Shown one piece after another: positions 1 through 64,000 of a stretch of 64,000 bases of DNA. The notes under the pieces were generated by a model. It saw only the letters and a list, made by a program, of their open reading frames with translations. It was not told the DNA's origin and searched no databases. This DNA is from an uncultured Rhodospirillaceae bacterium (GTDB lineage Bacteria > Pseudomonadota > Alphaproteobacteria > UBA8366 > GCA-2717185). Position numbers and translations under genes: made by a program. The first letter of the stretch is position 1. The number at the start of each line of letters is the position of its first letter. The stretch lies in the NCBI GenBank assembly GCA_964474755.1, contig CAYYUG010000002.1, forward strand, positions 3,096 through 67,095, in the 5' to 3' direction.

Positions 1-43
1 TCCAAGGAACGATCCCGGTTTCGCTGAGCGACAGGCGGCTCGA

Positions 44-301
44 ATGGCCGCTGCTAAGGTGCGCGACGAGCGCAAAGCCCAACGCAAAGCAGAACGTGAA
101 GCCGCTAAATTGGCTGAAGAAGCCCGCAAGGCCAAGGAGTTGGCCGATGCGGAAGCCGCTCGAATTGCCGAAGAGAAACGCCTAGAAGCCGAAGCTCTCG
201 CGGAGGCCGAACTCGCGGTCGCTCTTGCTCAAGAGCAAAAAGCAGAACGGGACCGTCGTTATGCCGCCCGCAAGGCGCGCAAAGCAAAAAAACGCCGTTA
301 A
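44..301 (+). CDS. small (85 aa) highly charged Ala/Glu/Lys/Arg-rich protein, probably all-helical/coiled-coil; function unknown
   Basis: Complete ATG ORF. Composition is almost only A/E/K/R (KAQRKAEREAAKLAEEARKAKELADAEAARIAEEKRLEAEALAEAE, basic tail ARKARKAKKRR). A weak stem-loop AGCCT-N6-AGGCT lies at 338-353 downstream. Family not recognised with certainty. Confidence 0.5.
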   Translation: MAAAKVRDERKAQRKAEREAAKLAEEARKAKELADAEAARIAEEKRLEAEALAEAELAVALAQEQKAERDRRYAARKARKAKKRR

Positions 302-1022
302 GTCCCGTTTAAGTACACACTAAATTTGCGGCAGGTAGCCTTATTTTAGGCTGTCGTCAGGTTGAACGCCGTGTGCAGAAGGGTGCGGCAGCCAAGGCAG
401 TATAAGAAGCCTAGACGTGGATGGCTGGGTATCTATTAGTAGAAGGTCTGCTGCTGCTTCCTGGCTGTTTGATGGAAAGGATTAGCATTTTTGGCGCAGT
501 CGTATTTCTTGGTAGCGCGTATCTTAATTTCCGGTTTGCGGAGAAAATGGAGGCGGTTATCGTCGCGCTACCATCCATTTTCGATTACTCGAGGGAGATC
601 CAGTCGGTCGCTTCTGGCGAATTCGAAGCAACGGGCGCGCCATAGCCTCGTGACTGAACTGATGCTTTTCACGTTAGGGGTGACCGGTTCCTTTATAGAA
701 AATGATGTGCGTTGAGGTGACGTCATTTGCCAACATGTTGTCGAGTTCATTTTTAACCCTTTATGTGGGAGTGTCGTAGAGATCGAGTTCACTGCGCTTT
801 GTGAGTCGGAGTACCTTGAACACTTGTCCTTTGTGCTGTTTCCGCCGAATAGCGGCTGATGGAAAAGAAGGAGCGTTTAACAGAAGGCAAAATTTACCGA
901 CCGTGCGACGAGCCAGAACATGTTCCTTCGCGCTCCGGTGCTAACTTTTTTTCTACCGGACTCCAATAGTTAGAAGAATCCTGACAGACTTAAGCAACAC
1001 GAACCACTGAAAGGTCTCTGCG

Positions 1023-1859
1023 ATGATGGACATATCTGGCAAGACCGCGATCGTCACCGGCGCTGCTTCCGGTATCGGCATGGGGATTGCGACAGCGCTC
1101 GCGGAGATGGGCGCGAACGTAGTTATGGCTGATATCCAAAAAGCAGCGGTTGAGGAGGCGGCTAAGGCCCTCTCTGACACGAATAAGCGCGTAATGCCGG
1201 TTCAGATCGATGTGACGCAAGAGCAATCCGTAGTCGATGCCTTGGCGGAGGCTGAACGCAACTTCGGCAATCTTCATATTGCTTGCAATAACGCTGGCGT
1301 TCCGATGCACGGCACTGGACTAATTGACGTGCCGCCCGGCGACTGGGAGTTTGTGACTGGCGTTAATATTTGGGGGATTATTTACGGGATCCGCCACTTC
1401 GTTCCTGCCATACTGAAGCATGGTGAAGAAGGTCATATAGTCAATACAGCATCTGTAGCTGGCTTCCAAAACCGCCGTGGCACGAACCAGGGGCCGTATT
1501 CGATGAGTAAATATGCCGCCGTTTCGTTGTCCGAGGGACTAGAGCACGAACTGGAAGGCACAAATGTAGGTGTTTCGGTGCTATGCCCTGGTCCGATCGA
1601 CACAAACATTGCTCGCGGAGCCCGCAACCGCCCCGATCATATGGGCGGTCCGCAAGTTCGGTCTAATGATGAAGCTGTGTTAGCTGAAAAGCTCGCAACG
1701 ACGGGTATTGATCCGAAGAAGGTGGGTGAGCGCGTTGTTGATGCGATCCGCACGAAAACGTTCTACTCCTTTGTCGGCGCCGTTCCAGCGGATGTTATCA
1801 GGGCCCGTCACCGTCGCATTGAGGATGCCCTTAACAGCGGCTGGGTAACGCATTATTGA
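1023..1859 (+). CDS. short-chain dehydrogenase/reductase (SDR) family oxidoreductase
   Basis: N-terminal Rossmann motif TGAASGIGMG, NNAG motif (ACNNAGV), and catalytic Ser plus YxxxK (YSMSKYAA). GAAAGG Shine-Dalgarno-like sequence upstream of the ATG. Confidence 0.85.
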   Translation: MMDISGKTAIVTGAASGIGMGIATALAEMGANVVMADIQKAAVEEAAKALSDTNKRVMPVQIDVTQEQSVVDALAEAERNFGNLHIACNNAGVPMHGTGLIDVPPGDWEFVTGVNIWGIIYGIRHFVPAILKHGEEGHIVNTASVAGFQNRRGTNQGPYSMSKYAAVSLSEGLEHELEGTNVGVSVLCPGPIDTNIARGARNRPDHMGGPQVRSNDEAVLAEKLATTGIDPKKVGERVVDAIRTKTFYSFVGAVPADVIRARHRRIEDALNSGWVTHY

Positions 1860-2089
1860 GGCAGTGCATAGTTTACGATTGCAGCAATTGCCGATGATTG
1901 GTCATGTATTGCTGCGATTGGGAACAAGTATGTTCCATTGAAACGTCCAATCGCCCATAAGAATTGCCGGGCGATGCAATCTGGGTTTTCTTCTTGATAT
2001 TCAGTGCCTCCTTCGACAAGTGCCAGGCAAACGAATAAAATAGCTTGTATCCTCGACTTTTTGGCAACCGCCTAATGGAGTTCCCAAGC

Positions 2090-2935
2090 ATGAAATTTGG
2101 CGCATCCATGTTTTGCACTGACTATTCCATGAACCCAGCCGAACTAAGCCTTGCCATGGAAGAACGTGGCTTCGAGTCCTTTTGGGCGCCGGAGCATTCG
2201 CACATACCTACGTCGCGCATCTCGCCCTGGGGCGGCGGTCCGGAGCTGCCAAAACGTTATTACGACGTAATCGACCCATTTGTTGGCCTGGCAACAGCTG
2301 CTGCGGTCACCAAAAAGCTAAAGCTAGCAACAGGGGTCTGTCTGATCATCCAGCGCGATCCAATTCAATTGGCGAAGGAAGTGGCGACACTGGATTATCT
2401 TTCTGATGGTCGGTTTCTGTTCGGTATAGGTGCTGGCTGGAACCGCGAGGAAATGGTTAATCACGGCACCGATCCGATTACCCGTGTAAGGCTAATGGCG
2501 GAGCGGGTGGCTATGCTCAAGACTATTTGGACTGAGAAAAAGCCAGAATTCAATGGTGAGTTCCAAAGCTTCGAACCGATGATGACATGGCCGAAGCCAG
2601 TACAGAAGCCTCATCCACCTATTTTGGTGGGTGGCGCTATGCCCCATGCCGCGCGCCGAGCTGTTGCCTATGGTGACGGTTGGATACCTTTAGGTGGTCG
2701 CGGCGCGGATGTTCTGAACCAATTACCTCGTTTCCGACAAATGGCAACTGAGGCCGGCCGTGACACAGACAGTCTGCCTGTTTCGATTTTCGGATCGGAG
2801 ATGAACATTGATATTTTGAAGAAGTACCGTGACGCGGGCATTGAGCGAGTTGTCTATTCATTAGAGTCGGAAAAGGCTGATCAAGTTTTGCCGGTGCTTG
2901 ATACAATCGCCAGTCTAATACAGTCTATTGATTAA
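2090..2935 (+). CDS. luciferase-like monooxygenase (LLM) class oxidoreductase, Rv2161c-like (F420-dependent-type) subfamily
   Basis: MKFGASMFCTDY..., ERGFESFWAPEHSHIP, IIQRDPIQLAKEVATLDYLSDGRFLFGIGAGWNREEM and KPHPPILVGG are typical of the LLM/Rv2161c-type family. Start moved from the TTG at 2045 to the ATG at 2090, which has a GGAG ~9 nt upstream. Confidence 0.8.
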   Translation: MKFGASMFCTDYSMNPAELSLAMEERGFESFWAPEHSHIPTSRISPWGGGPELPKRYYDVIDPFVGLATAAAVTKKLKLATGVCLIIQRDPIQLAKEVATLDYLSDGRFLFGIGAGWNREEMVNHGTDPITRVRLMAERVAMLKTIWTEKKPEFNGEFQSFEPMMTWPKPVQKPHPPILVGGAMPHAARRAVAYGDGWIPLGGRGADVLNQLPRFRQMATEAGRDTDSLPVSIFGSEMNIDILKKYRDAGIERVVYSLESEKADQVLPVLDTIASLIQSID

Positions 2936-3026
2936 AGGCGGGTTCCTATAAATGATATTAAATCAGTAACTTAAGAAGATGGTCGAATGAGCGATAGCTT
3001 AATTTTGCAGAAATTTAATAACAAAA

Positions 3027-3075
3027 AAACTGGTCTAGAAACACAGCTTAAAGCATATAAAATAGTGACCAGTTT
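3027..3075. terminator. long-loop inverted repeat between convergent LLM and OYE genes (possible bidirectional terminator)
   Basis: AAACTGGTC (3027-3035) and GACCAGTTT (3067-3075) are perfect 9-bp complements. An A-run precedes them and TTT follows. The loop is 31 nt, which is long for an intrinsic terminator. Confidence 0.3.
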
Positions 3076-3148
3076 ATGCACTAAAATTAAAAACAAACGT
3101 TAAATATGATTATAATAAAGGTTTAACTTCGACAAAATTAAATATTGT

Positions 3149-4354
3149 TTACCCAGGTGTATTCTTTGCTGCTGAGCCAACTTTCCAATCGTTAGGGTTA
3201 GAAGAGGTTAACATTCTTTCTCTAACTTCTAACCACCATCCGGTATTCGGTGGCCATCCTTCGAAGCCATTATTATCACTGAACTCATGTAAAGCCTGCA
3301 GTGCCCAGTTTGGGTTAAATAGAGCTTCTCGTCCTAAAGCAATAAGGTCTGCTTTATCCGTAGAGATAATTTTATCCGCTTGTTCTGGCCGAAGAATTAA
3401 TCCAACTGCCATTGTTAACAAATTACAATTTTTTTTAATCTCGTCGGCAAAGGGTACTTGGAAGCCAGGTTTTGGCGGCTCCTTAGAAGCCAAACTAAAC
3501 AATGAGTTTGGCCCCTTAATGCCGCCTGATGAGCAGTCAATTAAATCCACCCCAGCACGTTTTAATTCGTTTGATAGCTCAATCGTGTCTTCGATTTGAA
3601 GGCCACCTTCAAATCTATCTATACAAGATAATCTAAAAAATAAAGGTTTGTGGTTAGGCCAAAATATTCTGATTTCTTTAGCAATTTCAATTGCTAACCT
3701 GAATCTATTTTTCTTGGATCCGCCATAATCGTCAGTTCTAAAATTATTTATTGGAGATAGGAAAGAGTGAATTAAGTACCCATGGGCGGCATGCACATCT
3801 AATATGTCAAAGCCAGCTTGGTCGCATCTTTTCGCTGCCTTACCAAACCTTTTTATTAACTGTTTAACTTGTGATAGAGTGAGAGCCTTAGGCTTGTCGT
3901 AACCAGGTGCTGATGGCACATCACTAGACGATACAATGTCCCATGTTTGCTCTGCGCCGTTTGTGTTAGATTGGCTAAGAGGTTGTAATCCGTCATATGG
4001 CCTCTGTCTTGCTGATTTGGGGCCACAATGGCCGATTTGTGCGGCTGGTATTGAGCCTCTAGAACGAATAAAATCGGAAATATGTTTTAATTTAGAAACT
4101 TGCTTGTCATTCCAAATGCCAGCATCTGAATATGTGCTGCGACCACGCTTTTCTACACAAAGTACTTCAGTGAATACTGTTCCAAACTTAGCTTCAGCAA
4201 ATTTTCCCAGGTGAACTAGATGCCAATCAGTCATACACCCGTTGTCCTTTGCCATATACATTTGCATAGGTGATAAAACAACGCGATTTGGGACAGTTAT
4301 ACCTCTAATCTTCAAGGGTTGGAAAAGGTGTCTTCCAAGCTGTTTAGTTTTCAT
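3149..4354 (-). CDS. NADH:flavin oxidoreductase, Old Yellow Enzyme family (YqjM/NamA-like)
   Basis: LFQPLKIRGITVPNRVVLSPMQMY N-terminus, HAAHGYLIHSFLSPINNFRTDDYGGSKKNRFRL active-site block, and C-terminal LIALGREALFNPNW. The gene and its flanks are visibly more AT-rich than neighbouring genes. Confidence 0.85.
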   Translation of the reverse strand: MKTKQLGRHLFQPLKIRGITVPNRVVLSPMQMYMAKDNGCMTDWHLVHLGKFAEAKFGTVFTEVLCVEKRGRSTYSDAGIWNDKQVSKLKHISDFIRSRGSIPAAQIGHCGPKSARQRPYDGLQPLSQSNTNGAEQTWDIVSSSDVPSAPGYDKPKALTLSQVKQLIKRFGKAAKRCDQAGFDILDVHAAHGYLIHSFLSPINNFRTDDYGGSKKNRFRLAIEIAKEIRIFWPNHKPLFFRLSCIDRFEGGLQIEDTIELSNELKRAGVDLIDCSSGGIKGPNSLFSLASKEPPKPGFQVPFADEIKKNCNLLTMAVGLILRPEQADKIISTDKADLIALGREALFNPNWALQALHEFSDNNGFEGWPPNTGWWLEVRERMLTSSNPNDWKVGSAAKNTPG

Positions 4355-4810
4355 AACAGTAATTCTTTCACAAAGGGCTGGATCTTTTTTGCGTTGGGTT
4401 TAGATCGTATATTTTATGAATAGAATGAACAAAAATTCGTGAAATCCAGGCTGGATAATAACACGCACGGCGGTATATGAGAATTGTCTGGATATAGAAC
4501 GTATAGGTTTTAAATTTGAGGGGGCTTTAACAAGGGTATCAATTCGTTAGCTGAATTTATGAAATTTCAGTTGAGGGCTCTGAAACCTAGGAATTGATGC
4601 TTATGAAAGGGTTGACGATGCTTCGTGTTGTTGAAACTTGGCTATCAAGACGCTGTGGTATCACACTATAAAAGAACGCCTTCCAGTTGAGATGGCGGCC
4701 AATGTCTAGCCCAGAAACGGTCCGCAAATTAATAATAATTTTGGGTACGAAATTTCCTATCGTTTAACTGCCTGTTCGACAACAGGGACTCCCAATAACA
4801 CGAAACGACC

Positions 4811-5143
4811 CTATCGTCCCCGGAGTTCTATCAGGAGTTTCGCCGCGGCGGCGACGCTATTCGATAGCGGTTTTTGTTCGCAATAGTTATCGATCCATAG
4901 CATTGCACTGTCCAGATCGCTGCCTTCCAGCCAGTTCGCCTTGCCGGGAATATATGCATTGGCAGCAGTCAGGTAGCCTGATACCCAGAAGACATCTAAA
5001 ACTCTTGACCAGCTATCTTCCTTTTTGTCGCGGATCCACTCTACACAACTACGTGTCTCAAAAGTGACATACCCGCCGGCTTCGTCAGCGTGTCCGGGCA
5101 CTGCAATCAGCAATGTTGCAACGAATGCGATTACAAAGCGCAC
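4811..5143 (-). CDS. exported small protein (110 aa) with cleavable signal peptide and two conserved-looking cysteines; function unknown
   Basis: GTG start preceded by GGGAGG. Signal peptide MRFVIAFVATLLIAVPGHA|DE. The mature part carries C..W...W.SGYL...N...WIDNYC. Confidence 0.6.
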   Translation of the reverse strand: MRFVIAFVATLLIAVPGHADEAGGYVTFETRSCVEWIRDKKEDSWSRVLDVFWVSGYLTAANAYIPGKANWLEGSDLDSAMLWIDNYCEQKPLSNSVAAAAKLLIELRGR

Positions 5144-5276
5144 GGCCTACCTCCCGAGTGTTATTTTAGCCACGACTTCCGTAATTTCGCGATGGTTCCC
5201 TTATTACAACTTTAGGTACAGCGGCTTCTGGGTTGCGCAGCTATGGGCATATTCCTGAAAGTCACATAGTGGTGAT

Positions 5277-6149
5277 CTAGCGCGAGCGAAGTTCTCGGTG
5301 CAGGATGAATAATCCAGCGCCAACTACCAGCATTCCACCCGTTAGTTTCAAAGCATCCGGTACATCTCCCCAGACCGCATAACCAATGACAACCGCCCAG
5401 ACCAGAGAAAGATATCGGAACGGCGCCATTGTTCCACCAGGTGCTAGTAGTAGGGCTTGGATCGCAAGTAAATGTGAAAGCGAATTTAAAATTCCAGCAC
5501 AAGCTAGTAGAACCCATTGCACCGAACTGGGCCATTGGGCCCCGAAAACGGGCATGGTAATGGCTCCAATTAGGACACCAGCAAGCATCGAATAGAACAG
5601 GATCGAAACGGCGCTGTCGTCGTTACGCAGCCGACGGGTCGCCACATCACGTAACGCTGATAACAGAGCTGTGAAAAGGGGAAAAAAATAGAAGAAAGGG
5701 ATACCTTCTCCGCTTGGACGCACCATCATCAGCAGGCCCGTGAAGCCGACAAAGACGGCCAGCCAGCGCCGCCAACCGACTCGTTCCCCTAACAACGGAG
5801 AGGACAACGCAGTGAGTATGATTGGCGAGACAAAAATAATTGCCAGAGCGTCAGCCAGGGGCAGGTAGATGAAAGATATCACAACGAATATTGATGTGGC
5901 TCCGCCCAATATGGCGCGGACGAGCGTGCCTTTGAGATTGCGACTGACCAATTGCTCTATGCCACCCGACCTCATCGCTATAATCATTATGATGGGCACA
6001 AAGGTAAAAAGGCCACGAAAGAACATGATTTCGCCCGGATGGAAATCGGTCGTCAGCGATTTGCTAATGGCATCCTGAATGGTCATCAGGAGACCGGCGG
6101 CAATCATGCATAACGACCCCTTAGCACCGTCGGATAAATTCCTTAACAT
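5277..6149 (-). CDS. DMT superfamily (EamA-like) transporter
   Basis: About 10 hydrophobic segments arranged as two EamA-type halves. Start uncertain: the ORF begins at a TTG (6212), and the ATG at 6149 gives a typical ~290-aa length. Confidence 0.75.
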   Translation of the reverse strand: MLRNLSDGAKGSLCMIAAGLLMTIQDAISKSLTTDFHPGEIMFFRGLFTFVPIIMIIAMRSGGIEQLVSRNLKGTLVRAILGGATSIFVVISFIYLPLADALAIIFVSPIILTALSSPLLGERVGWRRWLAVFVGFTGLLMMVRPSGEGIPFFYFFPLFTALLSALRDVATRRLRNDDSAVSILFYSMLAGVLIGAITMPVFGAQWPSSVQWVLLACAGILNSLSHLLAIQALLLAPGGTMAPFRYLSLVWAVVIGYAVWGDVPDALKLTGGMLVVGAGLFILHRELRSR

Positions 6150-6265
6150 AACATTGCTATGCGGTCGCTCCTTGGCATCGGATGCAAGTAGGTCGAAGTA
6201 TTGGCACGGCAAAAAGGTACTTCGCTAGACTTAAATTCTATAAGGAACCGCATAATCTGGCCTAG

Positions 6266-6286
6266 GACACACCTTTTAAGTGTGTC
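6266..6286. promoter_or_regulatory. perfect 7-bp stem palindrome upstream of the EamA transporter gene (possible operator)
   Basis: GACACAC-cttttaa-GTGTGTC read directly; lies in the non-coding gap upstream of the minus-strand transporter. Confidence 0.25.
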
Positions 6287-7031
6287 ATGTGATGATAAAT
6301 AGGCATCTGCATATTGAAGTCATGCTTCACTTTTGTCTGGCCTGATATGTCAGAACCCTGGGTTCGATTTCCGTCACTTCCGGTACTTTGCCGCACCAGT
6401 TATGCAACAGGTGTTAGTGAGAATTTTAAAAAAATTTCACTGATAATTTCCATCGCGTGCCTATTGCTACTTTTTTTGTCTGCATCGCCTGTTCCTGCAG
6501 ATTTGGACTGTCTACTCCGTGACCACTCCGGTTTAAATCCCGGCGGATGGGGCGTTATGAATTTCTGGTTCTGTTGTTACCGTTCTACGCAGGTCGCAGA
6601 ATGTTGCGCCTCCATGCCAACACGCCTGCGGGCTTCCGGACAGTTCGTCCAAAAGTGTTTTTGTCGTGAGTTTGGCCGGTATCTTCCGAAACAACGATAT
6701 ATACCGATGCGCGTTCTAAACCGGCGACTTCTGGAACATGGCCTATTTTGTGATCATTACCGCAAATCTCATTTTCACACCTCATCATAACAAGTGTTCC
6801 AAGGAGGTTGGTTGGTCATCCAATCGTTTGGCGTATATCGGATGGGGGTTGGCTGTACCCTCGAAATCAAATCAAGGAATCGATTTTGGGGCCTTCCTTG
6901 ACGAGCTTATATAGTGAGCGAAACAGCTTCTAAAGATCATACTGTGCGCCTACTGTCGGGATCGAGTTTGGGAGCCACCTGGGGAATGTCGATTTGTGCC
7001 ACACTAGAGTTAACGAATAGCGATCGGCAAG

Positions 7032-8246
7032 ATGAAGCGAAATATCATCATCGTCGGAGGCGGCGTGGTTGGATGCAGTGTGGCCTGGCATTTGGCGAAG
7101 CACGACCTCGGCAACATAACCTTGGTCGAAAAGGAACAACTCGGCGCGGGAACGACCTGGCACTCGGCCGGCAATCTTACCTGGCGGCCTGATGGTGATC
7201 GTGATGCCCCGGTGCTCTATATGTTTGATCTGTTGGACGAGGTGGAGCACGAAAGCGGCCTAGAAATCGGTTGGCTGCGCACTGGCCGGCTGTTTGTTGC
7301 ACGTCACGAAGCGGCACTAGCCTCGTTCGAAACCCAAGCGGCGGCCGCGACGGCACGTGGCTTCGAATCACATGTATTGGATCCCAAGGCAGCCGCTCGC
7401 CACCATCCGCTGTTGAACCCGGAAGCCTTGGTTGGTGCTTGGTTGAATGGGAGTTCAGGCCACCTCGATCCCTCTAACCTAACCGCTGCCTATGCACGCG
7501 CTGCTCGTAGGCGAGGCGTTACGATTGTCGAGAATGCTCGGGTCGAGGGTCTCGAGACGAAGGGCGGGCAGGTTGTTGGCGTACGTACCACGTCGGGAAT
7601 GCTGGCGGCTGACATCGTCGTGGTGGCTGCCGGCCTTTGGTCGCGGGAGCTTTTGGAACCCCTTGATATCGCGCTCGCACAATGGGGGTGCGAACACTTC
7701 TACGTTATCGCCGACATTGGCGAGCCCCTGCCTCGAGAAACTCCGTCTTTCGTGGCGCCCGCTGATTTGATCTATGGACGCGAGGATGTCGGCCATTTTC
7801 TCTTCGGTTGTTTTGATGAAGGGGCGCTGACCCTGGACACCGATGCGTTGCCCAGTCCCTTTGCCTTCACCCTGCTGCCGCCGAATTGGGATAAGTTCGC
7901 ACCCTATTTCGAGACAGTGGCTCAACTCTTTCCCGCGGTGCGCGATGCGCCGATCCGACAATTCGTCAACGGTCCCGAGAGCTTCACGCCCGACGGTCAT
8001 CCTCTGATCGGGCGTCTCTCCAGTTTCGACGGACTTTATGTGGCAAGCGGAATGAATTCTCATGGTGTGACGCTGTCGGGCGCAGCCGGACATATCATCG
8101 CCGATTTGATCGCCGAGGTCCCCTGTCGGTTCTCGGCAGAGGATTATGCGCCGGAGCGGTTCGGAGAGAAATCGGGCGACGTCGAGTGGCTACGTGCCCG
8201 CATTGCCGACGCGCCGAGCGGCTACTACCGAGGTACCAAACTCTAG
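7032..8246 (+). CDS. FAD-dependent oxidoreductase, DAO family (dimethylglycine/sarcosine-dehydrogenase-like flavin domain only)
   Basis: N-terminal dinucleotide fold IIIVGGGVVGCSVAWHLAK followed by GAGTTWHSAGNL, reminiscent of DMGDH/sarcosine dehydrogenase-type amine oxidoreductases. No folate-binding (GcvT) domain follows. Confidence 0.8.
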   Translation: MKRNIIIVGGGVVGCSVAWHLAKHDLGNITLVEKEQLGAGTTWHSAGNLTWRPDGDRDAPVLYMFDLLDEVEHESGLEIGWLRTGRLFVARHEAALASFETQAAAATARGFESHVLDPKAAARHHPLLNPEALVGAWLNGSSGHLDPSNLTAAYARAARRRGVTIVENARVEGLETKGGQVVGVRTTSGMLAADIVVVAAGLWSRELLEPLDIALAQWGCEHFYVIADIGEPLPRETPSFVAPADLIYGREDVGHFLFGCFDEGALTLDTDALPSPFAFTLLPPNWDKFAPYFETVAQLFPAVRDAPIRQFVNGPESFTPDGHPLIGRLSSFDGLYVASGMNSHGVTLSGAAGHIIADLIAEVPCRFSAEDYAPERFGEKSGDVEWLRARIADAPSGYYRGTKL

Positions 8247-8348
8247 AACCTAGCTTGTCAATTTGATCTTTAGTGATCTAGCTCTCTATTGCACGAACTT
8301 TCGTCCCAGATTGGGTGTTCCGAAAGTCCCTCTGAAAACGATATCGTA

Positions 8349-8370
8349 AAGTCCCAGAAAACGGGGACTT
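8349..8370. terminator. stem-loop between convergent FAD oxidoreductase and SDR genes
   Basis: AAGTCCC (8349-8355), 8-nt loop, GGGACTT (8364-8370). No clear U-tract on either side. Confidence 0.3.
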
Positions 8371-8446
8371 CAGGATGGTTGATCTAGACGGTATGGCGGT
8401 GTTCGCAACGATTGATTAAGATGCACGTCTTTTGTGACAGAAGATC

Positions 8447-9214
8447 TCAGACCATTACGAGGCCGCCGTCTACATAAAGCGTCTGGCCGGTCATGAATTG
8501 CGCCCAATCTGACGCTAAGAAAAGCACTGGACCAACGACATCCTCTGGTCCAGCGATGCGGCGCAGAGGAGTTTGAGCGGTGATGGCGTCTTTGGTGGCT
8601 TCCTTGGTTGCAGCACTGGCCGCTGTTGGATAGACGAGCCCTGGCGCTACTGTATTAACGCGAACGCCCATCGGACCAAGTTCTGCCGCCAAATTGCGGC
8701 CAAAACCGATAAGCGCTGCTTTGGCGGTTGTGTAGTCGTGGTAGGGTACGACGGGTCGAGCAACTAAATCCGTTGCGATATTGACGATGGCCCCTTCAGC
8801 CCTTTGCAGCATCGAAGGCAGAACTGCTTGGGCTAAACCATGTGCAGACTTAACGGCGCCTTCGAACTGCGCCTGGTAATCCGACCAATCCAATTCCCAG
8901 TGCAGCTTCCGTTGCTCGGGATCAAACCGGTAGGGTCGAAAAGCGTTGTTCACCAGTACATCCACCTTGCCGAACGCATCCACTGCTCGGTCAACAAGAG
9001 CGAATGCCTGATCTCGGTCCGTGACATCAGCCTTAACGGCAATTGCGTCTCCACCTGCAGCCTCACATGCTGCTACGCTTGCATTCGCTGCATTCGTATT
9101 TTGCAGGAAGTTGACGGTAACGGATGCACCTTCTGCCGCGAACGCGTTGGCAATTGCTGCTCCAATGCCACGACTGGCTCCTGTGACTAGGACCGATTTC
9201 CCGGCGAAGTCCAT
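8447..9214 (-). CDS. SDR family oxidoreductase (FabG-like), last gene of the LuxE/LuxC-ABC operon
   Basis: VTGASRGIGAAIA glycine-rich motif, NNA(F) motif, YTTAKAA (YxxxK), and C-terminal GQTLYVDGG. Starts 17 nt after the substrate-binding protein stop. Confidence 0.85.
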   Translation of the reverse strand: MDFAGKSVLVTGASRGIGAAIANAFAAEGASVTVNFLQNTNAANASVAACEAAGGDAIAVKADVTDRDQAFALVDRAVDAFGKVDVLVNNAFRPYRFDPEQRKLHWELDWSDYQAQFEGAVKSAHGLAQAVLPSMLQRAEGAIVNIATDLVARPVVPYHDYTTAKAALIGFGRNLAAELGPMGVRVNTVAPGLVYPTAASAATKEATKDAITAQTPLRRIAGPEDVVGPVLFLASDWAQFMTGQTLYVDGGLVMV

Positions 9215-9231
9215 GATACTCGCTCTTGCTG

Positions 9232-10203
9232 CTATTTCGGAATGAGGTCGGATTTGATGACCGAACTCATAGTCAGATTAGCCTTTATTAGGCCAAGGCC
9301 TTTAAAGGTCTCAGCTCCTTTTTGGAGTAGATCTATATCAAAATGGCCGAGCCCTTTCGACCTAGTTGTTGCAGATTGAGCAGAGATATTGCGGATCTTG
9401 ATGATCGCGAGATTGATCGCTTCATTGCGACCATTAATGGAGCGTTTGATGGCGATCTTCGCCGCTTCTTCGGGCTCCGAAATCATCCAGGCCGCACTGT
9501 CACGGTATGCAGCGAGAAAACGCTTCAGTAGTGGCTTATTGGCCATGTAATACTCTTTTGTCACGACAAACATATCGCTTGGTACATTCAGGCTATCTGC
9601 AACGTTGATGACATTCACGTCGCCAAGGCCTTTTAACTTGCCGACATAAAGGCCTGTATCCGTTGCCGCCGTCGCATCGACTTGGCCCTGTATTACGGGA
9701 GCGAAGTTTAAAAGGCCCGTTACTTTAATTGTCACGTCCGTTTCTGTCAGGCCAACCTGGTGTAGGAGCACCTGAAGGTTTTGTCGCGTGCCGCTGGAGA
9801 GACTATAGACGCCAATCGTCTTACCCTTTAGATCCTCGGGCTTTTTAATGCCGCGGTCGGCAGGCGATACGACGTTAAAAACATTCTGAGGGTAGATGTT
9901 ATAGATTGCGACTAGCATCTCGCCCTTGTCGAGCGCCTGATAGAACGATGCTGGGTCTGTGAACGCCACGTCTGCGGCGCCGGAGAGCATATTTCGAATG
10001 GCGGAGCCGCCGCCAGCGCCCGGCACATACTTCATTTCGATATTTTGAGCCTTGAAGAAGCCTTTATCGGGTTCCGCCAGTATATTTGTAATCTCACTGA
10101 TCGGCTTGCTCCAACCAGCGATGCGCACCGTATCCATTGACTGCGCAGACGCAGAAACAGCGCTTAACAAAATTGCTGCTACGACGACGGTCCGAAACAT
10201 CAT
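9232..10203 (-). CDS. ABC transporter periplasmic substrate-binding protein, NMT1/THI5-SsuA/TauA-like (NitT/TauT family)
   Basis: Signal peptide MMFRTVVVAAILLSAVSASAQS. The body resembles NMT1/SsuA-type binding proteins. Start set to the ATG at 10203, which forms an ATGA overlap with the permease stop. The 94 upstream codons of the raw ORF are Arg/Cys-rich junk that overlaps the permease. Confidence 0.8.
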   Translation of the reverse strand: MMFRTVVVAAILLSAVSASAQSMDTVRIAGWSKPISEITNILAEPDKGFFKAQNIEMKYVPGAGGGSAIRNMLSGAADVAFTDPASFYQALDKGEMLVAIYNIYPQNVFNVVSPADRGIKKPEDLKGKTIGVYSLSSGTRQNLQVLLHQVGLTETDVTIKVTGLLNFAPVIQGQVDATAATDTGLYVGKLKGLGDVNVINVADSLNVPSDMFVVTKEYYMANKPLLKRFLAAYRDSAAWMISEPEEAAKIAIKRSINGRNEAINLAIIKIRNISAQSATTRSKGLGHFDIDLLQKGAETFKGLGLIKANLTMSSVIKSDLIPK

Positions 10204-10961
10204 TGATTTTGTCCTTTCATCCAGCCGGACAACAATTGATGTTCGACTAAAATTGTTAATTGGTAAAACAGCATTCCCAGAGCGGTAATTACGATAAATA
10301 AAGCGAACATCAGCGTTGAATCCATCATGCCCTGCGCGGTGATGATACTGGAGCCAAGACCAGCGGATCCGCCAATAAATTCGCCGACCACGGCACCCAC
10401 AAGTGCCAGGACAATGGCGACGCGAACGCCTGCCATAATTACCGGCAGGCCGGATGGAATTTTGAGCTTCAATAGTGTCTGCCAACGAGAGGCACCGAGC
10501 ATTCGGAAGAGGTCGCGCTTATCAGGGGTTATGGTTTGTAGGCCTGTCATTGTGTTCTCAAGCAGAGGAAAGAAGCAGATCAAGGCTGTGATCACGATGG
10601 TTGATGTCATCCCGAAACCGAACCAGACGATAAAGATTGGTCCAAGGGCGAGTTTAGGAACAACTTGACTGGCTAGCACATATGGCCAGAGAAGTTGTCG
10701 CAGAAATTCTATCTCTCCGAGGATGACGCCTGCGAGGAAGCCAATGATGCAACCGAGTGCAAATCCAACTAGCGTCTCGACTGATGTCACCCAGATATGG
10801 GGCCAAAGAAAGCCCACGGTGAGGCCGTCCCAAAGTACGCTGAGAACGGCAGATGGCGCAGGAATAACCAGTGCTGAAACCCCGGTCGTGCGGACTACAC
10901 TTTCCCAGAGTAACAGCAGCACTAAAAACAGCGTTAGAGAAAGGAAGCTTGTGCGGTTCAC
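10200..10961 (-). CDS. ABC transporter permease (NitT/TauT family)
   Basis: Six hydrophobic segments and an EAA-like loop (MLGASRWQTLLKLKIPSGLPVIMAG). The GTG start overlaps the ATPase stop (GTGA). Confidence 0.85.
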   Translation of the reverse strand: MNRTSFLSLTLFLVLLLLWESVVRTTGVSALVIPAPSAVLSVLWDGLTVGFLWPHIWVTSVETLVGFALGCIIGFLAGVILGEIEFLRQLLWPYVLASQVVPKLALGPIFIVWFGFGMTSTIVITALICFFPLLENTMTGLQTITPDKRDLFRMLGASRWQTLLKLKIPSGLPVIMAGVRVAIVLALVGAVVGEFIGGSAGLGSSIITAQGMMDSTLMFALFIVITALGMLFYQLTILVEHQLLSGWMKGQNQ

Positions 10962-11728
10962 GCTGTACCTCTCATCTCAGGTATCATCGCCTTTCGTAAT
11001 TCAAGGCATGCAGCATTGAACTCGGATGAATAGCGCTGTGTTTGATTGCGTGGTCGAGACAGTGCCACATCCGTTGCGAACACGATGTGTCCGGCGTCCA
11101 TGACCGCTACTTTATCTGCTAGATAAACTGCCTCGCCGATGTCATGGGTGACGAAAAGCACGGTGGTGTGGTGCAGTGCTGCGAGTTGAAGAAGGTCATC
11201 CTGCAATTCCTCACGTGTGATGGCATCTAGGGCTGCAAAGGGTTCGTCCATCAAAAGGCCATCAGGCTCTGTAATCAATGCACGTGCAAGCGCCACACGG
11301 CTTTGCTGACCGCCAGAGAGTTGGCCTGGATAACGATTAGTATGTTCTTCTAATCCAACCAGTTGAAGTAACTCTTTTGCTGCCGTCTGGTCTGTCAGTG
11401 TGATAGGCCGATGTAAAGAGACCGGCAACAGAACATTGTTTAGGATAGTCTGCCACTCAAGGAGCGACGGTGACTGGAAAACAAACCCCACATGTTGTGA
11501 AGGTTTTGGTACATCCGCCCCCAGCATTTTAACTGATCCAGATGTAGGTTGCAGAAGCCCCGCCGCCAGCTTCAATAGTGTTGTCTTTCCACAACCGCTC
11601 CGCCCGACAAGGCAGTGCACGCCCCCCTCTGGGACCGACCAGTTGATATTAGAGACTACGTCGCCGAAGGACCCTTCATAGGCGAACGTCGTTGAACTTA
11701 GATCAAGGAAACAGCTGTTAGTCGGCAT
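10958..11728 (-). CDS. ABC transporter ATP-binding protein (NitT/TauT family)
   Basis: Walker A GRSGCGKTT, signature LSGGQQSRVALARAL, Walker B LLMDEPF. The ATG at 11728 overlaps the LuxC-like stop by 11 nt. Confidence 0.88.
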   Translation of the reverse strand: MPTNSCFLDLSSTTFAYEGSFGDVVSNINWSVPEGGVHCLVGRSGCGKTTLLKLAAGLLQPTSGSVKMLGADVPKPSQHVGFVFQSPSLLEWQTILNNVLLPVSLHRPITLTDQTAAKELLQLVGLEEHTNRYPGQLSGGQQSRVALARALITEPDGLLMDEPFAALDAITREELQDDLLQLAALHHTTVLFVTHDIGEAVYLADKVAVMDAGHIVFATDVALSRPRNQTQRYSSEFNAACLELRKAMIPEMRGTA

Positions 11729-13157
11729 AGGGCGCCAACCTGTCTGCAGCTGCAAATGCCCGGCCATCGATCTCAACAATCCGAACAAGGTCGCTCAAAT
11801 TAAACCGACCATCATGATGCCATCCGGCCTCTGGCGCGGTCATATCGCCAACCGCCGCTATTCGCGTAACTCCGGCTGCGCCCAAATCCTGAGAAAGACT
11901 TAACAGCCGTTGCGGTGAAACTGCAATTCCAACGGTTTGCAAAAGGCGCTTGTATCGGGCTGCGCGGATGGGGACGCTCGCCAGGTCATCGACTGCGACG
12001 ACACGAATTGTCCGGTTCAGAGCGCTCGGCCTGAAACCGTCCTCGTCTTCAAGATAGGACACCGACCAAGCGCCATTCGTATCGCCGACGACCTCTGCGC
12101 CGGCGACCAATTCTTCTGCATTTCGCCAATCTGCGACGCTGGAGGCTTCTGGAATGCTGAGTGGTCGGCGGGGGAACTTACGCTCCAGCGTCGCTAATTC
12201 GTGTGCCAGAAACTGGGCGAACTGTCGGGGCGCGACCGTGCCACCAGTCTCCGCAAAAATGACATGTGGGCTAAAGCAGCCATGTTGGTCATAGCGCGCA
12301 ACATCATATGCGACTAGACGCGCTGTTACTGAGCATTTTTCTGCATCCATTGCTTCTCGCCCGATTAGGCTAAAGCTGACCTTATGTCCGTGGGCCAGAA
12401 ACCGCGTCGTGATTGGAATTCGGGACTGGATCGCAGAGAGCGCTTCATTGCCGCCGTAAGCCAGCGCTATATCGGCCTCTGCAAGCAGCGCGTTTTCTGC
12501 ATCCTCTTCTCCACCTTTCCACCAAACAATGGCGATGCAGTCAGCTAATTCGGGCTCAATTTCAGACAGTAATTTTACGAACCAAGTTGCAAACATTGGC
12601 TCAGCGCTTGGAACTTTACCAATTGTTCCGGATTTAACCAGAAGCCCTGAAACAAGACTCCAAAGTGGCAAACCAGGTACATTTCCAGCCCAAATATGTG
12701 CGCAAATTTCCGGACCGAAGGCTAAGCCATGGCCGCCCTTGGCTAACGGTTGAAACTGATCCAATATTGCCGGGTTAGGGAAATCTTCCGCTAGAAACCG
12801 CTGAAGCTCCGGTTTCCTAAAAGATTTGAGATACTGCGTTAGACCAAGTCGAAGCATTTCCCGGTCATAGCCTGTAATAGCAGGTAAAACCTCTTCCATG
12901 CGGCGACGGTACGGGTCATCCCGGTCAAGTAAACGGGCAATTGCCTTATCTATGATCTCGACTATCCGCCTCACCGGATATGTCGCGAGGGTTTGTCGAG
13001 TATGCCTTCTAATATGTTCAGCTAACGACTGAACATCAGGGCCTGTTATAACAGGCACATCAATTTTTAGATCCCATCCTGATTTATCAAAGAGCAGCGT
13101 CTCCCAATCCAACGTTGTTGGATCAAGACCTGGCAAATGGCATGCGCGTTCATTCAT
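11718..13157 (-). CDS. LuxC-family acyl-CoA/acyl-protein reductase (aldehyde-forming) homologue
   Basis: HIWAGNVPGLPLWSLVSGLLVKSGTIGKVPSAEP, active-site-type YDQHGCFSP and C-terminal WHHDGRFNLSDLVR align, from memory, with Photobacterium/Vibrio LuxC blocks. The ATG lies 5 nt after the LuxE-like stop. Confidence 0.8.
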   Translation of the reverse strand: MNERACHLPGLDPTTLDWETLLFDKSGWDLKIDVPVITGPDVQSLAEHIRRHTRQTLATYPVRRIVEIIDKAIARLLDRDDPYRRRMEEVLPAITGYDREMLRLGLTQYLKSFRKPELQRFLAEDFPNPAILDQFQPLAKGGHGLAFGPEICAHIWAGNVPGLPLWSLVSGLLVKSGTIGKVPSAEPMFATWFVKLLSEIEPELADCIAIVWWKGGEEDAENALLAEADIALAYGGNEALSAIQSRIPITTRFLAHGHKVSFSLIGREAMDAEKCSVTARLVAYDVARYDQHGCFSPHVIFAETGGTVAPRQFAQFLAHELATLERKFPRRPLSIPEASSVADWRNAEELVAGAEVVGDTNGAWSVSYLEDEDGFRPSALNRTIRVVAVDDLASVPIRAARYKRLLQTVGIAVSPQRLLSLSQDLGAAGVTRIAAVGDMTAPEAGWHHDGRFNLSDLVRIVEIDGRAFAAADRLAPYAD

Positions 13158-13162
13158 AACAA

Positions 13163-14323
13163 CTAGGTGCCGCTGGCAGCTTTTAAAAACTCATCGACCG
13201 CCATCGAGCAACCCTGTGCCTCTATTCCGGCCGCGCGACCAATTAGTTGGAAGCCGTTATCGATAGCGACGCCAGCATCCTCCGTTAGTATCGTTGTGCA
13301 GATGTTGAAGTGTGCTAGGTCTGTATGTGCCAAAATGCCCGTCTGACTGTCCGGTATGCTCTCGCCCGTTAGTGGGTTGACTACCCGCGTTCGCAGCCAA
13401 TGTGGGCCAGACTTGACGGATGGGCAGCTTATATTGCCGTCATCGTAAAACTGGGATGAAAGCTCCGTCATACCGTACATATTAATGCAATGACTGCGTG
13501 GCACCCCAAACGCCGTTTCGAGACAATTATAAAACTCATCCTGCTGCAATTCGCGAGATTGGCCTTTGAAGCCACCGGTGTCCAAAATCCGGCTACCTGA
13601 GGGTAAAACAACCGTGTGGCCGATCCGTGCCATTTCATCCAGCACATGGACAAGGCTGAAGCTTGCGCCAAGCAGCGCGTAGGGTTGGTTTGTCTGTTCA
13701 GCTTCTGCAAGGTCTTCAAAGAGATGGCTGAATTCTATTCCGCTGGCGCCCATAAGGTGGCGGCTGTTGTTGATGCCGAAGTCCCGGACCGCGAGGTCAA
13801 GGTAATGCGCCAGAGAAGAGTTCGGCATTAGCGATGGAGGCGGAAACACAATGCCCATCTTTATCCGCTCATATCTGCCCATGAAACGGTCACGGAAGTT
13901 TCGGCGCATGGAGGCGTCGTAGATATCCAATACGGGGTGATAACTTTTACCGCGCACTCCTCCTAAGGTAGTGCCGCTAGTCATAAAAATTGCCTCTGCT
14001 TCTTCTATCGGTGAGCAGGACAAATTCATGGTCTTGAAGGCGTTAATCGGGACGGCGGGAATATCCTTCCAGGATTTGACAGTGCGCGGGGTTTTACCGC
14101 GTTTCCGAGCGAATTTCATGAACGGTTCGTTGTTTTTGAATTGATATGCAAAAAGCTTTAGCGCCACATCGTTGAACGCGGTGTCATCTGTGCCTTCCAT
14201 TTCGATAAAGTCTAAGACGGTGGCTATAATTTCTTCCTGGTCCATCGATTCGTCTTTCACGCTCAGTGACGGTGATGGGTCGCGCGGCGCTGAAAAGGAA
14301 TTTAATGGATGAGAAAATTCCAT
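13163..14323 (-). CDS. LuxE-family acyl-protein synthetase (adenylate-forming) homologue
   Basis: DIPAVPINAFK, FMTSGTT adenylation motif, DTGGFKG, and a C-terminal QGCSMAV cysteine in the position of the acylated Cys of LuxE (from memory). Start ambiguous: TTG 14356, ATG 14323 (GGAGG upstream, used here) or ATG 14245. Confidence 0.78.
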   Translation of the reverse strand: MEFSHPLNSFSAPRDPSPSLSVKDESMDQEEIIATVLDFIEMEGTDDTAFNDVALKLFAYQFKNNEPFMKFARKRGKTPRTVKSWKDIPAVPINAFKTMNLSCSPIEEAEAIFMTSGTTLGGVRGKSYHPVLDIYDASMRRNFRDRFMGRYERIKMGIVFPPPSLMPNSSLAHYLDLAVRDFGINNSRHLMGASGIEFSHLFEDLAEAEQTNQPYALLGASFSLVHVLDEMARIGHTVVLPSGSRILDTGGFKGQSRELQQDEFYNCLETAFGVPRSHCINMYGMTELSSQFYDDGNISCPSVKSGPHWLRTRVVNPLTGESIPDSQTGILAHTDLAHFNICTTILTEDAGVAIDNGFQLIGRAAGIEAQGCSMAVDEFLKAASGT

Positions 14324-14572
14324 TTCCTCCGCCGGTATGATCCGGGTCAGGTTCAAAGGATCGTCGCACCGGCGAGCCTAAATTTGCACGCCTATCGACA
14401 TCTCAGCCTCTAAAGCGAGGCTCTCCTATGGTTAGCTACTCAAAAATTAGGCTGTGAAGGTACTTAACGTCAACCCATGCCACGATGGTTTAACGTGGGA
14501 TAGCCAACCTTTGGTGGCCAATCCAGTTTGGATGCTAGGACGCATGATTAGGCTGATGTTGCTGCAAGTTGG

Positions 14573-14605
14573 CTATTAAATAGTGACGCGAGTCCTATTT
14601 AATAG
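14573..14605. repeat. perfect 11-bp inverted repeat with 11-nt spacer in the divergent control region
   Basis: CTATTAAATAG (14573-14583) and CTATTTAATAG (14595-14605) are exact reverse complements. Confidence 0.6.
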
Positions 14606-15127
14606 AACGCTTTTCCAGCGAAACAGTGGTGCAATAGTAGACTTGCAAAAATTATATAAGGTCATTTGCAAATATTGAATAATCTTAGGGACGGCAAATT
14701 TTGTGTCAGTAGCCGACTGGATCCCCGAATTTGGGCTGGCCTTAAAGTTGGGTTTTCCAGCTACTTCGTCGGGCTGCATAAGGAAACAGATAGAAAACGA
14801 TCATCTTTAAGTAGTATTGGGGAAAATTTAAGGCAGTAATTCGATCCTATCACTTATATTTTCAGCGTGAAATCTGTAGGCTACTGGTTTGTGTCCCCTT
14901 TTTAATGCTATTTTTTTTACGCAGAGCATCGGGTTAATGCTTCATATTCCAAATTGAAATTTTCAGTTCCGACATTATTTTAATTTGTTGAGGATTGTTG
15001 TGCTCGTTTTTTACGCCTGTTCATTAGGCTATGGTGCAGGAAGAATTGGTATGCACCAGAGACTTGGGACTTGGATAAGACGGGTGCTCTATGCCACGAT
15101 GTTTCGATTGCAATCGGAGGTCATACC

Positions 15128-16396
15128 ATGGACGACGGCAAGGTTATCGAAAATACCAAAGCGGAAAGCGCATTATCACCTTATGTGCCGACCCTCCAGC
15201 TGACCGAAGGGCAGCCGCCGCCCATCGCTGCCCATGGTGGGCTCTCCTACATGTCCTTTGATAAAGACGGTGATGCGGGAACCGCTTACGCGTTGAAGGA
15301 TGCATTTGCTCAGCTTGCTGAAGGTGAGGGGCAACGAGTTCTTGACATGATCGATGACGCGCCGCCGGGCCCGGTTGAGACCAAATGGGGCCTTGGCTTC
15401 CGCAAGTATGAAGAGTGCATGGAATACATTCGCGCTCAAGGTATCAAAGCTCCAGAAGGTGGTTTGGCCCTGCCGCTTCCCTATACGATTTATGAGCGAC
15501 CGACTTATTCAGTTGTGCCTTCCAATGCTGTCTGGAACGATCCGGCGCGGGCGGCGGAGGCGAAAATTTTGCGTAAGGAGGAAGAAGATACGCGGCGACG
15601 TAATTTGTTCTTCCCGCAGTTAATGCGCGACGCGCGACGGATGGAAGATTACCATCCTGGTCTTTCGCCGAACAGTCCTGAGTGCATGGATAAGCTTGGT
15701 GTTTCCCTCGCTCACCTCGAGTCCAATTGTGAAAATTTCTACGATTCTACTGAAGTGGAACGCGTGTTCTATCCAGAGATCGAACAGCTTCTCCTAGATT
15801 TCTTTCCGGGAGCAACGGACGCGCTGGTCTACAATCACGACGTCTTTGACAAGGACTATATGGGCGACCGTACTGAGGATCAGGACGCCAAGAACCCGGG
15901 AGTGAACGCTCGCTACGCCAATCTTGTGCACAACGACCTGAATGACAATAGTGGTCGCGTCCGTTGTAGAGAACTGCTGACGAATAACCTGCGCAATTTC
16001 GGCCGGAAACAGAACTACACGGAGGCCGAGGCGGACGCGAAGATGTCGCGGCGTTTCATGTCGATTAATCTCGCTAAGCCAATGGAGACGGTCGAACAGT
16101 TCCCCTTCGTTCTGTGTGCCTGGCCATCCTTTGCGGACCAACCCTATATCAATAACTATCGTATCTATGACGACCGGGTCGGCGAAACCACGCGTTTCAC
16201 CTATCGTAAGGATCACGAGTGGTATTGGGTCCCGCAGCAGACCTCTACAGAGGTGTCAATGCTGAAGTGCTACGATTCAGTGACAGATGGCTCCGTTTCG
16301 CGCTGGTCATTCCACACCGCCTGTATCGACCCGACGGTTTCAGTCGACGCACCGTGCCGCAAAAATATCGTGGTCCGCTCTTACATCTTCTTCTAG
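15128..16396 (+). CDS. CmcJ/NvfI/AsaB-like (non-heme Fe/2OG oxygenase-related) protein with ~190-aa N-terminal extension of unknown type
   Basis: The C-terminal ~230 aa carry family-typical blocks: VFYPEIEQLLLDFFPGATDALVYNHDVF, LVHNDLNDNSG (HxD), RFMSINLAKP, HEWYWVPQQTSTEVSMLKCYDS, and SFHTACIDP...RKNIVVRSYIFF. Start set to the ATG at 15128 (GGAGG 8 nt upstream) rather than the TTG at 15071. Confidence 0.65.
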   Translation: MDDGKVIENTKAESALSPYVPTLQLTEGQPPPIAAHGGLSYMSFDKDGDAGTAYALKDAFAQLAEGEGQRVLDMIDDAPPGPVETKWGLGFRKYEECMEYIRAQGIKAPEGGLALPLPYTIYERPTYSVVPSNAVWNDPARAAEAKILRKEEEDTRRRNLFFPQLMRDARRMEDYHPGLSPNSPECMDKLGVSLAHLESNCENFYDSTEVERVFYPEIEQLLLDFFPGATDALVYNHDVFDKDYMGDRTEDQDAKNPGVNARYANLVHNDLNDNSGRVRCRELLTNNLRNFGRKQNYTEAEADAKMSRRFMSINLAKPMETVEQFPFVLCAWPSFADQPYINNYRIYDDRVGETTRFTYRKDHEWYWVPQQTSTEVSMLKCYDSVTDGSVSRWSFHTACIDPTVSVDAPCRKNIVVRSYIFF

Positions 16397-16460
16397 AAGG
16401 ACGCGAAGGGGAAAAGGGTTTATGGGACCGGACGAGAGAATCGCGCATCTCTTGCCAAAT

Positions 16461-16485
16461 GGGTTTTCCTTAAAACCCGATTTTT
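16461..16485 (+). terminator. rho-independent terminator after the CmcJ-like gene
   Basis: GGGTTTT-cctt-AAAACCC followed by GATTTTT. Confidence 0.6.
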
Positions 16486-16520
16486 CCGACTGGTCGTATA
16501 CGCGGTTAGGGACAAATTAA

Positions 16521-16553
16521 CACGTTGCATTTGCAATATTCGCACGTTGCATT
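16521..16553. promoter_or_regulatory. 11-bp direct repeat (CACGTTGCATT x2, 22-bp phasing) upstream of nuoA
   Basis: CACGTTGCATT at 16521-16531 and 16543-16553. The first copy runs into TTGCA-tt-TGCAA dyad symmetry. It lies ~165-200 nt upstream of the nuoA start. Confidence 0.35.
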
Positions 16554-16718
16554 GTTTTGGTTCCATCGGTCTTTGCTTCATGGGTAATTAATCTTATATT
16601 GCCGCGGCCGAGGTCATAGCGTCGCACTGCAGGCGCATTCTACTTGGTAGGACTGGTTTAAAGTCTGATTACAAAGTTAAGGGTGGGTGCCGCGTAAGCG
16701 GTTGGAGGAGTAGAGTTG

Positions 16719-17084
16719 ATGGACGGCTTATTGCGGGAATATCTACCAGTGCTGATCTTCCTCGCCATCGCCATCGGTATTTCTGCTTCGATGCTCTTGG
16801 CAAGTGGTATTCTGGCCAAACAGAAGCCGGACTCGGAGAAGCTTTCTGCCTACGAATGTGGATTCGAAGCCTTCGATGATGCGCGCAGCCGCTTTGATGT
16901 GCGGTTCTATCTGGTAGCTATCCTTTTCATTATCTTTGATCTTGAAGTTGCCTTCTTGTTTCCCTGGGCGATATCGCTTGGCAGTATTGGGCTCTTTGGC
17001 TTTTGGTCAATGGTGATATTCCTCGGCATCCTAACAATTGGTTTCATCTACGAATGGCGGAAGGGTGCACTCGAATGGGAGTAG
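16719..17084 (+). CDS. nuoA: NADH-quinone oxidoreductase subunit A
   Basis: Three TM segments and the [10 protein letters not shown]...[26 protein letters not shown] motif. First gene of the nuo operon. Confidence 0.95.
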
Positions 17085-17605
17085 ACAATTCCGTGCTCAG
17101 TGAAGGAGATCATGAGGGCGCAATGCGCCTTGTGAACGACACTTTGGCCGACAAGGGTTTCATCGTTGCGAATGCTGACAAGCTGGTTAATTGGGCCCGC
17201 ACTGGGTCTTTATGGCCGATGACCTTTGGTCTTGCATGCTGCGCCGTCGAAATGATCCATGCATACATGCCGCGATACGATCTCGACCGGTTTGGTATCG
17301 TGCCGCGGGGCAGTCCTCGACAGTCGGATGTGATGATCGTAGCCGGGACTTTGACGAATAAGATGGCGCCGGCCCTCCGCAAGGTCTACGACCAAATGGC
17401 GGAGCCCCGTTGGGTCATTTCAATGGGCTCTTGCGCTAATGGCGGCGGCTATTATCACTATTCTTACGCCGTTGTGCGCGGATGTGATCGTGTCGTTCCG
17501 GTCGATATCTACGTTCCGGGCTGTCCTCCGACAGCGGAAGCACTGGTCTACGGGTTTTTGCAACTGCAAAAAAAGATCAAACGCACCGGCACGATCGCGC
17601 GCTAG
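17075..17605 (+). CDS. nuoB: NADH-quinone oxidoreductase subunit B
   Basis: [24 protein letters not shown] and VPGCPP (N2 cluster ligands). The ATG at 17075 overlaps the nuoA stop. Confidence 0.95.
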
Positions 17606-17619
17606 GAACGGAAAGGCCT

Positions 17620-18243
17620 ATGGACGACGCCAGCCAAGACGCGCTTGAAGAGTTGGGTGCGCATGTCATCGCAAAGCTCGGTAATGCGGTTGTGGATCAT
17701 AATATTGGCAACGGCGAACTGAACGTTGAGACGACCGGCAATGATGTGGTTCGCGTCATGAAGTTTCTGCGTGATGACGCCAGCTGTCAGTTTAAAAGTT
17801 TGATGGATGTTTGTGGCGTTGACTATCCCGTGCAGGAAAACCGTTTTGAGGTTAACTACAACCTGCTTAGCTACAAGCACAATCAACGGATCCGCATTAA
17901 GGTGCGCACTGACGAAGACACGCCAGTGCCGTCAGTCTCGAGTGTGTTTCCGACGGCCTCTTGGTTCGAGAGGGAATGCTGGGATATGTATGGTGTTTTC
18001 TTCTCCGAACATCCGGATTTGCGGCGCTTACTGACCGACTATGGATTCGAAGGCCACCCGCTGCGAAAGGACTTCCCGCTCACCGGTTATGTGGAGGTGC
18101 GTTACGACGACGAGCAGAAGCGAGTTGTCTACGAACCAGTAAAGCTTACCCAAGCATTTCGGTCCTTTGACTTCCTCAGTCCGTGGGAAGGCATGACGCG
18201 TGAATTGCCAGGCGATGAGAAGGCGGAGGCTGAAGAAGACTGA
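17620..18243 (+). CDS. nuoC: NADH-quinone oxidoreductase subunit C
   Basis: [43 protein letters not shown]. Confidence 0.95.
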
Positions 18244-19424
18244 TGGCAGCGGAAGCGGAAATCAAAAACCTGACGCTTAACTTTGGCCCGCAGCATCCGG
18301 CGGCCCACGGCGTGTTGCGTATGGTTATGGAGATGGATGGTGAGATCGTTGAGCGTATAGATCCCCATATTGGCCTGTTACACCGCGGCACTGAGAAGCT
18401 GATCGAGTACAAAACCTATCTCCAGGCGATGCCATATTTTGACCGTCTCGATTATGTCGCCCCTATGTGTCAGGAACACGCGTTTGTGCTGGCTGCGGAG
18501 AAGCTGCTCGGTATTGCGCCACCTCCACGCGGTCAGTACGTCCGGGTGTTGTTTGCCGAGATATCGCGCATCCTCAATCATCTCTTGAATGCACCAGCGT
18601 TGGCGATGGATGTCGGCGCGATGACACCTATGTTGTGGGCCTTTGAGGAACGCGAAAAGCTTATGGAGTTTTACGAGGGCACCTGCGGCGCGAGGTTGCA
18701 CGCTGCGTATTTTCGCGTCGGTGGAGTGCATCAGGACATGCCAGCGGGCATGGGCACCGATATTTTGGCCTGGGCCGGCGAGTTCCCGAAATTCCTTGAC
18801 GATATGGAAACTCTACTTAACGAGAACCGAATTTTTAAGCAGCGGACCGTTGATATCGGCATCGTCTCCGAAGAGGAAGCGATGGCCTGGGGTTTCTCTG
18901 GGCCGATGCTGCGGGCGTCAGGTGTGCCGTGGGATTTGCGCAAGGCACAGCCCTACGACGTATACGACGAGATGAATTTTGATATACCAATTGGCAAGAA
19001 CGGCGACTGCTACGACCGCTATCTAATTCGTGTAGAAGAAATGCGGCAAAGTGTCCGGATTATTAGGCAGTGCATCGAAAATATGCCGGACGGGGCGGTA
19101 ATGACCGAAGATGGCAAACTGGCCCCACCCTCACGTGGCGAAATGAAGCGCTCGATGGAAGCGTTGATCCATCATTTTAAGCTCTACACCGAAGGCTTTC
19201 ACGTCCCGCCCGGCGAAACCTATACCGCAGTCGAAGCGCCAAAGGGTGAATTTGGCGTATACCTCGTCTCCGATGGCACAAATAAGCCCTACCGCTGCAA
19301 AATCCGAGCGCCGGGCTTCGCCCATCTACAGGCGATGGACTATCTCTGTAAGGGCCATATGTTGGCGGATTCGGTGGCTATTTTGGGCGCTATGGATGTC
19401 GTGTTCGGGGAGATTGACCGATGA
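18243..19424 (+). CDS. nuoD: NADH-quinone oxidoreductase subunit D
   Basis: [26 protein letters not shown], and C-terminal [15 protein letters not shown] overlap with nuoC. Confidence 0.97.
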
Positions 19425-20011
19425 GCGACAAGTTCGAATTCACACCGGAAAATATGGTGATTGCACAAAAATGCATCGCAAAGTACCCGGAGGGCCGGCA
19501 GGCGAGTGCGGTACTGCCGCTGCTCGATTTGGCGCAACGCCAAAACAACAACTATGCTTCGGATGCTGTGATCGATACGGTGGCTGAACTGCTTGGTATG
19601 GCGCGCATCCGCGTGGTCGAGGTTGCCAGTTTCTACACGATGATCAACACCAAACCGGTCGGTAAATATCTTCTGCAAATCTGCACGACGACGCCGTGCT
19701 GGCTGCGCAATTCTGACGAGGTGGTCGAGGCGGCACGCAGCCATCTTGGCATCGATTACGAACAGACCACCGAAGATGGGCTGTTTACTATGCGCGAGGT
19801 GGAATGCCTTGGTGCGTGTGTCAACGCACCGATCGTTCAGATTAACGACGATATGTTTGAGGATCTCAACGGCTCTCAGTTAATTGCGGTGTTAGATGCC
19901 CTGAAGGCGGGCGAGAAGCCACCGCACGGGCCGCAGATAGAGCGGCAGAAATCTGCCCCGGTCGGCGGACCTCATACGCTTAACGATCTCGACTTCGCAG
20001 AGGCGGACTAA
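19421..20011 (+). CDS. nuoE: NADH-quinone oxidoreductase subunit E
   Basis: Thioredoxin-like [2Fe-2S] motif: [10 protein letters not shown] ... [15 protein letters not shown] overlap with nuoD. Confidence 0.95.
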
Positions 20012-21300
20012 TGCTGCAGGACAAGGATCGAGTTTTTACTAACCTCTACGGCCTATATGACCCGGGACTGGACGCCGCTCGCAAGCGAGGCGACTGGGAC
20101 AACACCAAGGCGATCATAGAGAAAGGCCGTGAGTGGATAGTCGAGGAGATGAAATCCTCTGGCCTGCGTGGCCGCGGCGGCGCCGGCTTCCCAACTGGCT
20201 TAAAATGGTCCTTTATGCCCAAGGAAGAGACCGAAGGTCGGCCGCATTATCTTGTTGTTAATGGCGATGAAAGCGAGCCCGGCACTTGTAAGGACCGCGA
20301 TATTCTGCGCCACGATCCGCACAAGTTGGTCGAAGGCTGTTTAGTGGCTGGCTTCGCGATGGGCGCACACGCGGCTTACGTCTATGTGCGGGGCGAATTT
20401 TACAATGAGGCAGCTGCGCTCGACCTTGCAGTTAACGAAGCTTATGAGGCCGGTCTTCTGGGCCCGGATGCCTGTGGTTCCGGCTGGGCCTTCGACGTCT
20501 ATGTGCATCGTGGCGCCGGCGCGTATATTTGTGGAGAGGAAACCGCGTTGCTGGAGAGCCTGGAGGGCAAAAAAGGCCAACCGCGTCTGAAGCCTCCGTT
20601 CCCGGCGATGTCCGGTCTTTATGGCTGCCCCAGTACCGTCAATAATGTTGAAACGATAGCCGTAGCGCCGACTATTTTGCGCCGCGGTGCCGATTGGTTC
20701 AGCAGTTTCGGCCGTGAAAATAACGTCGGGACGAAGGTCTTCTGTATCTCTGGGCATGTAGAGAAGCCTTGCAATGTCGAAGAGGCGATGTCGATTCCGC
20801 TCAAAGAGTTGCTTGAGAAGCATGCAGGCGGTGTCCGCGGCGGCTGGGATAACCTACTTGCTGTGATCCCAGGTGGCAGTTCGACGCCGATGCTGCCGAA
20901 ATCAATCTGTGAAGATGTGTTGATGGATTTCGATGCGCTGCGGGAGCACAAGTCGGGTCTCGGGACCGCCGGAGTCATTGTCATGGACAAATCGACTGAC
21001 ATCATCAAGGCGATAGCGAGGCTGGCCTATTTCTATAAGCATGAAAGCTGCGGGCAATGCACGCCGTGCCGCGAAGGTACAGGTTGGATGTGGCGCGTGT
21101 TGGAGCGTATGGCCAAGGGCCGGGCGGAGGTAGAAGAGATAGATATGTTGCTCGAAGTTTCGCATCAAATTGAAGGCCACACGATCTGCGCGCTCGGCGA
21201 TGGCGCGGCATGGCCGGTGCAAGGTTTGATCCGACATTTCCGCGACGAGATCGAGAGCCGCATCGTCGGCCGCAAGTCCGTCGCTGTGGCGGCGGAGTAG
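20011..21300 (+). CDS. nuoF: NADH-quinone oxidoreductase subunit F
   Basis: [16 protein letters not shown] (FMN/NADH site) and [12 protein letters not shown] (N3 cluster). Confidence 0.97.
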
Positions 21301-21309
21301 GAGCGGGGT

Positions 21310-23376
21310 ATGCCGAACTTAAAGGTAGACGGCGTCGAGTTGGAAGTTCCGGACGGTCTGACTGTTTTACAGGCCTGCGAGATGGCCGGTGCCGAGATTC
21401 CGCGTTTCTGTTATCACGAGCGACTCTCAATCGCCGGTAATTGCCGCATGTGCCTCGTTGAGGTGAAGCCCGGACCACCGAAACCGGCGGCGTCCTGTGC
21501 CTTGCCAGTGGGTGATGGGATGGAGATTTTTACCGACTCCGAAATGGTGCGTAAGGCACGAAACGGCGTAATGGAGTTCCTACTAATTAATCATCCACTC
21601 GACTGCCCGATCTGCGACCAGGGTGGTGAGTGCGACCTGCAAGACCAGGCGATGGCCTTTGGTCATGACGGCAGCCGTTTCGCCGAGAACAAGCGCGCGG
21701 TCGATGATAAGTATATGGGTCCGCTGATTAATACGATCATGACCCGCTGTATCCATTGCACGCGCTGCGTTCGCTTTTCGACGGAAGTCGGCGGCGTTAC
21801 CGACATGGGTATGATCAATCGCGGTGAAAATGCCGAGATCACGACCCTGGGTAAGGCGGTGTCGTCGGAACTTTCAGGTAACGTGATTGATCTCTGCCCG
21901 GTCGGGGCGTTGACCTCAAAACCTTATTCCTTCGTGGCGCGCCCTTGGGAACTGCGCAAGACCGAGACCATCGATGTCATGGATGCTGTTGGTAGCAATA
22001 TTCGTGTCGATGCACGCGGCAACGAAGTGTTGCGCGTTCTTCCGCGTCTCAACGAAGACGTGAACGAAGAATGGATATCCGATAAGACCCGTTTTGCTTG
22101 CGACGGGCTGCGGCGACAGAGGCTAGATCGACCCTATGTCCGGAATGCAGAAGGTAAGCTAGAGGCCGCCGATTGGGACAAGGCTTTCTCGGCGATTGCC
22201 GACCGCTTGAAAGGTGTTAATGGCAGCAAGGTTGCGGCGCTTGCCGGAGATCTGTGTGATGCCGAGTCGATGTTCGCACTTAAGGGCCTGATGACTTCTC
22301 TCGGCTCATTGAACCTGGATTGCCGACAGGATGGTGGCGCGCTCGACCCGTCTTTGCGGGCGTCTTATTTATTCAACAGCGGCATCGCCGGTATAGAAGA
22401 AGCAGATGCCTGTCTAATCATAGGATCTAACCCGCGTTGGGAAGCCCCGCTAGTCAATGCGCGTCTGCGTAAACGCTGGCTACAGGGCGGGTTTAAGGTC
22501 GGCGTGATCGGTCCTTCATATGATTTGACCTACGATGCCGAGTACCTTGGCGCCGGTGGGGAGACGCTCCAACAAATCGCCGACGGCAGCCATGCCTTCA
22601 CCTCAATGCTGAAGGATGCGGAATGTCCGATGCTGATTATAGGCTCGGGTGCGCTTTCCCGTGGTGACGGTGCGGCGGTTCTGGCTGCTGCGCGGCAGGT
22701 CGCCGAGAACACGGGAATGGTCGGTGATAATTGGAACGGTTTCAACGTTCTGCACAGTGCGGCGGCGCGTGTCGGTGGACTGGATATCGGCTTCGTGCCG
22801 GGCGATGACGGCCTCAATACCTTTGGTATCCTCGACAGTGCCGCGTCGGGGGCGATCGAAATCGTCTACCTCTTAGGTGCTGATGAAGTCGATACGAAAA
22901 AACTGGAAAATCCCTTTGTCATCTATCAAGGCCATCATGGCGATGCCGGCGCGCATGTAGCTGATGTCATCCTGCCGGGTGCAGCATACACCGAAAAATC
23001 AGGCACTTATGTGAATACAGAGGGTAGGGTGCAGCAGGGGCAGGTGGCCGCCTTTCCACCAGGTGACGCCCGCGAAGATTGGACTATCATCCGTGCCCTG
23101 TCGGGTGTGATCGGAAAGGCGCTGCCCTTCGACAGCCTGTCGGCGCTGCGCAAGCAGATGCAAGAGGCGTGTCCGCACTTCACGCGTCTCGACGACCCGG
23201 AAAAGGCGAATTGGGGTGAATTTGGCGATGTTGGTGCGATGGATGCGGACCCCTTCAAATCATCAATCTCGAATTTTTATATGACGGACCCGATCAGCCG
23301 CGCCTCGGAGACAATGGCAAAATGCACGCAGGAATTCGTCAACAATGCAGACGGGGCAACCGGCACAAATGGCTGA
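21310..23376 (+). CDS. nuoG: NADH-quinone oxidoreductase subunit G
   Basis: N-terminal 2Fe-2[36 protein letters not shown], and [11 protein letters not shown]. Confidence 0.97.
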
Positions 23377-24394
23377 ATTCTGGGACATATACGTTTGGCC
23401 AACGATAGTTATCGTCTTCTACATCCTGCTGATCGTGGCTCCGCTGCTTGGTGGGGTCGCTTATTTGACCTTGGCTGAACGCAAGGTCATTGGATGGATG
23501 CAGTTACGCAAAGGACCGAATGTTGTCGGGCCTTTTGGATTGCTGCAGCCGCTGGCGGACGGCATTAAGCTGATGTTCAAGGAAACGATTATCCCGGCAA
23601 GTTCTAATCGGGGCATGTTCTTCGCTGCACCGATGGTGACGTTTATTTTGGCACTTGTCGCCTGGGCTGTGATTCCATTTGATGCAGGACTTGTTCTTTC
23701 CGATATAAATGTCGGAATTCTTTATCTTTTTGCGATTTCATCGCTTGGTGTTTACGGCATCATTATGGCTGGCTGGGCCTCGAATTCGAAATACGCCTTT
23801 CTTGGCGCGCTGCGCTCAGCCGCTCAAATGGTTTCCTACGAAGTGTCATTGGGCTTTGTCATCATCACTGTGCTGCTATTTGTCGGCTCGCTGAATTTGT
23901 CAGCGATTGTCGAGGCGCAGGCCGGCGGATTCTGGAACTGGCATTTCTGCGGCATCCTGTTCCCAATGGCGATCATCTTCTTCGTCTCGACACTGGCGGA
24001 AACCAACCGTGCTCCTTTCGACCTACCTGAAGCGGAGGCAGAGCTGGTTTCTGGTTACAACGTCGAATATTCGGCGATGACCTTTGGAATGTTCTTCTTA
24101 GGCGAATACGCAAACATGATCCTGATGTCAGCGATGACCTCGATCCTGTTTCTCGGCGGTTGGATGGCGCCGCTAGATTTTGCGCCGTTTAACTGGATCC
24201 CGGGACCAATCTGGTTTGCTGGCAAGATCGCATTTTGTCTGTTTATTTTCCTTTGGGTAAGGGCGACTTTCCCGCGCTACCGCTACGATCAGTTGATGCG
24301 CCTTGGTTGGAAGGTATTTCTGCCGATCTCGCTTCTCTGGGTCATTGTGGTCGCAGGCTGGTTGTTCGCGCTGGGCAAAGTCCCGGGCGCGTGA
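23369..24394 (+). CDS. nuoH: NADH-quinone oxidoreductase subunit H
   Basis: [42 protein letters not shown]. The ATG at 23369 overlaps the nuoG stop. Confidence 0.95.
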
Positions 24395-24416
24395 GTAATT
24401 TTGTGAGGGATGTAAC

Positions 24417-24905
24417 ATGGCGCTGCTAGAACGCACGGTAAAAGGTATGTTGCTCGCCGAGCTTGTGCAGGGCATGACCCTGACCTTACGCTCGATGTTC
24501 CGGCAGAAGCATACAATCAACTATCCTTACGAGAAGGGGCCGATTTCGCCGCGCTTCCGCGGCGAGCACGCCTTGCGCCGCTATCCAAATGGCGAGGAGC
24601 GTTGTATCGCCTGCAAGCTTTGCGAGGCAGTTTGTCCAGCGCAGGCGATTACGATTGAGGCGGAGCCGCGCGAGGACGGTAGTCGACGTACCACGCGTTA
24701 TGACATCGACATGACGAAATGCATCTATTGCGGGTTCTGTCAGGAAGCCTGTCCCGTAGATGCAATCGTTGAGGGGCCAAACTTCGAGTTCGCGACGGAG
24801 ACCCGCGAAGAACTCTTCTACGACAAGGATAAACTTTTGGCTAATGGTGAACGCTGGGAAGCAGAGATTGCCTCGAATATTGAACAGGATCTGCCGTATC
24901 GATAA
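24417..24905 (+). CDS. nuoI: NADH-quinone oxidoreductase subunit I
   Basis: Two 4Fe-4S motifs: [12 protein letters not shown] and [12 protein letters not shown]. Confidence 0.97.
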
Positions 24906-24943
24906 TCACGGCACGCTTGTGAGGGCATGCGGGAGGGGACTAT

Positions 24944-25558
24944 ATGATCATTCAAGCCTTGGCGTTCTATCTTTTCGCGTTCGTGACGGTGGCTGCGGGT
25001 GTACTGGTGATCGCTTCCCGCAATCCGGTTCACTCTGTGCTATTCCTGATCCTCGCCTTCTTCAACAGTGCTGGACTATTCGTGCTCATGGGGGCCGAGT
25101 TTCTGGCGATGATACTGGTCATAGTCTACGTTGGCGCAGTTGCGGTGTTGTTTCTGTTCGTTGTTATGATGTTGGACATCAACTTCGTCGAATTGCGCAG
25201 TGGCTTTGCGCAATATCTGCCGATTGGCGCGCTGGTCGGGCTTATCTTGTTAGCTGAGCTTTTGGTTGTCGGCAGCGGCTGGGTTGTTATTCCAGAGGTG
25301 GAGAGCTTGGCCTCAGCGCCGATCCCACCAATCGACCAAGTGACCAATACAGAAGCGATCGGCCGACTGATCTACACCAAATATATTTACCTCTTCCAGG
25401 CCGCCGGTCTCGTGTTGCTGGTTGCGATGATCGGCGCCATCGTGTTGACCTTGAGATCGCGAGCGGGCGTGCGCAAACAGCGCATAAGCGATCAGGTTGC
25501 ACGCCGTCCAGAGGATGCGATCGAGGTCGTTAAGGTGACGGTGGGGTCCGGGATCTGA
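24944..25558 (+). CDS. nuoJ: NADH-quinone oxidoreductase subunit J
   Basis: Five hydrophobic segments, [18 protein letters not shown], and position in the operon. Confidence 0.92.
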
Positions 25559-25559
25559 A

Positions 25560-25871
25560 ATGTTAGAAATCGGCCTCGCACACTATCTGACAGTCGCTGC
25601 AATCCTATTCACGCTTGGCCTGTTTGGGATTTTTCTGAACCGTAAGAATGTAATCATCATCCTAATGTCAATCGAGTTGATGCTACTGGCGGTCAATATC
25701 AATCTTGTCGCGTTCTCAACACATCTTGGCGATTTGATGGGACAAATTTTCGCGATGTTCATTCTCACCGTTGCGGCGGCGGAGGCAGCGATAGGTCTGG
25801 CGATCCTCGTCGTCTATTACCGCAACCGCGGTTCAATTGCGGTTGAGGATATCAATGTGATGAAGGGTTAG
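25560..25871 (+). CDS. nuoK: NADH-quinone oxidoreductase subunit K
   Basis: 103-aa three-TM protein: [18 protein letters not shown] ... [15 protein letters not shown]. Confidence 0.95.
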
Positions 25872-25876
25872 GCGGT

Positions 25877-27823
25877 ATGGAAGCTGCGGTCGTATTGCTG
25901 CCGTTGCTGGGCGCGTTCATCGCCGGCTTTTTCGGGCGGATGATCGGCGACAAAGCGTCGATGATTATCACTTGCTCTTTCTTGGTGATCTCGGCGCTGA
26001 TCTCCTGGTACCTGTTCTTTGTCGTGGCTCTGGGGGCCGATCCGCGAACGGTAGTTCTGTTCGAATGGGTGACGTCGGGCGACCTCGAGTTTTTCTGGTC
26101 GCTGAAGGTCGATACGCTCACGGCTGTGATGCTGGTCGTCGTGACTACGGTATCGGCCGTGGTGCATATTTATTCGGTCGGCTATATGCATCATGACGAT
26201 GCTATCCCACGTTTTTTCGCCTATCTCAGTTTGTTCACCTTCAGCATGTTGATGCTGGTGACAGCGGATAATCTTGTGCAGCTGTTCTTTGGTTGGGAGG
26301 GCGTCGGCTTGTGCTCCTACCTACTGATTGGCTTTTGGTATAAACGGCCTTCGGCAAACGCGGCGGCGATTAAGGCATTTCTGGTCAATCGGGTCGGCGA
26401 TATCGGCTTTGCGCTTGGCATTTTCGCGATCTTTGTGCTGTTTGGCACAGTGCAACTCGACGCAATATTCGCGGCGGCGGCTAGTAAAGGGGAAGCAACG
26501 CTGGTGTTCCTAAATATGGAATTCCATGCGCTGACCATAACCTGTCTGCTGCTGTTTATCGGTGCGATGGGCAAGTCGGCACAAATCGGCCTGCACACTT
26601 GGCTGCCGGATGCGATGGAGGGCCCGACGCCGGTCTCCGCTTTGATCCACGCCGCCACGATGGTGACCGCGGGCGTGTTTATGGTGGTACGGTTGTCGCC
26701 CTTGTTCGAGCAGTCTGAGACAGCATTGATGGTGGTGACCATTGTCGGTGCTTCGACTGCCTTCATGGCCGCTACAATTGGCCTGACGCAATACGATATT
26801 AAACGTGTCATCGCTTACTCAACCTGTTCCCAATTGGGCTACATGTTTTTCGCGGCGGGTGTATCGGCTTATCCGGCGGCGATATTCCACCTAATGACCC
26901 ACGCCTTCTTCAAGGCGCTGCTCTTTCTCGGTTCCGGCTCGGTGATCCACGCGATGTCGGGTGAACAAGATATGCGCAATATGGGAGGATTAGCGAAGCT
27001 GATCCCCGTTACATATGGGCTAATGCTGCTTGGGAGTCTGGCGCTTGCGGGTATCGGTATTCCGGGTACACTCGTTGGCTTTGCGGGCTTCCAGTCCAAG
27101 GACATAATCCTCGAGTCTGCGTTTGCCGCAGGTAGCGGGGTGGGCTTTTACGCATTCTGGCTTGGCATTGCGGCCGCCTTTATGACTGCGTTCTATTCCT
27201 GCCGTCTATTGTTCATGACATTTTTTGGTAAGCCACGCTGCGACGAGAAGACACTGGCGCATGTTCACGAGTCGCCGCCTGTTATGATCTGGCCTCTATA
27301 CTTATTGGCGCTCGGTGCCATCGTAGCTGGCGCTGCCGGTTTTTACCATTTTGTTGGCGGCGGCCTGACCGAATTCTGGGGCGACTCGATCTTGATGCTG
27401 CCCGAGCACAACGCACTCGCAGGGGCCCACAACGTGCCGTTCTGGGTGAAAGCACTACCGCTTGGCATGGCGATCCTGGGCATCGGCCTCGCCTACTACA
27501 TGTACGTCGTGAAAAAGGATCTGCCAGCGGAGTGGGCAGCGCAGTTGAGGCCGCTCTACTTGTTGTCATTCAACAAGTGGTACTTTGATGAGATTTACGA
27601 TCGACTGTTGGTCCGTCCATCTTTCTATCTCGGTCGAGGGTTCTGGAAGTCCGGCGATGGTGCTGTGATCGATGGTGTCGGTCCTGATGGCGTCGCTGCG
27701 ACGACTATCCGGGCCTCAAAGCGAGCTAGTGCGCTGCAGAGTGGGTATCTCTATCACTACGCCTTCGCAATGCTAATTGGTGTGGTGATCCTCGTTACAT
27801 ACTATTTCCTCACTAAGGCCTGA
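25877..27823 (+). CDS. nuoL: NADH-quinone oxidoreductase subunit L
   Basis: Antiporter-like subunit: [50 protein letters not shown]. 648 aa. Confidence 0.97.
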
Positions 27824-27827
27824 TGCG

Positions 27828-29351
27828 ATGACTGATTTTCCGCTTCTGTCCTTCGTGACCTTCTTGCCGCTAGCCGGTGCGATAATGATCCTGCTGTTCG
27901 TGCGGGGCGGAGCGGAAGATGTCGCGCGCAATTCGAGGTGGGGGGCGTTCTGGGTCTCGCTGGTCACGTTCTTCGCGTCGCTGGTTCTGTGGTTTGAGTT
28001 TGAGACCGGCACGGCGGACTTCCAGTTTGTTGAGCAGCATGATTGGCTGCCTGCATACAAGATTGGTTATCAGATGGGCGTCGACGGGATCTCGGTGTTC
28101 TTTGTGCTTCTGTCGACCCTGCTTACGCCAATTTGTATATTGGCAAGTTGGACTGCCATCCAGGAGCGAGTGAAAGAATTTATGATCGCTTTCCTTGTTC
28201 TCGAGACGATGATGGTTGGCATGTTTTGCGCCCTGGACTTCGTGGTGTTCTACATTTTCTTCGAGGCGGTGCTGATCCCGATGTTCCTAATTATAGGCGT
28301 CTGGGGCGGGCCGCGCCGGGTCTATGCGGCGTTTAAGTTCTTCTTGTATACCTTACTGGGGTCGGTGCTGATGCTGCTGGCGATCATCGCTATGTATATC
28401 GTCGCTGGCTCTACAGATGTCCCGACCTTAATGCAGTTTAAGTTTGACCCGTCGCTGCAGACATGGTTGTGGCTAGCTTTCTTCGCGTCGTTTGCGGTGA
28501 AGGTGCCGATGTGGCCAGTGCATACCTGGCTGCCGGATGCCCATGTCGAGGCTCCAACGGCGGGTTCAGTGATCTTGGCTGGTGTATTGCTGAAGATGGG
28601 CGCATATGGCTTCCTGCGTTTCTCGCTGCCGATGTTGCCGGTTGCCTCGGAGTTTTTCACACCGCTGGTCTTCACCTTGAGCGTCGTCGCTGTGATTTAC
28701 ACATCTTTGGTCGCTCTGGCTCAGGAGGATATGAAGAAGCTGATTGCATATTCATCAGTAGCGCACATGGGCTTTGTCACGGTTGGCATCTTTGCCGTTA
28801 ATCAGCAGGCGGTTGAGGGCGCGATCATCCAGATGCTTAGCCACGGATTTGTCTCTGGCGCACTCTTCCTGTGCGTAGGTGTCGTTTATGACCGAATTCA
28901 TTCGCGTGAGATTGCGCGCTATGGCGGACTTGTCAACCGAATGCCTAAATACGCGTTCGTTTTCATGTTGTTCATGCTGGCCTCTGTCGGTCTGCCAGGA
29001 ACGAGCGGCTTTGTTGGCGAATTTCTGATCATGTTGGGTGCTTTCGAGGTTAGTACCTGGGTTGCATTCCTGATCGCGACCGGCATGGTGCTTGGGGCTG
29101 CCTACATGCTCTACCTCTATCGCAGGATTATCTTTGGTGACCTTACGAAGGACGACCTGAAAGCTATTCTCGATCTGAATGGGCGCGAAGTCGCGATCTT
29201 TGCGCCATTGGTTGTTCTGGTCCTGTGGATGGGCATCTATCCGGCGCCGTTTCTTGATATGATTTCCGCATCGGTTACAAACCTAGTCGACAATTACCAT
29301 GGTGCCCTCGCTGCGGTTGAGACTGGTGCCGCCTTGGCAGCATACCAATAG
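27828..29351 (+). CDS. nuoM: NADH-quinone oxidoreductase subunit M
   Basis: [37 protein letters not shown]; antiporter-like. Confidence 0.97.
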
Positions 29352-29363
29352 GGGGCGCATAAG

Positions 29364-30824
29364 ATGATCACGACTCCCGATTTACTTGCTGCAGGACCGG
29401 AAATTTTTCTTGCTGCAATGGGGATGGTGCTGATGATGGTCGGTGTCTTCTCTCCCGAAAAACGCGCCCTCGGCATTGTCAGCGGCCTGACGGTGGCGTC
29501 TTTCACGGTCGTACTTGCCTATTACCTATTTTTGGCGTCCGGTGAACGTTCGGTCGTCTTTGCTGGCCTCTTCGTTACCGATGCTTTTGCTATATTTATG
29601 AAGGCACTGGTATTGCTGGGTGGAATTCTCGTGCTGCTGATGGGTGGCAGCTTCGTTCGGCGCGAGGGTATGGCCCGTTTCGAATTCCCGATCCTCGTCC
29701 TCTACGCCACCGTCGGCATGATGATGATGATTTCAGCGAATGATTTAATTTCGCTCTATATGGGTCTCGAACTGCAGAGCCTGTCACTCTACGTCATCGC
29801 CGCGATCCAGCGGGACCGTGTCCGTTCCTCGGAAGCGGGCTTAAAATATTTCGTGTTGGGTGCGTTGTCGTCTGGTTTGCTGCTGTATGGCTGCTCGATG
29901 ATCTATGGCTTCGCTGGGACGACTCAGTTCGAGGCACTCGCAAACCTATTCGACGGCAAGAGCGCTGAAGCGTCGGCGGGCTTAGTCGTTGGGATCGTCT
30001 TCCTGTCAGCCGGTCTTGCCTTTAAGGTTTCTGCCGTACCATTCCATATGTGGACGCCAGACGTCTATGAAGGGGCTCCGACGCCAGTTACCGCGTTCTT
30101 CGCCGTGGCACCGAAGGTCGCAGCGGTCGCCCTATTCTTGCGCGTGATGTTGGAGCCGTTTGGTGGGCTGATTGAGGAATGGCGACAGGTTATCATTGTG
30201 ATCTCCATTGCCTCGATGGTGCTGGGTGCCTTTGCTGCCATCGCGCAGAACAACATCAAGCGGCTAATGGCGTACAGCTCGATCGGTCATGTCGGTTATG
30301 CGCTTATCGGTCTTGCTGCTGGATCGGAGGAAGGTCTTCGCGGTGTATTGATCTACATGGCGATCTATCTCGTTATGAATGTTGGTGCCTTTGCTTGCAT
30401 CCTCAGCATGAAGGTGAATGACCGGATGGTGGAGAATATCGACGATCTGGCCGGCACAGCGAAGAGCCATCCGATGATGGCGCTTGGTATTCTGATTTTC
30501 ATGTTATCGCTGGCCGGCATTCCACCTATGGCGGGTTTCTTCGGCAAGTTTTTTATATTTCTGTCGGCGATCGAAGCGAAACTTTACACGGTTGCCGTGA
30601 TAGGTGTCCTATCAAGCGTTGTTGGCGCATACTACTATTTACGTATCGTCAAGATCGTATTCTTCGACGATCTTCTCGAGAAATTTGACAAGCCGATTGA
30701 CCGGCCGCTGCGTATGATAATGGCCGCGACGGGTGTTGTTACGCTTCTTTTCTTCATTTGGCCATCCCCACTCCTTGACAGCGCGAGCGTGGCCGCTGCC
30801 GCTCTGTTCGCGACGCCGGGCTAA
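29364..30824 (+). CDS. nuoN: NADH-quinone oxidoreductase subunit N
   Basis: [28 protein letters not shown]; last nuo gene. Confidence 0.96.
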
Positions 30825-30838
30825 TCCGAACCACGCAC

Positions 30839-31588
30839 ATGCCTTCTCTTCCTGATGGTTGCACGCTCATTGAGCTCCAATCGGTTGGCTCGACGAACGA
30901 CGAAGCCCTCGCACGGGCACAGGATGGGGCAGCGGACGGTACGGTCGTATGGGCGCGTGAACAGACAGCGGGCCGGGGCAGGCGTGGGCGTGACTGGTCA
31001 TCACCTCTGGGTAACCTTTACACCTCGACAATTCTGCGGCCAGAGCGACCGACCGGGGAGGCGGCACAGCTTTCCCTCGTTGCCGCCGTGGCGCTCGCTT
31101 CGGCCTTGGATGCTATTCTGCCTGACCGCGTGAAGGTCGCCTGCAAATGGCCGAACGATATCCTCGTAGACGGCCAGAAGATCGCGGGGATACTATTGGA
31201 ATCACAAGGTAGTAGCGATGCGGTGAGCTGGATTGTGATCGGCTGCGGTGTAAACGTCGCGTCGCATCCGGAGATAACCGCCTATCCAGCAACTAATACA
31301 AATGCGGTGTGTGCCGACGCTGTTAGCCTGGAGGCGATACTCGAACATTATCTTGAGCAATTGTTTGTGTGGCGTGATCGCTGGTGCGAGGAGGGCATTG
31401 AGCCGGTGCGGCGGGCCTGGATCGACCGGGCTGCCGGGCTGGGTGGACCGATTATTGTGAGGTTACTGGACTGCGAAATGTCTGGGCGGTTTTATGACAT
31501 GGATGCCGACGGCGCCTTGTTGCTGGAATTGCCCGATGGCACGCGAAAGCGTATTACCGCGGGCGATGTTTTCATAGGGAGCGCCTGA
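30839..31588 (+). CDS. birA: biotin--[acetyl-CoA-carboxylase] ligase (no N-terminal repressor domain)
   Basis: QTAGRGRRGRDWSSPLGNLY (GRGRxGRxW) and KWPNDILVDGQKIAGILLE. A 249-aa class I enzyme. Confidence 0.9.
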   Translation: MPSLPDGCTLIELQSVGSTNDEALARAQDGAADGTVVWAREQTAGRGRRGRDWSSPLGNLYTSTILRPERPTGEAAQLSLVAAVALASALDAILPDRVKVACKWPNDILVDGQKIAGILLESQGSSDAVSWIVIGCGVNVASHPEITAYPATNTNAVCADAVSLEAILEHYLEQLFVWRDRWCEEGIEPVRRAWIDRAAGLGGPIIVRLLDCEMSGRFYDMDADGALLLELPDGTRKRITAGDVFIGSA

Positions 31589-31589
31589 C

Positions 31590-32363
31590 ATGCTGCTCGC
31601 GATTGATGCCGGCAATACCAACGTCGTCTTCGCTGTCTATAGCAAAGATCAGCTCAAAGGGGTCTTTCGATGCGCCAATGACCCCAACCGCACGGCCGAC
31701 GAATATGCTGTGTGGTTGAGCCAATTGATGCGACTTCGCGAAATACCGTTGGGGTCGATAACCGGTTGCATCATTGCATCAGTGGTGCCGCAAGGCCTTT
31801 TCAACCTCGTGTCGCTTTGCGAACGCTATTTTGGTGGTCCTCCACTAGTGATAGGCGAGGCTAATGTTGATATTGGGATCGACGTCCTTGTGGACCGCCC
31901 GGAACATGTCGGCGCGGACCGACTTGTCACAGCTGTCTCTGCGTATAACCGGTATGGAGGACCAGTGATTGTGATCGATTTTGGCACCGCTACAACCTTT
32001 GATGTGGTGGACGCGGATGGTAATTATTTTGGTGGTGTCATCGCACCAGGCATCAATCTGTCGGCAGAAGCCTTGCACATGGCCTCCGCGCAACTTCCCC
32101 GCGTGCGGGTTGAGCCGACAAAGGAAGTGATTGGGAAATCGACTATCCCGGCGATGAAGTCCGGTATTTTCTGGGGTTATATCGCGATGATTGAAGGGAT
32201 GATCGCACGGATTAAACAGGAATACGGGGTATCGATGAAGGTTGTTGCGACGGGGGGGCTCGCTGCGCTATTTGCGGAATCGACGGATTCCATTGATCAA
32301 ACGGACCGTGAACTGACAATCCGTGGCTTGCTGGAAGTCTACAATCGGAACAATGGCGCATGA
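31590..32363 (+). CDS. coaX: type III pantothenate kinase
   Basis: MLLAIDAGNTN, VGADRLV, IVIDFGTATTFD, VATGGLA. Confidence 0.92.
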   Translation: MLLAIDAGNTNVVFAVYSKDQLKGVFRCANDPNRTADEYAVWLSQLMRLREIPLGSITGCIIASVVPQGLFNLVSLCERYFGGPPLVIGEANVDIGIDVLVDRPEHVGADRLVTAVSAYNRYGGPVIVIDFGTATTFDVVDADGNYFGGVIAPGINLSAEALHMASAQLPRVRVEPTKEVIGKSTIPAMKSGIFWGYIAMIEGMIARIKQEYGVSMKVVATGGLAALFAESTDSIDQTDRELTIRGLLEVYNRNNGA

Positions 32364-34039
32364 TTGGTTTCGCTGAGTCGGGAGAGCCCGGAGACGACGA
32401 GTTGCTGTTCCTGTCTCTCGGCGGGGCGGGTGAGATCGGCATGAATCTTAATCTTTATGGTCATGCGGGTGTTTGGTTGATGGTTGATCTCGGTATCACC
32501 TTTGGAGACGATGAGACGCCTGGCATTGATGTGATCATGCCCGATCCCACATTTATTGAGGAACGCGCCGACAGGCTCGCTGGGCTGGTTCTCACCCACG
32601 CGCATGAGGATCATATCGGAGCTGTGCCGCACCTGTGGCCGCGACTGCGCTGCCCGCTATACGCGACACCCTTCACCGCTAGCATCTTGCGCCGTAAGTT
32701 GACCGAAGCGGGACTTAAGGACACAGCGCCTATAACCGAAATACCGTTATCGGGACGTTTCGACGTTGGACCATTTGATATCCAACTGATAACACTGACC
32801 CATTCGATCCCTGAGCCCAACGCTTGCGTCATCCGGACTGTTGCCGGTTCGGTAATGCACACTGGTGACTGGAAACTCGATCCCGATCCGAGGGTCGGGC
32901 CCAGCACGGATGAAGCGGCGCTAATCCGCGCAGGCAAAGAAGGTATCCTGGCGATGGTCTGCGATTCGACCAATGCTCTGGTGCAGGGTAGTTCTGGCTC
33001 GGAAGGGGATGTGCGCGAAATATTGACGGAAAAGATAGGCCGCTTCGACAACCGGGTCGTCGTAGCTTGTTTCGCGTCCAACGTTGCCCGCCTCAATTCG
33101 ATTGCCCATGCGGCGGCAGCACACGATCGGAGCGTCGGTCTAGTCGGGCGGTCTTTGTGGCGGTTTTATGAGGCGTCGCAGGAAAATGGCTACCTGACTG
33201 ACATCCCGCGTTTTTTGTCACCGAAGGAGGCGGCATTGCTGCCGCGCGACAAGGTTCTGCTGATTTGCACCGGCAGTCAGGGCGAGCCGCGCTCCGCACT
33301 GGCGAGGATTGCCCGCGATGATCATCCGGATGTGGCACTCGATCAAGGCGATGCAGTGATATTTTCCAGCCGCATCATTCCCGGCAACGAGAAGTCCATC
33401 GGCCGCTTGCAGAACCGGCTGACCGAACTGGGTGTTGAATTGCTCACCACCTACGATGAAAAGCTTATCCACGTGTCGGGCCATCCGGCGCGCGATGAGC
33501 TGGCGCAGATGTATCAGTGGATCCAGCCGAAAATAGCAGTACCAGTGCATGGCGAGATGCGTCACATGCAAGCGCATGTGCAACTGGCACAGGAGTGTCA
33601 GGTGCCGGAAGCCTATTTGGCCCCAAACGGCACACTGCTTAAGCTCGCCCCAGGGCAGGCGGAGGTGGTGGATGAGGTGTTCAGTGGGCGGTTGGCGTTG
33701 GATGGCAGCCGTCTTATATCTATGGGAAGCGGTGCCCTTCGCGAGCGACGTAAAATTCTACATAGCGGCGCTGCCATAGTCACAGTGGTGGTCGACGAGA
33801 CAGGCGAACTGGAGGCAGACCCTCAAGTCTCTACGCATGGCGTCTTCGATTTAGAAGAAGATTTTGCAATTGCCGCTTCGCTGATTGATGCAGCGGCAGA
33901 TGCAGTAGATGACCTGCCGCGTAAATCTCGGCTGAAGGATGATCATGTCCAAGAAGCGGTAAGGCTTGCTGTCCGGCGCCGGCTGCGTGCGCTCTGTGGC
34001 AAGCGGCCCATGGTTAATGTACATCTGGTGCGATTGTAG
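32360..34039 (+). CDS. rnj: ribonuclease J (metallo-beta-lactamase/beta-CASP)
   Basis: LTHAHEDHIGAVPHLW, HTGDWKLD, VHVSGHPARDEL. ATGA overlap with coaX. Confidence 0.9.
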   Translation: MIGFAESGEPGDDELLFLSLGGAGEIGMNLNLYGHAGVWLMVDLGITFGDDETPGIDVIMPDPTFIEERADRLAGLVLTHAHEDHIGAVPHLWPRLRCPLYATPFTASILRRKLTEAGLKDTAPITEIPLSGRFDVGPFDIQLITLTHSIPEPNACVIRTVAGSVMHTGDWKLDPDPRVGPSTDEAALIRAGKEGILAMVCDSTNALVQGSSGSEGDVREILTEKIGRFDNRVVVACFASNVARLNSIAHAAAAHDRSVGLVGRSLWRFYEASQENGYLTDIPRFLSPKEAALLPRDKVLLICTGSQGEPRSALARIARDDHPDVALDQGDAVIFSSRIIPGNEKSIGRLQNRLTELGVELLTTYDEKLIHVSGHPARDELAQMYQWIQPKIAVPVHGEMRHMQAHVQLAQECQVPEAYLAPNGTLLKLAPGQAEVVDEVFSGRLALDGSRLISMGSGALRERRKILHSGAAIVTVVVDETGELEADPQVSTHGVFDLEEDFAIAASLIDAAADAVDDLPRKSRLKDDHVQEAVRLAVRRRLRALCGKRPMVNVHLVRL

Positions 34040-34069
34040 GTACAGACGCGAAACTCAGGAGACGAGGTG

Positions 34070-34474
34070 ATGATCGGTCGTTTGAACCATGTGGCAATTG
34101 CTGTTCCCGACTTAGAGGTGGCGCTTGCCATGTACCGCGATGCGTTGGGCGCAACCGTGACTGAGCCGAAGGATTTGCCGGAACATGGCGTCACGGTGGT
34201 CTTCGTTGAATTGGACAATAGTAAGATCGAACTTCTGCAACCGTTGGGCAGGGTGTCGCCGATTAAATCCTTCCTCGATAAGAATCCATCTGGTGGTATG
34301 CATCATGTTTGCTTTGAGGTGCCGGACATTTACGCCGCTCGGGACCAATTGATCGAACAGGGTGCAAGAGTGTTGGGCGATGGCGAGCCAAAGAACGGCG
34401 CGCATGAAAAGCCGGTCATTTTCCTGCATCCAAAGGATTTCGCGGGTACGCTCGTAGAGCTAGAGCAAGTTTAG
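34070..34474 (+). CDS. mce: methylmalonyl-CoA epimerase (VOC/glyoxalase fold)
   Basis: LNHVAIAVPDLEVALAMYRDALGA, ELLQPLG..SPI..FL, GGMHHVCFEV, FLHPKDFAGTLVELEQ. The alternative GTG start at 34067 adds one codon. Confidence 0.88.
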   Translation: MIGRLNHVAIAVPDLEVALAMYRDALGATVTEPKDLPEHGVTVVFVELDNSKIELLQPLGRVSPIKSFLDKNPSGGMHHVCFEVPDIYAARDQLIEQGARVLGDGEPKNGAHEKPVIFLHPKDFAGTLVELEQV

Positions 34475-34476
34475 CA

Positions 34477-34716
34477 ATGGGTTGGGTCGGCACCGGTATT
34501 ACCTTCATCATCACTTGGTGGATGGTTTTTTTTATGGCTCTGCCCTGGGGTGTCCGGCGTCAAGACGACCCCGAACCAGGACATGAAGCCGGTGCGCCGG
34601 AGAACCCGAGGCTCTGGCTGAAGGTTGGTGTAACGACAGGCCTTGCTTTCGTGATCACGGTACTCGCCTGGGTAGTAGTTGATCTCGGATGGATTAGTAT
34701 TCGGGATAACGATTAG
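34477..34716 (+). CDS. DUF1467-family small membrane protein
   Basis: 79 aa with two TM segments separated by RRQDDPEPGHEAGAP. It has the conserved position after mce in alphaproteobacteria. Confidence 0.75.
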   Translation: MGWVGTGITFIITWWMVFFMALPWGVRRQDDPEPGHEAGAPENPRLWLKVGVTTGLAFVITVLAWVVVDLGWISIRDND

Positions 34717-34980
34717 CCGGCACGATTTGGCCTGTATTTTTTATGGCTTCGTCATGCCGAGGATAGGTAATGGCAAGCCTTGGAGCCGCCGTTCAGGTGT
34801 TCTTTGATTCTATCAATGCGTGGGCGGCCAGCTTTACTGCGGTCCAGAGTTCCACATAGGACTACATTTTATTGTTGAATATCACTCATCCACTAACGTT
34901 ACCTAGCAGCCGGGTGGCGGTGCCAGTGACAAATAGGCTCGCGCTTGTGTATGTTTAGGCTTCGGACGACTTGCAAATCA

Positions 34981-34997
34981 ATTTACCTTAGGTAAAT
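34981..34997. promoter_or_regulatory. 17-bp perfect palindrome in the long DUF1467-proS intergenic region (operator-like)
   Basis: ATTTACCT-t-AGGTAAAT, 8-bp arms, read directly. Confidence 0.3.
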
Positions 34998-35254
34998 GAG
35001 TATTCCGTTGCGCTGACGCTGTTAAAAGGGTGTGTGGCCGGTTTCGGCGAGACCTTGTTGGACATCGGCAAAGCTGGCTATGACATGAGGCCTGTTGTTC
35101 GACCCTGAGTGATAGGCACCTAAACCCTATAGAATCATGTCGCATTTCTAGGAAGTAGAAGGACCAGTTGCGAGACGTGAAGTAGCGTGGACAAGCTACC
35201 GGGCAATCCCTACATTCGCGATGAATACTTGAAATTCCCAAGCGAGCAGCCGTT

Positions 35255-36574
35255 ATGCGTCTCTCTCAATATTTTCTCCCTACCTTAAAGGAAACGCCCA
35301 GCGAAGCGCAGATCGTTTCGCACCGATACATGCTGCGCGCCGGTATGATCCGCCAAGCGAGTGCCGGGATTTATTCCTGGCTTCCCATGGGCTATCGGGT
35401 CCTAAAGAATATCGAACAAATTGTGCGCGAAGAACAGAATGCGTCCGGAGCGCAGGAAGTGCTGATGCCGACGATCCAATCTGCTGATCTATGGCGGCAG
35501 AGTGGCCGTTATGAGGATTACGGGCTGGAAATGTTGCGCATCACTGACCGACATGATCGCGAAATGCTATACGGCCCAACTAACGAGGAACTCATCACTG
35601 AGATATTTGGTGCCCACGTGAAGAGTTACCGTCACCTACCGCGGAACCTGTATCACATCCAATGGAAGTTCCGTGATGAGGTGCGCCCCCGGTTTGGCGT
35701 TATGCGTGGCCGTGAATTTCTAATGAAAGACGCTTACTCCTTCGATCTGGACCCTGAGGCGGGAAGGGTGGCGTACAACAAGATGTTTGTCTCGTATCTA
35801 CGTACATACGCACGCCTGGAACTGCAGGCGATCCCGATGCAGGCGGAGACCGGGCCGATCGGCGGTGATATGAGCCATGAATTCATCATCTTGGCCGATA
35901 CGGGTGAAAGCGAGGTATTCTGCCATCGAGATTTTCTGGAGCGCGACGTACTGCAACGCGATATCGATTATGATTCCAATCTGCAGCCCCTGGTAGATGA
36001 ATGGACTAGCCTCTACGCTGCGACGGACGAAATGCACGATGTTGTGCGCTTTGAAAGCGAGGTGCCAGAGGATCGGCGTATAACCGCGCGCGGCATCGAA
36101 GTCGGGCACATCTTTTTCTTTGGCGACAAGTACTCAAAACCGCTCGGCGCCTTCGTTTCGACGTTGGACGGGCAAGAGGTGCCGGTTCAGATGGGATCGT
36201 ACGGGATCGGCGTGTCGCGCCTGGTCGGCGCGATTATCGAAGCGAGCCATGACGACAAGGGTATTATCTGGCCGGAGTCGGTGGCCCCTTTCAAGGTTGG
36301 GATCGTCAACCTTCGCACTGGAGATGATGCCTGCGATGATGCCTGCGATGATATGTATGTGAAGCTCAGCAACGCTGGCGTGGACGTTCTTTACGATGAT
36401 CGAGAGGAGCGGGCAGGCGCCAAGTTCGCCGATATGGATTTGATTGGTCTGCCTTGGCAGCTTATCGCTGGTCCGCGTGGTCTGAAAGACGGCAACGTTG
36501 AGCTCAAGAACCGTCGTACAGGGGAAACTGAAAAACTGAGCGTTGACGCGACACTGACCCGGCTAATCGGATAG
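35255..36574 (+). CDS. proS: proline--tRNA ligase (short alphaproteobacterial type without the large editing insertion)
   Basis: [34 protein letters not shown], class II motifs ([25 protein letters not shown]; GSYGIGVSR). 439 aa. Confidence 0.95.
36323..36352 (+). repeat. in-frame 12-nt tandem repeat (2.5 copies) inside proS
   Basis: gatgatgcctgc gatgatgcctgc gatgat encodes [10 protein letters not shown]. Confidence 0.9.
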
Positions 36575-36584
36575 GGCCCGCAGG

Positions 36585-37829
36585 GTGTTTGGCGCATTCG
36601 AACGCATCGTCGCGCTGCGCTATCTGCGTGCCCGGCGACAGGAAGGGTTCATTTCGGTCATCGCATTTTTCTCACTGACGGGCATCACACTGGGAGTGGC
36701 CACCTTAATTATCGTGATGGCTGTCATGAATGGCTTCCGTCATGAATTGCTGTACCGCATTCTCGGCGTCAACGGCCATGTAAACGTTATTGCCAGCACT
36801 AAGAGCCTCGATGATTTCGACGCGACTGCGTCGAAGATCAATGAGGTGTCCGGAGTGGTGAGTGCCGCGCCCATCGTCGAAGGACAGGTCATGGCGACGG
36901 CCAACGGTTTGGCGAATGGGGCGCTGGTGCGCGGCGTGCGGAAAGAGGATTTCCTGCGCCGTCCCTTGCTGGCCGATAGCATCGTTGCCGGGGAATTGGA
37001 TGGCTTCGAGGACGGGAAGGGCGTAATTGTCGGCAGCCGCATGGCGCAAGGGATGCGATTGAGGCCAGGGCAAAAAGTGACTTTGGTCTCGCCGCAGGGC
37101 AATCCCAGCGCGTTTGGTACGGTGCCGCGCATGAAAGCTTATCGTGTTGCTGCCATATTCGATGTTGGCATGTCGGAGTACGATAGTTCGTTCATCTATA
37201 TGCCGTTCAAGCAGGCGCAGCTATTTTTTCGAAAGAAAGGCGAAGCGACGTCGATCGAGGTAATTACAGATAATCCCGACCGGGCATACAGTATTGGTTC
37301 CGACATTCGCCAGGCGATCGGTGCCGGTTATCGGGTGGTCGATTGGCAGCGTATCAATTCGAGTTTCTTTACCGCGCTTCAGGTGGAACGTGTCGTTATG
37401 TTTCTGATCCTGGCACTGATCATTGTTGTTGCCGTGTTCAACGTTATCTCCAGCCAGATCATGCTGGTCAATGACAAGGGTAAAGGAATTGCGATACTAC
37501 GGACCATGGGGGCGACCCGGGGAATGATCCTGCGAATCTTCTTTATGACAGGCGCTAGCGTTGGAATTATTGGTACTGTTGTTGGCAGTGTGCTCGGCAT
37601 TGCTTTTGCCCGAAATATTGAGACCCTCCGGCAGTTGCTGCAAGGAGCCACCGGAACGGACCTCTTTGATTCGACAGTCTACTATCTGTCGCGTTTGCCG
37701 GCAAAAATCGACCCGATAGAAGCGGGTGCCGTGGTTGTTATGGCGCTGACCTTGTCTTTTATAGCTTCAATTCTTCCGGCACGTCGGGCGGCGCGTCTCG
37801 ATCCGGTAGAAGTGCTGCGCTATGAGTGA
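36585..37829 (+). CDS. lolC: lipoprotein-releasing ABC transporter permease (LolC/LolE family)
   Basis: [30 protein letters not shown], a large periplasmic loop, and a C-terminal FtsX-like 3-TM domain. Followed by lolD. Confidence 0.88.
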
Positions 37830-38505
37830 CCCTACAATACTCGGGCTTGATGCCGTCGTTCGGACCTACAAGCAGGTAGCAACGGCACTCGAAGTGATCC
37901 GTGGCGCATCGCTCAATGTGCCGGCTGGCGAGCTGGTTGGTTTGATTGGGCCGTCAGGTGCTGGTAAATCAACCCTACTGCATGTCGCTGGGCTGCTTGA
38001 ACTGCCTGATTGCGGTGAGGTGCGTATCGTCGGTCGGGCTTGCGGTGCAATGTCCGATAGCGAACGAACCGCCTTGCGCCGCAACGAAATCGGCTTTGTT
38101 TATCAATTTCATCATCTATTACCGGAATTCTCTGCGCTGGAAAATGTAATGCTGCCACAAATGATTGCGGGTCGGTCGCGACGCGACGCGAGGCAAAGGG
38201 CGACAGAATTAATCGAATCGGTTGGCCTGCGTGACCGGGCTAGTCATCGACCAGCCCGGCTGTCTGGTGGCGAACAGCAACGGGTTGCCATTGCTCGTGC
38301 ATTGGCGAACGGTCCGAGATTGTTGTTGGCAGATGAGCCAACGGGCAATCTCGATTCCCATACGGCGGAGGATGTCTTCGGATTGTTGATTGATTTCGTT
38401 CGCGAAAGCGGCCTGGCTGCGGTGATTGCGACGCACAATTTGGAACTGGCCTCAAAAATGGATTGGGTGGTTCGTCTTGAGGACGGCAAGTTGGTTCCCG
38501 CTTAG
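37822..38505 (+). CDS. lolD: lipoprotein-releasing ABC transporter ATP-binding protein
   Basis: [35 protein letters not shown]. Overlaps the lolC end. Confidence 0.9.
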
Positions 38506-38588
38506 ACGGATTCTTTGCTTAAACTGAGATCGGTTATTCGGCATTCTATCGCTCAGAACGCATCAACGAGCCGTCAGGGAGTGTCCGT

Positions 38589-41500
38589 ATGCCGCATGCG
38601 GATTTCGTACATTTAAGAGTGCACGACGCCTTCTCGTTATCTGAGGGCGCTATCAAGATTCCGGATTTAACGACACTCTGTGCCAAATACGACATGCCCG
38701 CCGTTGGAGTAGCGGATACGTGCAACCTATTTGGCGCTTTGGAGTTCTCGCTCGCTGCCCGTGGTAAGGGCATACAGCCGATTATCGGCTGCCAGGTCGC
38801 TGTACAGCGCGAGGACGCAAATGTGAATGGTGGCGCGAACCTCGGCAGTGATTGGATTGTGCTCCTAGCTCAATCGGAGGAAGGGTATGGGAACCTTCTC
38901 AATCTGGTGAGCCGCTCATATTTAAGCTCCCCCACAGAAGATGGACCACAAATCACATTTGAGGATCTTGAGACCTGCAATGCTGGCCTCATCGCCCTGA
39001 CCGGTGGGGTAAGTGGAGGGGTAGGTCGGCTGCTGGTCGATGGGCAGAGGCCTGCAGCGGAGGAGATGCTCCTTCGCCTGGCGACCCTATTCAAAGATCG
39101 TATTTATATTGAACTTATGCGCCATGGCCAGCCTGAAGAGGAACAGATTGAGCCGGCGTTGGTCGAGATGGCTTACATTCATAACTTACCTTTGGTTGCC
39201 ACTAATGAAGTATTTTTCGCCGATCGCAGCATGTATGAAGCACATGATGCGCTGATGTGTATTGCAGCGGGTGCCACCGTATCTCGGACGGATCGGCGGC
39301 GGGTTACGCCGGAACATTATTTCAAGTCGCCGGAAGAAATGCGCGAACTATTCGACGACCTGCCGGAGGCGATTGATAACACAATCGTTGTAGCACAGCG
39401 TTGCGCTTACATGCCGGATACAAGAGCACCGATTTTACCGCCTTACCCAAAATTGCAGGGCAGGGGTGAGGAGGAGGTTCTCCGGGAGATGGCGGCCGAA
39501 GGGCTGGAAAAACGGCTGGGAGGCCAGGTATACGACGAGAGGCACAGCGCAGAGGAGCGAGGAGCGATAGCTAAGCCTTATCGCGAGCGGATGCAGTATG
39601 AGTTGGATGTCATCGTGCAAATGGGCTTTTCCGGCTATTTCCTGATCGTCGCAGACTTTATCCAATGGGCGAAGAACGAGGACATCCCAGTGGGCCCAGG
39701 TCGTGGCTCTGGTGCGGGCTCGGTCGTCGCCTGGGCATTGACGATAACTGATCTCGACCCCCTGCGCTTTGACTTGTTGTTCGAGCGTTTCCTAAATCCA
39801 GAACGCGTGTCGATGCCGGACTTCGATATCGATTTCTGTAAGGACCGGCGAGATGATGTAATCCGCTACGTGCAGAATGAATACGGACATGATCGAGTTG
39901 CCCAGATTATTACTTTTGGAAAATTGGAAGCGCGCGCGGTGCTGCGCGATGTCGGCCGGGTATTAGAGATGCCATATGGTCAGGTTGACCGGATCAGCAA
40001 GCTAGTCCCCTACAACCCAGCCAACCCAGTTAACCTGCAAAAGGCGCTCGACGACGAGCCAATGTTGCAGGAAATGCGCAAGGAAGACCCGTCCGTCGAC
40101 AGGCTTGTCGGCATGTCATTGAAGTTAGAAGGTTTATACCGGCACGCTTCGACACACGCAGCGGGAGTGGTGATCGGCGACCGCCCACTGCAAGAACTGG
40201 TGCCACTATATCGGGATTCGCGGTCGACCATGCCGGTGACCCAATTCAACATGAAATATGTCGAGCAGGCAGGTCTAGTGAAGTTTGACTTCCTGGGACT
40301 TAAGACATTGACCGTGTTGTCCAGTGCGGTCAGGCGGTTACGGGAACGCGGCGTAGAAATTTCACTTAATCAACTGCCCCTCGACGATAAGAAGACCTTT
40401 GACATGTTATGCCAGGCGGATACGACTGGTGTGTTCCAATTGGAAAGTACTGGTTTGCGGGATGTGTTGAAAAAATTGAAACCGGACCGTTTCGAGGACA
40501 TCATTGCTGTTGTTGCGCTTTATCGGCCGGGCCCGATGGATAACATCCCAAGTTTCATTAAGCGCAAGCATGGCCAGGAGAGGCCTGATTATCTGCACCC
40601 TTCGCTGGAGGGGATCCTTAAGGAGACCTACGGTATTATGATATACCAGGAACAGGTCATGCAGATTGCGCAGACACTGTCTGGTTTCAGTCTCGGTGGC
40701 GCTGACCTGCTTCGTCGCGCTATGGGTAAAAAAATACAGGCGGAGATGGATGCACAGCGGCACAATTTTGTTGGAGGGGCCGTAGCCAATGATGTCGAAG
40801 AAGGTGTGGCTGGCCGTATATTTGACCAGGTAGCCAAGTTTGCCGGGTATGGTTTCAACAAATCGCATGCTGCTGCGTACGCGCTTGTCGCCTATCAGAC
40901 GGCCTATTTAAAAGCCAACTATCCGGTGGAATTTCTTGCCGCCTCAATGAGCGAGGATATGGGCAATACCGACAAACTTGGCTTGTTCCGGGCCGAACTC
41001 GACCGTATGGGCATCGCGCTGTTGCCTCCGGACATCAATCGATCGGAAGTGGATTTCGCAGTGGAGAGGGTGAATGATAGCGAGAGCGCGGTCCGTTATG
41101 CCCTGGCTGCACTGAAGAATGTCGGCGCGACAGCGATGGAGACGGTTGTCCGAGAGCGAAAGGAGAAAGGGCTTTTCGAATCTCCGTTCGATTTCGCTGG
41201 GCGGCTCGATAACGGCGTGATGAACAAGCGGCAGATCGAAAACCTTGCCCGCGCCGGCGCTTTCGATAGCCTTAATCCCAATCGTCGGCAGGTTTTCGAA
41301 GCGGTGGATACCCTCGTGCGCCATGCCAACGCTGCGCAAATTGATCGCGAAAGCAAACAGGTGAACCTATTTGGCGTCGAAGATACAGCGGCTGTTATCC
41401 CACCACTGCTAGAAATGGAGGAGTGGGTGGTGCAGGAACGGCTACAACAGGAGTTCGAGGCGGTGGGCTTCTACCTATCCTCTCACCCCCTGGAATCCTA

Positions 41501-42050
41501 CAAGAAGACCTGCGATAAATTGGGCGTGGTCGAGTGGACATCCGTGACGTCGGGCCGAATGAATGAAGGGCGTATCAAGTTAGCGGGGATCATTTCCTCA
41601 CGGCGGTTCACAACCTCTTCGCGCGGGGCCAAGATGGCATTCGTGCAAATGTCCGACGCCACGGGAGCGTTTGAAGTCACCGTCTTTTCCGAGGTATTGG
41701 CGGTGAGTCGGGAGTTGCTGGAATCCGGAGCGCCCTTGATTGCTGTAGTAGATGTCCAGCGCTGGAATGATGGCTTCCGGCTAACCGCACAAGACATACA
41801 ACCGCTAGCTGAGGCAGCGGTGAAGGCTGCAGCGGGATTACGTGTTTTCCTGCGCGACGAGGTGCCACTTAGCAGTCTTGCAACGGTATTTCGGGAACAT
41901 GGTGAGTACGGGTCGGGCAAGGTACGCCTCACAATTGAAGCTGGCGACCGGGAAATCGAGATGGATTTACCGCAAGGATATGCGATCTCGGTCTCGGTTC
42001 GATCGGCTGTGAAGGCGATCCCTGGCGTTATCGACGTCCATGACCTGTAG
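38589..42050 (+). CDS. dnaE: DNA polymerase III subunit alpha
   Basis: PHP domain [63 protein letters not shown]. 1153 aa. Confidence 0.98.
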   Translation: [1153 protein letters not shown]

Positions 42051-42091
42051 GAAGGCATTGACTATAGGCTCATTGGATCGTCGCTAACCTC

Positions 42092-42120
42092 TTGCAAGCA
42101 CGCACAATTGCCATTATACC
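42092..42120 (+). promoter_or_regulatory. candidate sigma70-type promoter for rpsB-tsf
   Basis: TTGCAA (42092-42097), 17-nt spacer, TATACC (42115-42120), ~110 nt upstream of the rpsB ATG. Motif match only. Confidence 0.3.
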
Positions 42121-42232
42121 GCAGCCTATCTCTCACGCGGGTTTGCGCCTGCTGTCGACTAGGGCAGTGGCCGCTCCGGTGCCGGGTAACCGGCTTTCGC
42201 TCGCGGTGGTATAACCGGTAAAGGATACGAAC

Positions 42233-43078
42233 ATGGCGATGCCGACATTTACAATACGCCAGCTGCTTGAGGCTGGCATCCACTTTGGCCATACCACGCG
42301 CCGATGGAATCCGCAGATGCGGCCCTATATATTCGGCGAAAGAAATGGCATCCACATCATCGATCTGGAACAGACGGTACCGATGTTGCAGCGCGGCCTG
42401 GAAGCCATCCGCGAAGTCGCGGCTGGTGGTGGCCGAGTGCTATTCGTGGGTACGAAGCGTCAGGCGACAGAAATTATCTCTGCTGCGGCGATACGTTGCG
42501 GCCAGTACTACGTCAATCATCGCTGGCTTGGTGGTATGTTGACGAATTGGCGCACGATTTCCAATTCAATCAAAAGGTTGCGAGATATTGAAGAGCATCT
42601 GGCGGTTGAGGACATTGGCTTGACCAAGAAGGAGTTACTACGTCTGACTGCGGAGCGAGACAAGCTTGAGAGGGCCCTCGGTGGAATTAAGGAGATGGGA
42701 AGTTTGCCGGATATCCTGTTCGTTGTTGATACGAACAAGGAGGCGATAGCGGTGGCAGAAGCCCAGAAACTCGGTATCCCCGTTGTAGCAATTCTGGACA
42801 GTAACTCTAGTCCCAGCGGTATCACACATCCGGTGCCGGGTAACGATGATGCGATGCGTGCGATCACTCTCTATTGTACACTCGTCGCTGACTGCGTCCT
42901 CGATGGCTTACAGGCGGAGTTGCTGTCGTCCGGTGTTGATATTGGCGAGGGCGAAATGGCTCCAGTCGAAGCGCTTCCGGAAGCCGATGCAGAAGGTGTT
43001 GCGGCCCCGACGGCTGGAGCAGCAGAGCCCAAAGTCGAGGAAGCCACGGAGGTAGCTGTTACCGAAGGAAACACTTAG
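42233..43078 (+). CDS. rpsB: 30S ribosomal protein S2 (with acidic Ala/Glu-rich C-terminal tail)
   Basis: [60 protein letters not shown]. Confidence 0.97.
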
Positions 43079-43104
43079 GTAGCGGAACTATAAATCTATG
43101 ATAT

Positions 43105-43130
43105 TTACATAATTACAACGGTTTATGTAA
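43105..43130 (+). promoter_or_regulatory. AT-rich hairpin in the rpsB-tsf spacer
   Basis: TTACATAA (43105-43112), 10-nt loop, TTATGTAA (43123-43130). Confidence 0.3.
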
Positions 43131-43154
43131 TATATCTTCGATAGAGGGTTAATA

Positions 43155-44081
43155 ATGGCGAGTATCACAGCTGCACTAGTTAAAACGCTGCGCGAGAAAA
43201 CCGGCGCTGGAATGATGGATTGCAAGAAGGCGCTCACGGAAACTGAGGGCGATGTCGAAGAAGCGGTCGACTGGCTTCGCACGAAAGGCTTGTCGACGGC
43301 GGCCAAGAAGGCAGGACGGGTTGCCGCTGAGGGCCTTGTTGGTGTCGCTGTAGATGGAAAATCTGGCGCGGTTGTTGAGGTTAATGCGGAAACCGATTTT
43401 GTTGCCCGCAACGATGCCTTCCAGGCATTTGTGCAGAATGTGACGCAGCTCGCGCTAGACAATGGCGGGGGTATAGATACGCTGGCAGGAACGGACTATC
43501 CGGGTACGGGCCGAAATGTCAGCGAAGAACTGACTCATCAAATTGCAACGATCGGCGAGAACATGTCGCTACGGCGCACTGAGGGGCTGTCGGTCGATAG
43601 AGGCGTTGTTGTACCCTATGTACACAGCGCGTTGGCAAGTGGTATCGGGAAAATTGGTGTGATCGTGGCGCTCGAATCCGAGGGTGAAATCGAGGCCTTG
43701 GAAGCGCTTGGTAAGCAACTGGCGATGCATATCGCCGCGGCGCGACCTCTTTTTGTGGCAGTTGCCGATATTGATGAAGGTAGCTTGGCGCGCGAACGCG
43801 ACGTTTTGACAGCGCAGGCGCGGGAAAGCGGTCGACCAGAAGAGATCATTGAGAAGATGGTCGAGGGACGCCTCCGTAAATATTACGAAGAGGTTGCCTT
43901 ACTGGAACAGGTCTTCGTAATCGATAACGAGACGAAGGTTTCCAAATACTTGGAGAATACCGCTAAGAAACTTGGCTGTGCGGTCTCGCTGAAAGGTTTT
44001 GTCCGCTATACCCTAGGTGAGGGCATCGAGAGGGCTGAGGAAAACCTTGCCGAAGAGGTTGCCGCAACGCTTGCGGGCTAA
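43155..44081 (+). CDS. tsf: translation elongation factor Ts
   Basis: [42 protein letters not shown]. Confidence 0.97.
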
Positions 44082-44127
44082 GCTGCGAACACCGATCTAA
44101 GCCGAGCCGGAAGGGATAGGAGTGGCC

Positions 44128-44835
44128 ATGCCGAAATACTGTCGCGTTCTCCTTAAACTTTCCGGCGAGGCGTTGATGGGTAAGAGGGAATTCGGTCTAG
44201 AATCTGAAACTGTCGATCGGATCGCCGCCGAGATAAAGAGTGTAGCTGAGCTCGGTGTTGAAGTCTGCATTGTGGTGGGCGGCGGGAATATATTTCGCGG
44301 AGTGTCCGGTGCTTCGACTGGAATGGATCGGGCTAGTGCCGACTACATGGGTATGCTAGCCACTGTCATGAATGCGCTGGCGATGCAAAGCGCGCTAGAA
44401 GGAATAGGCGCACAGACTCGTGTGCTTTCGGCGATCCCTATGCAATCAGTCTCAGAGCCTTATATCCGACGCCGCGCGGTCCGCCATATGGAAAAGGGGC
44501 GGATAGTCATATTTGCAGCCGGTACAGGTAACCCATTTTTTACGACTGATACTGCAGCAGCCTTGCGCGCCTCGGAAATGGGGTGCGACGCACTCCTGAA
44601 GGCGACCAAGGTCGATGGCATTTACAGTGCCGATCCGGAGACCGATCCCGATGCAGAGCGATTTGAAAAATTAAGCTATCTCGAAGTGCTGTCGAAGGAT
44701 CTTAAAGTTATGGACGCGGCAGCCGTATCGTTAGCACGTGAAAATAACATTCCGATTCTTGTCTTTTCGGTACAAAATTCTGGCGCCTTTGTAGACGTCG
44801 CGAGGGGCGGTGGAACGTACACAATAATATCATAG
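44128..44835 (+). CDS. pyrH: UMP kinase
   Basis: [41 protein letters not shown] at 44128 is preceded by AGGAG; the GTG at 44122 is an alternative start. Confidence 0.95.
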
Positions 44836-44866
44836 CTGGCTGGTAAATCATGGGAGGAACAGAACC

Positions 44867-45424
44867 ATGGCGGATGAAGACTTGACTGATATAGAACGCC
44901 GAATGAATGGAGCTGTAGAGGCCTTGAACCGGGAGTTTGCCGGTCTGCGGACGGGGCGTGCCTCGACGGCTTTGCTTGAACCGCTTTCAGTTAATGCTTA
45001 CGATTCGCAAATGCCGATGAATCAGGTTGGTACGATCAGCGTTCCCGAACCGCGGATGCTCACGGTACAGGTCTGGGACCAAAGCCTTGTTAAAGCTGTT
45101 GAGAAGGCGATTATGGAATCTAGCCTCGGTCTGAATCCACAAACCGAGGGTAATTTGATCCGAATCCCAATCCCGGATCTTAGCGAAGAGCGGCGTGTCG
45201 AGTTGACCAAAGTCGCGGGTCAATACGCCGAGCAGGCCCGAATTGCGGTGCGTAACGTGCGACGTGACGGAATGGACAAACTCAAGAAAAAGGAGAAAGC
45301 AGGAGAGATGTCCCAAGATGATCATCATCTTTATGCCGATGAAATCCAGGAATTGACAGACGCACATGTCAAAAAAATTGATGATGCCCAGGAAGCTAAG
45401 GAACAAGAAATTATGCAGGTTTGA
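44867..45424 (+). CDS. frr: ribosome recycling factor
   Basis: [37 protein letters not shown]; 185 aa. Confidence 0.96.
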
Positions 45425-45427
45425 CGC

Positions 45428-46168
45428 ATGCAGAGGGCGATCAAGAAAAACAATGACCTGACCCCACCAACACATGTTGCCATCATTATGGATGGCAATG
45501 GTCGGTGGGCGAGTTTACGCGGCATGCCGCGGGCGATGGGACATGAGAGTGGTGCGGAGGCGGTTCGACGCGCCGTAGAGGCGGCTGGTGAGTGCGGTGT
45601 TGGCTATCTGACCTTGTTTGGCTTTTCGTCCGAAAACTGGAGTCGCCCTAAACAAGAGATCGGCGATCTGATGGGTTTGTTGCGGTTATATCTTGGCTCC
45701 GAAATCGTCGAACTACACCAAAAGAACGTCCGGTTGCTGATGATCGGTGATCGCAGCCGTTTTGCAAGCGATATCATCGGTCTTATCGAAGAGGCGGAGC
45801 GCACTACGGTTGGTAATACCGGTCTGACCCTAATTCTGGCGCTAAGTTATGGCGGTCGACAGGAGATAACCACTGCGATTCAAGCAATTGTGCAGGACGC
45901 TGCAGCGAGTCAACTCGATCCGGCCGAGATCGATGAAAACACAGTACGCCGCTATCTATTCACCGCCGATATTCCTGATCCAGATTTATTGATCCGAACC
46001 AGTGGCGAGCAGCGCATCAGTAATTTTCTGTTATGGCAACTTGCTTATACGGAGTTCGTGTTTCTCGATACGTTTTGGCCTGATTTTTCGAAGGATGATT
46101 TGCGACGCGCTATCTGCGAGTTCAACAGCCGCGAGCGACGCTATGGCGCAGCCGTTACCTCGGCTTGA
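45428..46168 (+). CDS. uppS: di-trans,poly-cis-undecaprenyl-diphosphate synthase
   Basis: PTHVAIIMDGNGRWA, LTLFGFSSENWSRP, IRTSGEQRISNFLLWQLAYTEF. Confidence 0.96.
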   Translation: MQRAIKKNNDLTPPTHVAIIMDGNGRWASLRGMPRAMGHESGAEAVRRAVEAAGECGVGYLTLFGFSSENWSRPKQEIGDLMGLLRLYLGSEIVELHQKNVRLLMIGDRSRFASDIIGLIEEAERTTVGNTGLTLILALSYGGRQEITTAIQAIVQDAAASQLDPAEIDENTVRRYLFTADIPDPDLLIRTSGEQRISNFLLWQLAYTEFVFLDTFWPDFSKDDLRRAICEFNSRERRYGAAVTSA

Positions 46169-46967
46169 ACCGAGTGAGTTTACATTAAGGGCCTTATCCG
46201 CTGCGGTCATTTTCCCGTTGGCGATTAGCGCAATTTGGTTCGGTGGGTGGGCTTTTTTATTGATGATACTTTTGATTTCAGCTGCTGTGGCATGGGAGCT
46301 TTCCAGGCTTTGCCAGGCTGCGCCTGGTCTATTGGTCATAGCTATTATCGCATTAATGCTTACAACTGGCCTGTCGATGATGGGAGCGTTCCAGGAAGCA
46401 ATTGTGTGTGGTGTTTTGGGAACGCTGCTTATCGCTTTGTTATCTCGAGTTAGCCGCAGCAAAGCTCCAGTCCTGCTAATTATTGGATTTTTTTATATCA
46501 TGGTGGCTTTGCTGTCCGTTGTTTGGCTACGTTTGTCTACATCGGGTGGTCTGTGGCTGTTTTTGTGGATGATGGCGGTTGTCGTTTCGACTGATATAGG
46601 AGCTTATCTTGTCGGACGAGCCATTGGCGGTCCAAAGCTAGCGGCTTGGATCAGTCCAGGCAAAACCTGGGCTGGGTTACTCGGTGGGGCGTTCTTCGCT
46701 GCGGTTGCAGGTGTTTTGATCGTTGCCATGAGTGGCGGCGACAATTATGTCCGAGTTGTGGTCATTGCGGGCATTCTTGCTGTGGTGGCACAAATCGGAG
46801 ACCTTATAGAGTCCGCTTTCAAACGGCACGTCGGTGTCAAGGATGCCAGTAACCTAATTCCCGGTCATGGTGGCGCGCTAGATCGCCTGGATGGGTTCTT
46901 GACGGTAGCGCCAGTGATGGCTGTTATGTCGTCCTTCGCAGGTGGGAGTCCGCTCGAATGGCTGTAA
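46143..46967 (+). CDS. cdsA: phosphatidate cytidylyltransferase
   Basis: Multi-TM protein with C-terminal SAFKRHVGVKDASNLIPGHGGALDRLDG. Start set to the ATG at 46143, a 26-nt overlap with uppS; the upstream part of the raw ORF lies out of frame within uppS. Confidence 0.88.
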   Translation: MAQPLPRLEPSEFTLRALSAAVIFPLAISAIWFGGWAFLLMILLISAAVAWELSRLCQAAPGLLVIAIIALMLTTGLSMMGAFQEAIVCGVLGTLLIALLSRVSRSKAPVLLIIGFFYIMVALLSVVWLRLSTSGGLWLFLWMMAVVVSTDIGAYLVGRAIGGPKLAAWISPGKTWAGLLGGAFFAAVAGVLIVAMSGGDNYVRVVVIAGILAVVAQIGDLIESAFKRHVGVKDASNLIPGHGGALDRLDGFLTVAPVMAVMSSFAGGSPLEWL

Positions 46968-48151
46968 TGTTGCCAGGCGCTACAACCGCGTCGCGGTCGG
47001 TCACCATACTCGGTTCGACGGGCTCCGTAGGTTGCAGTACAATCGACCTCATTAAAAGGAACCCAGATTCCTATGTGGTCGAAGCATTGACGGCGAGGCG
47101 CAATGTGAGCCTACTTGTGGAACAGGCTAAAATGCTGAATCCTCGTTATGTAGCGATCGGTGATGAAGAGCACTATCACGCCGTGAAGGCTGGCCTTTCG
47201 GGCAGCGGGATCGAGGTTGCTGCTGGTCCGGAAGCTATTGTCGGGGCGGCTAGACGACCGGCAGATTTCGTCATGTCTGCGATTGTCGGGGCAGCCGGCT
47301 TGGCGCCCACACTTGCGGCGGTGAATCGAGGCGCGATGGTTGGTCTTGCGAACAAGGAGTGTCTTGTTTGTGCCGGGTCGCTAATGGTTGAAGAGATCCG
47401 ACGCAACAGCGCGGTGCTTTTGCCAGTCGACTCAGAGCATAACGCAATCTTTCAGGTCTTCGATTTCGAACGTCGCGATTCGGTTGACAAGCTGATCCTT
47501 ACCGCATCGGGGGGGCCGTTCCGATCTTTCAATAACGAAGCTATGCAGTCAGTGACACCGGCGCAAGCGGTAGCGCACCCTAACTGGGATATGGGAGCGA
47601 AAATTTCAGTCGACTCCGCCACGATGATGAACAAGGGACTGGAAATAATCGAGGCACACCATCTGTTCGATATTCCGGAGGAAAGGATTGAGGTTCTGGT
47701 CCATCCCCAATCAGTGATCCACAGCATGGTGGCCTACGTCGACGGTTCGATTTTGGCCCAACTCGGGACACCAGACATGCGCACTCCGATTGCCTACGCG
47801 CTTGCCTGGCCGGCCCGCATGCATGCCCCGCAGGAACGTCTGGACCTTGTCGCGATGGCAGAACTGACCTTTGAAGCACCTGACCCAAAACGATTTCCAG
47901 CACTTCGTCTGGCGCGTGAGGTCTTAAAGAAAGGCGGCAGCGCACCAACTGTCTTGAATGCCGCAAATGAGATCGCGGTCGAGGGTTTCCTTGCTGGCCA
48001 AATTGGCTTCCTCGAAATTGTTGCTATCGTAGAGGATGTTTTAATGCAGTTTAATCATAGCGCCATGACTACGCTTGATGATGTGCGGGCCGTTGATAGC
48101 ACGGCGCGACGTATTGCCAGACAACAGCTGGCCGCTCGGGTCTCTAATTAA
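46958..48151 (+). CDS. dxr: 1-deoxy-D-xylulose 5-phosphate reductoisomerase
   Basis: VTILGSTGSVGCSTIDL, LANKECLV, LLPVDSEHNAIFQ, LTASGGPFR, HPNWDMGAKISVDSATMMNKGLE. Confidence 0.97.
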   Translation: MAVMLPGATTASRSVTILGSTGSVGCSTIDLIKRNPDSYVVEALTARRNVSLLVEQAKMLNPRYVAIGDEEHYHAVKAGLSGSGIEVAAGPEAIVGAARRPADFVMSAIVGAAGLAPTLAAVNRGAMVGLANKECLVCAGSLMVEEIRRNSAVLLPVDSEHNAIFQVFDFERRDSVDKLILTASGGPFRSFNNEAMQSVTPAQAVAHPNWDMGAKISVDSATMMNKGLEIIEAHHLFDIPEERIEVLVHPQSVIHSMVAYVDGSILAQLGTPDMRTPIAYALAWPARMHAPQERLDLVAMAELTFEAPDPKRFPALRLAREVLKKGGSAPTVLNAANEIAVEGFLAGQIGFLEIVAIVEDVLMQFNHSAMTTLDDVRAVDSTARRIARQQLAARVSN

Positions 48152-48166
48152 TCAACGGGTGTAGCC

Positions 48167-49282
48167 GTGGAAATTCTCGCCGTACTCTGGGACTATGTGC
48201 TGCCGTTTTTGGTCGTCTTGACTGTCCTGATATTCGTTCATGAACTTGGCCACTACTGGATCGCCCGGCGCTGTGGCGTCCGCGTGGAAACTTTTTCAAT
48301 TGGCTTTGGACCCGAACTCTTAGGCTGGACCGACAATGCAAATACGCGTTGGAAAATCAGCGCGATACCGTTGGGCGGTTATGTTAAAATGTATGGCGAG
48401 AGCGAGATAACCGGAGAAAATGATGCCCTACGACCCCTAACGGCGGCAGAACGGAAGGTGTCTTTCCGATACAAGTCGCTGGGACAACGCTCGGCAATAG
48501 TCTTTGCTGGCCCGGCAGCAAATTTTATTTTTGCCATTATTGTTTTGGCGGGTCTCTATATCTCGCTGGGCCAGCCCTTTACGCCGGCAGAAATTGCAAC
48601 GGTGATAGATGACAGCGCTGCAGATAAAGCGGGCCTGAAACCAGGCGATGTGATCGTCCGTATTGCCAAAGAAGATATGGAGAGCTTCGAGCAAGTCCAG
48701 CAAAAAATCCGAATGATTCCTGAACAGACTGTTGAATTGGTTGTGTTGCGGGGCGGCGTGGAGAAGATGTTTATCTTGACGCCTGCTCTGCGCGAATTCA
48801 AGGACCGGCTCGGCAACGTCGTACGGATAGGTATGCTTGGAGTAACGCGTGAAGGAAAAACGGAAATTCGTCAGCTTGGCTTTACGAGTGCGATTTGGCA
48901 GGCAATCCTGGAAACTAAGACGATCACAGTACGAACGCTAGAAGCGGTTGGTCAGATCATTATCGGGTCTCGTTCTTCGGACGAACTGGGAGGGCCGATC
49001 AAAATTGCTCAAATGTCTGGCGAATTCTGGAAAACGGGCATTGTTTCTCTCATTTACTTTACCGCACTGATCTCTATAAATTTGGGTTTGATCAACCTGT
49101 TTCCTATTCCGATGTTAGATGGTGGACACCTACTATTTTTTGCGTTTGAAGCTATAAGAGGACGTCCATTAGATGAAAGGATGCAGGAATACGGGTTTAG
49201 AATTGGACTGGTGCTGTTAATAAGTCTCATGCTATTCGTTATAATTAATGATCTTGTAAACTTACCCTTTTGGAATAACTGA
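48167..49282 (+). CDS. rseP: RIP site-2 metalloprotease RseP
   Basis: HELGHYWIAR zinc motif, a PDZ segment, and C-terminal NLFPIPMLDGGHL. Confidence 0.95.
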   Translation: MEILAVLWDYVLPFLVVLTVLIFVHELGHYWIARRCGVRVETFSIGFGPELLGWTDNANTRWKISAIPLGGYVKMYGESEITGENDALRPLTAAERKVSFRYKSLGQRSAIVFAGPAANFIFAIIVLAGLYISLGQPFTPAEIATVIDDSAADKAGLKPGDVIVRIAKEDMESFEQVQQKIRMIPEQTVELVVLRGGVEKMFILTPALREFKDRLGNVVRIGMLGVTREGKTEIRQLGFTSAIWQAILETKTITVRTLEAVGQIIIGSRSSDELGGPIKIAQMSGEFWKTGIVSLIYFTALISINLGLINLFPIPMLDGGHLLFFAFEAIRGRPLDERMQEYGFRIGLVLLISLMLFVIINDLVNLPFWNN

Positions 49283-49323
49283 GTTTTTCGCGCCAAATTC
49301 CCGGCGCTCTTCGGGAGTCTACT

Positions 49324-51678
49324 TTGACAATTGTTGGACGGATATCAGCTGTTGGAGCACTGCTGTTAACTGCTCTTCTGCTCTGGTTCCCGGCATTCGC
49401 GCAGAGTAGTCCGACAATTGTTCCACCATCACCCCGGAGCGGCTCTATTATTCCCCTGCCACCCCGCGCTGTGCCGGATCGTCCCGGTCTCCGCGTGGTG
49501 GCCGAAATCATCGTAGAGGGGACACAGCGAATTGAGCCGGAAACGGTTCGGTCTTACATGCTCATAAAAGAGGGCGACCCGTTGGATCCGGACCGGGTAA
49601 ATCAATCGCTTAAGGGTCTTTATTCGACTGGACTGTTTGCCGATGTGACAATGCGACTCGAGGGTGATGTGCTTTTTGTCCGGGTCGTCGAGAATCCTAT
49701 CATTAATCGTATCGCCCTCGAGGGTGACAAGGCTCTTGAGGAAGAAACCCTTCGCAACGAAGTGCAACTGCGTCCTCGAATTGTCTATACGCGCACTCGG
49801 GTTCAAAACGATGTGAAGCGTATTCTTGATTTGTACCGCCGGACGGGCCGCTTCGCAGCTACGGTAGAGCCTAAAATTATCCAGTTGCCGCAAAACCGTG
49901 TCGATCTGATATTCGAGATTGACGAAGGCCAACCGACTGGCATTCGCCGCATCAGCTTTGTTGGTAACAGGGAGTATTCCGATCGTGCGCTTCGAGGAAT
50001 TATTCAGACGACGGAGACACGCTGGTATCAATTTCTAAGTTCCAACGATACTTATGACCCGGATCGACTCACATTCGATCGAGAGTTGTTGCGCCGGCAC
50101 TATCTCCGTAATGGTTTCGCCGATTTTAGAGTCGTTTCGGCGGTTGCCGAATTGACGCCGGACCGTAAAGACTTCTTCATTACTTTCACGATTGATGAAG
50201 GAAAGCGGTACACCTTCAACTCGTTGACGATTGAGTCGAAAATTACAGAAGTCAAACCCATCGCAATCCAACAATTCATCGAAATTGAAAAGGGTGATTG
50301 GTACGATTCTGAGGCCGTCGACGATACATTGGTTGCGCTTTCCAACGCGGTTGGTGAATTAGGCTTTGCATTTGTTGCCGTTCTTCCGAACGTAAAACGA
50401 GACCGTAAGAAGCGCACTATCGATATTAAGTTCATAGTTCAAGAAGGACAGCGCGTATTCGTTGAGCGAATCGATATAGGCGGCAATACGCGCACATTGG
50501 ACAAGGTTGTCCGGCGCGAATTTCAGATTGTTGAAGGAGATGCCTTCAATTTGACGAAGCTGCGGCGTTCGCGTACGCGCATCCAAAATCTAGGATATTT
50601 CTCTCGTGTCGACGTGAATAACGTACCAGGTAGCGAAGCGGACAGGACGGTCGTCAAGGTTGATGTTGCCGAGAAATCGACAGGAGAGTTGAGTGTGGGC
50701 GCGGGATTTTCATCAGTAAGCGGCCCTCTGGTTGACTTGCAAATCCGAGAGCGTAACCTCTTGGGTAAAGGGCAGGATTTGCGTGCTTCAGCCTCGCTCG
50801 CGGCGGAAAAGCAAAACTTTGATGTTGGACTTACCACGCCATACTTCCTCGATAAGGAGCTTTCGCTTGGGCTGGACGTCTTTCACACTGCGTCGGGCGA
50901 TGTGAGCGAATTTGAGTCTTTTTCGACTGGTAGTCGTGTTCGCCTTGGGTATGTCTTGGCGGAGCATTTACGGCACAACCTTCAATACTCGTTGCGCCGA
51001 GATGAAATCACGGATGCGGGCGCCAATGCTTCGCCGTTTATCCGCTTAGAGGAAGGCTCAAATTTTATCTCCGCCGTTAGACAGGACCTGACATACGATC
51101 GCCGTGACTCTAGGTTTGCGCCAACCGATGGTTATATTGTCCGATTCTCCAATGATGTTGCTGGGCTCGCAGGTGATATCGCTTATCTCAAGAACCAGGC
51201 TAAAGCGAGCTATTATTACGGTATCTCTGAAGATTGGGTGATCAGTGCGGAGGGTGAAATTGGTTACATTTTTGGACTAGGTGATGATGACGTCCGTATC
51301 AGTGACCGTTTCTTCCTGGATAGTAATAAGCTTAGAGGTTTCGAATCTGGCGAAGTTGGTCCTCGTGACACTTCAACGGACACTTCTCTGGGAGGAAAAT
51401 TTACCTATACTGGTACGGTCCAGTTGATGTTTCCGCTGGGGCTGCCCAAACAATTTGGTGTTAGCGGCTCAGTCTTTACTGATGCCGGCAGTCTGACGGG
51501 ATTGGATTTTGACGATCCGGTTGTCAGCGATACGGGGAGCCTCCGGTGGTCTGCCGGTATCGGTTTTTCCTGGCGCTCTCCATTTGGTCCGATACGGGTC
51601 GACTTTGCGGTACCGATACTCAAGGAAGATTTCGACAAGGACGAAAATATCCATTTCAATTTTGGAACTAGGTTCTAG
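49324..51678 (+). CDS. bamA: outer membrane protein assembly factor BamA
   Basis: Signal peptide, then a Pro-rich linker, then POTRA repeats (IIVEGTQRIEPETV...). The beta-barrel ends ...HFNFGTRF. TTG start. Confidence 0.95.
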   Translation: MTIVGRISAVGALLLTALLLWFPAFAQSSPTIVPPSPRSGSIIPLPPRAVPDRPGLRVVAEIIVEGTQRIEPETVRSYMLIKEGDPLDPDRVNQSLKGLYSTGLFADVTMRLEGDVLFVRVVENPIINRIALEGDKALEEETLRNEVQLRPRIVYTRTRVQNDVKRILDLYRRTGRFAATVEPKIIQLPQNRVDLIFEIDEGQPTGIRRISFVGNREYSDRALRGIIQTTETRWYQFLSSNDTYDPDRLTFDRELLRRHYLRNGFADFRVVSAVAELTPDRKDFFITFTIDEGKRYTFNSLTIESKITEVKPIAIQQFIEIEKGDWYDSEAVDDTLVALSNAVGELGFAFVAVLPNVKRDRKKRTIDIKFIVQEGQRVFVERIDIGGNTRTLDKVVRREFQIVEGDAFNLTKLRRSRTRIQNLGYFSRVDVNNVPGSEADRTVVKVDVAEKSTGELSVGAGFSSVSGPLVDLQIRERNLLGKGQDLRASASLAAEKQNFDVGLTTPYFLDKELSLGLDVFHTASGDVSEFESFSTGSRVRLGYVLAEHLRHNLQYSLRRDEITDAGANASPFIRLEEGSNFISAVRQDLTYDRRDSRFAPTDGYIVRFSNDVAGLAGDIAYLKNQAKASYYYGISEDWVISAEGEIGYIFGLGDDDVRISDRFFLDSNKLRGFESGEVGPRDTSTDTSLGGKFTYTGTVQLMFPLGLPKQFGVSGSVFTDAGSLTGLDFDDPVVSDTGSLRWSAGIGFSWRSPFGPIRVDFAVPILKEDFDKDENIHFNFGTRF

Positions 51679-51740
51679 TAAGTAATTGAAGACGTTTTGC
51701 GATGTGGGCCTGACAAGAACCGCAAATTGGAATCGCAGAG

Positions 51741-52379
51741 ATGATAAAAAGAAACCTTGGTTATTTTTGCTTTGCTGCGGTCGTCACGGTGTCTCTTTTT
51801 ATCCTGACTTCTGCCGCGCGAAGCCAACAGTCTGGAGAATTGCCGGCACCGCTGGTTGCCGTCATTGACTTTAAGCGAGCGGTTGAAGAGTCAGAAGCAG
51901 GTAGGGGTATCATCCAGCAGATCAATGAGCGGCATCGGCGTATTCAAAAAGAAATTGTGGCGGACACTTCGGCATTAGAAGAGGCTAAACGTCAGATGGA
52001 GCAGCAACAGACTATCTTGGCACCAAACGCCTTCAAGCAGCTGCGGCGCAATTATCAAAAACGTGTGCAGGCCTACCGCCTCAGGATACAGACAGAGCAA
52101 AAGAAACTCGACCTTATGTTGGGGCAGAATTTTCGGAAGGTTGAAGCGAAGCTCGCTGAGATTCTGAAGGAAATGGCACAGGAATTAGGTGCGAATTTGA
52201 TTATGGATGCGGGGCCTGGTCGCGGCAATATTCTGTTTACTGATTCCCGGCTTGTTGTGACCGAACAGGCGAAAGCGCGTCTCAATAAGGTGCTCCCCTA
52301 TATTGAAGTGGTCGAACCCGTCTTGAATCAACGCCCGAACTTGCAGGCGCCGCAGCTGCAAGTACCAAAAGTCAAGTAA
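51741..52379 (+). CDS. skp: OmpH/Skp-family periplasmic chaperone
   Basis: Signal peptide and a Gln/Lys/Glu-rich coiled-coil body. Conserved position between bamA and lpxD. Confidence 0.85.
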
Positions 52380-52381
52380 TC

Positions 52382-53404
52382 ATGGCGGACCCGCGTTTTT
52401 TTACCCGAGAAGGCCCCTTTCGGCTAAAGGGGCTTGCGAATGTGATCGGAGCAAAATTGGGCGTTGGAAGTGATCCTAGACTCGAACTATTTGACGTTGG
52501 CCCCTTGGATGTAGCCGATGCGGGCACTTTGAGTTTCCTCGATAACCCTAAATACATCCCAGCTTTTCAAGCGAGTACGGCGGCAGCGTGCGTCGTGGCT
52601 GAAAAGTTCGCCGGCAGAGCTCCCGAGGGAATGGCGTTGCTTGTGTCGGAGGAACCTTATAAGGCTTACGCTCGCGCAGCGGCGTTGTTCTATCCCACGC
52701 CAGCGCCGGAGCCCGGTATTTCACACGTCGCCAATGTGGCGGAATCCGCGATTCTCGGTGCTGGTTGCAGGGTCGAAGCCGGCGCTGTTATTGGCGAAAA
52801 TGTGGTGCTGGGTGGAGGTTGCCACATCGGTCCAAATGCGGTGATCGGCGATGCGGTTACGATTGGCGACGCCACTGCGATTGGCACTAACGCTACGTTG
52901 AGCCATTGCGATGTCGGCGCACGTGTTCTTTTGCATCCTGGTGTGCGGATTGGGCAGCGTGGTTTTGGGTTTGCGATTGATCCCCGCGGTCATGTCAAAG
53001 TGCCGCAGTTAGGCCGCGTAATTGTTGGCGATGATGTCGAGATTGGTGCAAATTCGACGATCGATCGTGGATCTGGCCCGGATACGGTAATTGGCGACGG
53101 GACAATGATTGATAATTTGGTGCAGATTGGGCACAACGTGCAGATCGGGAAGGGGTGCATTATCATCGCGCAGGCGGGGATTGCTGGAAGTACGGTTCTC
53201 GAAGATTTTGCTGTAATCGCTGCACAAAGCGGCGTTTCTGGGCATTTATGCATAGGTAGAGGGGCACAGATTGGTGCGCGTTCTGGCATCATGCGGGATG
53301 TAGAATCGGGAGCCCGGATACTGGGATCGCCAGGGGTGCCCGCACGACAGTTCTTCCGGCAATTGGTGGCGTTAGAAAAGTTAACTAAGAAAGAGGGCGC
53401 GTAG
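52382..53404 (+). CDS. lpxD: UDP-3-O-(3-hydroxyacyl)glucosamine N-acyltransferase
   Basis: Hexapeptide (LbH) repeats, GFGF...[25 protein letters not shown]. Confidence 0.95.
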
Positions 53405-53406
53405 GA

Positions 53407-53868
53407 ATGGATGGCTGCGTGGAAAGGGCAGTGGATATCGATATCAACGCAATCATGCGGATGATACCGCATCGCTATCCCTTCCTCATGATTGATCGGG
53501 TTGTGGATGTCGTTGAAAATGATAGTGCGGTTGGCATTAAGAATGTTTCGATGGCAGAGCCGCACTTTCAAGGACATTTCCCGTCGCGGCCGGTAATGCC
53601 TGGTGTTTTGATCGTCGAAGCGATGGCGCAGACGGCGGCGGTTTTAGTGGTGAAAACGCTGGGCTGCGAAACCGAAGGCAAGTTGGTTTACTTCATGTCC
53701 GTGGACAAGGCGCGTTTTCGCAAGCCGGTCGTGCCGGGTGATGTTTTGCGTGTTTATGTAGCTAAAGAACGGATGCGAGGCAATGTTTGGCGTTTCACCG
53801 GCGAGGCGAAAGTAAACGAGGTGCTGTGCGCCGAAGCCACTTTCGCTGCAATGATCATGGATAACTAA
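53407..53868 (+). CDS. fabZ: 3-hydroxyacyl-ACP dehydratase FabZ
   Basis: [36 protein letters not shown]. Confidence 0.96.
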
Positions 53869-54654
53869 ATGACCGAAATACATCCGACTGCGATCGTCGA
53901 TCCCGATGCCAAGGTCGGTGATGGGGTCGTTATTGGACCGTACTGTGTCGTCGAAGCAGGTGTGACGCTTGGTAATAATGTGCAATTGCATTCCCATGTG
54001 GTCGTCGGCGGATGGACAATTGTCGGCGCCAAAACAGAGATTTATCCCTTCTCTGCGATTGGTTTGCCCCCCCAGGATCTCAAATATTCTGGAGAAAACT
54101 CAAAGCTTATCATCGGCGAGCGCAATCGGGTTCGCGAGCATGTCACCATGAATCCGGGGACCTCGGAAGGTGGTATGATTACGCGTGTCGGTGACGACTG
54201 TTTGTTCATGGTCGGGTCGCATATCGCACATGATTGCCTAATGGGCGACCACGTCGTCATGGCGAATAACGCGACCCTTGCAGGACATGTGGTTGTTGGC
54301 GACTACGCGATCTTGGGCGGGCTATCTGCTGTCCATCAGTTCGTAAGGATCGGTCGGCACGCCATAGTGGGTGGTATGTCCGGTGTCGAGAATGATGTCA
54401 TTCCATACGGTTCCGTTATGGGGGATCGGGCCCGGCTCAGCGGTCTTAATATTATCGGACTGAAGCGACGCAATTTTGCCAAGGATGAGATCCACAAGCT
54501 TCGGACTGCTTACCGTATGTTATTCGCGGAAGAGGGTACGCTGCAGGAGCGCATCGACGATGTCGCAAAGATGTTCGGCGACAATGCCGATATTCTGGAA
54601 ATCGTCGAGTTCATGCAAGCCGACTCATCGCGCGGGCTAACCCAGCCGCGTTAG
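53869..54654 (+). CDS. lpxA: acyl-ACP--UDP-N-acetylglucosamine O-acyltransferase
   Basis: IHPTAIVDP.A.VG, hexapeptide repeats, GLNIIGLKRRNF. Confidence 0.95.
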   Translation: MTEIHPTAIVDPDAKVGDGVVIGPYCVVEAGVTLGNNVQLHSHVVVGGWTIVGAKTEIYPFSAIGLPPQDLKYSGENSKLIIGERNRVREHVTMNPGTSEGGMITRVGDDCLFMVGSHIAHDCLMGDHVVMANNATLAGHVVVGDYAILGGLSAVHQFVRIGRHAIVGGMSGVENDVIPYGSVMGDRARLSGLNIIGLKRRNFAKDEIHKLRTAYRMLFAEEGTLQERIDDVAKMFGDNADILEIVEFMQADSSRGLTQPR

Positions 54655-54655
54655 G

Positions 54656-55483
54656 ATGGTGAGCCGGAAGCTGGGGATATTGGCTGGAGGCGGCGTGTTG
54701 CCGCAATTGCTCGTGGAGGCATGTCGGACGAAAGAGCGTCCCGTCTTTGTCCTCGCTTTTAAAGGTCATACAAACATGGATACCACGAAAGGCGTCGATC
54801 ACGCATGGGTGCGGCTGGGAGCGGTGGGTAAAGCGCTAAAATGCCTTCGTGACGCGGGCGCTGAAGATCTCGTTCTTGCGGGACCGGTGCGCCGTCCTTC
54901 GCTCATGGATTTGCGCCCCGATGCGACTGCTCTAAATTATTTTGCTAAAGCTGGTGGGAAGGCTATGGGCGACGACAGTTTGCTGCGTGGGGTTATCCAG
55001 ATGCTGGAGGAAGGAGAAGGCTTCAGGGTTCTCGGAGTCGAAGATGTGTTAGGGGGAATTACTGCTCCAGAGGGGACGTTGGGTGCTTACACCCCGGACG
55101 CTGCCGCTGATAGGGATATCGGGCGCGGAGTGGCTGTCGTGCGCGCACTGGGCGCTGCAGATGTGGGTCAAGCCGCAATTGTTCAGGATGGCATAGTCTT
55201 GGGCGTAGAGGCAGTTGAAGGGACTGATGCCCTGCTGCAGCGTTGCAGTGCGCTGCGCCGGGAAGGGCCAGGCGGTGTCCTTGTGAAGCTTAGTAAACCG
55301 GGGCAGGAAAAACGAGTTGACTTACCGACGATCGGGACAGATACAGTGGCACTCGCCAAGGAAGCCGGTTTGCGCGGGATTGCTGTTGAAGCGAGTCACA
55401 CCTTAATCATCGCGAGTGATGCGGTCATCGAAGCAGCTGACGCAGCGGGATTGTTCGTGGTCGGTCTGTCTGTATCGTCGTGA
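54656..55483 (+). CDS. lpxI: UDP-2,3-diacylglucosamine pyrophosphatase LpxI (DUF1009)
   Basis: KLGILAGGGVLP, DVGQAAIVQDGIVLGVEAVEGTDALL, DLPTIG. Located between lpxA and lpxB, as is typical of alphaproteobacteria. Confidence 0.88.
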   Translation: MVSRKLGILAGGGVLPQLLVEACRTKERPVFVLAFKGHTNMDTTKGVDHAWVRLGAVGKALKCLRDAGAEDLVLAGPVRRPSLMDLRPDATALNYFAKAGGKAMGDDSLLRGVIQMLEEGEGFRVLGVEDVLGGITAPEGTLGAYTPDAAADRDIGRGVAVVRALGAADVGQAAIVQDGIVLGVEAVEGTDALLQRCSALRREGPGGVLVKLSKPGQEKRVDLPTIGTDTVALAKEAGLRGIAVEASHTLIIASDAVIEAADAAGLFVVGLSVSS

Positions 55484-56640
55484 GCCGCGACTGGCTAATA
55501 GTATATCTTGTCGCCGGGGAACCATCAGGCGATGTATTGGGCGGTAGTCTCATGGCGGCTTTGAAGACCGCAACTGGTGGGGCTGTGGAATTTCGAGGAA
55601 TTGGCGGGCCGGCAATGCAGGAGCAGGGCCTGAAAAGTCAATTTCCAATGTCGGAACTCTCGGTCATGGGTCTCATTGAAATTCTGCCCCATGCCCGCAA
55701 ATTATTAGGGCGGATGCGGGAGACAGCACAAGCGATCGACAACCTGCAGCCTGACGCGGTGGTGACCATCGATACGCCAGCTTTCGCGTACGGCGTGGTG
55801 AAAAGAATTCAAACCCGCCAAATCCCTCGAATACAATACGTTGCGCCGCAACTTTGGGCGTGGCGCCCCTGGCGGGTTCATAAGTTCCGGCGGCAGTTCG
55901 ATCACCTGCTGGCCCTACTTCCGTTCGAACCTGATTGGTTCGCACAGCGTGGGGTGGACTGTCATTTTGTTGGTCATCCTGTCGTTGAGATCGAAATCGG
56001 GCAGTCAGATGGTGTCAGGTTTCGGACAAATCACGATATTGACCCGAATGCACTAGCAATTTGCGTTTTGCCGGGTAGCCGCCAGGGTGAGGTTTCGCGC
56101 CTTTCGACGCCATTTGGCGAAACCTTGCGTCGGCTTCACGAAAAATATCCCAATATTACAGCTGTTATCCCTACGGTCCCTAATGTTGCTGATGCTGTGA
56201 TGGCCGCATTCGATGATATACCGCTTCGGACAATTATCGTCGAAGATACCGGCGACAAATTTTCAGCGATGGCCGCCTGCGATGTGGGACTGGCGGCCTC
56301 GGGCACCGTGACATTGGAACTCGCTATGGCGAGAGTGCCTTATGTTGCGGCGTATAAGGTGGCGACGGTGACGCACTGGTTGGCTTCGATATTGGTTCAG
56401 GTTCCTTACGCCAATTTGATCAACTTCATATCAAATAGAGAGGTTGTGCCGGAGTGCATCCAAAGCCGATGCGAGCCAGATATGCTTTTCGGTCATATCT
56501 GTCGTTTGCTAGACGGAGCCGGAGCCGGGCAGGTCAATGCCATGCGACCGGCTTTGGAAGCCATAGGCCTGGGAAGTGTGCCGCCAAGCGAGCGGGCTGC
56601 CGCTGCTGTGCTGCAAATTATCAATAAAAGGATAAAGTAG
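55480..56640 (+). CDS. lpxB: lipid-A-disaccharide synthase
   Basis: VAGEPSGDVLGGSLM, YVAPQLWAWRPWR, LPGSRQGEV, ASGTVTLELA. GTGA overlap with lpxI. Confidence 0.95.
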   Translation: MSRDWLIVYLVAGEPSGDVLGGSLMAALKTATGGAVEFRGIGGPAMQEQGLKSQFPMSELSVMGLIEILPHARKLLGRMRETAQAIDNLQPDAVVTIDTPAFAYGVVKRIQTRQIPRIQYVAPQLWAWRPWRVHKFRRQFDHLLALLPFEPDWFAQRGVDCHFVGHPVVEIEIGQSDGVRFRTNHDIDPNALAICVLPGSRQGEVSRLSTPFGETLRRLHEKYPNITAVIPTVPNVADAVMAAFDDIPLRTIIVEDTGDKFSAMAACDVGLAASGTVTLELAMARVPYVAAYKVATVTHWLASILVQVPYANLINFISNREVVPECIQSRCEPDMLFGHICRLLDGAGAGQVNAMRPALEAIGLGSVPPSERAAAAVLQIINKRIK

Positions 56641-56654
56641 GTTGTGGAACAAAG

Positions 56655-56674
56655 ACGGCGCCTATGGGCGCCGT
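56655..56674. terminator. GC-rich bidirectional terminator hairpin between convergent lpxB and gltA
   Basis: ACGGCGCC-tatg-GGCGCCGT, flanked by GGAACAAAG upstream and TCTGTATTG downstream. Confidence 0.65.
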
Positions 56675-56685
56675 TCTGTATTGCT

Positions 56686-58002
56686 CTACCGCTGTTCCCG
56701 GGGAACGTAGGGTCGACTGGTGTAGCCGGTATAGAGTTGCCGAGGCCGGCCAATTTTTTGCGATGGATCCTCAATCATCTCCTTCCACTGTGCTATCCAA
56801 CCTACCGTCCGAGCGAGGGCGAATAGGACTGTGAACATCGATGTCGGAAAACCCAACGCTTTCAGAATGATGCCGGAATAGAAATCGACATTTGGGAATA
56901 GTTTTCGCTGGATGAAGTAATCGTCCTCAAGCGCTACCCTTTCCAACTCCATAGCAATTTCAAGCAATGGATCGTTCTCGATACCGAGTTCGCCAAGCAC
57001 TTCGTGCGCACTCTTCATCAGTACCCGCGCACGGGGATCGTGGTTTTTGTAAACCCGATGGCCGAAGCCCATCAGGCGGAATGGGTCGTCTTTATCCTTG
57101 GCCCGAGCTATCATTTCGCCGATCCGCTCGACGGAGCCAATCTCGCTCAACGTTTCGAGAACTGCTTCGTTAGCGCCACCATGCGCCGGCCCCCACAGTG
57201 AAGCGATGCCTGCGGCAATGCAGGCGAATGGGTTGGCACCGGAAGAACCAGCCATACGCACCGTCGAGGTTGATGCGTTCTGCTCGTGATCTGCGTGCAA
57301 GATGAAGATCCGATCCATGGCACGAGAGACGACGGGGCTGATCTTGTAATCCTCGGTGGGAACCGAGAACATCATGTGAAGGAAGTTTTCCGCATAGGTA
57401 AGGTCGTTTCGCGGATAAACGAAGGGCTGACCGATCGAATATTTGTAGGCCATCGCGGCGATCGTCGGGACTTTCGCGATCAGCCGATGTGATGCGATCA
57501 TTCGTTGGTGAGGATCGTTTATATCAGTCGAGTCGTGATAGAAGGCGGAAAGGGCGCCCACCACGCCGCACATGATTGCCATCGGGTGTGCGTCACGGCG
57601 GAAGCCCCGATAGAGTGTGTGCAACTGTTCATGAACCATCGTATGGTTAGTGATTATGCTGTTAAATTCTTCGTATTCAGCCTTAGATGGAAGTTCCCCA
57701 TTTAGCAGCAGGTAGCAAATTTCGAGAAAGTTACTTTGTTCGGCTAGTTCCTCGATTGGATAACCACGATGCAATAAGACCCCTTCCTCGCCGTCGATGT
57801 AGGTAATTTTGGATTCGCACGAACCTGTTGAGGTGTAACCCGGATCATAGGTGAAATGCCCTGTCTGTGCGTAGAGCGGTCTGACATCGATAACTTTCGG
57901 TCCGACCGTACCTGGCATCAGTGGCAGATCGTAATTATTCCCCGTACTGTGATCTTGCAGTGTTACATATTCGTTTCCGGAGGCCTTTGCTTCCTGACTC
58001 AT
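56686..58002 (-). CDS. gltA: citrate synthase (type II)
   Basis: [37 protein letters not shown]. Confidence 0.97.
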
Positions 58003-58151
58003 TGCAGCACCTTCTTTTATTTATCAATAAGTTGCAAACAGTCGCGGCATTTTTTGTGTCTGCGCCACACCCTAGAAGCTAGGCGTCAGTTGTCGTCCGC
58101 ATTGGGTATGAATATAGAGATTTATTCCTATTTGAGCAAATTAGCCGGGCG

Positions 58152-59558
58152 CTAGCGTTGGGTCCCCGGGACTGCCAGGAGGCGCGTCAGCGACTCCTCT
58201 TTGCCTAGTATATGCAACACCTCGAATATCCCTGGTGATGCGTTCGAACCGGTCAGCGCTACCCGCAATGGTTGTGCTAATTTGCCAAGTCCGATGTTTC
58301 TTGCCGCGACGAAATCGCGAGCTGTTTGCTCAATATCCGCTTCTATCCATCCGTCAAGCGATTGCAGTTTTGCGGCGAAATCTGTCAGATGCGTAATTCC
58401 GTCCTCATCGAGTAATTTGGCCGCTTTGGTGTTTTGCAAGGGAAATGTTGGGGCGTCTGCGTAGAACCGTGCCATTTTTGCTAGGTCGTTCAAGTTTTTT
58501 GCTCGTTCGGTAAGGCTGCTGAGGCCGGCGGCCAACCGTTTGCGTACCGTTTCGACCGCGCAACTAGTGCAATCAAGTCGTGACATTAGAAGTTCGATCA
58601 ACGTTTCAGTATCTACTTCTCTCAGATAGTGCTGGTTAACGCTTTCCAGTCTGTCTAAGTCAAACCGCGATGGTGATTTGCCCACTGCATCGAGGTCGAA
58701 CCATTCAATTGCTTGTTCGATCGATATGATCTCATCGTCTCCATGGCTCCATCCCAGCCGTAGCAAATAGTTTCTAAGGGCTTCCGGCAGATAGCCCATA
58801 TCTTGGTAGGCATCAATTCCCAGAGCGCCATGACGTTTGGAAAGTTTCTGGCCATTTGCACCATGAATCAATGGGATATGACCGAATGCCGGTGGCTTCC
58901 AGTCCAGCGCAAAAAACAATTGGGTTTGTCGTGCGGCGTTTGTCAGATGGTCGTCTCCCCGGATTACATGAGTGATGCCCATATCATGGTCGTCTACAAC
59001 GACAGAGAGCATGTAGGTCGGCGTGCCATCGTTTCGCAGCAGGATCATATCATCGAGCTGGTTGTTGCCTACTTGAACAGGCCCTTGCACTAAGTCGCAG
59101 ACGACCGTTTCGCCTTCGAGTGGGGCCTTCAATCGGACCACTGGATGGACACCTTCTGGGGCTTCGGATTTGTCGCGGTCGCGCCAACGCCCGTCGTAGC
59201 GCATCGAGCGTCCTTCTCGCTTGGCCGTTTCACGCATTTCCGCCAATTCTTCGGTTGTGCAATAGCAGTGATATGCGCGTCCATTTGCCAGTAACTCGTG
59301 CGCGACGGCTGCGTGCCGAGCAGCTCGCTGGGATTGGAAGTAGGTGTCGCGGTTCCAATCCAATTCAAGCCAGCGCAGCCCGTCCAGGATCGCGTCAATC
59401 GCTTGAGGCGTCGATCGTTTGTGGTCGGTATCCTCTATCCGCAAAAGAAACTCGCCGCCATGATGTTTGGCGAAGAGCCAGTTGAACAACGCGGTCCGGG
59501 CACCGCCGATATGCAGGTAACCAGTGGGCGAGGGAGCGAAGCGCGTGACAACGGCCAT
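58152..59558 (-). CDS. gltX: glutamate--tRNA ligase
   Basis: VTRFAPSPTGYLHIGGARTALFNW (HIGH) and KLSKRHGA (KMSKS). Start set to the ATG at 59558 rather than the upstream start of the raw ORF. Confidence 0.95.
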   Translation of the reverse strand: MAVVTRFAPSPTGYLHIGGARTALFNWLFAKHHGGEFLLRIEDTDHKRSTPQAIDAILDGLRWLELDWNRDTYFQSQRAARHAAVAHELLANGRAYHCYCTTEELAEMRETAKREGRSMRYDGRWRDRDKSEAPEGVHPVVRLKAPLEGETVVCDLVQGPVQVGNNQLDDMILLRNDGTPTYMLSVVVDDHDMGITHVIRGDDHLTNAARQTQLFFALDWKPPAFGHIPLIHGANGQKLSKRHGALGIDAYQDMGYLPEALRNYLLRLGWSHGDDEIISIEQAIEWFDLDAVGKSPSRFDLDRLESVNQHYLREVDTETLIELLMSRLDCTSCAVETVRKRLAAGLSSLTERAKNLNDLAKMARFYADAPTFPLQNTKAAKLLDEDGITHLTDFAAKLQSLDGWIEADIEQTARDFVAARNIGLGKLAQPLRVALTGSNASPGIFEVLHILGKEESLTRLLAVPGTQR

Positions 59559-60174
59559 GCGGCGTCCTTTCAGAGAAGATGAGACAAGTGCTCGCGGTTT
59601 ACCACGATGATACACAGCCTGAGAAGCCACTTGAGTGTGAGCAGGCAAAGAACCAAATGATAGAATCACAACACCATTTTATACAAAAACAATCGCTACT
59701 TAATGTGCAATACAACCGTAAAACCTTTAGAGACGTTGCGAACCTTAACCATGTTTGCTGCCTGTTTCGCGCTATTTGCCGCTGGACCCTCCCTGTTCTT
59801 GGACGATGGCTTGATAGTCGTGTTGCCGAACATTGGGTGTCTCGTAAATTAGACCACGCACGGCGTAAAATTGATTGCCACTAGGTGGCGCAGTTACAGC
59901 CGACAGTGCGGCATACAATCTTGGCGTCAGGAAATCGATTGCCGACACTGAAATAGTGTCGTCTGCACATAGAGGGCAAAAGAATAGATCTAATCTTTGC
60001 TGGACGATCCGCTACGCTGGAATAATTATGCTGTGATGTCGATATCGTGGTTGGTGCAGCTTTATATCGGCCGGATTCACCCATATTGCCAAGGTGGCCT
60101 TGCGACCTGAGAACCGAGTTTTTTGGTCGACAGTCAGGAATATTGAATCTTGATGTTAAAGCGGCGGCCAAAAT

Positions 60175-60879
60175 CTAGTAGCGTCGGAGAAGTCCGATTA
60201 GCCGCCCTTGCACCTTGACCCGGTCAGGTCCAAAAATCCGCGTTTCGTATGAGATGTTGGCCGGTTCGAGCGCGATTGAGTCGCCCCGCTGTCGGAGCCG
60301 TTTCAAGGTCACTTCGTTTTCGTCGATTAGGGCGACGACAATCGATCCGGTTTCCGCCGTATCGCAGCGTTGAATGACAACGGTATCACCATTCAATATT
60401 CCGGCGTCAACCATCGAGTCACCTTCAACCTCCAGCGCGTAGTGGTCTCCACCACCGAGCATACTGGCGGGTATATCGACTGCGTTGGTCTGATCGCGCA
60501 AGGCTTCAATAGGCGTACCAGCAGCAATCTTGCCATAGAGGGGTAAGGGTACGGACTCGAACCCGTCGGTAAAGTCAGCCGCGGCCGGTGGTGGAGCAAA
60601 CTCGTCGTTGCTGATGACTTTGGGCAAAAAACCATTTTTGGAGCTAAGGCCCGCGGATTCCGCATTCTCGGGCAGACGGATGATTTCTAGCGCGCGAGCA
60701 CGGTGCGGCAAACGACGGATAAAGCCACGCTCTTCGAGCCCCGTGATCAGCCTGTGAATACCGGATTTGGACTTCAGGTCTAACGCTTGCTTCATTTCTT
60801 CGAATGAAGGCGATACACCTGAAGCAGAAAGGCGGTCCTGAATATACATCAACAACTCGTACTGTTTACGGGTAAGCAC
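60175..60879 (-). CDS. lexA: LexA repressor
   Basis: [13 protein letters not shown] winged-helix N-terminus, Ala-Gly cleavage region ([10 protein letters not shown]), VEGDSM (Ser) and TLKRL (Lys). GTG start preceded by GGAGA. Confidence 0.96.
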
Positions 60880-60993
60880 GAATAATTCTCCCTTCGGAAA
60901 ATTCCAAACTCAAGCATCCTATAACTCCTTATCGACCCTTTTTGATGGCTCGATTGGACACAAGATATAGAACAAAACAACAACACGACACAT

Positions 60994-61008
60994 GTTCTAG
61001 TTTAGTTC
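60994..61008. promoter_or_regulatory. alphaproteobacterial SOS box (GTTC-N7-GTTC) upstream of lexA
   Basis: GTTCTAGTTTAGTTC, 115-129 nt upstream of the lexA GTG. A degenerate second copy (GAAC-N7-CAAC) lies at 60970-60984. Confidence 0.6.
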
Positions 61009-61042
61009 GCTTTTTTGGTCAAGGAATAACTGTCAGTTCAAA

Positions 61043-62257
61043 TCAGACTTTTGCCAACCCTTCTGGGATAGGGAGGTATTCAATAACGTCTCCGGCCGCC
61101 GAGGGCGGCGCATGCGGTGCGCGGATGATCAGGCAATCCGCCCTTGCCATCCGTGAAAGCATGGAACTGTCTTGCTTTGCAAAGGGGACAGCAATCAGAC
61201 CGCCATTGTTGTCATGTTCCAGAGTTGCGCGTAGATAGTCTTCGCGTTGGTCGTTCTCTGTCAGGGGGGTCTTTAAGCGGGCGGTCAGCCTCGGCTGCTT
61301 AACAGCAGAGATACCGAGCATCCGCTCAATTGCTGGCAGCATGAATATGATCGCACAGACTATGGTGGATACTGGATTGCCAGGCAGTCCCAGTACGGGT
61401 GTTTCTCCTATTGAGCCAAATATCAGTGGTTTGCCGGGTCGCATGGCAATACGCCAGAAATCCAGTTCGAAACCTAATTCGCCAAGAACACTTTGCACTA
61501 GATCGTGATCACCGACTGAAGCACCGCCAGTTGTCACCAGCAGATCAGCGCCACGCGCGCCATTCGCCATTGCCTTCAGCGCTTCCCGGTCGTCCGGTGC
61601 GATTCCCAGAGAAATAGCAACGCCGCCGCGAGCTCGGATGAATGAGGCGAGGGCGAGGCTATTCGAACTAACGATCTGGTTCGGGCCTAGTGGATCGCCA
61701 GGCATGGCAATTTCGTCACCAGTTGCCAGAATTGCAATCCGCGGTTTGCGATGCACCATCAGCCACGGAACGTTCATCGCGCCGGCAAAGCCCAAATCGC
61801 GTGCCGTCATCACCTGGCCGGCGAAAAGCCCGATTTCGTTCGCTTGGAAGTCGAGACCGGCTGGTCGGATATAGTGGCCTTTCGCGGCTGAGGTCTGGAT
61901 TGTTACCTGATCGCCCTCAGCCTCTGTGTTTTCCTGAATGACTATCGTATCGGCACCGGTGGGAACAGGGCCACCGGTGAAAATTCGCACGCACTGTCCC
62001 GGGGCGAGTACCCCGTCGTGTTGACCGCCGGCAGGAGCATGACCGATGATGTTGAGGGTAACTGGCGCTGTGGCGACGTCTTCATGGCGTACGGCGTAGC
62101 CGTCCATCGCGGAGACTGCGACAGGTGGTTGTGTGCGGCGGGACTGGACATTTTCTGCCAACACACGGCCCAGACCGTCGATCAGGCTGATCTGTTCAGC
62201 CTGCAGGGGCGAGAAGGCTGCTAGAACCCGAGTGCGCGCTTCCTCGACTGAGAGCAT
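61043..62257 (-). CDS. moeA: molybdopterin molybdotransferase
   Basis: VSAMDGYAV, IFTGGPVPTGADTIV, LLVTTGGASVGDHD, PGKPL.FG, GLPGNPVS. Confidence 0.93.
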   Translation of the reverse strand: MLSVEEARTRVLAAFSPLQAEQISLIDGLGRVLAENVQSRRTQPPVAVSAMDGYAVRHEDVATAPVTLNIIGHAPAGGQHDGVLAPGQCVRIFTGGPVPTGADTIVIQENTEAEGDQVTIQTSAAKGHYIRPAGLDFQANEIGLFAGQVMTARDLGFAGAMNVPWLMVHRKPRIAILATGDEIAMPGDPLGPNQIVSSNSLALASFIRARGGVAISLGIAPDDREALKAMANGARGADLLVTTGGASVGDHDLVQSVLGELGFELDFWRIAMRPGKPLIFGSIGETPVLGLPGNPVSTIVCAIIFMLPAIERMLGISAVKQPRLTARLKTPLTENDQREDYLRATLEHDNNGGLIAVPFAKQDSSMLSRMARADCLIIRAPHAPPSAAGDVIEYLPIPEGLAKV

Positions 62258-62733
62258 CAGCGACCTTGGTACGCGCCCGATTTGCCACCGGATTTATGGG
62301 TAAGGCGTATGTCGGTGATTTGCATACCGCGATCTACCGCTTTGCACATGTCGTAAACGGTCAATGCGGAAACGGAGACCGCGGTCAACGCTTCCATCTC
62401 AACCCCCGTTCGGCCCCTTAATTTGCAAGTAGCTGTGATATCGACGGCGTTGCGGTTGCTATCGATGCTCAACTCGACCTTGATAGAGGAAAGTGCTAGC
62501 GGGTGACAGAGCGGGATCAGATCCGGTGTCTTTTTAGCGCCCATAATTCCGGCGAGCCGAGCGACTGAGAGTACATCGCCCTTTGTTACGCTACCGTCGG
62601 CAATCAACTGAATGGTTTTCTGTTGCATCACGATAGAACCAGCGGCCGTCGCTACACGCTCGGTTTCGTCCTTGGCAGAGACGTCGACCATCAACGCGTT
62701 GCCGTCGGAATCGAAATGCGTCAGGATCGCCAT
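62257..62733 (-). CDS. moaC: cyclic pyranopterin monophosphate synthase
   Basis: [66 protein letters not shown]. Confidence 0.95.
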
Positions 62734-63542
62734 CAGGCCGGCGCCGCAACGGGCATCTGAAGGATTGCACGGGTCGCTGCCGCTACGTTATCCTGGCGCA
62801 TCAGCGACTCACCGATCAGGAAGCAGCGCACGCCTTGCTCCGCGCAACGGGCGAGGTCGGCAGGCGAACTGAGACCGCTCTCACCGATGATCATGCGCCC
62901 TTCTGGGACGGTGGGTGCCAGTGTTTCGGTCGTCGCGAGGTCAACGTCGAGTGTCTTAAGGTTGCGGTTGTTGATTCCGATCAGATTTGACTTGAGCAAT
63001 AAGGCTTGTTCGAGTTCTTCGGCATTGTGGACCTCGACCAGCACGTCCATGTCGAGTTCTACCGCTAACTCTTCCAATTCGGCAGCCACACTATCTTCAA
63101 GAGCCGCCATAATTAACAGGATGCAGTCGCCACCGATCGCTCGCGTCTCATAGACCTGATAGGGGTCGAGCATGAAATCCTTGCGCATTATAGGCAGGTT
63201 CGTCGCCATCCGAGCTGCGGTCAGGTAGTCATTTTTGCCCTGAAAATAAGGTGTATCAGTCAGCACCGACAGACAGGTTGCGCCACCGGCTTGGTAGGCG
63301 CGTGCAATCACTGAAGGCGCAAAATCCTCACGAATTAGCCCTTTACTGGGTGACGCTTTTTTTAACTCTGCGATGAGCCCATAGTCGCCATCGGCAGAAG
63401 CCTCTCCAAGCGCCGTGGCGAAGCCTCGTGTAGGTGGTCCGTCGGCAGCACGAGATTTTATGTCGTTCAACGGTATTTCACTCTTACATGCAGCCACGTG
63501 GTCGCGCTTGTCGGCGCAGATTTTATCCAGAATGTCGCTCAT
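62733..63542 (-). CDS. trpC: indole-3-glycerol phosphate synthase
   Basis: [53 protein letters not shown]. Confidence 0.95.
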
Positions 63543-64000
63543 GCGTTGCTTTCATTGCTAATCGACACCATGCCGTCGAGAGCTGCCTTCGCGTTACCGT
63601 TAGCGATTGCCTCCACAGCCATGGCGACGCCGTCACGTAAGTCGCCAGCGCGGCCGGCGACCTTCAGCGCTGCGGCGGCACCGAAGAGCACGATATCGCG
63701 ATAGGCACTCTCTTCCCCCGCCAGTACAGCGCGTATCGCTGCCGCGTTGTAATGCGCATCGCCACCCTTTAGATCTTCTGGTTTGCACGCAGGCAGGCCT
63801 GCATCTTGTGGTGACAATTCAAAGGTCCGCGTTTCGCCTTCATAGTATTCACATATTGTCGAAGGGCCTGTCGTCGTCAACTCGTCAAGACCGTCCGATC
63901 CGTGCACGACCCAAGCCCGTTCCGCCCCCAGCTTGCCAAGCGTTTGCGCCATCGGCTCAATCCACTTGCGCGCATATGTGCCGACAAGAAGTCGTTTGAC
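63539..64000 (-). CDS. trpD: anthranilate phosphoribosyltransferase, C-terminal part (gene runs off the window)
   Basis: RAWVVHGSDGLDELTTTGPS, LKGGDAHYNAA, VLFGAAAALKVAG. The frame stays open to the window edge; ATGA-type overlap with trpC. Confidence 0.9.
   Translation of the reverse strand, partial: VKRLLVGTYARKWIEPMAQTLGKLGAERAWVVHGSDGLDELTTTGPSTICEYYEGETRTFELSPQDAGLPACKPEDLKGGDAHYNAAAIRAVLAGEESAYRDIVLFGAAAALKVAGRAGDLRDGVAMAVEAIANGNAKAALDGMVSISNESNA

Follow-up and report, generated by a model that had tools for sequence, protein, structure and literature searches.

A thiamine pyrophosphate (TPP) riboswitch heads a run of six co-oriented, tightly coupled minus-strand genes in the 64,000-nucleotide stretch of DNA analysed here (the window), encoding a LuxE-like and a LuxC-like protein, the ATPase, permease and binding protein of an ABC importer, and an SDR. 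We consider it very probable that these genes constitute a thiamine-related salvage or repair operon, and probable that the operon reduces a carboxylate to an alcohol. On balance we read it as an operon, repressed through its TPP riboswitch, that reductively salvages an oxidised thiamine moiety with a carboxyl group; import and reduction of an oxidised vitamin B1 breakdown product, a carboxylic acid, is the most likely function because the operon stands behind a TPP riboswitch. In the most likely case 2-methyl-4-amino-5-pyrimidinecarboxylate would be converted to HMP, and we tentatively name PCA as the substrate. In the searchable literature we found no publication connecting LuxC or LuxE with thiamine and no description of a LuxE/LuxC-based reductive salvage of thiamine precursors.

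The operon head and the coupling of the genes

The features of the operon, in the order of transcription, are as follows:

14307-14437, minus strand: TPP (THI-element) riboswitch aptamer at the operon head (Rfam RF00059)
14246-14306, minus strand: putative leader or expression platform, from the aptamer to the probable start codon, as read from the sequence
13163-14245, minus strand: LuxE-like acyl-protein synthetase, 360 aa (Pfam PF04443)
11718-13157, minus strand: LuxC-like acyl-thioester reductase, 479 aa (Pfam PF05893)
10958-11728, minus strand: ABC transporter ATPase, 256 aa, in a ThiZ-like position (Pfam ABC_tran, 113 bits)
10200-10961, minus strand: ABC transporter permease, 253 aa, in a ThiX-like position (Pfam BPD_transp_1, 97 bits)
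9232-10203, minus strand: periplasmic substrate-binding protein of the NMT1/THI5/ThiY type, 323 aa, with a signal peptide (Pfam NMT1, 151.8 bits)
8447-9214, minus strand: FabG-like SDR, 255 aa, putative aldehyde reductase (Pfam adh_short_C2, 193.8 bits)

The stop codon of the LuxE-like gene (TAG, 13165-13163) is followed after 5 nt (TTGTT) by the ATG of the LuxC-like gene at 13157, whose own stop (TAA, 11720-11718) lies within an 11-nt overlap with the ATPase gene (ATG at 11728). The ATPase and permease genes overlap as GTGA (10961-10958), the permease and binding-protein genes as ATGA (10203-10200), and 17 nt separate the binding-protein stop (TAG, 9234-9232) from the SDR start (ATG at 9214). 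All nine sequence statements of the original prediction hold, comprising these distances and overlaps, the motifs YDQHGCFSP, FMTSGTT and QGCSMAV, and the lack of adjoining luxA/B, luxD or luxG; a scan of the flanking ORFs (4.8-16.4 kb of the window) likewise recovered no luciferase, LuxD or LuxG.

The riboswitch, which sits directly 5' of the LuxE-like gene, matches RF00059 over the full model (1-105), scoring 66.2 bits (gathering score 54.3). It had been missed in the original prediction, where the operon's 5' boundary at 14356 was that of a mechanical TTG start on the minus strand, extending the ORF into the aptamer. The true start is probably the ATG at 14245, and the coding sequence is most likely 13163-14245 because the homologues are 359-367 aa long and conservation begins at this ATG. 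Two stretches of AUGGA may serve as alternative pairing partners of the segment UCCAU (14309-14305), one in the P1 3' strand (14323-14319) and the other at the start codon (14245-14241); in the minimum free energy fold, which is not significant (z -1.5), CAUCCA pairs with the start-codon region.

With our own covariance model (R1), a counterpart of this aptamer was recovered in 72 of 77 evaluable loci, upstream of luxE and on the same strand, and in 50 of the 53 loci of a further set; the five others of the 77 have none there. The riboswitch heads the operon in ~95% of the loci, which span Alphaproteobacteria, Betaproteobacteria and Bacillota, and matches to RF00059 at gathering level were also obtained in L060, L070, L211, L213, L216 and L219.

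Protein families and conserved gene neighborhoods

Membership of the two enzymes in the LuxE and LuxC families, as originally predicted, is borne out by Pfam (PF04443, 57.3 bits against a cut-off of 24.9; PF05893, 298.5 bits), and the sole PDB sequence match of each is the corresponding subunit of 7XC6 (E 7e-16 for LuxE and 4e-15 for LuxC). The LuxE-like protein is an adenylating enzyme without the ANL C-terminal subdomain, and it carries Lys227 and a C-terminal acyl-cysteine motif, QGCSMA (Cys346), which fits TRxxKGCxLS, the motif that PMC9157457 gives for LuxE. The claim that the catalytic cysteines are kept also stands: Cys346, together with Cys253 and Lys227, is conserved to at least 97-100% in 78 homologues, and the putative catalytic Cys294 of the LuxC-like protein (in YDQHGCFSP), which aligns to the catalytic cysteine of LuxC, is invariant in 109 homologues. 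The SDR scores 290.9 bits against the NCBIfam model NF006393 (cut-off 292).

A profile of the binding protein built from 28 orthologues and run against PDB recovered the thiamin-bound binding protein 4NMY (3e-17), THI5 (8e-10) and the FAMP-binding ThiY (3IX1, 1e-9) ahead of the sulfonate binders SsuA and TauA (7e-5 each), the E-values of the thiamin/pyrimidine binders being lower by 5-12 orders of magnitude. The relation to ThiY and 4NMY is a distant one (profile E 1e-9 to 1e-17), and the family-invariant segment S137-G138-T139-R140 is absent from both. The protein falls under the family cut-offs of SsuA (88.5 vs 163.5 bits) and TauA (24.3 vs 304 bits). In NCBIfam, the ATPase and permease come nearest to ABC systems of the nitrate, sulfonate and taurine type, with scores far under the family cut-offs.

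A LuxC relative is present in 339 species genomes, and we fetched ~147 distinct loci with the riboswitch-luxE-luxC-(transporter)-SDR unit from Alphaproteobacteria, Betaproteobacteria and Bacillota. The gene order of the window, including the ATPase, is kept in ~110 of them across three phyla, which places the six-gene arrangement far beyond chance; the original prediction had itself proposed conservation of the LuxE-LuxC-ABC-SDR linkage as a test. Its description of the enzymes as "hard-wired" to an ABC importer was overstated: the luxE-luxC-SDR core is invariant and the transporter is swapped between loci, being a ThiY/THI5-type ABC system in ~110, an NCS2 nucleobase permease in ~13 and missing from ~15. 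The SDR is always the last core gene, and no locus whose contig extends far enough lacks it, whether the transporter is missing or of the NCS2 type; in one locus (L209) the ABC genes stand before luxE.

In several lineages thiD, thiC, thiM-thiD-thiE or thiW is joined to the unit. Thus, 7 loci from Betaproteobacteria have thiD inserted ahead of luxE, behind the riboswitch, and after the SDR stand thiD alone in L083, thiD-thiE in L205 and thiM alone in two Ammoniphilus loci (L106, L108). In L073 the unit is directly preceded by thiC, which has a riboswitch of its own, and in L273 and L233 the gene between riboswitch and luxE is thiW, encoding an ECF S-component predicted to transport thiazole (TIGR02359, 172.5 bits).

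Proposed pathway and alternatives

Read from the gene content, coupling, riboswitch, synteny, conserved catalytic residues and thi-gene linkage described above, the steps, their direction and the substrate would be as follows. When TPP is scarce the riboswitch would permit expression, and the acid would be taken up by the ThiY/THI5-type ABC importer, or in other genomes by the NCS2 nucleobase-type permease. The LuxE-like enzyme would then use ATP to adenylate the acid and bind it in thioester linkage to its own C-terminal Cys346; from there the acyl group would be handed to the LuxC-like reductase (Cys294), where NAD(P)H-dependent reduction would give the aldehyde, and the SDR would convert the aldehyde to the primary alcohol. 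Import of an acid, activation of its carboxylate and reduction via the aldehyde to the alcohol, the general scheme originally proposed, still offers the best mechanistic reading. As ~15 loci lack a linked transporter, an intracellular origin of the substrate is also conceivable. PCA, MTA and thiamin acetic acid have been described as "orphan" thiamine oxidation products, whose salvage would require activation of the carboxyl and dedicated reductases (Oliveira-Filho, Rodionov & Hanson 2024, PMC11223231). The C. glutamicum strain of that study, which has a riboswitch-controlled SDR alone and no reported LuxE/LuxC, was unable to use PCA.

The part of the original prediction that did not survive is its substrate class, the sulfonates. 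A catabolic or assimilatory sulfonate or small-carboxylate route of the SauT/SauS/IsfD kind, unrelated to vitamins, could draw on the NCBIfam similarities of the ATPase and permease and on the SsuA-family score of the binding protein, but all these matches lie far under the family cut-offs, the binding-protein profile prefers 4NMY, THI5 and ThiY, and no sulfur-metabolism genes are linked to the operon. With a TPP riboswitch at the operon head and thi-gene fusions elsewhere, such catabolism therefore gives way to vitamin B1 salvage; we regard it as largely refuted and assign it a negligible likelihood. A different chemistry, in which the operon detoxifies a harmful thiamine analogue or a product of thiamine damage, or acts on another derivative, and yields no HMP, HET or thiamin, is unlikely. 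The thiamine association shown is regulatory and genomic only, and C. glutamicum salvaged none of five obvious oxidation products, further derivatives being suggested (PMC11223231); however, the LuxE-LuxC-SDR trio, with its catalytic residues all kept, follows a straightforward acid-aldehyde-alcohol logic, and the uptake systems and thiD insertion favour salvage into biosynthesis over disposal.

Within salvage, the identity of the moiety has to be weighed. The observed links to the pyrimidine are the thiD insertions, thiD or thiD-thiE after the SDR, the thiC adjacency, the NCS2 permease and the binding-protein profile. The gene fusions alone cannot single out the pyrimidine because thiazole genes (thiM, thiW) are fused in a few genomes, and the thiM-thiD-thiE fusions are uninformative about which moiety is concerned. 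That MTA rather than the pyrimidine acid is the substrate would agree with the lone thiM in Ammoniphilus, with ThiW in L273 and L233, with the PaaK-like character of LuxE, the substrate of PaaK being an aryl-acetic acid (PMC9157457), and with the mostly thiazole-gene associations of riboswitch-controlled SDRs (PMC11223231). Nevertheless, we doubt it: the transporters that co-vary with the core, ThiY/THI5-type and nucleobase-type NCS2, both indicate a pyrimidine ring, thiD without thiM occurs in 9 loci of two phyla against 2 loci with thiM alone, and thiC adjoins in L073. Import of thiamin acetic acid, a known bacterial thiamin oxidation product (PMC11223231), and its reduction back to thiamin by the same mechanism would account for pyrimidine and thiazole genes alike and for the thiamin-bound 4NMY as top match of the binding-protein profile. 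We hold this to be quite improbable, as an NCS2 nucleobase permease is unlikely to carry a molecule so bulky, cationic and bipartite, the unit shows no fusion to a thiamin kinase or pyrophosphokinase, and the thiD inside the operon in 7 loci would be superfluous if the product were thiamin. Reduction of the pyrimidine acid to HMP remains our favoured reading.

Relation to known systems

The LuxC-LuxE fatty acid reductase (PDB 7XC6; PMC9157457) shares with the unit its adjacent luxE/luxC-type genes, the catalytic cysteine of LuxC, the (K/R/Q)GCx(L/M)(S/A) acyl-cysteine motif of LuxE, the lack of the ANL C-terminal subdomain and an equivalent of LuxE Lys238. The lux proteins share little identity with those of the unit, which stay far short of the NCBIfam equivalog cut-offs (61.6 vs 550 bits; 85.7 vs 750 bits). 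In contrast to lux operons, the unit lacks luxAB, luxD and luxG, has the gene order E then C, is placed under a TPP riboswitch and is coupled to a transporter and an SDR; its substrate is presumed to be a small polar heteroaromatic acid, against myristate for lux.

The transporter resembles the pyrimidine-precursor importer ThiXYZ in combining an NMT1/THI5-fold binding protein, a permease and an ATPase under a TPP riboswitch, and the proposed route, like that from FAMP via AmMP to HMP (YlmB/TenA), would deliver a pyrimidine that ends as HMP for ThiD. Unlike ThiY, to which its similarity is remote, the binding protein has the family-specific SGTR segment; neither TenA nor YlmB is linked to the unit, and in place of hydrolysis the conversion would use reduction with ATP and NADPH. 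Carboxylic acid reductases acting with aldehyde reductases also proceed by ATP-dependent adenylation, an enzyme-bound thioester and NADPH reduction to the aldehyde and then the alcohol. The proposed overall chemistry is alike, but a carboxylic acid reductase is a single multidomain enzyme with a phosphopantetheine arm, whereas the unit has two separate proteins with cysteine thioesters of the LuxE/LuxC type.

By its published description, a close parallel to the SDR is OarX, a FabG-like SDR of unknown function that is likewise under TPP-riboswitch control (Rodionov et al. 2002; Oliveira-Filho, Rodionov & Hanson 2024, PMC11223231). OarX clusters with thiD, thiE, thiM and thiamine transporters and has been proposed as a reductase in the salvage of thiamine carboxyl oxidation products; its clustering with acyl-CoA synthetase genes is only occasional, and LuxC, LuxE and an ABC system are never mentioned in that paper (PMC11223231). 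The SDR of the present unit, by contrast, is always preceded by a complete pair of acid-activating and thioester-reducing enzymes, and this LuxE/LuxC pair could be the source of the aldehyde substrate that OarX-type enzymes alone lack.

Gene content of the cluster and affinities of its Lux-like proteins

The window derives from an uncultured alphaproteobacterium resembling Rhodospirillales, and its DnaE shares 85% identity with that of MAG OFTM273. The segment 8447-14356 (-) of the window contains six co-oriented genes, encoding in order a LuxE-like protein, a LuxC-like protein, an ABC ATPase, a permease, a binding protein and an SDR. Their junctions are tight: 5 nt separate the LuxE-like and LuxC-like genes, the latter overlaps the ATPase gene by 11 nt, the ATPase/permease and permease/binding protein junctions are GTGA and ATGA overlaps respectively, and 17 nt lie between the binding protein and the SDR. 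This array and its geometry are exactly as the original prediction had described them, and its observation that bioluminescence genes are missing beside the cluster also holds, with Pfam and NCBIfam scans detecting no luciferase, LuxD or LuxG among the flanking ORFs.

Pfam matches of the six genes in 8447-14356 (-)
LuxE-like protein: LuxE (PF04443), 57.3 bits, cut-off 24.9, model positions 31-388 of 391
LuxC-like protein: LuxC (PF05893), 298.5 bits, cut-off 21
ATPase: ABC_tran, 113.4 bits
Permease: BPD_transp_1, 97 bits
Binding protein: NMT1/THI5-like (PF09084), 151.8 bits
SDR: adh_short_C2, 193.8 bits

Both Lux-like proteins pass the Pfam cut-offs of their families, and their only sequence matches in the PDB are the LuxE and LuxC chains of 7XC6, the fatty acid reductase complex of P. 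phosphoreum. Cys294 of the LuxC-like protein, invariant across 109/109 homologues, aligns with the ACFS-motif Cys of 7XC6 chain A, the catalytic residue numbered Cys296 in P. phosphoreum LuxC. In the LuxE-like protein, a short C-terminal tail (...EAQGCSMAV) stands in place of the ANL C-terminal subdomain; in this tail Cys346 is invariant in 78/78 homologues as part of a (K/R/Q)GCS(M/L/I)A motif. Lys227 of the LuxE-like protein is the counterpart of Lys238 in 7XC6 chain E in the alignment. Thus, the family memberships and catalytic cysteines originally recognized by inspection are upheld by profile searches and alignments. Since both proteins fall far below the NCBIfam equivalog cut-offs for the lux-operon enzymes (61.6 bits against 550 for the LuxE model NF052244, and 85.7 bits against 750 for the LuxC model NF052251), they belong to the Pfam families without being orthologous to the lux enzymes. 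No database record is identical to the LuxC-like protein by exact-match look-up. Its residue 292 (12284-12282), just before Gly-Cys294, is His (YDQHGC), the corresponding position being Gln (YDQQGC) in at least 97% of the 109 homologues.

Several further features were recorded in the window:

Other features of the window
2001-6000: stretch of lower GC (0.44-0.47 vs about 0.53 elsewhere), holding the next two genes
4811-5143 (-): small secreted-looking ORF
5277-6212 (-): EamA-family transporter
7032-8246 (+): DAO-family FAD oxidoreductase, convergent with the SDR; top NCBIfam match glycine oxidase ThiO, 141 bits vs cut-off 250.8
14438-15070: AT-rich spacer of about 630 bp, from the riboswitch to the CmcJ/NvfI-family gene
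15071-16396 (+): divergent CmcJ/NvfI-family oxidoreductase, NF041278, 127.5 bits vs cut-off 80; no Pfam match
42132-42230 (+): rpsB leader/sRNA motif (Rfam RF01815), 41.8 bits vs gathering score 40
42233-43078: ORF directly 3' of this motif, presumably rpsB by position

The spacer at 14438-15070 must hold both promoters, and no convincing sigma-70 site was found in it. EamA genes are also convergent to the SDR in 4 transporter-less loci of other genomes (26-27% identity), which is probably a coincidence.

Conservation of the unit and its association with thiamine metabolism

A scan with one genome per species recovered a relative of the LuxC-like protein in 339 genomes, and a second, independent scan that started from a divergent member in Bacillota again recovered 339. 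Among the approximately 147 distinct loci fetched, on which the architecture counts rest, about 110 display the order luxE-luxC-ATPase-permease-SBP-SDR (SBP being the binding protein). Among them are Alphaproteobacteria, Betaproteobacteria (Polaromonas, Ramlibacter, Variovorax, Achromobacter) and many Bacillota (Metabacillus, Neobacillus, Priestia, Domibacillus, Geobacillus, Desulfosporosinus), and the linkage first noticed in the window is hence a conserved one. About 15 loci contain luxE-luxC-SDR without a transporter; in about 13 others, all from Bacillota, the alternative importer is an NCS2 permease of the purine/pyrimidine (nucleobase) type encoded ahead of luxE-luxC-SDR, and in a single locus (L209; L-numbers denote loci fetched from other genomes) the ABC genes precede luxE. 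The SDR is present in every locus where the contig permits its detection.

Clustering of the neighbors in 78 loci revealed no conserved flanking gene, those most often shared (DLH, tsaD, PNPase and response regulators) occurring in at most 9 loci. Therefore the unit is self-contained and its DAO and CmcJ neighbors in the window are incidental; this is probably so even for the DAO-family gene with its thiamine flavor, which is not adjacent in the related loci checked. Copies of the cluster reside on plasmids in Priestia megaterium (unnamed1; L096/L262) and Variovorax (pVarWS11_2; L079), and the occurrence of plasmid-borne copies in at least two genera agrees with horizontal transfer and with the patchy distribution across phyla. 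Hence, given the swappable importer, the constant SDR, the unconserved flanks and the plasmid copies, the luxE-luxC-SDR core with its exchangeable importer is a self-contained mobile functional unit. The system is widespread and not annotated as such. At E <= 1e-5 the LuxE-like clade amounts to 2620 clusters, named publicly as 'long-chain fatty acid--CoA ligase', 'hypothetical protein' or 'Acyl-protein synthetase, LuxE'. In L066 (7958-8680) and 8 related loci, from one alphaproteobacterial subclade devoid of the ABC genes, a dienelactone-hydrolase-family gene with the same orientation closely precedes the riboswitch, outside the unit that the riboswitch controls. The LuxE/LuxC pair in a MAG of candidate division WOR-3 (L240 5793-8320) is more distant (35% and 42% identity); found there without an SDR, transporter or riboswitch, it is probably an out-group with a different role.

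A whole-window Rfam scan identified a full-length TPP aptamer (RF00059) at 14307-14437 (-); the match covers model positions 1-105 with 66.2 bits (gathering score 54.3) and has an E-value of 8e-11 for the window as a whole. The aptamer lies directly upstream of the mechanical LuxE ORF and overlaps its 5' part, and had been overlooked in the original prediction, which accounted for the operon without a riboswitch. The span 8447-14356 given there holds for the six genes, while its 5' boundary, the TTG at 14356, is a mechanical ORF start only. The LuxE-like protein has homologues of 359-367 aa, and sequence conservation runs from the ATG at 14245 onward, so the coding sequence is most likely 13163-14245 (360 aa), behind a leader of about 60 nt. 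The ATG at 14323, within aptamer stem P1, was rejected as the start, because its counterpart in the close homologue L001 is out of frame, as judged by coordinate arithmetic, and the homologues are about 360 aa long. The leader contains a UCCAU (14309-14305) that can base-pair with one of two AUGGA copies, in the P1 3' strand or at the start codon, and this alternative pairing suggests a predicted expression platform operating by TPP-dependent sequestration of the start codon. This model is offered as a suggestion only, since the promoter/terminator scan gave no enrichment over shuffles and the leader fold did not reach significance (z -1.5), a value that neither backs nor refutes it.

The association with TPP aptamers extends to the related loci. 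A strict THI-box regular expression caught only 51/78 loci and was superseded by a covariance model, R1, built from 21 upstream aptamers; an initial alignment, in which short aptamers from Betaproteobacteria and Bacillota were misaligned, was kept out of it. R1 detected a same-strand aptamer upstream of the unit in 72/77 evaluable loci of a first set and 50/53 of a later one. Matches to RF00059 at the Rfam gathering level were found in L060, L070, L211, L213, L216 and L219; taxa that reach the score include Variovorax, Achromobacter, Neobacillus, Loigolactobacillus and Aquibacillus, and Metabacillus gave 52.3 bits. Five loci (L014, L016, L032, L038, L052) with the full luxE-luxC-ABC-SDR cluster have lost the aptamer, which went undetected even with filters off; three of them share a near-identical sequence just upstream of luxE that apparently resembles the 3' end of a methyltransferase coding gene. 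Some loci carry more than one TPP riboswitch, as in L073 (6533-6658, 8691-8817) and L273 (2606-2708, 5132-5231); L213 has two in tandem ahead of the NCS2 permease (4213-4321 and 4402-4503), and in some genomes the luxE unit and thiC or thiM-thiD-thiE have separate aptamers. A ZMP/ZTP riboswitch just downstream of thiE in Metabacillus (L074 17368-17446) and a PreQ1 riboswitch upstream of the cluster in Aquibacillus (L219 2823-2867) appear unrelated to these findings.

Thiamine genes are also fused directly to the unit. In 7 loci from Ramlibacter, Rhodoferax or Burkholderiales thiD separates the riboswitch from luxE, in Ornithinibacillus it directly follows the SDR, and in a Paenibacillaceae MAG thiD-thiE takes that place. 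L073 has thiC, with its own riboswitch, immediately upstream of the unit; thiM-thiD-thiE is found after or before it in about 10 Bacillota, thiM alone after the SDR in Ammoniphilus, and in two Bacillaceae it is thiW that separates the riboswitch from luxE. The thiamine link of the luxE-luxC-SDR unit is thus general.

Binding protein, candidate substrates and a predicted pathway

The binding protein, a member of the NMT1/THI5 family, carries a signal peptide. A profile of 28 of its orthologues was searched against PDB sequences:

PDB matches of the binding-protein profile
4NMY: C. difficile SBP with thiamin bound (PMC10586155), E 3e-17
3QSL: putative exported protein, E 2e-15
4H6D (also 4H65): THI5, HMP-P synthase, E 8e-10
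3IX1: ThiY, FAMP-binding, E 1e-9
2X26: SsuA, E about 7e-5
6SSY: TauA, E about 7e-5

The original prediction had raised a sulfonate substrate as a speculative candidate. This reading is unsupported, because the profile matches favor 4NMY, THI5 and ThiY over SsuA and TauA, and the binding protein misses the sulfonate cut-offs widely: 88.5 bits against 163.5 for the SsuA-family model TIGR01728, 34.2 against 299 for SsuA PRK11553, and 24.3 against 304.25 for TauA TIGR01729. The segment S137-G138-T139-R140 is invariant in the binding-protein family, with 4NMY and ThiY differing there, and would be compatible with predicted binding of an anionic group.

The simplest reading that uses all the parts is the predicted import and reduction of an acid. 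At low TPP the operon would be de-repressed and the importer would take up a thiamine-derived carboxylic acid. The LuxE-like protein would adenylate the acid and acylate itself on Cys346, the acyl group would pass to Cys294 of the LuxC-like protein for NAD(P)H-dependent reduction to the aldehyde, and the SDR would convert this to the alcohol. The earlier interpretation is borne out in part, with regard to its chemical logic and to the linkage, which proved conserved; its sulfonate is unsupported, and it had overlooked the riboswitch.

Three thiamine-derived acids are on record, namely PCA (2-methyl-4-amino-5-pyrimidinecarboxylate), MTA and thiamin acetic acid (PMC11223231). We tentatively favor the conversion of PCA to HMP, at not quite an even chance, because both alternative transporters are pyrimidine/nucleobase types and because of the fusions with thiC and with thiD in the absence of thiM; thiC and thiD without thiM (9 loci, two phyla) are the commonest moiety-specific fusions. 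The thiM-only and thiW fusions would instead point to conversion of MTA to HET, which we consider unlikely, and the similarity of the binding protein to 4NMY would suit regeneration of thiamin from thiamin acetic acid, which is more doubtful still. Some different thiamine-related chemistry is likewise improbable, and a role outside thiamine metabolism very unlikely; a small share of the probability is allotted to none of these readings. Returning to the favored PCA reaction, it is quite possible, if slightly short of probable, that these operons constitute a widespread, hitherto unrecognized ATP/NADPH-dependent 'reductive repair' branch of B1 salvage, in which a LuxE/LuxC-type two-protein carboxylate reductase and an OarX-like SDR recycle orphan PCA (possibly MTA) to HMP (or HET).

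Implications and relationship to known systems

Thiamine is costly to make and scarce, and many environmental bacteria need exchanged precursors. PCA, MTA and thiamin acetic acid have long been known as degradation products and have no assigned metabolic fate. The latest dedicated study, which tested OarX, a TPP-riboswitch-controlled FabG-like SDR, alone in C. glutamicum, saw neither these three acids nor oxo-derivatives salvaged; its authors noted that such salvage would require carboxyl activation and dedicated reductases (PMC11223231; Oliveira-Filho, Rodionov & Hanson 2024). Its text makes no mention of LuxC, LuxE or an ABC system, and full-text searches, with most subscription journals, RegPrecise and SEED outside their scope and an earlier mention hence possible, found no paper linking LuxC/LuxE to thiamine. 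The present operon brings the activities named there as predicted functions (carboxyl activation, thioester reduction and aldehyde reduction) and places them under TPP control, beside thiD or thiC and with thiamine- or pyrimidine-type transporters.

If true, reductive repair would be the first physiological role outside bioluminescence assigned to the LuxCE architecture, with the first substrate that is not a fatty acid, and would give a reason why TPP-riboswitch-controlled SDRs have resisted functional assignment. Its confirmation would add one or more vitamers to models of B1 cycling in soil and sea, provide a function for a large LuxE/LuxC-like clade now labelled long-chain fatty acid-CoA ligase or acyl-CoA reductase, and open a long-standing annotation gap to direct test with commercially available compounds.

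The acyl-Cys motif of lux LuxE, TRxxKGCxLS (PMC9157457), is matched by the C-terminal Cys346 motif of the LuxE-like protein, yet the former belongs to a luxCDABE context whereas the latter has no luciferase or luxD neighbors. With ThiXYZ/ThiY-type importers the operon shares an SBP of the NMT1/THI5 fold, a permease and an ATPase, as well as THI-element control. Its adh_short_C2 SDR resembles OarX as the last gene of a riboswitch-headed operon, and in related loci through the fusion of thiD, thiM and thiE to the SDR of the unit; the close relatives found for this SDR all lie within luxE-luxC clusters, and a scan with the Metabacillus SDR yielded only more copies of the same cluster and no stand-alone OarX-like gene. 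The operon is best classed as one that combines riboswitch-controlled salvage of a vitamin precursor with carboxylate reduction of the LuxCE type.
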